Source of the DNA: Octopus bimaculoides
Lineage: Eukaryota
Direction of reading: 5' to 3'
NCBI RefSeq assembly: GCF_001194135.2
Contig: NC_069010.1
Location: 3,476,315 to 3,513,495, forward strand
DNA: 37,181 nt
The notes beneath the pieces were generated by a model. That model was given only the letters and a program-made list of their open reading frames with translations. It was not told the DNA's origin and ran no database searches. The position numbers and the translations under genes were made by a program. Of this stretch, positions 1 to 37,181 are shown piece after piece (the stretch's first letter is position 1; each line of letters opens with the position of its first letter).

Positions 1-195
1 GGTGACACGTAAAAGCACCCACTACACTCTCTGAGTGGTTGGCGTTAGGAAGGGCATCCAGCTGTAGAAACTCTGCCAAATCAGACTGGAGCCTGGTGTT
101 GCCATCCGGTTTCACCAGTCCTCAGTCAAATCGTCCAACCCATGCTAGCATGGAAAGCGGACGTTAAACGATGATGATGATGATGATGATGATGA
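1..195 (+). mobile_element. 3' part of SINE with RTE-type tail ending in (GAT)n
   Basis: Ends ...aacccatgctagcatggaaagcggacgttaaacg(atg)n. Related diverged reverse copies at about 432-640, 4383-4575 and 10180-10430. Confidence 0.75.
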
Positions 196-253
196 TATAT
201 ATATACATATTCATATATGTACATATATATTCATCTGTTTTGTCTTTTTGTAG

Positions 254-330
254 GTTTTCCAACAGCTTCTGTTATTTTGGTGTAATTCTGATGACCACCG
301 AACTATTTGAGTCTGGCAGTAACTGTGATG
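254..330 (+). CDS. SVOP: SVOP-like MFS transporter, internal coding exon (W)FSNSFCYFGVILMTTELFESGSNCD
   Basis: Acceptor ttttgtag|G at 253/254 and donor GATG|gtaagt at 330/331. The peptide matches the SVOP motif WFSNAFSYYGLVLLTTELF as I recall it. It ends in phase 1 and joins 1976 in frame. Confidence 0.9.
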
Positions 331-1975
331 GTAAGTCAAAGCTGTCTTCCAAGGCATTCCTTCTTTTCAAGACAATACGGCAGTGCCATCGAGAATTTTG
401 TGTTGCAATTATGAGGTTCCAGCGATTCCAAATCGTCATCATCATTTAATGTCCATTTTCCATGCTAGCATAGGTTGTATGGTTTGACAGGAGCAGGCAC
501 GTCAAAGGACTGCATCAGGCTCCAGTCAGTTTTGGCATGGTTTCTACGCCAAGATACCCTTCCTAATACCAAACACTCCATAGAGTGTGCTATGTGTGCC
601 TTGTGTGTCCTTTTATCGGTGCCTTTTATGTATCGCTGGCATGGGTGCCTGTCTCAGGTCACCAGCACTGTTCATGACCACAATTCCACTTAACTTGACA
701 TGTCTTATATATACATTCATTTCTTTTGACCGGAAGATTAGCTATATTTTTTAATAGAATTGATTTTCAATCGATTTGATTTTTATTTTATTTTCTATTT
801 GAAAATGTGGTTATGAAACACGTGTAGTCGTTTTATTATTTTAATACTTATTACTTTGTATCTTTATTATCGGTCTTTTTAAAAGTGTATTTACTTATTA
901 AATTTTTCTATACGTGACTGTGGATTTTCATGGATGAATTCAATAATTGTGGTTTTTTTCTCTAAATTATATATTTATATATTATATATTGTGAAATTTA
1001 ATTTAATTTTAATTTTGATAAATTAAATTAAATTGAATTTTTCCCTGTAACTTTTGGATTTTTATCCCTAATATTATTATCNNNNNNNNNNNNNNNNNNN
1101 NNNNNNNNNNNNNNNNNNNNNNNNNNNNNNNNNNNNNNNNNNNNNNNNNNNNNNNNNNNNNNNNNNNNNNNNNNNNNNNNNNNNNNNNNNNNNNNNNNNN
1201 NNNNNNNNNNNNNNNNNNNNNNNNNNNNNNNNNNNNNNNNNNNNNNNNNNNNNNNNNNNNNNNNNNNNNNNNNNNNNNNNNNNNNNNNNNNNNNNNNNNN
1301 NNNNNNNNNNNNNNNNNNNNNNNNNNNNNNNNNNNNNNNNNNNNNNNNNNNNNNNNNNNNNNNNNNNNNNNNNNNNNNNNNNNNNNNNNNNNNNNNNNNN
1401 NNNNNNNNNNNNNNNNNNNNNNNNNNNNNNNNNNNNNNNNNNNNNNNNNNNNNNNNNNNNATATATATATAATTAAAACAGTAGGGTAAAAAATTGGATA
1501 TTAATTAATATCAATTCAATACCAGGGAACAAATACATTAAAAGAATCAAGGAGATTCAGAGAAAATTTCTGAGATCTCAAAGGATTATTGTATATGTAT
1601 ATATATATAATGTCTCCTTTACATGTGATCTTCTTCTAGCACATTAACAGTCCACCTAGTGGTCTCCTTTATATATATATACACACACACACACATATAT
1701 ATATTTATATATATATATATATGGAGGTGTGGCTCTATGGTTAAGAATTTTGTGTAACAGTCACTTGGTCTCAGGTTCAGTCCCACTCTGTTGCGCCTTG
1801 GACAATTGACCTCTGCCTTAGGACTGGCAGTGACCACTATATCTAACTCCCTCTCTCTTTCTCTATCTGTTTAGCTATCTCTACTTCTCTCTCAGCGTCT
1901 AGTGTCCAAACAGCATTTCATCAGTGGTGGTGGTCACTATATTTAACTCTCTCTCTCTCTCTCTCTCTCTTTCAG

Positions 1976-2086
1976 TTGGTAACAAGACTGTATTCAGGGC
2001 TGAGCCTCACTGTCCACTGGAGTGTAAGATGTTGTCCAAGGGTGACTACATTGACCTTCTCTGGACAACCATTGCTGAATTTCCTG
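1976..2086 (+). CDS. SVOP: SVOP-like exon (V)[36 protein letters not shown]
   Basis: (CT)n tract then ttcag| acceptor; donor CCTG|gtcagt; 111 bp, phase 1 to 1. Matches SVOP C..L...DY.DLLWTT..EFPG. Confidence 0.92.
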
Positions 2087-2210
2087 GTCAGTATCATCTC
2101 ATGTTGCTTTTTTTTCCATTATCTTTATCGTTTCATTTTTAGCACACACACACACACACAAACTCAGCTTTACAATATTGTTTCTGATATTGTTTCTATA
2201 TTTTTTCCAG

Positions 2211-2322
2211 GTTTGTTTCTCACAATCCTTGTCATTGACAAAATCGGCAGAAAACTCACAATCGGCGGAGAATTCATCATATTCAGTGTTTTTATGTTCT
2301 TCGTCAATATCTGCACCACAAG
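2211..2322 (+). CDS. SVOP: SVOP-like exon (G)LFLTILVIDKIGRKLTIGGEFIIFSVFMFFVNICTT(R)
   Basis: ttttttccag| acceptor; AG|gtcagt donor; 112 bp, phase 1 to 2. Contains the MFS loop motif D-K-I-G-R-K. Confidence 0.93.
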
Positions 2323-2741
2323 GTCAGTTATTATTTTATTCATGTTCCTGGTACAACATTTTAATTTTTTTTTGCTTCTCTTGTATTTATGAAGACTCCT
2401 AAGTCTAAAACTAGTTTGTTCAGTCTTATGGGGGTTTGTGTAACTAAAATGGAATCAAATGTCTGATGAGAAAAGAAGAATAGTCGTGAGAAAGTAAAAC
2501 TTAAGGTTCATACGAACATCTTTTATGTCTTGTATTCTTTTACTTGTTCCACTTATTAGTGTGTGGCCATGTTGCAGCACTACCTTGAATTTTTAGTTGA
2601 ATGCTGAATGTTGAATGTATCAACCACAGCACCGGTACTTATTCTATCAGTGTCTTTTGCTGAACCACTAGGTTACAGGGATGTAAACACATCAATACTG
2701 GTGGTCAAACAGTGATGCAGGACAAACACACATACACATTT

Positions 2742-2784
<43 letters not shown>

Positions 2785-2798
2785 ACCTGGCAAGCTAC

Positions 2799-2841
2799 TT
2801 CAGGCTGATGACAAGCAAAGACTCAGAAACATGTCCCTGAA
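2799..2841 (+). ncRNA. Type I hammerhead ribozyme motif (minimal/Penelope-type), stem II damaged
   Basis: ttcagg-CTGATGA-caagcaaagactca-GAAA-CATG-TC-cctgaa: intact catalytic core, 6-bp stem I (ttcagg/cctgaa), palindromic ACATGT stem III and a GUC cleavage triplet at 2833-2835. Confidence 0.6.
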
Positions 2842-3781
2842 TACTGGCTAGGCTGGGTGGAGGAGCTTNNNNNNNNNNNNNNNNNNNNNNNNNNNNNNNN
2901 NNNNNNNNNNNNNNNNNNNNNNNNNNNNNNNNNNNNNNNNNNNNNNNNNNNNNNNNNNNNNNNNNNNNNNNNNNNNNNNNNNNNNNNNNNNNNNNNNNNN
3001 NNNNNNNNNNNNNNNNNNNNNNNNNNNNNNNNNNNNNNNNNNNNNNNNNNNNNNNNNNNNNNNNNNNNNNNNNNNNNNNNNNNNNNNNNNNNNNNNNNNN
3101 NNNNNNNNNNNNNNNNNNNNNNNNNNNNNNNNNNNNNNNNNNNNNNNNNNNNNNNNNNNNNNNNNNNNNNNNNNNNNNNNNNNNNNNNNNNNNNNNNNNN
3201 NNNNNNNNNNNNNNNNNNNNNNNNNNNNNNNNNNNNNNNNNNNNNNNNNNNNNNNNNNNNNNNNNNNNNNNNNNNNNNNNNNNNNNNNNNNNNNNNNNNN
3301 NNNNNNNNNNNNNNNNNNNNNNNNNNNNNNNNNNNNNNNNNNNNNNNNNNNNNNNNNNNNNNNNNNNNNNNNNNNNNNNNNNNNNNNNNNNNNNNNNNNN
3401 NNNNNNNNNNNNNNNNNNNNNNNNNNNNNNNNNNNNNNNNNNNNNNNNNNNNNNNNNNNNNNNNNNNNNNNNNNNNNNNNNNNNNNNNNNNNNNNNNNNN
3501 NNNNNNNNNNNNNNNNNNNNNNNNNNNNNNNNNNNNNNNNNNNNNNNNNNNNNNNNNNNNNNNNNNNNNNNNNNNNNNNNNNNNNNNNNNNNNNNNNNNN
3601 NNNNNNTTTATATATATATATATATATATAACAAATTAGAGAAAGAGAAAATGGAATCCATGAGATTGTTTATTATAGGCATACGAGTGGCTGTGTGGTA
3701 AGTAGCTTGCCTAATTATAATTAGGTGCCACATTTATTTTGTTTTAAATTATTGTTTTTATTTTTATTTTCTTTGCTCCAG

Positions 3782-3863
3782 GGAGGTGTTAATATTTTTC
3801 TTGTTTGTGGCCAGAGCTTTCATCTCCTCAGCCTTCATGGGGGCTTACGTCTACACACCAGAG
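3782..3863 (+). CDS. SVOP: SVOP-like exon (R)EVLIFFLFVARAFISSAFMGAYVYTPE
   Basis: ctttgctccag| acceptor; GAG|gtaagt donor; 82 bp, phase 2 to 0. ARAFIS..F..AYVYTPE is the SVOP/sugar-porter-like signature. Confidence 0.93.
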
Positions 3864-4099
3864 GTAAGTAAACCAACAGAGGCTCATAAAGAAGGCTTTT
3901 GTTTTTTATTTCTTTAAATTTGATCATCCAATGTGATTGTTGTAGTTGTTGTGCTTCAAGTTAGTTTTGGTGGTGCAAATCAGATATGCAATCTATGTGG
4001 GTGTCTTTTCAATCCATTGACTGGTTTAAAAAGCCACATCAGATGCCATGATGGATCTAAGGTGTATGTACAATAGGTGGTCAGGCTCTTCATCTTTGC

Positions 4100-4320
4100 T
4101 TGGCACTCTGTCGGTTACGACGACGAGGGTTCCAGTTGATCCGATCAACGGAACAGCCTGCTCGTGAAATTAACGTGCAAGTGGCTGAACACTCCACAGA
4201 CACGTGTACCCTTAACGTAGTTCTCGGGGATATTCAGCATGACACAGTGTGACATGGCTGACCCTTTGAATTACAGGCACAACAGAAACAGGAAGAAAGA
4301 GTAAGAGAAAGTTGTGGTGG
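4100..4320 (-). mobile_element. 5'-truncated SINE (family with GAGTGCCAAC tail)
   Basis: Reverse complement of the 3' half of the full copy at 8260-8650. Confidence 0.8.
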
Positions 4321-4583
4321 AAGTTGTGTATGTGTGTGTTTCATAATGCAAACAGGAAAATAGAACTCAAGCCATGAGTATATATCATCATCATCGTCAT
4401 AATCGTTTAACATCCACCTTCCATGCTGACATAGGTTGGACAGTTTGACAGGAGCCAACCAGGCAGAAGACTACACCAGGTTACTGTGTCTGTTTTAGTA
4501 TGTGTGTCTGTTTTTTATGGCAGCATGCCCGCCTTACACCAGCTACCGCACAATGTGGACTAGATGCTTTTTATATGGCACAG

Positions 4584-4618
<35 letters not shown>

Positions 4619-4774
4619 TACATTTATTTATTTTATTTTATTTAATTAGAAAACACTTCAAAATAATTGAAGTGCTGAAAGTTTCATGCTTTAACACTTG
4701 TATATATATATATACATATATATATATAAGCAATAATAAATCTCTGAGCGAGGTATAAACAGTAGCTGCACGTC

Positions 4775-5014
4775 AACGTGAAGTATATTTGCCACTTAAA
4801 TGCGGCTAACCCCTAAGGGTGAATGCTACTGTAGCTTGTAGCCCCAGGAGAACATCTCCTCCAGCTGGCTATTGACACACTTTCTGTGCCCTGTCGGTAT
4901 TTGCAAAAGTGTGTCAATAGCCAGCTGGAGGAGATGTTCGCCTGGGGCTACAAGCTACAGTAGCATTCACCCTTAGGGGTTAACCGCATTTAAGTGGCAA
5001 ATATACTTCACGTT
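4775..5014. repeat. Fold-back element: 109-bp inverted arms, 22-bp loop
   Basis: 4775-4883 is the reverse complement of 4906-5014 with 2 mismatches (checked by eye). Confidence 0.92.
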
Positions 5015-5528
5015 ATATATGTNNNNNNNNNNNNNNNNNNNNNNNNNNNNNNNNNNNNNNNNNNNNNNNNNNNNNNNNNNNNNNNNNNNNNNNNNNNNNN
5101 NNNNNNNNNNNNNNNNNNNNNNNNNNNNNNNNNNNNNNNNNNNNNNNNNNNNNNNNNNNNNNNNNNNNNNNNNNNNNNNNNNNNNNNNNNNNNNNNNNNN
5201 NNNNNNNNNNNNNNNNNNNNNNNNNNNNNNNNNNNNNNNNNNNNNNNNNNNNNNNNNNNNNNNNNNNNNNNNNNNNNNNNNNNNNNNNNNNNNNNNNNNN
5301 NNNNNNNNNNNNNNNNNNNNNNNNNNNNNNNNNNNNNNNNNNNNNNNNNNNNNNNNNNNNNNNNNNNNNNNNNNNNNNNNNNNNNNNNNNNNNNNNNNNN
5401 NNNNNNNNNNNNNNNNNNNNNNNNNNNNNNNNNNNNNNNNNNNNATATATATATATGTATGTAAAATAAATTCTAGTACTAACCTATAATAAATGAACAT
5501 GTATTAATTATCATCATCTGTATTTCAG

Positions 5529-5618
5529 ATTTATCCAACGTCCATGCGAGCCATTGGTCTGGGAGCATGTAGTACTATGGCTCGTATCGGGGCCATAATC
5601 ACACCTTTCATAGCTCAG
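5529..5618 (+). CDS. SVOP: SVOP-like exon [30 protein letters not shown]
   Basis: tatttcag| acceptor; CAG|gtgagt donor; 90 bp, phase 0 to 0. Closely matches SVOP [30 protein letters not shown]. Confidence 0.93.
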
Positions 5619-5714
5619 GTGAGTTCCTTGTTTCACAGTGGCAACACATCAGCAGATTCATTGTTTACTGTCTGATCCTTACTGTTCTACTTTGCCTCAT
5701 CCCATCCTGTACCA

Positions 5715-6013
5715 CAGGGGTTTTCAAACTTTTTGACTTGCGGACCCCTTTATATTTCAGGCTTTACCTTAGGGAACCCCCTTATAAACGCTTACGAAAT
5801 TTATACATAAATATTCGCTTAAAATAACATATATTTTTACATTTATTTATTTAACAGTATTTAACAAAATAGGTTTATTGTCAATTAAAAGATTTCGATT
5901 AAAAAACATATATAAAATCAAATTGCCCATAAAAAGTATTTGCTGTCCACGGACCCCCTGTCTTGTCCTTGCGGACCCCCTGTGGTCCGCGGACCACAGT
6001 TTGAAAACCCCTG
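5715..6013. mobile_element. hAT-type MITE (299 bp)
   Basis: 16-bp TIR CAGGGGTTTTCAAACT / AGTTTGAAAACCCCTG; 8-bp flanks CTGTACCA / CTATACCA (7/8 match), as expected for a hAT target-site duplication. Confidence 0.85.
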
Positions 6014-6794
6014 CTATACCACTNNNNNNNNNNNNNNNNNNNNNNNNNNNNNNNNNNNNNNNNNNNNNNNNNNNNNNNNNNNNNNNNNNNNNNNNNNNNN
6101 NNNNNNNNNNNNNNNNNNNNNNNNNNNNNNNNNNNNNNNNNNNNNNNNNNNNNNNNNNNNNNNNNNNNNNNNNNNNNNNNNNNNNNNNNNNNNNNNNNNN
6201 NNNNNNNNNNNNNNNNNNNNNNNNNNNNNNNNNNNNNNNNNNNNNNNNNNNNNNNNNNNNNNNNNNNNNNNNNNNNNNNNNNNNNNNNNNNNNNNNNNNN
6301 NNNNNNNNNNNNNNNNNNNNNNNNNNNNNNNNNNNNNNNNNNNNNNNNNNNNNNNNNNNNNNNNNNNNNNNNNNNNNNNNNNNNNNNNNNNNNNNNNNNN
6401 NNNNNNNNNNNNNNNNNNNNNNNNNNNNNNNNNNNNNNNNNNNNNNNNNNNNNNNNNNNNNNNNNNNNNNNNNNNNNNNNNNNNNNNNNNNNNNNNNNNN
6501 NNNNNNNNNNNNNNNNNNNNNNNNNNNNNNNNNNNNNNNNNNNNNNNNNNNNNNNNNNNNNNNNNNNNNNNNNNNNNNNNNNNNNNNNNNNNNNNNNNNN
6601 NNNNNNNNNNNNNNNNNNNNNNNNNNNNNNNNNNNNNNNNNNNNNNNNNNNNNNNNNNNNNNNNNNNNNNNNNNNNNNNNNNNNNNNNNNNNNNNNNNNN
6701 NNNNNNNNNNNNNNNNNNNNNNNNNNNNNNNNNNNNNNNNNNNNNNNNNNNNNNNNNNNNNNNNNNNNNNNNNNNNNNNNNNNNNNNNNNNNNN

Positions 6795-6807
6795 TTATTA
6801 TTATTAA

Positions 6808-6844
<37 letters not shown>

Positions 6845-6920
6845 ATTATTATTATTAATATTATTATTATTGTTATTATTATTATTATTATTATTGTTGT
6901 TGTTGTTATTATTATTATTA

Positions 6921-6991
<71 letters not shown>
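6795..6991. repeat. (TTA)n/(TTG)n microsatellite
   Basis: Direct reading. Similar (TAA)n tracts at about 16021-16170, 18028-18103 and 36910-36942. Confidence 0.95.
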
Positions 6992-7149
6992 GAGCGAGAG
7001 AGCAGTGAATGCCATCAAAGTGACACTGGGGTAAAATATACGAAGCCCATTATACCCATCATGACTTCTTATCTGAAAAGGACCTCGAGTCCGCTGCCCT
7101 AACCACTGGGCCATTGCGCCTCCAATAGTTCTTATTATTAAAGCGGCAA

Positions 7150-7720
7150 AAGGCAGCGAGCTGGTAGAAACGTTAGCACATCGGGAGAAATGCTTAGCGC
7201 CATTTCATCCGTTTTAACATTCTGAGTTCAAATTCTGCTGAGGTCGACTAAATAAGTACCAGTTACACACTAGGGTCAATGTAGTCGACTTCACCCCTTC
7301 CCCCAAATTTGAGGCCTTGTGCTTCCAGTAGAAAGATTATTAAAGTGGCAAGCTAAATACTTAGCGGTATTTCGGGCGAAATACTTAGCGGTATTTCGTC
7401 TGCCACTGCGTTCTGAGTTCAAATTCCGCCGAGGTCGACTTTGCCTTTCATCCTTTCGGGGTCGATAAATTAAGTACCAGTTACGCACTGGGGTCGATAT
7501 AATCGACTTAATCCGTTTGTCTGTCCTTGTTTGTCCCCTCTGTGTGTAGCCCCTTGTGGGCAGTAAAGAAATAGGTATTTCATCTGTCTTTACGTTCAGG
7601 GTTCAAGTTCTGCCGAGGCTAACTTTGCCTTTTATCCTTTTGGGGGTCAATAAAAATAAGTACCAGTTGAGCACTGGGATCAATGTAAGTGACTAGTCCC
7701 CTCCTACTAATTTCAGGACT
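7150..7720 (+). mobile_element. Cluster of tandem, partial tRNA-derived SINEs (GGCGGCGAGCTGGCAGAAACG family)
   Basis: Repeated core gttctgagttcaaattc(c/t)gc(c/t)gaggtcgact...aagtaccagtt occurs three times; same family as 10624-10860 and 34248-34480. Confidence 0.8.
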
Positions 7721-7972
7721 TGTTGTTGTTGTTGGCACTCCGTCAGTTACGACGTCGAGGGTCCCAGTTGATCCGATCAACGGAACAACCTGCTCAGTGA
7801 AATTAACGTGCAACTGGCTGAGCACTCCACAGACACGTGTACCCTTAACGTAGTTCTCGGGGGAAGATTCAGCGTGACACAGTGTGACAAGGCTAACCCT
7901 TTGAATTACATTACAGGCACAACAGAAACAGGAAGAAACAGTGCTCTAACCACTGGGCCATTGTGCCTCCAC
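7720..7972 (-). mobile_element. Internally deleted SINE (GTGGAGGCGCAATGGCCCAG family)
   Basis: The 3' half and a head remnant are the reverse complement of 8260-8650. Confidence 0.8.
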
Positions 7973-8259
7973 TCAGGCCTTGTACCTTTAGAAGAAAGGA
8001 TTATTATTAAGGCAGCAAGCTGAAAGAATCATTAACATGTCAGACAAAATACTTAGCAGTGTTTCATCCGTCTTTATGTTCTGAGTTCAAATTCTGCTGA
8101 GGTCGACTTTGTCTTCCACCCTTTCCGAGTCAAACAATGGGGTCAATATAATCTGTTTCACTCTTCCCCAAAATTACTGACCTTGTGCCAAAAAAGTGGA
8201 ACCAATATTATTATTATTAAATGCTTAGTGGCATTTTGTCCACTGAGTACCAGTCGAGT

Positions 8260-8650
8260 TGTGGAGGCGCAATGGCCCAGTGGTTAGGGCAGCGGATTCG
8301 CAGTCACAGGATCGCCGTTTTGATTCCCAGACCTGACGTTGTGAGTGTTTATTGAGCGAAAACACCTAAAAAAGCTCCATGAGGCTCCGGCAGGGGATGG
8401 TGACGAACCCTGCTGTACTCTTCCACCACAACTTTCTCTCACTCTTACTTCCTGTTTCTGTTGTGCCTGTAATTCAAAGGGGTCAGCCTTGTCACACACT
8501 GTGTCACGCTGAATATCCCCGAGAACTACGTTAAGGGTACACGTGACTGTGGAGTGCTCAGCCACTTGCACGTTAATTTCACGAGCAGGCTGTTCCGTTG
8601 ACCGGATCGACTGGAACCCTCGACGTCGTAAGCGACGGAGTGCCAACAAC
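8260..8650 (+). mobile_element. Full-length tRNA-derived SINE nested in another SINE, 11-bp TSD
   Basis: tRNA-like head gtggaggcgcaatggcccagtggttagggcagcgg; tail ggagtgccaacaac; ACCAGTCGAGT duplicated at 8249-8259 and 8649-8659. Confidence 0.88.
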
Positions 8651-8848
8651 CAGTCGAGTACTGGGGCAGATGTAATCTCCTTGACCTCCCCTCAAAACAT
8701 GCTGGCCTTGCGCCAAAATTTGAAACCATTATTACTGCTATTGCTGTTAGTTTTGGTGCTGAAGTTGTTGCTGTTGTTGTTGTTGTTGTTGTTGTTATTT
8801 ATTGTAAAGTGAAACTTTTTAAAATTTACATTCAAATTGTTTTTCCAG

Positions 8849-8890
8849 GATATCAGCGCCTCGCAAGAGAAGGCTAAATCACCTGAATAA
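8849..8890 (+). CDS. SVOP: Probable terminal coding exon of SVOP-like gene, [13 protein letters not shown]
   Basis: Good acceptor ttgtttttccag|GAT; phase-0 frame open to TAA at 8888-8890; AATAAA overlaps the stop. No recognisable homology because the tail is poorly conserved. It requires an unseen penultimate exon. Confidence 0.45.
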
Positions 8891-8904
8891 AAACGCTGCT
8901 GTAC

Positions 8905-9003
8905 ATAAGTAAATATATATATGTATATATATATGTGTATATATATATGTGTATATATATATGTATATATATATGTATATATATATATATGTATATATAT
9001 ATG

Positions 9004-9035
<32 letters not shown>

Positions 9036-9304
9036 TCTATATGTATATATATTCTCTTTGGAAAAAACGGACTTTATTTTGTATATATGAGTGAATGTGT
9101 GTGTATATATGTACGTGTGAGTGTACGTATATATATATTTATATGTTGATACAGACACACACATACCTGTGTAAATGTATATATACACAAATACATATCT
9201 CTTCTCCCCCCTCTCTCCCTGTATAAATATATATATGTGTATGTATGTATATATGTATGCATGTGTTTGTTTGTGTGTGTGTGCGTGTGTGTGTGTGTGT
9301 GTGT
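8905..9304. repeat. Degenerate (TA)/(TG) microsatellite block
   Basis: Direct reading. Comparable blocks at about 21344-21990 and 23180-23570. Confidence 0.9.
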
Positions 9305-10623
9305 NNNNNNNNNNNNNNNNNNNNNNNNNNNNNNNNNNNNNNNNNNNNNNNNNNNNNNNNNNNNNNNNNNNNNNNNNNNNNNNNNNNNNNNNNNNNNNNN
9401 NNNNNNNNNNNNNNNNNNNNNNNNNNNNNNNNNNNNNNNNNNNNNNNNNNNNNNNNNNNNNNNNNNNNNNNNNNNNNNNNNNNNNNNNNNNNNNNNNNNN
9501 NNNNNNNNNNNNNNNNNNNNNNNNNNNTATATATATATATATATATATATATGTCTGTGTATGTGTGTGTATAAATGTAGATATATGCATACATAAGCAT
9601 ATCTATGCATATATACACACACACAGACATCTACATATTCATATATACATACATCATTATAGACACATGTATATAAATATTAAAAAAATACATTTTAACA
9701 TTTTTTTCCTTCTCTGTTGCTGCTCAATATATAAAGACAATAGAATCCTGACTATTGCTTTAAAACACAATATCTGTTTTTGTCCCACAATGCTCCAGTA
9801 TACATTTATATAATGCTCAACAAAATGGCACTGCTGTGGTGCAGATGGTAGTGCCAGCCTAAATATCTAACATTAGTTACACGCGTCTACATTTGGAGTT
9901 TAAATCATGTTTGGTTCAACTATACTATTCATCCCTCCAGGGTCTGTGAAAATAGATATCAGCAAAATACAGGCAAATGTGAGGGTGGGTTGGATGTGTT
10001 GATCTAAATTGAGGGTTGGGCAAATTTGCTTTTTTCTGGATTTGTACATATTTTTTAGATTATAGTTTTCAGAAAATTTTTGATGTAGGGCTAGTTTGTA
10101 AAAAAAAAAAAAAAAAAATTTTTAATTGAATTTTATTTTTGTTTCTTTATAACAATTTGACTTTCGTGATCTGTATCATCATTGTCATCATCATCATCAT
10201 CATCATTTTTTAATGTCCACTTTTCCATGTTTGCATGAGTCAGATGGAAATTCGTTGAGGCAGATTTCTTCGACCGTGGCTGGATGCCCATCCTGTCACC
10301 AACCCTCGCTTGTTCGCAAACAAGGCAATATTTCCCCCCCCATAGCTAGACAGGTTTTTCAGGAAAGACTGGAAACAAACAACACTGCTTGTATGATGGT
10401 GACACTCATTTACAGCTATTATCAAATGTCAAGACAAGTAGACACAAGCAAATACAGACACACACTCACATGTGAGTGTTTGCCATCGTCGTCATGTACC
10501 GTACACTTTTACAGCACATTCATGATGCTACAACAAAAGTCTTCCCAATTAACCACAAGTTCTCCCATTGGACAAAGCCGCGGTTCTGACATTCTGATAG
10601 GGTTTCCTTGGCAGAAATATTGG

Positions 10624-10860
10624 GGTGGCGAGCTGGCAGAAACGTTAGCACGATGGGCGAAATGCTTTGCGGTATTTCGTCTGTCCTTACGTTCTGAGTT
10701 CAAATTCCGCCGAGGTCGACTTTGCCCTTCATCCTTTCGGGGGTCGATAAATTAAGTACCAGTTCCGCACTGGGGTCGATGTAATCGATTTAATCCCTCT
10801 GTCTGCCCTTGTTTGTTCCCTCTATGTTTAGCCCCTTGTGGGCAATAAAGAAATAAGAAA
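10624..10860 (+). mobile_element. Full-length tRNA-derived SINE (GGCGGCGAGC family)
   Basis: A-box/B-box-like head (gagttcaaattcc), conserved central gccgaggtcgactttgcc...aagtaccagt, tail aaagaaataagaaa; closely similar to 34248-34480. Confidence 0.88.
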
Positions 10861-11027
10861 TATTGGGTCGGTTTGCCATTGCCTTCCCAAACTGTATGGC
10901 CTTTGGTCTAAAAGGAACTCATCTGACCTTTGCCAGGTCTTGTTTTTTTTAGTCCTGCTGGTGTCCAGACACCCTCCTCACAAGAATAGCAAGCTACTTC
11001 ATGTGGGACAGCCAGTTTAGTCACTGA

Positions 11028-11067
<40 letters not shown>

Positions 11068-11363
11068 ACGTGGTGTAGAAAGGGTAAAGACCATTGTGTG
11101 TGTGTGTGTCTGTGTGTGTCTGTGTTTGTCTCCCACCAGGCTTGACAACTAGTGTTGGTGTGTTCACGTCCCCGTAAGCTAGCAGTTCAGCAAAAGAGAT
11201 CAATAGAATAGGTACCAGGACCAATAGAATAAGTCCCTCTACTAGGGTTGATTCATTTGACTAAAGAATTTTTCAAGGTAGTGCTCCAGCATGGCCGCAG
11301 TCTAATGATTGAAGCAAATAAAAGATAGAAGATATGTATATATCCATCCATCTATCTGTCTAC

Positions 11364-11403
<40 letters not shown>

Positions 11404-12572
11404 ATATAGATATATATATATATATATATANNNNNNNNNNNNNNNNNNNNNNNNNNNNNNNNNNNNNNNNNNNNNNNNNNNNNNNNNNNNNNNNNNNNNN
11501 NNNNNNNNNNNNNNNNNNNNNNNNNNNNNNNNNNNNNNNNNNNNNNNNNNNNNNNNNNNNNNNNNNNNNNNNNNNNNNNNNNNNNNNNNNNNNNNNNNNN
11601 NNNNNNNNNNNNNNNNNNNNNNNNNNNNNNNNNNNNNNNNNNNNNNNNNNNNNNNNNNNNNNNNNNNNNNNNNNNNNNNNNNNNNNNNNNNNNNNNNNNN
11701 NNNNNNNNNNNNNNNNNNNNNNNNNNNNNNNNNNNNNNNNNNNNNNNNNNNNNNNNNNNNNNNNNNNNNNNNNNNNNNNNNNNNNNNNNNNNNNNNNNNN
11801 NNNNNNNNNNNNNNNNNNNNNNNNNNNNNNNNNNNNNNNNNNNNNNNNNNNNNNNNNNNNNNNNNNNNNNNNNNNNNNNNNNNNNNNNNNNNNNNNNNNA
11901 AGTTACGGGGACGTAAACACACCAGCATCAGTTGTCGAGCAATGCTAGGGGGACAAACACAGACAAACAAACACACACACACATATATATATATATATAC
12001 ATATATACGACGGGCTTCTTTCAGTTTCCGTCTACCAAATCCACTCATAAGGCTATAGTAGAAGACACATTGCGCCTCCACATTTGAGCCAGATACGACC
12101 ACTTTAAATACTAAAGGGTTATCATTTAAACATTTACATATATATGTTTATTTTTAGAACGACATTGTAGGGTAGGCGTGAGAGGTTAGATCTGGCCTAG
12201 TTTTCAATTAACCGTGCATCATCTCATAGATTTGGAATTTCAATGATTTTAGAGTGTATATTTCTAGAATGACATCGTAAGAGACCATATCTGTCTGGTT
12301 TGAACTTAAAACAAGTAGAATATTTGGCTGGTTTAAATGCTATAGGATTAAAGGCACACCAGGAAGGGCGCAACGTATAAGATGTCGGGAATTATCATAT
12401 ACCACAGGGAAACACAACAGGAAGACAACAACCCCTTTTACATTCTAAGAGACCACTATGGGAAAGTCTGCCAGTTCTTGTCAGACGTACCTAACAAAGT
12501 AGATAATTATGTGATACAAGGGAGATAACTCCTCCCAACCTATTTTTTCCCATGCCCACTGTAACTTTTCCC

Positions 12573-12780
12573 TTTTACTCTTTTACTTGTTTCATTCATT
12601 TGACTGTGCTGGGGTACCGCCTTTTAGTCGAGCAAATCGACCCCAGGACTTATTCTTTGTAAGCCTAGTACTTATTGTGTCGGTCTCTTTTTTGCCGAAC
12701 CGCTAATGTTACGGGGACATAAACACACCAGCATTGGTTGTCAAGTGAAGTTGGGGGGATAAACACAGACACACAAACAT

Positions 12781-12829
<49 letters not shown>

Positions 12830-12991
12830 CGACGAGTTTCTTTTAGTTTCCGTCTACCAAATCCACTCACAAGGCTTTGGCCGGCCCAAGGCTATAGTAG
12901 AAGACACTTGCCCAAGGTGCCACGCAGTGGGATTGAACCCAGAACCATGTGGTTGGTAAGCAAGCTACTTACCACACAGCCACTCCTGCCC
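12573..12991 (-). mobile_element. Full-length composite SINE with internal CA/TA microsatellite and (GTAAAAGA)n-type tail
   Basis: Head (rev) ggcaggagtggctgtgtggtaagtagcttgct; core gtggcaccttgggcaagtgtcttctactatagcc; same family as 29190-29619 and 31820-32226. Confidence 0.88.
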
Positions 12992-13310
12992 CTTTTTTTA
13001 TTAATATTTCATAATTATATACTTTCGTTAAAGAAATATCCACACTAGGGTATTAAAATACAGTTAGACTGTAGCAAACAGTCTTCACATAGTATGCTTG
13101 ACTGGGGGGAGATTGGTTTGGCTAGACTAAGTACAGGTGTTTTATGTTTGCTATGAAAAAAAAAAAAGATTTTCATAATTTCATGTCCAACTAAAATAAG
13201 ACACAAAATTTTGGATCCCACACCCCAACCCAATTCTCCCAAGCCCCACCGGTGGGGCGTGTGCTCCATGTTGGAAATCACTACTAGAATATCGCCGACA
13301 TCCAACACAC

Positions 13311-13560
13311 AGAAATTTCGGATCTTTCTGATTTGACGGGCAGTAATTGTTTTCACCTTAATAGACGTCAGTGATTGGTTGAAATTACTGAAATACGACA
13401 ATTTTTTACATGAAATAACTTCGAATACAAAAATTTTTATCTGTTCTATAACACAAAATATACAAGTATACGAAGTTTGAAAGTGTTTCGGTATCAAAAC
13501 CACTACATAAAACGTAAATGAAAAGTGTTGCCCGTTAAATCAGAAAGATCCGAAATTTCT
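13311..13560. mobile_element. MITE, 250 bp, 32-bp TIR
   Basis: agaaatttcggatctttctgatttgacgggca (13311-13342) vs tgcccgttaaatcagaaagatccgaaatttct (13529-13560), 1 mismatch. No clear TSD. Confidence 0.8.
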
Positions 13561-15097
13561 TTTCTCATTTTGGTTTGCCCCCGTTAATATCCTACCTAAG
13601 GAGAAATTCATTTACTCATTTACCATTACACACAAGATAATGTCCTACCCAAATTAACATCCTGTCCAGGAGGAATTCCATTCCTTCTTTTTCTTCCTGC
13701 CACAATAATGTTAGTTCGNNNNNNNNNNNNNNNNNNNNNNNNNNNNNNNNNNNNNNNNNNNNNNNNNNNNNNNNNNNNNNNNNNNNNNNNNNNNNNNNNN
13801 NNNNNNNNNNNNNNNNNNTCCCTTAGATTGAATCGTTAAAGCTTTAAGTGGGCCGTTGGCTGACAAGACTAAATCAGTTCCCGCTGTCTCTCTCAAGCAA
13901 AGCGTACAGGCTCAAGAGATATCTGCTGATGATACGGACGGGTTTCTAAAATTGCGATGGATTGGGAAGACAAGCTTCTAATATCTGTGTGTAAGGCATT
14001 CCTACACAATCCATCTCCATTTCACCTTAGTAGCTTCTGAACAGCGGTTTTCAAATTGAGTTCTGGAAAAACAAAAATTCAGGAGATAGGCAAGACGTAG
14101 CTAGTAATTTTTAATAGAATTTAATGAAACACACACAGACGTGGCCATGTAAAAAAGAAAAAGTTGAGCGGACAAGGGGAACCTTCACCACACCCACTTC
14201 CGGTTTTTTTTTGGGTTTTTTTCTTCTTCTATTGAAAACTCTGTTTTCGGGTACGGAGGTTCCGAATCTNNNNNNNNNNNNNNNNNNNNNNNNNNNNNNN
14301 NNNNNNNNNNNNNNNNNNNNNNNNNNNNNNNNNNNNNNNNNNNNNNNNNNNNNNNNNNNNNNNNNNNNNNNNNNNNNNNNNNNNNNNNNNNNNNNNNNNN
14401 NNNNNNNNNNNNNNNNNNNNNNNNNNNNNNNNNNNNNNNNNNNNNNNNNNNNNNNNNNNNNNNNNNNNNNNNNNNNNNNNNNNNNNNNNNNNNNNNNNNN
14501 NNNNNNNNNNNNNNNNNNNNNNNNNNNNNNNNNNNNNNNNNNNNNNNNNNNNNNNNNNNNNNNNNNNNNNNNNNNNNNNNNNNNNNNNNNNNNNNNNNNN
14601 NNNNNNNNNNNNNNNNNNNNNNNNNNNNNNNNNNNNNNNNNNNNNNNNNNNNNNNNNNNNNNNNNNNNNNNNNNNNNNNNNNNNNNNNNNNNNNNNNNNN
14701 NNNNNNNNNNNNNNNNNNNNNNNNNNNNNNNNNNNNNNNNNNNNNNNNNNNNNNNNNNNNNNNNNNNNNNNNNNNNNNNNNNNNNNNNNNNNNNNNNNNN
14801 NNNNNNNNNNNNNNNNNNNNNNNNNNNNNNNNNNNNNNNNNNNNNNNNNNNNNNNNNNNNNNNNNNNNNNNNNNNNNNNNNNNNNNNNNNNNNNNNNNNN
14901 NNNNNNNNNNNNNNNNNNNNNNNNNNNNNNNNNNNNNNNNNNNNNNNNNNNNNNNNNNNNNNNNNNNNNNNNNNNNNNNNNNNNNNNNNNNNNNNNNNNN
15001 NNNNNNNNNNNNNNNNNNNNNNNNNNNNNNNNNNNNNNNNNNNNNNNNNNNNNNNNNNNNNNNNNNNNNNNNNNNNNNNNNNNNNNNNNNNNNNNNN

Positions 15098-15560
15098 TAA
15101 AAGATGGGCTGCAGCAAATATTCTGCTCAATACCACAGATTTGCTTATCAGTTGTTTGACCTTAACAAGCTGAGCATGTGGCTGACGATATGTGCATCTC
15201 TGATCACAAGGAGAAGTAGCGGGGGAGCATCATAGCCATGTGTTGAGAGGAATTCTTTGGGGTTTGAATGATTCACCTTTGGAAACATGGGTGTTTTGCT
15301 CAACATTCTTAAACAAATGTTATTCAGGGACCTTTTGAGCTGGATGGGCTACTCGACCTGAAGAAGATTCTAACTGAGCTCCACCTGCGAGGTCATGCGC
15401 TGGCTGTTTATCTTGATATGAGATCACCATGTCACGCACATATGGTTGTGATGCATGTGCCTGGTGTACCCTTATCACATGGGTAGTCATGATGGGTATA
15501 TTGGACTTCGTATATTTTACCCCAGTGTCACTTTGATGGCATGCACTGCTCTCCCACTCA
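15098..15560 (+). mobile_element. Non-coding interspersed repeat ending in (AAT)n; inverted copy of 17478-18027
   Basis: Reverse complement of most of 17478-17935; 3' end gcatgcactgctctcccactc followed by aataataataa; the 5' end runs into a gap. Confidence 0.82.
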
Positions 15561-15659
15561 ATAATAATAAGAAGAAGAAGAAGTAGAAGAACAAGAAGAA
15601 CCTGATGGTTCTGCCAATTCTCCACTTTACATCCTAAGCACGATAATACTAATTAATAA

Positions 15660-16015
15660 GAATTAATTCAAATTTTTGCCACAAAGGCAGCTTGAAGAAA
15701 GTGGGAATGAGTCGATTACAATGACTCCAGTGTGTAACTGGTACTTACTTTAATTGACCCTGAAAGGATGAAATAATAATAATAATCTTTTCTATTTTAG
15801 GCACAAGGCCTGAAGTTTTAGGGAAGGGGACTAGTCGATTACATCGACCCCCAGAATTTCACTGGTACTTAATTTATTGACCCAAGCCCCACCCCACCCA
15901 AAGGACAAAAGGCAAAGTTGACCTTGGCGGAACTTGAACTCAGAACGTAGCAATGGGTGAAATACCGCTAAGCAATTTCATCCACCATGCTAACAACTGT
16001 GCCAGTTCGCTGCCT
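15660..16015 (-). mobile_element. Two diverged SINE copies (GGCGGCGAGC-related subfamily)
   Basis: Reverse-strand head gcagcgaactggcacagttgttagc and core ttgacctttcagggtcaattaaagtaagtaccag; embedded in TAA tracts. Confidence 0.7.
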
Positions 16016-16024
16016 TATATAATG

Positions 16025-16168
<144 letters not shown>

Positions 16169-17298
16169 GTAGTAGTAGTAGTAGTAGTAACCACAACAAT
16201 AACAACAACAAGAATTTAATGGCTGTTCTTTTAACTGAATGACTTTGTACTAGGCTACCAGCTTCCGAATCGTCCCACCAATTAAAAATTCCAATAACGA
16301 CAAAGCAAAGAGCCAATTAGTGGAGGGTGTCTGGAAGGGTTGGGAGGTGAGTGGTGGTGGTGGTGGTGGTGGTGGGGAGGACACTGGGAATGCTGTGGTG
16401 TGTTAATTAGGTTATTCTTTTAATTGGTTCTGTTGTGTTGTGTTGGCTACCTCAGACACATTTCAGACTATGGTATATATATTTATACATACACACACAT
16501 GCATGTGCACACACACAGACACACACACACGCACACACGAATGTGTGTGTGTGTGTGTGCATGTGTATATGTATATTTAGGTATATACATACATACATAT
16601 GTGTGTGTGTGTATATATACACACACACACACACACACACATACACATATAGGCGCAGGAGTGGCTGTGTGGTAAGTAGCTTGCTTACCAACCACATGGT
16701 CCTGGGTTCAGGCCCACTGCAACGGCCACGCTCAAAATGGGGTATTTTACGTGCCACCTGCACAGGAGCCAGTCCAGTGGCACAGGCAATGATCTTGCTT
16801 GAATGTCTTTACATGTGCCACCGGCACAAGTGCCAGGAAGGCGACGTTGGGCACAGGTGCCATCACAATTTCGCTTTCGTTTGCCCTAAATAAATAATGC
16901 AGAATGGGACAAGAACGTAAAACATCAAGACAGTTAGAAAAGGAGTTTGACAGGCACCGGCAAGGCCAGGGGTCACGTCAGTTTCTATAGTCTGTTTTGA
17001 CTTGGTTTCTGTGGCTGACTGCCCTTCCTAATGCCAACCACTTTATAGAGTGTACCGGGTGCTTTTTATGAGGCATCAGCACCAGTGCTTTTAGCATGGT
17101 ACCATCAGCAGCGCTTTATATGTTTGCATGCATCCACACACACATGCACACTTCCATGCTCATTCAACCAATAACTGTGCTTTTTTGCTCTCTTCATGTG
17201 CAGGAACTGCGCGGACATGTTTACCACAGCGCCCGATGAGACTTCGTCTAAACAGATGTAGAAGAACACCCAAACTAAAGGACACAAAGTAAGTATCA

Positions 17299-17329
<31 letters not shown>

Positions 17330-17477
17330 GGTTTTGTTGTTATTGTTTCTGTATTCTACATGAGCTGTTATTCAAAGGTTTCAAGTAACAAGTTGAATGT
17401 TTTACTATGGCTGTTAATTATGATTAGTGATAATTGTCCTGAAGAGAGACTAAATACTGAAATTTATTATTATTATT

Positions 17478-18027
17478 GAGTGAGAGAGCAGCACATGCCA
17501 TCAAAGTGATGTTGGGGTAAAATATATGAAGCCCATTCTACCCATCATGACTACCCGTCTGATAAGGGTACACCAGGCACATGCATCACAACCATATGTG
17601 TGCGACATGGTGATCTCATATCAAGATAAACAGCGCATGACCTCGCAGGTGGGGCCCAGTTAGAATTCTCTTCAGGTCGAGTGGCCCATCCCACTCAAAA
17701 GGTCCCTGAATAAGGTTCGTTTAAGGATGTTGAGCAAAACACCCATGTTTCCAAAGGTGAATTATTCAAACCCCAAAGAATTCCTCTCAGCACATGGCTA
17801 TGATGCTCCCCCGCTACTTCTGCTCGTGATCAGAGATGCACATATCGTCAGCCACAAAGGGACATGCTCAACTGGTTAAGGTCAAACAACTGAAAAACAA
17901 ATCTGTGGTATTAAGCAAAATATTTGCTATAGCCCATCTTTTATACCAAGACAATGTACATGATAACACTTCCAATCAATTAAGATTAGAAGCCATGAGA
18001 GCCACTGCCTGGTACTGCATCCGGGCA
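17478..18027 (-). mobile_element. ~550-bp non-coding interspersed repeat flanked by (TTA)n on both sides
   Basis: Matches 15098-15560 (inverted) and a fragment at about 6992-7075; all copies abut TAA/TTA tracts. Confidence 0.82.
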
Positions 18028-18031
18028 TATT

Positions 18032-18110
<79 letters not shown>

Positions 18111-18427
18111 ATTGGTCAACATTCGGTAGTTTGAGACAAATTTCACTACATCATCTGCTACACCTCTGTGTACTGGGGTGTGTGTTCTTTTCTGTTGTTG
18201 GGAGTGCGTGAACTCTTCCTGGTATTGTATTGTGTTAGTTTTTATTTTTCTCATTTGAGGTGTGGTGCAGTCTTTTGTTTTATTACTGCTTGTATTGCGT
18301 ATTGAGTGCGTAATGTGTTGGTTAACTGGATTGCTGGTGGAAGTTTATTTCACCGGGTAATTGCTGTATAGAGTGTGCCTTCTGCCTGTGGGTTGTTTTG
18401 TTTAGGTTGTATTATTGAATTGATAGT

Positions 18428-18730
18428 CTGAACAGGATAAACTACACCTATTTTGCAGAGAAAAGTGTAGGTGGCTATTTGTAGTGGGTAGTTTAGCTTA
18501 ATCGGTCAAAGCATCGTGACATGTAATCACGGGGATGTGGGTTCATGTCCACAGCTAGCCACCTACACTTTTCTCTGCAAAATAGGGGTAGTTTATCCTG
18601 TTCAGGCTATTTTATTAGCATTATTCTGCGATTGAGAATTTTAAAAAATCACTTCTTTAACTTTCTAAAAGACATCTCAACGCTTCTAAAAGCAAACTTC
18701 GTTTGTTTATTTACGTTTGTCGTAATTTGA
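18428..18730. mobile_element. 303-bp insertion with exact 14-bp TSD, 50-bp inverted repeat and tRNA-like core
   Basis: ATTGAATTGATAGT at 18414-18427 and 18731-18744; IR arms 18428-18477 and 18556-18605 (49/50). Confidence 0.88.
18487..18560 (+). pseudogene. tRNA-Thr(TGT)-like sequence (non-canonical cloverleaf)
   Basis: Acceptor GGTAGTT/AGCTAGC (one mismatch); D-stem GCTT/AAGC; anticodon arm TCGTGA-CATGTAA-TCACGG (6 bp, loop centre TGT); T-arm GTGGG-TTCATGT-CCAC (one C short). A-box TAGCTTAATCGG; TTTT at 18569-18572. Confidence 0.6.
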
Positions 18731-18974
18731 ATTGAATTGATAGTGTTATGTGTAGGATGTAGGCTGTTCTTAGCAGGGCTATATTTCAGTGTTGGCTCCA
18801 AATTCTGTAGAGTATCTGTGGAAATAACTTTAGAAAATGGTATAATGTTTATGTGTAACTAAATGGTCTCACCAAAAATCTAAAATGGACTTGGTTTATA
18901 TGGGAAGCAGCATACAGCCAAATTCAGCCGAACCATTTAACGAAAGTATCCAATAATCCATCTATCCAAGTTAC

Positions 18975-20780
18975 AGATGCATTTGATAATGTAGTCCTAG
19001 ATACACTTTGCCAGAATAAATCACATCTGAAACACATTTGATCGGAGGTCTGCTTGATAAAATCTGTCCTAGGGCTAAACAACAACAACCGAGGATGATA
19101 CATTGAATAAAATAGTCTTAGATACACTATGTCTGAATCCAAGATGGGGGGGGTGATCGTGGCTGCAACATCTATGACCATAGGTCTCCTGAATCAGGAC
19201 TGACCTGGGGCTAAACATCGACAAAAAGGAAGAGCACATTAGATAATGTAGTCCTAGATACACTATATCTGAGTATCAGAGCCTATCTTGTGGGGAGTGG
19301 GTGGTGGTGGTTGTGGTGGTGGGGGCTGTACAACTATATAAAGTATTCCTAGATACACGATGTCTGAATAAAAGACAAATTGCTCCTGGCTGAAGCACAT
19401 TTGATTAGGGGCCTACTGGACAAGGACTAACCTGGGGCTAAATAACAGTCAAGAACAAGAGCAAATTAGATAATGTAGTCCTAGATACACCATGCCTGAA
19501 GAAAAGACAAAATGGTCACAGTTTGAATATATTTAATCCGGGGTCAACAGGATCAGGACTGACCATGGGCTAAACAACAACAATATGGAAGGGCACATTA
19601 GACAATGTACTCCTAGATAAACCATGCCTGAAGAAAAGAATGATCACGGCTGGAACACATCTGATCAGTGGTCAAGTGGATCAGGACTGACCTGGGTTTA
19701 AAATATTATCAGGAAGAAGAGCACATTAGACAATGTACTCCTAGATAAACCATGCCTGAAGAAAAGAATGGTCACGGCTGGAACACATCTGATCAGTGGT
19801 CAAGTGGATCAGGACTGACCTGGGTTTAAAATACTATCNNNNNNNNNNNNNNNNNNNNNNNNNNNNNNNNNNNNNNNNNNNNNNNNNNNNNNNNNNNNNN
19901 NNNNNNNNNNNNNNNNNNNNNNNNNNNNNNNNNNNNNNNNNNNNNNNNNNNNNNNNNNNNNNNNNNNNNNNNNNNNNNNNNNNNNNNNNNNNNNNNNNNN
20001 NNNNNNNNNNNNNNNNNNNNNNNNNNNNNNNNNNNNNNNNNNNNNNNNNNNNNNNNNNNNNNNNNNNNNNNNNNNNNNNNNNNNNNNNNNNNNNNNNNNN
20101 NNNNNNNNNNNNNNNNNNNNNNNNNNNNNNNNNNNNNNNNNNNNNNNNNNNNNNNNNNNNNNNNNNNNNNNNNNNNNNNNNNNNNNNNNNNNNNNNNNNN
20201 NNNNNNNNNNNNNNNNNNNNNNNNNNNNNNNNNNNNNNNNNNNNNNNNNNNNNNNNNNNNNNNNNNNNNNNNNNNNNNNNNNNNNNNNNNNNNNNNNNNN
20301 NNNNNNNNNNNNNNNNNNNNNNNNNNNNNNNNNNNNNNNNNNNNNNNNNNNNNNNNNNNNNNNNNNNNNNNNNNNNNNNNNNNNNNNNNNNNNNNNNNNN
20401 NNNNNNNNNNNNNNNNNNNNNNNNNNNNNNNNATAAACCATGCCTGAAGAAAAGAATGGTCACGGCTGGAACACATCTGATCAGTGGTCAAGTGGATCAG
20501 GACTGACCTGGGTTTAAAATACTATTAGGAAGAAGAGCACATTAGACAATGTACTCCTAGATAAACCATGCCTGAAGAAAAGAATGGTCACGGCTGGAAC
20601 ACATCTGATCAGTGGTCAAGTGGATCAGGACTGACCTGGGTTTAAAATACTATCAGGAAGAAGAGCACATTAGACAATGTAGTCCTAGATACACCATGCC
20701 TGATCACAACTTGAATACGGTTGATCCGAGGTCAGCTGGATCAGCAGTGACCAAGGGCTAAACAACAAGAAGAAGAACAA
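18975..20780 (+). repeat. Tandem array of ~128-bp units (at least 10 visible units, interrupted by a gap)
   Basis: The CTAGATA-type marker recurs at about 18997, 19117, 19254, 19349, 19481, 19613, 19741, then 20557, 20685; the spacing is exactly 128 bp in the homogeneous part. Confidence 0.92.
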
Positions 20781-20993
20781 CAACATCTTTTCATCGGCAG
20801 CTGTAATTGCTTACTGTGTCTGTTGCTATTGGTTACGGGAGGCAGTGGCATCGATTTCGGGACAGCTTCAGCTTCATCATCAATCTATAGGAGTTGCTGA
20901 CATGACAAAACATGGCAGATCATTAATGGGCTGACACACAGACAGACACACACACACAGCACTGCACCGATGTGTATACACACATCTGACAAG

Positions 20994-21025
<32 letters not shown>

Positions 21026-21343
21026 NNNNNNNNNNNNNNNNNNNNNNNNNNNNNNNNNNNNNNNNNNNNNNNNNNNNNNNNNNNNNNNNNNNNNNNNNNN
21101 NNNNNNNNNNNNNNNNNNNNNNNNNNNNNNNNNNNNNNNNNNNNNNNNNNNNNNNNNNNNNNNNNNNNNNNNNNNNNNNNNNNNNNNNNNNNNNNNNNNN
21201 NNNNNNNNNNNNNNNNNNNNNNNNNNNNNNNNNNNNNNNNNNNNNNNNNNNNNNNNNNNNNNNNNNNNNNNNNNNNNNNNNNNNNNNNNNNNNNNNNNNN
21301 NNNNNNNNNNNNNNNNNNNNNNNNNNNNNNNNNNNNNNNNNNN

Positions 21344-21402
<59 letters not shown>

Positions 21403-22014
21403 TATATACATGCACAGATATATGCTCAGCTATACATACATGAGTATACATATGCATGTAGATGTATAAACACACATATACACACACATGCATATATATA
21501 CACACACATGCATATACACACACACACACACATGCATATTCATATACATACATATGTACATATGTATATTCTATATGTGTGTGTATACACACACATGTGT
21601 GCACACATTTAGGTATGCACAGGTGTATACATATATGCATATTTATGCACATGGATGTATAGAGATATAGACACATACATATATGTATATACACAGACAG
21701 GCACATATGCAGGTATATATATATATCTATGTGCATATGCATGCATACACATATATAGACGCATATGCACATATCTATTTACGCATGCACACATTTACAT
21801 GAAGACATATGTACACATATTCACAGCAGGCATATAAGCATATACACACACACACATGCATACATACACACACATGCATATTTATGCATACATATATAGG
21901 TATATAGACATACGACTGATATGCAATAACATAGACACACAAAAGCACAGAACACGCTCACACACACACACACACACACATGCATGTATATACACGTGCG
22001 TGAGCACACTTTTC

Positions 22015-22092
22015 TTTTGGTTGGCACTCCGTCGGTTACTACGACGAGGGTTCCAGTTGATCCGATCAACGGAACAGCCTGCTCGTGAAATT
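22015..22092 (-). mobile_element. Short 3' fragment of SINE (GAGTGCCAAC tail)
   Basis: Reverse complement of the end of 8260-8650. Confidence 0.75.
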
Positions 22093-22104
22093 CAGGTTCA
22101 GTTC

Positions 22105-23060
22105 AAATGGTTATAAGAAGCTGTTGGAGACTGTGATCAGTCCACGACTGGAGAGGGTTGCTGCTAGAAGGCCATATATGGTAACAGGATTTTTGTTTCC
22201 TTGACATACTTCTGGAAGGAGTCCAAAGTGGTTGTCGGAGATTTTCTATGACTTCACCAGCTAGAACTTTTTTGGTTTCCTTATTCNNNNNNNNNNNNNN
22301 NNNNNNNNNNNNNNNNNNNNNNNNNNNNNNNNNNNNNNNNNNNNNNNNNNNNNNNNNNNNNNNNNNNNNNNNNNNNNNNNNNNNNNNNNNNNNNNNNNNN
22401 NNNNNNNNNNNNNNNNNNNNNNNNNNNNNNNNNNNNNNNNNNNNNNNNNNNNNNNNNNNNNNNNNNNNNNNNNNNNNNNNNNNNNNNNNNNNNNNNNNNN
22501 NNNNNNNNNNNNNNNNNNNNNNNNNNNNNNNNNNNNNNNNNNNNNNNNNNNNNNNNNNNNTGGCTGAGCACTCCACAGACACGTGTACCCTTAACGTAGT
22601 TCTCGGGGGATATTCAGCGTGACACAGAGTGTGACAAGGCTGACCCTTTGAATTACAGGCACAACAGAAACAGGAAGTAAGAGTGAGAGAAAGTTGTGGT
22701 GGAAGAGAACAGCAGGGTTCGCCACCATCCCCTGCTGGAGCCTCGTGGAGCTTTAGGTGTTTTCGCTCAATAAACACTCACAACGCCCGGTCTGGGAATC
22801 GAAACCGCGATCCTATGACCACGAGTCCGCTGCCCTATCCACTGGGCCATTGCGCCTCCACAATGCCATGGATAACTATGTGTGCGTTGCATTTGAGAAA
22901 GACACCCAATCACTCTGTCTGCAACACCAAGGCTGAGCTGGTGGCCAAGATCAAAGAGGTATGTGAAGATATTCTCAGGGACACAGTGAGGAATGCATGC
23001 ACCAAATGTCTGAGCGGCCTTGGGGCCATGGTAGAAGCTGAGCTCATCTACTTTGATTAA
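22105..23060 (+). mobile_element. Tc1/mariner-superfamily transposase relic (C-terminal, maT-like), split by a SINE
   Basis: 22112-22280 reads YKKLLETVISPRLERVAARRPY..W*QD..P*HTSGRSPKWLSEIFYDFTS*NF; 22860-23060 reads ..MDNYV..NTKAELVAKIKEVCEDILRDTVRNACTKCLSGLGAMVEAELIYFD*. It contains stops and frameshifts. Confidence 0.75.
22561..22861 (-). mobile_element. SINE (GTGGAGGCGCAATGGCCCAG family) inserted in the transposase relic
   Basis: Reverse complement of about 8260-8560; the 3' end is lost in the 22287-22560 gap. Confidence 0.85.
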
Positions 23061-23197
23061 ACTTTTATCTCACAGCCATGATCTAGTTCATATAATTTGA
23101 CTTTTTACGATACTTTTTTTTTTTTTAGATATGATGTTTTGTTTTCTCTTCCCTTTATGCAAACTCAAATTTAGCCTGAACACCTTGTATATATATG

Positions 23198-23228
<31 letters not shown>

Positions 23229-23431
23229 ATGCATATTCATACCAATGTATATATATATATATATATATACACATACACATCTATATATGTATGTATTCAT
23301 ATATGTACATGTGTGTATATGTATGTATATATATATATATATGTATGTGTATATATATATATGCATAATATATGTATATGTATGTATGTATATATATGTA
23401 TGTGTGTATATATATATGCACATGCATAATG

Positions 23432-23494
<63 letters not shown>

Positions 23495-24114
23495 GTATGT
23501 ATATATACATATACACATACATACATATACACATACATATATATTCACATACATACAGCTATACATATACACACCCATGCTTATTTACATACTAATTATC
23601 TCAAATGTAACTTCTACTTTTTTGTATTTTAAAAATTTCTTCTGCAGTCTCCCTGTTTGTTGGTAAGTCTGTTTGTTGCTAGTATGCATACCGTCTATTT
23701 TCTAATATATACAAACACGTACATACAAGCATTACATAGCTATTACTGATGTGCACGCACACACACACACACACACATACTTGCATTTACATATATAGAT
23801 AAAGGCAGACATGCTCACACATGTAAATACATCCATCCATCCATACATACATACATACATATATACATACAATGAATGATGGAAATGGAAAAATGGATTT
23901 AGCAATTGTTTCAACACACACACACACACACACATACATCTACAAATATATGGCATGCTCTGTGCAATCAATAAGAAGTTCGCTTCCAAACCACATCGTT
24001 TGGGTTCAATCCCACTGTGTGGCACCTTCAGCAGGTGTCTTCTGCTATAGACTCAGGACAACCAAAGCCTTGTGAGTGCATTTAGTTGAGGGAAATGCAT
24101 GTGTATATGTGTGC

Positions 24115-24156
<42 letters not shown>

Positions 24157-25488
24157 TTAGTGGTCATCTCCCTTGTATGTATGTAATATAATTTTTCTGA
24201 ATCTTCAGATTTTTCAATATGCTAGCTAGGCCACTGGTTTTAAATTGCTATTAATCAAATTAATATTCAATATCTCACCCTTATTATTTAAATTNNNNNN
24301 NNNNNNNNNNNNNNNNNNNNNNNNNNNNNNNNNNNNNNNNNNNNNNNNNNNNNNNNNNNNNNNNNNNNNNNNNNNNNNNNNNNNNNNNNNNNNNNNNNNN
24401 NNNNNNNNNNNNNNNNNNNNNNNNNNNNNNNNNNNNNNNNNNNNNNNNNNNNNNNNNNNNNNNNNNNNNNNNNNNNNNNNNNNNNNNNNNNNNNNNNNNN
24501 NNNNNNNNNNNNNNNNNNNNNNNNNNNNNNNNNNNNNNNNNNNNNNNNNNNNNNNNNNNNNNNNNNNNNNNNNNNNNNNNNNNNNNNNNNNNNNNNNNNN
24601 NNNNNNNNNNNNNNNNNNNNNNNNNNNNNNNNNNNNNNNNNNNNNNNNNNNNNNNNNNNNNNNNNNNNNNNNNNNNNNNNNNNNNNNNNNNNNNNNNNNN
24701 NNNNNNNNNNNNNNNNNNNNNNNNNNNNNNNNNNNNNNNNNNNNNNNNNNNNNNNNNNNNNNNNNNNNNNNNNNNNNNNNNNNNNNNNNNNNNNNNNNNN
24801 NNNNNNNNNNNNNNNNNNNNNNNNNNNNNNNNNNNNNNNNNNNNNNNNNNNNNNNNNNNNNNNNNNNNNNNNNNNNNNNNNNNNNNNNNNNNNNNNNNNN
24901 NNNNNNNNNNNNNNNNNNNNNNNNNNNNNNNNNNNNNNNNNNNNNNNNNNNNNNNNNNNNNNNNNNNNNNNNNNNNNNNNNNNNNNNNNNNNNNNNNNNN
25001 NNNNNNNNNNNNNNNNNNNNNNNNNNNNNNNNNNNNNNNNNNNCTTCCGTTCATCCTTAGATTATTGTCACATATGCTGTAGTAGCATTTACACCACTCT
25101 AAACATCAGCTGACAACATCAGGGATTAGTTCTCAAAAGTTCTTCCAGCTGTACTTGTGCATGTGTCTATGTATACATATATATGCACACACATACACAC
25201 ATATATATACATATACACTCATATGTATGTGTACATGTTTTTGTGCTTGTTTGTCCCGTCCCCCCCCCCACCACCACTGGTGTTTGTTTACTTCCTGTAA
25301 CTTAGTTTGTTTACTTCCCGTAACTTTCTCTGTCATGGCCGATGCGATGATCACACGCTACACACCTTCCTTCCAAGCACTGCTGTAAACAGTGGAAGTG
25401 GGCTAGAATGTTAGAACTTAGTGCACATGCACAGCAGAGTTCGAGGTCAGTGTGTGCCAATCGGCTTCACTCTGCGTGCTTTAGTTTC

Positions 25489-25502
25489 GTTACTATGGCA
25501 AC
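25489..25502. promoter_or_regulatory. Perfect RFX X-box (GTTACTATGGCAAC) with nearby CCAAT
   Basis: Matches GTTRCYATRGYAAC at all 14 positions; CCAATC at about 25457; lies in a non-repetitive, CpG-containing stretch. Confidence 0.5.
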
Positions 25503-25554
25503 AGTCCGGATACATATTGATCAGACCACGTATATATATATATATATAGATATA

Positions 25555-25711
25555 TACACGTGTATAAGGGATGACCACTAGGTGGACATCAAATTTGCTA
25601 GAAAGAGGTCATCGACGACCCAACCATACTTCTACTTTAGCCATGGGTTGTTGATGACCTTTTTCTAGCATATTGGATGTCCACCTAGTGGTCATCCCTT
25701 ATACACGTGTA
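25555..25711. repeat. Hairpin/MITE: 68-bp inverted arms, 21-bp loop, TA flanks
   Basis: 25555-25622 vs 25644-25711, 63/68 complementary; TA|CACGTG...CACGTG|TA ends. Related partial sequences at about 1635-1670 and 24155-24290. Confidence 0.85.
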
Positions 25712-25799
25712 ATACATTTTTTTCTGAATTTTCAGATTTTTTATATGCTAGGCCACTTGGGTCTTAAATTGAATTAATATTCAATTTATCACCCTATCT

Positions 25800-25935
<136 letters not shown>

Positions 25936-26405
25936 ATTCACACACACATCATATATATAAGTGCATACATATGAAGATTTTGACTTTAGACTTATAGTTG
26001 CAATTACTGGCAGGAATTCTATCGGGAACTAACTGACCCAACCCCGTTATGGAGTAATTAGGCTTAACAAAATCAAAATGGACAGAGTTAATTAGTGGAA
26101 TTATGGCTACGAATCATTAGATGCACTCATTAAAGACACACATAAATGTATGTCATTAACGACACTTTAATCATTCTGAAAGTTTAGCCTGTAATAAGTA
26201 TATATACACGTTGATTAAAGATTAAAGCATATTCACTGTTTCGGCCACTTGATGTCATCCACAGTAATGATATAATTTTCACTGGATCTACGTCAGGAAA
26301 TCCACAGGCGCAGGAGTGGCTGTGTGGTAAGTAGTTTGTTTACCAACCACATGTCATTCATGTTAAGGAAGTCTGGAGGATATCTCACTGGTTCACCAGG
26401 AAACA

Positions 26406-26960
26406 GAAATACCAGCAGATGTTAATATAAAGCTGAAGATCAGGGAAAAAGATAATAGCTACGCTGAACTATTGAGAAATCTGCAGTTACTGTACCCAGA
26501 TTACAAGTTCAGGTTTATACCTGTAATTATTGGGGCCCTGGGATATGTAACGCATTGCCTAAATACTAATCTTGAGAAATTAGGCTTCTCAAAACCAGAA
26601 AGGAGGAAGTTAATTCGAAGACTACAGATCCAATCCATCACTGGAAATATAAAAATCTGTAAAACTTTCCAGAAGTTTATCACTTAAGTGTATATGAGAA
26701 TGTTTAGATTTGCAGCTATATGCAGGAGAATATATACATGAAGCAAAACATACAAATCTGCACATATACATACATACATACATGCATGTATACAAAAATA
26801 TCCTGTTGTTGGATGTTGAAATTCCAATGAAGAAGCCTTGGATCTAGGTTAGAAACCGGTTCTGTCTCTATTGGCAAGAAATCTTGAAATAAATCTAAAC
26901 AATGATATACATACATATACATACATACATACATGCATACATACAAACATACCTAGCTAT
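26406..26960 (+). mobile_element. 5'-truncated REL-endonuclease LINE 3' end with (TACA)n tracts
   Basis: Frame 26406-26687 reads EIPADVNIKLKIREKDNSYAELLRNLQLLYPDYKFRFIPVIIGALGYV...KICKTFQKFIT*; the K..Y and P.IIGALG motifs are typical of RLE LINEs. Confidence 0.8.
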
Positions 26961-28742
26961 GTACATATGTACACTACAACTGTAACCTCCACCCTCCACC
27001 ACCATCACCACCACCACCACCACCATCACCACCACCNNNNNNNNNNNNNNNNNNNNNNNNNNNNNNNNNNNNNNNNNNNNNNNNNNNNNNNNNNNNNNNN
27101 NNNNNNNNNNNNNNNNNNNNNNNNNNNNNNNNNNNNNNNNNNNNNNNNNNNNNNNNNNNNNNNNNNNNNNNNNNNNNNNNNNNNNNNNNNNNNNNNNNNN
27201 NNNNNNNNNNNNNNNNNNNNNNNNNNNNNNNNNNNNNNNNNNNNNNNNNNNNNNNNNNNNNNNNNNNNNNNNNNNNNNNNNNNNNNNNNNNNNNNNNNNN
27301 NNNNNNNNNNNNNNNNNNNNNNNNNNNNNNNNNNNNNNNNNNNNNNNNNNNNNNNNNNNNNNNNNNNNNNNNNNNNNNNNNNNNNNNNNNNNNNNNNNNN
27401 NNNNNNNNNNNNNNNNNNNNNNNNNNNNNNNNNNNNNNNNNNNNNNNNNNNNNNNNNNNNNNNNNNNNNNNNNNNNNNNNNNNNNNNNNNNNNNNNNNNN
27501 NNNNNNNNNNNNNNNNNNNNNNNNNNNNNNNNNNNNNNNNNNNNNNNNNNNNNNNNNNNNNNNNNNNNNNNNNNNNNNNNNNNNNNNNNNNNNNNNNNNN
27601 NNNNNNNNNNNNNNNNNNNNNNNNNNNNNNNNNNNNNNNNNNNNNNNNNNNNNNNNNNNNNNNNNNNNNNNNNNNNNNNNNNNNNNNNNNNNNNNNNNNN
27701 NNNNNNNNNNNNNNNNNNNNNNNNNNNNNNNNNNNNNNNNNNNNNNNNNNNNNNNNNNNNNNNNNNNNNNNNNNNNNNNNNNNNNNNNNNNNNNNNNNNN
27801 NTATATATATATTTCACATTTAATACAGACTTTTGCATCTATTTTATCCTTATATTATATATTTGAAATTTTATATATTTATGCACATCTTTTAAACATA
27901 CATACATATCTTGCTTTATTCATCTTTGTAATATGTGTGTGTGTGTGTGTGTAAAAACAGGAGATTGGAAAAAAAAATTGTTGGTATTATTCATTTACCA
28001 TTACATATGTTTCATTTGCCAATCGGAGTTACCAAATTGTAGACGTAGTAGAAAACATGTACAATTTTGTGACTCCTATTAGCAAAGGAAACATTTAATG
28101 GTGAATAAATAATACCAAAATGTTTTCAATCTTCTGTTTTGATATATAACCACTCTGCAAAAAATATTTTCCAGTATTTTCAACTCTTATGCATGTCTTA
28201 CACAAATATAACATCTACCTATGGATTTTGAATCATGGAATAAGCCTATATGCTTCAAGAAGACAATACTTGCATTTTAATCTTATCTACATTATATATA
28301 AATATTCTGTTATTCTATCATTGGTTACAGCTATTCAGGTGTGGCTATGCTGGAGCACTACCACACTAATTCACATATTACATTGATATTTTTATAACCA
28401 TGTTATTTCAGATACATATGCAACTCTACACATCCAGGAATAGGACACCTGGTGACTATTACAGATCAAACCGATCGAAATTGTATATGTTTCAATTAAT
28501 TTTGAAAGCAATCAAAAACTTTGTAAGATGTAATATAGTATCTAATTACTAATTTTTATTCACTATTAAGCAAGTGATTTGATAAAACAAAACAAGAAAA
28601 TGTAACTCATTCAGAATTTCTTAGACAAAAGTTAGACAATGGAAATTTTAAACAAGGTGTATTTCCACATTGAAATAAACCCTTTTAATACCAACCCACC
28701 TCACAGTGCCCCTGGTTCTATGATGTAAACTATTAGTTTTAA

Positions 28743-29015
28743 CCCATAAACTGCGATAGGCCACCTCAGTGGCCAACGCGACAGTGCGACAGGCCACATG
28801 CATGGCCATGGAAGTAGGGCATGATCTGACCTAATTTTGATGACATATAATGTATGCACACGATACCGTTTCACCGCAGAAACAGTGTAGCCAATCACAG
28901 AAGGTGTTAAGAAACACTGAGTATTTTTTTTCGAGTGATAGATCGATGTTGACCTTTACCCAAAATAGGCTCAGCAGTTCGTGTTACATACAGCAAAATC
29001 CCAGCAGTTTATGGG
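28743..29015. mobile_element. piggyBac-type MITE (273 bp)
   Basis: TTAA|CCCATAAACTGC ... GCAGTTTATGGG|TCAA: 12-bp TIR starting CCC, with TTAA/TCAA flanks. Confidence 0.72.
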
Positions 29016-29189
29016 TCAAATTGATCTAAATAAAAATCTTCCATCAAAATTTTATCTTAATTCATGTTCCAACACCAGTTTAATGATGACAAAGTTATTT
29101 TACTAAATTCTTCAATATTTACGAAATTAATTGAAACGAAGGAAGTGTACGTCAACAGAAATATGGTAAGAGAATGCTTAATGATACAC

Positions 29190-29619
29190 TTTTACTCTTT
29201 TACTTGTTTCAGTCATTTGACTGCGGCCATGCTGGAGCACCGCCTTTAGTCGAGCTAATCGACCCCAGGACTTATTCTTTGTAAGCCTGGTACTTATTCT
29301 ATCGGTCTCTTTTGCCGAACCACTAAGTTACGGAGACGTAAACACACCACCATCGGTTGTCAAGTGATGGCGGGGGGGAAAAACACAGACACACAAACAT
29401 ATATACACACACATACATATACATATATACATATATATATATATATACATATATATGACGGGCTTCTTTCAGTTTCCGTCTACCAAATCCACTCACAAGG
29501 ATTTGGTCGGCCCGAGGCTATAGTAGAAGACACTTGCCCAAGGTGCCACGCAGTGGGACTGAACCCGGAACCATGTGGTTGGTAAGCAAGCTACTTACCA
29601 CACAGCCACTCCTGCGCCT
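29190..29619 (-). mobile_element. Full-length composite SINE with internal microsatellite
   Basis: Same family as 12573-12991; it interrupts a ~95-bp repeated module (gacaaagttattttactaaattc...cagaaatatggtaag occurs on both sides). Confidence 0.88.
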
Positions 29620-30969
29620 GATGTCAAAGTTATTTTACTAAATTCCTCATTACTTACTTAATTGCAACAAAGACTGTGTATATATGAACAGAAATATGGT
29701 AAGGAAAGGTTTAATAATGACAAAGTTAATTTACTAAATTTTTCATTCCATCCAATCTACGCTATAATTTATGCATCTATGAGAATTTGAAATCTTTAGC
29801 TCAGACAATTAATTCCAGACATCTTTGTCAGAACTGACAACGAAATCAAAACACACCCCGCTAGTCTTTTTTTTTTTTTCAGTCACAGCTGGTCGAACTA
29901 GTAATAAACAACAAAGTTTCTTACCTTTTGTAGTTTGTTGCTATGGATTCATCCATTGGTATAATATCCCATGCTGTGTGCACTTTCTAATCGGATTTTC
30001 AGTGCTCAGTGCAACACTGTGGTGTTCAAGAACTGACCATCACAGATTCTATGCCATAGAAACAAAAGCAATATCAGGGTCAGTAGTGGGAATTTGTGAA
30101 GACGGCAAGGTGCCATATTCTATGAATAAAAGACTAGAATTCTTCGAGGCAGTACCTCAGCAGAGTTGTTGTCTAATGACTGAAACAGCTAAATGGTAAT
30201 ATACATATNNNNNNNNNNNNNNNNNNNNNNNNNNNNNNNNNNNNNNNNNNNNNNNNNNNNNNNNNNNNNNNNNNNNNNNNNNNNNNNNNNNNNNNNNNNN
30301 NNNNNNNNNNNNNNNNNNNNNNNNNNNNNNNNNNNNNNNNNNNNNNNNNNNNNNNNNNNNNNNNNNNNNNNNNNNNNNNNNNNNNNNNNNNNNNNNNNNN
30401 NNNNNNNNNNNNNNNNNNNNNNNNNNNNNNNNNNNNNNNNNNNNNNNNNNNNNNNNNNNNNNNNNNNNNNNNNNNNNNNNNNNNNNNNNNNNNNNNNNNN
30501 NNNNNNNNNNNNNNNNNNNNNNNNNNNNNNNNNNNNNNNNNNNNNNNNNNNNNNNNNNNNNNNNNNNNNNNNNNNNNNNNNNNNNNNNNNNNNNNNNNNN
30601 NNNNNNNNNNNNNNNNNNNNNNNNNNNNNNNNNNNNNNNNNNNNNNNNNNNNNNNNNNNNNNNNNNNNNNNNNNNNNNNNNNNNNNNNNNNNNNNNNNNN
30701 NNNNNNNNNNNNNNNNNNNNNNNNNNNNNNNNNNNNNNNNNNNNNNNNNNNNNNNNNNNNNNNNNNNNNNNNNNNNNNNNNNNNNNNNNNNNNNNNNNNN
30801 NNNNNNNNNNNNNNNNNNNNNNNNNNNNNNNNNNNNNNNNNNNNNNNNNNNNNNNNNNNNNNNNNNNNNNNNNNNNNNNNNNNNNNNNNNNNNNNNNNNN
30901 NNNNNNNNNNNNNNNNNNNNNNNNNNNNNNNNNNNNNNNNNNNNNNNNNNNNNNNNNNNNNNNNNNNNN

Positions 30970-31153
30970 ATATATATATATATATATACGACGGGCTTCT
31001 TTCAGTTTCCATCTACCAAATCCACTCACAAGGCTTTGGTCGGCCTGAGGCTATAGTAGAAGACACTTGCCCAAGGTGCCAGGCAGTGGGACTGAACCCA
31101 GAACCATGTGGTTGGTAAGCAAGCTACTTACCACACAGCCACTCCCGCGCCTA
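30970..31153 (-). mobile_element. 5' half of composite SINE, broken by the gap at its internal TA tract
   Basis: Head and core match 29460-29619. Similar half copies at about 11900-12068 and 35890-36045. Confidence 0.85.
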
Positions 31154-31819
31154 TGTATATATATATTCTTTTATTCTTTTGCTTTAGTCATTTGGTATCT
31201 GGAGTGTCATATTATTCAGAGCATACCCTCTATTTTCTTGAAATATATTTAATATTGCTTCCTGTACAATGAGGGTCTGAGAGATTGTCTGGCATTAATT
31301 GATTTATTACCACCAACTAGAATACAGTTGACATTCCCAACTGGTTTGATTCTAAATGGTTGAAGACTACATGCTGCATAAAATCTTCTAAATATAAATA
31401 ACTACGTCACCATTCTTTTATCTTGACCACCACTATTTTTCCTCTGTTATTATTCTCTAAATTATAATCGGTTTAATAAGATATGAATAATTTCCTAAAC
31501 ACTTTCTGCCACGGATATAACATAAGGAAACAATATAATTATTGATGTGAATTTGTTAAAAATGGCTTATCCTTTATGTTTGAAATCTATACGGTCATCT
31601 GGATCTGAAGAGAGTGGTCTCTTTCAAGTTGATGTAATGTTTTCACTAATTAATTAAACGGAGCTGCTTGAAACGGCCGTAATGTATTGACACCTGTACA
31701 TCCTTGTTACTTATTTACATTTGGTTCGCCTAACTTGGAGCTGTGCAGACTATACTGAACTGACAAGGTGCCTCAATTTAAGTGCCTAGTTCAACTGAAT
31801 CTTAATTATATTTCATATA

Positions 31820-32226
31820 TACTCTTTTACTTGTTTCAGTCATTTGACTGCGGCCATGCTGGAGCACCGCCTTTAGTCGAGCAAATCGACCCCAGGATTT
31901 ATTCTTTGGAAGCCTAGTACTTATTCTATCGGTCTCTTTTTGCCGAACTGCTAAGTTACGGGGACGTAAACACACCAGCACTGGTTGTCAAGCGCTGCTG
32001 GGGGGACAAACACAGACACACAAACATATACATACACACACATATATATATACACATATATACGACGGGCTTCTTTCAGTTTCCATCTACCAAATCCACT
32101 CACAAGGCTTTGGTCGGCCCGAAGCTATAGTAGACGACACTTGCCCAAGGTGCCACGCAGTGGGACTGAACCCAGAACCATGTGGTTGGTAGGCAAGCTC
32201 CTTACCACACAGCCACTCCCGCGCCT
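31820..32226 (-). mobile_element. Full-length composite SINE with internal microsatellite
   Basis: Same family as 12573-12991 and 29190-29619. Confidence 0.88.
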
Positions 32227-32229
32227 ATC

Positions 32230-32670
32230 TATGACTGTATTATCTAATGTGCCTTTCCTTGTTTAGTTTCAAGTCAGTGCGGATCTAGCAGACCTACGAT
32301 AGAAGATGTTCCAGCTATGACCATCCTGTCTTTTATTCAGGCTTAGTGCATCTAGGACTACATTATCTAATGTATCTTTTCTTGTAGCCATTGTCGTTTA
32401 GTCCCAGCACGGTACAGATTCAGCAGACTTATAATCAAAAGTTTTTCAGCAATGACCATCCTGTCTTTTATTCAGACATAGTGTATCTAGGACTACATTA
32501 TCTAATGTGTCCTCTGTAGCACTTTTTGTTTCGCCCAAGGTCAGCCCTGTTGGGGCTGGTCCAGTAGATCTATGTCCAAAGGTGCTCCAGCTATGACCAT
32601 CCTGTCTTTCATTCAGACACAGTGTACCTAGAACTACATAATCCAATGTGTCCTTTCCTAGTTTGAGACA
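32230..32670 (-). repeat. Short diverged tandem array (~135-141 bp units) of the same family as 18975-20780, inverted
   Basis: The reverse complement reads attagataatgtagtcctagatacactatgtctgaataaaagacaggatggtcat..., matching the diverged units at 19000-19600; markers at about 32352, 32487 and 32628. Confidence 0.82.
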
Positions 32671-33040
32671 GTATAGTTATATCACTTGAGTGAAATTTGG
32701 CTACTATTTCTAGCAGTCGAGTGTGGCCACTTGGAGGTCTTTTTTGTCAGCTGTAGTATCAATTAGAATGATATGGCTTAAAGTCAATCAGGAGCTGTTT
32801 TAGTCTCCATGGCTACTGTAGTCACACTTGATCATCATTAATCACTCATATCCTTCTCTTACACACGCACACACACACACACACACCTCTCTCTCTACAT
32901 TACTATCTCTCTCACTCTCTCCTCTCTCTCTCTCTCTGTTTCTATCTCTGTCTTCAACTTCCTTCTGACTCTTTGTCTTTCTCTCTCTCTCTCTCTCATG
33001 TCACACTGTTTCTCTTTATATTCATCTAAATGATCATAGG

Positions 33041-33081
<41 letters not shown>

Positions 33082-34177
33082 NNNNNNNNNNNNNNNNNNN
33101 NNNNNNNNNNNNNNNNNNNNNNNNNNNNNNNNNNNNNNNNNNNNNNNNNNNNNNNNNNNNNNNNNNNNNNNNNNNNNNNNNNNNNNNNNNNNNNNNNNNN
33201 NNNNNNNNNNNNNNNNNNNNNNNNNNNNNNNNNNNNNNNNNNNNNNNNNNNNNNNNNNNNNNNNNNNNNNNNNNNNNNNNNNNNNNNNNNNNNNNNNNNN
33301 NNNNNNNNNNNNNNNNNNNNNNNNNNNNNNNNNNNNNNNNNNNNNNNNNNNNNNNNNNNNNNNNNNNNNNNNNNNNNNNNNNNNNNNNNNNNNNNNNNNN
33401 NNNNNNNNNNNNNNNNNNNNNNNNNNNNNNNNNNNNNNNNNNNNNNNNNNNNNNNNNNNNNNNNNNNNNNNNNNNNNNNNNNNNNNNNNNNNNNNNNNNN
33501 NNNNNNNNNNNNNNNNNNNNNNNNNNNNNNNNNNNNNNNNNNNNNNNNNNNNNNNNNNNNNNNNNNNNNNNNNNNNNNNNNNNNNNNNNNNNNNNNNTAA
33601 TGTACTGTTCTGTGATGGTAAGACCAACAAAAAAAGTATTGGATCTGGTGAGAGATAAATATTATTTAACAGACACAATACTCGTTTTTATGTGCTACTA
33701 ATAGTGTCATATGTACATGTGAGAAAAACAACAGATGAAGACAGGTGGTGTAGAAAACAAATAGATGTATTAGTATAATGCTTGGAAATTGAAAAAGTCT
33801 TTAATGTTTCGAGCCTACGCTCTTCCACAGAAAGGAACACAGAAAGAAACAAGGAGAGAAACAAGCAGAGAAAAAAAAAATGTGTGTAGTGGTTAGCAAT
33901 GATAGGCTTCCTCCAGTTTCTACTTACTAAATTCACTCACAAGGCTTTGTTTGCCCCAGGGCTATAGTAAAAAGAAACCTGCGAAAGGTGTCACACAATG
34001 GGATTGAACCTTGAACCATATGGTTTGGAAGCAAATTCCTTACCAAATTGCCATGCCTGCACACACACACGCATGCACATGCTCACATACACGCACATAT
34101 ATGCATGTGCATACACACACACACATATAAGGAGAAAGAAATCTAGACTCCTGCAAATAGTTAGAGAGGTAGGTGGT

Positions 34178-34247
<70 letters not shown>

Positions 34248-34248
<1 letters not shown>

Positions 34249-34478
34249 GCGGCGAGCTGGCAGAAACATTAGCACGCCGGGCAAAGTGCTTAGCGGTATT
34301 TCGTCTGCCGTTATGTTCTGAGTTCAAATTCCACTGAGGTCGACTTTGCCTTTCATCCTCTCGGTGTCAATAAATTAAGTACCAGTTACGCACTGGGGTT
34401 CGATGTAATCGACTTAATCCCTTCGTCTGTCCTTGTTTGTCCCCTCTATGTTTAGCCCCTTGTGGGCAATAAAGAAAT

Positions 34479-34480
<2 letters not shown>
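34248..34480 (+). mobile_element. Full-length SINE (GGCGGCGAGC family) embedded in (GATA)n
   Basis: Closely similar to 10624-10860; (GATA)n on both sides. Confidence 0.88.
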
Positions 34481-34528
<48 letters not shown>

Positions 34529-34886
34529 CATTTCTTTTATTAGCCACACAGGGCTCAACAAAGATGGGACAAATACAATGAAGATAGATAGATAGATAGA
34601 TAGATAGATTGTAATGAATGCATGAAGGAAGGAAGGAAGGAAGGAAGGAAGAGATGAAGAATAAGAGTGTAATTTATTCATTTCATCTTTATAGATGCAA
34701 CATTTTTAATATTTACATCTGTGGGAATAAAAAAAAAAAAATCATTGTTTCATCTCTGAGTATTAAGCTTGTTCCTATATATGTAATGATCTTGTTAATG
34801 ACAACTCTCTCTGTCTGTCTGTCTCTCTCTCTCTCTCTGTACATACATACATATACACACATGCACACACATGCATCATATATGTA

Positions 34887-34919
<33 letters not shown>

Positions 34920-36249
34920 TTGCGAGTAAAAATAAATACAAAAAAGGTGGGTTTTTTTTGTATGATTGTGTATAGAGGAATATATTATTTTGCTTAAAAG
35001 AGTTCCAACACTGTCTGTTTTTTATGTTTTATTTATATTCCTGCAGAACCAATGTGGGGTATAGAATATGGAATATACAATATATAATATAATATACAAT
35101 ATACAATATAAAATAAAATAAAATAAAAATGGATGGCACCATGAAAGAAAGTATTGAATGTGTTCAATATAAAGGATCAAATATATAAATATATAAATAT
35201 AAATATATANNNNNNNNNNNNNNNNNNNNNNNNNNNNNNNNNNNNNNNNNNNNNNNNNNNNNNNNNNNNNNNNNNNNNNNNNNNNNNNNNNNNNNNNNNN
35301 NNNNNNNNNNNNNNNNNNNNNNNNNNNNNNNNNNNNNNNNNNNNNNNNNNNNNNNNNNNNNNNNNNNNNNNNNNNNNNNNNNNNNNNNNNNNNNNNNNNN
35401 NNNNNNNNNNNNNNNNNNNNNNNNNNNNNNNNNNNNNNNNNNNNNNNNNNNNNNNNNNNNNNNNNNNNNNNNNNNNNNNNNNNNNNNNNNNNNNNNNNNN
35501 NNNNNNNNNNNNNNNNNNNNNNNNNNNNNNNNNNNNNNNNNNNNNNNNNNNNNNNNNNNNNNNNNNNNNNNNNNNNNNNNNNNNNNNNNNNNNNNNNNNN
35601 NNNNNNNNNNNNNNNNNNNNNNNNNNNNNNNNNNNNNNNNNNNNNNNNNNNNNNNNNNNNNNNNNNNNNNNNNNNNNNNNNNNNNNNNNNNNNNNNNNNN
35701 NNNNNNNNNNNNNNNNNNNNNNNNNNNNNNNNNNNNNNNNNNNNNNNNNNNNNNNNNNNNNNNNNNNNNNNNNNNNNNNNNNNNNNNNNNNNNNNNNNNN
35801 NNNNNNNNNNNNNNNNNNNNNNNNNNNNNNATACACACATGCACACACATGCATCATATATGTATATATATATATATATATACATATATACGACAGGACT
35901 CCGTGAGCCTCCGTCCACCAAATCCACTCACAAGGCTTTGGTCGGCCCGAGGCTATAGTAGAAGACACCTGCCCAAGGTGCCACGCAGTGGGACTGAACC
36001 CGGAACCATGTGGTTGGTAAGCAAGCTACTTACCACACAGCCACTATCTGGTAGGATTTATGTGGGTAGCAGTGGTCGCTTAATCTCTGACATGGGTTGT
36101 CGTTAACAAGACGACAATTTTCAGGTTATTAACATCATGTTCAGAGATGAAACAACATTTTTTCCATGGACGTAGGGAATGTTTCTGAAAATGACAGTTG
36201 TATATATATACTTAATTCCTTCTCCTTCTCAACATCAGATATATACATG

Positions 36250-36812
36250 TATGTATGCATATGTGTGCATATATATATGTAAACTTAGGTATCCACAAGT
36301 TTTCAGCAGGCTTTCAAGTGCTTAGAACCCTCCTGATAATCCTTGCTGCCCCTAAGAGACAATCATTCTGTTGGAGCCTTACCAGGCATTCTATTCCAAT
36401 CTCCTTCAGCCATTCGTCTATATCTTGGCTTACTGTTCCCAATGACCCAATAATTATATGCCCGACCTTTACTTTTCACATGCTCCAAATTTACTTTTCA
36501 CATGCTCCAAATTCTTCCTATTTCAAATTTCAAGGGATTGTATTTTCTTTGTTTTTCTTCCTCTTTCTTTAAGTTCCTGGAATCAAACAGTGAGCAGCTT
36601 CGCCTTCCTTGTCTTTAATCATTATCTCTGGTCTTTTATTTTCTAATTTCTTCTCCATTTGAATAGGAAAGTCCCACAAAATCTTACATTTCTCCGACTC
36701 CAGTACTCTTTCGACTCGGTGATTGTCCCATGTGTTTCCAGCTACAAATCCCCATTTCTGGCACAGTTTCCAGTGTAAAACTTTTACAACCTGGTCGTGT
36801 CCCCATTTTTTA
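36250..36812 (-). mobile_element. 5'-truncated, decayed REL-endonuclease LINE (R4/Dong-like)
   Basis: Reads HDQVVKVLHWKLCQKWGF..W.NHRVERVLESEKCKILWDFPIQ...RPEI, then after frameshifts EEKQRKYNPLKFEIGRIW..IIIGSLGTV...CLLGAARIIRRVLST* (stop at about 36314). Confidence 0.85.
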
Positions 36813-36908
36813 TATTCTTCTTCATCATCTTCATCATCATCATCATCATCATCATTATTATTATTATTAATAGTCAAGAAGAAGAGCTACGTCAATCCTT
36901 TTTAAAAA

Positions 36909-36944
<36 letters not shown>

Positions 36945-36951
36945 GTCAAAA

Positions 36952-37181
36952 TTAAAAGAGTGCATTTGCTATCTTGTGAACAATATTTCGACATCTTGCG
37001 TGTCTTCCACTGGTTCAAAAAATAAATTTGTCAATCTACTTCATTTTCGTTTATATAGAAAGGATTGAGGTAACTCCTCCTGAAGATATAGCGTCAACAT
37101 TAAAAGAAGAGTGCCATTTGCTATCTCGTGAACAATATTTTGACATCTTGCGTGTCTTCCACTGGTTCAAAAAATATATTT
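36952..37181 (+). repeat. Direct repeat, ~80-bp block recurring after ~150 bp; runs off the window end
   Basis: acatcttgcgtgtcttccactggttcaaaaaata at 36991 and 37143. Confidence 0.8.

What the first reader, a model, noticed from the sequence alone, without database searches (positions are those of the whole stretch)
18414..18744. Unusual 303-bp insertion: tRNA-Thr-like core caged by a 50-bp inverted repeat, with an exact 14-bp target duplication
Seen: TSD ATTGAATTGATAGT on both sides, and removing the insert restores the host LINE reading frame (ILHITLSIQ*), so this is a true insertion. Inside, 18428-18477 is the reverse complement (49/50) of 18556-18605, i.e. of the tRNA 3' end plus trailer. 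The core folds as a cloverleaf with a TGT anticodon, an A-box, a near B-box and a TTTT terminator, but with a 6-bp anticodon stem. An unrelated 125-bp AT-rich segment follows. There is no poly(A) or simple-repeat tail, and the IR is not at both termini, so it fits neither a standard SINE nor a MITE, and its head differs from the other SINE heads in the window. Inference: a new tRNA-derived mobile family, a SINE with a 5' inverted duplication from template switching, or a captured foreign or organellar tRNA locus. A read-through RNA would fold into a long stem that sequesters the tRNA 3' end.
Basis: partly seen in the sequence, partly recalled or inferred. Interest (0 to 1): 0.75.

Follow-up and report, generated by a model that had tools for sequence, protein, structure and literature searches.

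The report
Retroposed tRNA-like element with inverted head
A young 303-bp insertion in an octopus genome carries a degenerate tRNA-like core whose 3' side is repeated upside-down at the insert's 5' edge, most likely an accident of reverse transcription during integration rather than a new kind of mobile element.

Summary
The sequence features are real. There is an exact 14-bp duplication (18414-27 and 18731-44). A 50-nt inverted repeat matches 49/50 and extends to 60 nt at 93%. ARAGORN and Rfam both call a tRNA-Thr(UGU)-like core (31.8 bits, just above threshold; 0 of 1000 shuffles are called). The core is degenerate: A33, a 6-nt T loop and a G.G acceptor mismatch. The "host LINE reading frame" is not supported: it is 18 codons between stops, with no LINE signal.

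The window is a gapped draft scaffold of an Octopus species. My best reading (about 0.55) is a single target-primed retroposition of a Pol III-type tRNA-like RNA, in which the other cleaved DNA end also primed on that RNA. Three things support it:
- The inverted arm starts at the first inserted base.
- Its complementarity runs 4-5 nt into the target duplication (ATAGT against GCUAU).
- The arm lies upstream of any A-box-directed transcription start, so a Pol III transcript could not pass it on.

That would make the hairpin a one-off integration scar (twin priming or cDNA snap-back).

Copy number and an empty orthologous site could not be tested, because no octopus genome was searchable. A heritable hairpin family (about 0.15) or Penelope-style two-strand priming (about 0.10) therefore remain open. 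Interest is modest.

The parts
18414..18427 (.). Left copy of the 14-bp target-site duplication ATTGAATTGATAGT. Its last 5 nt (ATAGT) can pair with GCUAU at 18606-18610.
18428..18477 (+). Inverted 5' arm. It is the reverse complement of 18556-18605 (49/50, one A/C difference at 18446) and starts at the first inserted base.
18478..18485 (+). Inversion junction and putative 5' leader TTTGTAGT. TGT (18480-82) still matches the right arm, which suggests joining at a microhomology.
   Evidence: inference
18486..18563 (+). Degenerate tRNA-Thr(UGU)-like core. The A box TAGCTTAATCGG is at 18494-18505, the anticodon TGT at 18522-24 and the near-B box GGTTCATGTCC at 18540-50. It has A33, a 6-nt T loop and a G.G mismatch in the acceptor stem.
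18556..18605 (+). Right arm of the inverted repeat, made of the 3' acceptor strand plus the trailer. With looser matching it extends from 18551 to 18610.
18569..18572 (+). First T4 tract, a Pol III terminator-like site 6 nt after the tRNA-like core.
18606..18613 (+). GCTAT is the proposed internal priming site for the top-strand end. It overlaps the second T4 tract (18610-13), a possible 3' end of a read-through Pol III RNA.
   Evidence: inference
18611..18730 (+). AT-rich 3' segment (27.5% GC) with a third T4 at 18639-42. It matches nothing in the window or in L010. It ends in AATTTGA, which runs into the TTGAA-like duplication.
18731..18744 (.). Right copy of the 14-bp target-site duplication.

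Best explanation
This is one young retroposition event in an Octopus genome, and the hairpin is a scar of that integration rather than a designed or inherited part.

Proposed steps (all inferred from anatomy, none observed):
1. A Pol III-type RNA was made from a degenerate tRNA-Thr-like pseudogene or SINE-like source. It consisted of a short leader, the tRNA-like core, a trailer read through weak T4 terminators, and an AT-rich 3' part.
2. A retroelement reverse transcriptase copied it into a staggered break by target-primed reverse transcription. This produced the 14-bp duplication and the direct copy 18478-18730.
3. The other DNA end of the break (top strand, ...GATAGT-3') annealed to GCUAU at 18606-10 of the same RNA species, or of the nascent cDNA after a snap-back. 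About 50-55 nt were copied, up to the acceptor stem.
4. The two cDNAs were joined near TGT, leaving an inverted duplicate of the tRNA 3' end plus trailer at the insert's 5' edge.

Any transcript that reads through the locus would fold into a stem of about 50 bp that encloses the tRNA-like core.

A sub-hypothesis concerns the AT-rich 3' 120 nt. It may be the 3' end of a different RNA, for example the partner retroelement, fused by template switching at the second T4, as in U6/tRNA-LINE chimeric retrocopies.
For: - The exact 14-bp duplication brackets the whole 303 bp (rare in shuffles).
- The inverted arm begins at the first inserted base. Its complementarity continues into the duplication as ATAG plus a T.G pair. 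Chance for such a 5-nt match is about 0.5-2%. Twin priming and microhomology-mediated 5' joining both predict this (PMC2912911). A family-intrinsic repeat does not.
- The direct copy starts 1-8 nt before the tRNA-like +1, where an A-box-directed Pol III start or 5' leader would be expected (established knowledge of type-2 promoters). The A and B boxes and the cloverleaf are real. The left arm lies upstream of that start, so a Pol III transcript could not carry it.
- The arm's inner end falls inside the acceptor stem (18556), a plausible stalling point for reverse transcriptase.
- The outer end of the right arm abuts the second T4.
- The arms differ at 1 of 50 positions and the duplication at 0 of 14. 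This is consistent with both having formed in one recent event.
- In twin-primed L1 insertions the inverted and direct cDNAs are known to share sequence (PMC12016303).
Against: - No other copy, source gene or empty orthologous site could be examined, so the one-off status is inferred from a single locus.
- In human L1-driven events, 5' inversion of short elements is very rare (Alu 0.02%). The overlap between the two cDNAs is usually about 12 bp. Here the whole inverted piece, 50-60 nt, is overlap.
- There is no poly(A), and the nick site (AAT/AAT) is not the L1 consensus. The enzyme is therefore unknown, and no partner LINE tail was found in the window or in L010.
- Three T4 tracts in the sense strand argue against efficient Pol III synthesis of the full 250-nt RNA.
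- The 4-5 nt microhomology could be chance at the 1-2% level.
Confidence: 0.55

Rival explanations
1. The hairpin is heritable. On this reading the insert belongs to an undescribed mobile family whose consensus is IR-tRNA-like-IR plus an AT-rich tail. It would be transcribed from upstream (Pol II or read-through), and the long stem would serve as a recognition or processing structure.
For: - The arms are nearly identical (49/50) and the stem is very stable.
- The whole unit is bracketed by one duplication.
- The layout fits no standard SINE or MITE.
- One copy met in about 29 kb of non-gap sequence hints that the underlying family may be common.
Against: - The arm lies upstream of the internal-promoter start site, so a Pol III transcript could not copy it.
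- The complementarity runs on into the target duplication, which a family consensus cannot explain.
- The right arm is internal, not terminal.
- No second copy was found in the window, in 20 kb of O. vulgaris, or as called ORFs in the protein collections.
Confidence: 0.15
2. This is Penelope-like (PLE) style integration of a non-autonomous tRNA-like RNA. The PLE enzyme cleaves and extends both DNA strands and starts reverse transcription at internal sites. An inverted 5'-truncated partial copy next to the direct copy would then be a regular outcome, not an accident.
For: - PLE insertions often carry an inverted 5'-truncated copy at the 5' end and show a microsatellite bias (PMC8557442).
- Here the nick lies in ATT/ATT, and the target (ATTGA)2 is microsatellite-like.
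- The two cDNA start points, 18730 and about 18606, are both inside one RNA.
Against: - There is no hammerhead ribozyme, pLTR or tandem arrangement, and no PLE ORF nearby. Rfam finds only the tRNA.
- The 'tail' would be about 120 nt instead of 30-40 nt.
- To my knowledge no tRNA-headed PLE passenger has been described.
Confidence: 0.1
3. The inverted arm is not part of the insertion event. It arose later by a DNA-level fold-back or replication template switch, or it is an error of the gapped short-read assembly.
For: - The scaffold is a draft with 16 gaps.
- Inverted repeats are prone to misassembly.
- PLE-type and hairpin structures are known to trouble short-read assemblies.
Against: - The arm abuts the intact left duplication exactly, and the duplication is perfect on both sides.
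- The arms are not identical, with 1 mismatch in the core and 2 at the inner edge, unlike a graph fold-back artefact.
- No gap lies within 1 kb of the insert.
Confidence: 0.07
4. It is a functional tRNA-Thr gene, or a captured foreign or organellar tRNA locus.
For: - Two tools call a cloverleaf with a UGU anticodon.
- A T4 tract follows within 6 nt, as at real tRNA genes.
Against: - The Rfam score is only 31.8 bits.
- The core has A33 instead of the near-universal U33, a 6-nt T loop and a G.G pair in the acceptor stem.
- It sits inside a duplication-flanked insert.
- IMG/VR gave no match for the D arm. In about 186,000 prokaryotic genomes the only hits were a generic D-arm match in a tRNA-Met and a non-tRNA site.
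- At 50% GC with full D and T arms it is unlike metazoan mitochondrial tRNAs (general knowledge).
Confidence: 0.03

Closest known systems
5'-inverted LINE-1, Alu and processed-pseudogene insertions made by twin priming (Ostertag & Kazazian 2001; PMC2912911; PMC12016303)
   Same: One duplication flanks the whole insert. The inverted piece sits at the 5' edge. There is microhomology between the target's top-strand end and the internal priming site. The inverted and direct cDNAs share sequence.
   Different: There is no poly(A) or TTTT/A nick site. The template is a Pol III-type RNA of about 250 nt. The inverted piece lies wholly inside the direct copy (50-60 nt overlap against a median of 12 bp). 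The host is a cephalopod and the reverse transcriptase is unknown.
tRNA-derived SINEs of cephalopods and other molluscs (OK/OR SINEs, Ceph-SINEs, MetaSINEs; cited from memory and from PMC4824008 and PMC4758252 as listed)
   Same: It has a tRNA-like head with A and B boxes, a non-tRNA 3' part, flanking target duplications and a size of about 250 nt.
   Different: The head is unrelated to the abundant SINE in this window. There are three sense-strand T4 tracts. No A-rich tail or shared LINE tail was identified. Copy number is unknown. An extra inverted arm is present.
Chimeric retrocopies made by template switching (U6-L1, tRNA-L1 and similar; general knowledge; compare PMC4476161)
   Same: A full-length small Pol III RNA is fused upstream of the 3' end of another sequence, and the whole is flanked by one duplication. 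The boundary falls at the small RNA's oligo-U end (the second T4 at 18610-13).
   Different: The 3' partner is unidentified and has no poly(A). A third, inverted piece is present.
Penelope-like element insertions with an adjacent inverted 5'-truncated copy (PMC8557442, PMC11167929)
   Same: An inverted partial copy abuts the 5' end of a direct copy. Both DNA strands appear to have primed cDNA. The target is an AT-rich, ATT-containing, microsatellite-like site.
   Different: No hammerhead ribozyme, pLTR or tandem arrangement is present, and the cargo is a tRNA-like RNA. The distance between the two start sites is about 120 nt, not 30-40 nt.
MITEs and foldback elements
   Same: It is short and non-coding, with a long inverted repeat and a strong hairpin.
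   Different: The right arm is 120-125 nt from the 3' end, so the repeats are not terminal. A 14-bp duplication fits no cut-and-paste superfamily (2-11 bp, general knowledge).

Membership tests
tRNA-derived SINE | A tRNA-related 5' head with internal Pol III A and B boxes | tested here: met
   ARAGORN calls tRNA-Thr(tgt) at 18486-563. Rfam tRNA scores 31.8 bits (gathering score 29). ARAGORN of 1000 shuffles. The A box TAGCTTAATCGG and the near-B box GGTTCATGTCC are present.
tRNA-derived SINE | Flanking target-site duplication of variable, LINE-type length | tested here: met
   An exact 14-bp duplication is present. A repeat of 14 nt or more occurs in 5 of 2000 shuffles.
tRNA-derived SINE | A multi-copy family (hundreds of copies or more) sharing the same consensus | not testable with these tools
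   No eukaryotic genome could be searched. The available data gave no second copy: about 29 kb of the window, 20 kb of O. vulgaris (L010), the viral, metagenome and prokaryote scans, and the protein collections.
tRNA-derived SINE | A 3' tail that is A-rich, a simple repeat, or shared with a partner LINE | tested here: inconclusive
   There is no poly(A). The end AATTTGA plus ATTGAATTGA gives about three TTGAA-like units, partly hidden in the duplication. The LINE 3' end in the window and in L010 is not similar.
tRNA-derived SINE | A body free of sense-strand Pol III terminators, so that the whole unit is transcribed | tested here: not met
   T4 tracts lie at 18569-72, 18610-13 and 18639-42. 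How efficiently T4 terminates Pol III in octopus is unknown.
MITE (non-autonomous DNA transposon) | Inverted repeats at both termini | tested here: not met
   The left arm is terminal, but the right arm ends at 18605-10, which is 120-125 nt before the 3' end.
MITE (non-autonomous DNA transposon) | A short duplication of superfamily-specific length (2-11 bp) | tested here: not met
   The duplication is 14 bp.
Twin-primed (5'-inverted) retrocopy | A single duplication flanks an insert made of a 5' inverted piece and a 3' direct piece from the same RNA | tested here: met
Twin-primed (5'-inverted) retrocopy | Microhomology between the upstream target end and the internal priming site | tested here: met
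   ATAGT (18423-27) pairs with GCTAT (18606-10) through 4 Watson-Crick pairs plus one T.G pair. Chance is about 0.5-2%.
Twin-primed (5'-inverted) retrocopy | L1-type hallmarks: a poly(A) tail and a TTTT/A nick site | tested here: not met
   The insert has no poly(A), and the inferred bottom-strand nick is ...TCAAT/AATAC. The mechanism may still apply with a non-L1 enzyme.
Penelope-like element or retrozyme | A hammerhead ribozyme and a pLTR or tandem arrangement | tested here: not met
   Rfam at E up to 10 gives no ribozyme hit in 18300-18850. No tandem copy is present.
Functional tRNA gene | A canonical cloverleaf: U33, a 7-nt T loop, an intact acceptor stem and a high model score | tested here: not met
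   The core has A33, a 6-nt T loop, a G.G acceptor mismatch and a score of 31.8 bits.

The most novel reading that the evidence does not exclude
The inverted arm is not an accident but recurs. Either octopus genomes hold a heritable 'hairpin-caged' tRNA-like retroelement family, or a Penelope-like enzyme that primes on both DNA strands mobilises tRNA-like Pol III RNAs. In the second case many copies would carry inverted partial copies starting at the same internal site. Such copies would seed perfect RNA duplexes of about 50 bp, possible substrates for ADAR or Dicer, in a lineage known for heavy RNA editing.
Probability: 0.12. Interest if true: 0.65.

Novelty: new member of a known kind. Interest (0 to 1): 0.3.

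Why it matters
If the main reading holds, this is a clean example from outside mammals of second-strand priming, or snap-back, during retroposition of a very short Pol III-type RNA. In human data this outcome is almost absent for Alu. It shows how a single integration can create a perfect hairpin of about 50 bp around a tRNA-like core. Such hairpins are raw material for double-stranded-RNA pathways, but nothing here shows that this copy is used. It does not define a new class of element. The more interesting alternatives, a recurrent hairpin family or PLE-driven tRNA-like passengers, would matter for repeat annotation in cephalopods. A simple genome-wide search would decide between them.

Tried and rejected
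- Other copies:
  - Self-BLAST of the window found none.
  - Exact-pattern scans of IMG/VR, JGI metagenomes and GTDB genomes with the D arm, the terminal 18-mer and the arm core gave only chance or generic hits.
  - The insert's 61/67-aa ORF was not on record as a called gene and found no homologue in the word-indexed protein search.
  - The exhaustive HMMER search found only repetitive, unrelated proteins.
- More octopus DNA through transposon proteins:
  - One 20-kb O. vulgaris locus was obtained (L010). It is paralogous, not orthologous, and holds no copy.
  - Six other loci were not octopus.
  - The O. bimaculoides protein was not on record.
  - The search with the MFS-transporter exons returned no octopus orthologue, so the orthologous site could not be reached.
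- Host LINE: rejected.
- Hidden RNA families in or near the insert, such as ribozymes or snoRNAs: nothing credible.
- Mitochondrial-mode tRNA search: it gave the same single call.
- A second tRNA-like unit in the trailer, suggested by the repeat GGGTAGTTTA at 18486 and 18586: no tool called one, and the repeat is at chance level.
- An in-window yardstick for SINE duplication length: the 17-mer pair at 29154 and 29687 proved to be part of a longer duplication of about 534 bp, not a clean target duplication.
- Literature search for the core sequence string: no paper holds it.

Full report
**What the window is.** The 37,181-base window holds 8,528 N in 16 gaps, so it is a scaffold of a draft assembly. 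It is full of microsatellites, a 128-bp satellite, tRNA-headed SINE copies and LINE remnants. A LINE ORF remnant at 26367-26684 is 93% identical over about half its length to an Octopus vulgaris 'hypothetical predicted protein', and is also related to an O. bimaculoides protein. The window's SINEs match copies in a 20-kb piece of O. vulgaris chromosome OX597824.1 at 80-94%. The source is therefore an Octopus species. Exons of an MFS/SV2-like transporter lie on the + strand at about 2.3, 3.8 and 5.5 kb. I could not establish whether the insert at 18.4 kb lies in an intron of that gene or downstream of it.

**The observation.**
- The direct repeat ATTGAATTGATAGT is exact at 18414-27 and 18731-44. 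A repeat that long occurs anywhere in only 5 of 2000 dinucleotide shuffles of 18300-18850.
- Between the two copies lie 303 bases. Positions 18428-18477 are the reverse complement of 18556-18605 at 49/50. With looser matching the repeat spans 18423-82 against 18551-18610 (60 nt, 93%).
- The insert folds at -124 kcal/mol (z = -13.9) into one long stem enclosing the core.
- ARAGORN calls tRNA-Thr(tgt) at 18486-18563 in standard and mitochondrial modes. Rfam's tRNA model scores 31.8 bits against a gathering score of 29. ARAGORN calls none of 1000 shuffles of the core.
- The tRNA likeness is therefore real, but it is weak. Position 33 is A, the T loop is one base short, and the acceptor stem has a G.G pair. 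This is a pseudo-tRNA of the kind found at SINE heads, not a working gene.
- The A box (18494-505) and a 9/11 B box (18540-50) are present by eye. T4 tracts follow at 18569-72, 18610-13 and 18639-42.
- The last 120 nt are 27.5% GC and match nothing else available.

**What is not confirmed.** With the flanks joined, ILHITLSIQ* is only the end of an 18-codon stretch between stop codons. The flanks have no Pfam match and no similarity to any repeat in the window or in the O. vulgaris locus. The case for insertion therefore rests on the duplication alone. That case is good, but no empty site was seen.

**Anatomy that bears on mechanism.** Four details matter.
1. The inverted arm begins at the very first inserted base.
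2. Its complementarity does not stop there. The last bases of the left duplication, ATAGT (18423-27), pair with GCTAT (18606-10) immediately outside the right arm, through four Watson-Crick pairs and a terminal T.G pair. Random 5-mers from this window do as well in about 0.5-2% of trials. A repeat that belonged to a family consensus has no reason to continue into the target. A repeat made by priming from the cleaved target end does.
3. The direct copy starts 1-8 nt before the tRNA-like +1. That is where a type-2 Pol III promoter starts transcription (established knowledge). The left arm lies upstream of that point, so a Pol III transcript could not carry it to a daughter copy.
4. The arm's inner end (18477/18556) lies five bases into the acceptor stem, a plausible stalling point. 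The junction TTTGTAGT retains a TGT shared with the right arm, as expected for joining at a microhomology. The right arm's outer end abuts the second T4.

**Most likely mechanism (inferred).**
- A retroelement endonuclease made a staggered break with a 14-bp offset.
- The bottom-strand end primed reverse transcription of a tRNA-like Pol III RNA from its 3' end to its 5' end, giving the direct copy.
- The top-strand end ...GATAGT-3' then annealed at GCUAU of the same RNA species and copied about 50 nt (twin priming). Alternatively, the finished cDNA snapped back on itself and was then captured by that end through the same microhomology.
- Joining the two cDNAs left an inverted duplicate at the 5' edge.

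The two versions predict the same product, and I cannot tell them apart.

Published work on L1 shows three relevant things. Microhomologies are enriched at the 5' junction of inverted copies (PMC2912911). The two cDNAs can share sequence, with a median of 12 bp. Inversion is almost absent for Alu, at 0.02% (PMC12016303). This locus would therefore be an unusual case of a known process: the template is very short and the overlap is complete.

The arms differ at 1 of 50 positions and the duplication at 0 of 14. That fits a single recent event.

**The AT-rich 3' part.** It could be the LINE-derived tail of a SINE-like family. It could be the downstream flank of a source pseudogene, transcribed through three weak terminators. 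Or it could be the 3' end of another RNA, fused by template switching at the oligo-U end of a 135-nt Pol III RNA (18480-18613), as in U6- or tRNA-LINE chimeric retrocopies. The boundary at the second T4 suits the third option, but nothing tests it. The only LINE 3' end available (26685-26918 and its O. vulgaris relative) is not similar. The insert's end, AATTTGA, runs into the duplication ATTGAATTGA. A short TTGAA-like tail, or tail-to-target microhomology, may be hidden there.

**Rivals.**
- *A heritable IR-tRNA-IR family* cannot be excluded without a genome search. Points 2 and 3 above argue against it.
- *Penelope-like integration* is a serious variant. PLE insertions often carry an inverted 5'-truncated copy at the 5' end (PMC8557442). 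A purified PLE protein cleaves and extends both strands, prefers ATT and starts internally on the RNA (PMC11167929). Here the nick lies in ATT/ATT and the target is microsatellite-like. However, there is no hammerhead ribozyme, pLTR or tandem copy. The 'tail' would be about 120 nt. PLE initiation is also reported to need no homology to the target.
- *Later DNA rearrangement or misassembly* is unlikely. The arm abuts an intact duplication, the arms are not identical, and no gap is near.
- *A real or foreign tRNA gene* is not supported.

**Limits.** None of the collections I could scan by DNA holds cephalopod genomes. Apart from the window, only 20 kb of octopus sequence could be fetched, and it holds no copy. 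All other retrieved loci were from other organisms. They are listed as next steps.

**Verdict.** The features are real. The interpretation as a new class is not supported. The best reading is an undescribed tRNA-like retrocopy with an integration-time 5' inverted duplication, which is a known kind of event in an unusual setting. Interest is modest (0.3). It would rise if the arm proved recurrent.

Noticed in passing
window ~2250-2370, ~3790-3880, ~5526-5640 (+): Three exons of an MFS/SV2-like transporter (..VIDKIGRKLTIGGEF.., ..FVARAFISSAFMGAYVYTPE.., [31 protein letters not shown]). The best database hits are only 55-78% identical, and no octopus orthologue was returned. The last exon or exons were not found, so the insert at 18.4 kb may be intronic.
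   Followed up: partly
window 19388-19830 and 20433-20703; degenerate units from ~18975; 32283-32650 (-): A 128-bp satellite array starts about 230 bp to the right of the insert. It spans an assembly gap and has a second, inverted patch 12 kb away.
   Followed up: partly
window 12574-12999, 29191-29732, 31809-32228 (all -), plus fragments elsewhere: An abundant tRNA-headed SINE of about 420 bp carries an internal (TATG/TG)n microsatellite and an A-rich end (..GTAAAAGAGTAAAAG). It is 80-94% identical to copies in O. vulgaris. Its head is unrelated to the insert's core.
   Followed up: partly
window 26367-26918 (+); L010 10150-10591: A LINE 3' fragment has an intact 106-codon ORF tail. The O. 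vulgaris paralogue (82% DNA identity) is annotated there as a 108-aa 'hypothetical predicted protein', which is a transposon remnant called as a gene.
   Followed up: partly
window 36100-36886 (-): A second retroelement ORF remnant (..KILWDFPIQMEKKLENKRPEIMIKDK.. / ..IIIGSLGTVSQDIDEWLKEIGIE..) is broken by frameshifts.
   Followed up: no
window 29100-29185 vs 29635-29718: A duplication with a period of about 534 bp surrounds one SINE copy. It includes an exact 17-mer at 29154 and 29687. It looks like a tandem or segmental duplication rather than a target-site duplication.
   Followed up: partly
window 18486-18495 and 18586-18595: GGGTAGTTTA, the 5' end of the tRNA-like core, recurs in the trailer. 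Its near-complement lies in the left arm, so alternative pairings are possible. A 10-mer repeat in this region is about chance level.
   Followed up: partly
window 18028-18105; 15990-16220; 6795-7030: There are long (TAT)n/(ATT)n tracts, one of them 300 bp left of the insert. Many (CA)n/(TATG)n tracts give spurious Rfam microRNA hits (mir-297, mir-466) at relaxed thresholds.
   Followed up: no
L013 4438-5034 (ENA ERZ25073825, not octopus): A contig fetched through a LINE-tail homologue is densely packed with short genes, one of which has Pox_A32/ATPase_2 domains. This suggests a large DNA virus or an integrated viral region carrying the retroelement-like ORF.
   Followed up: no
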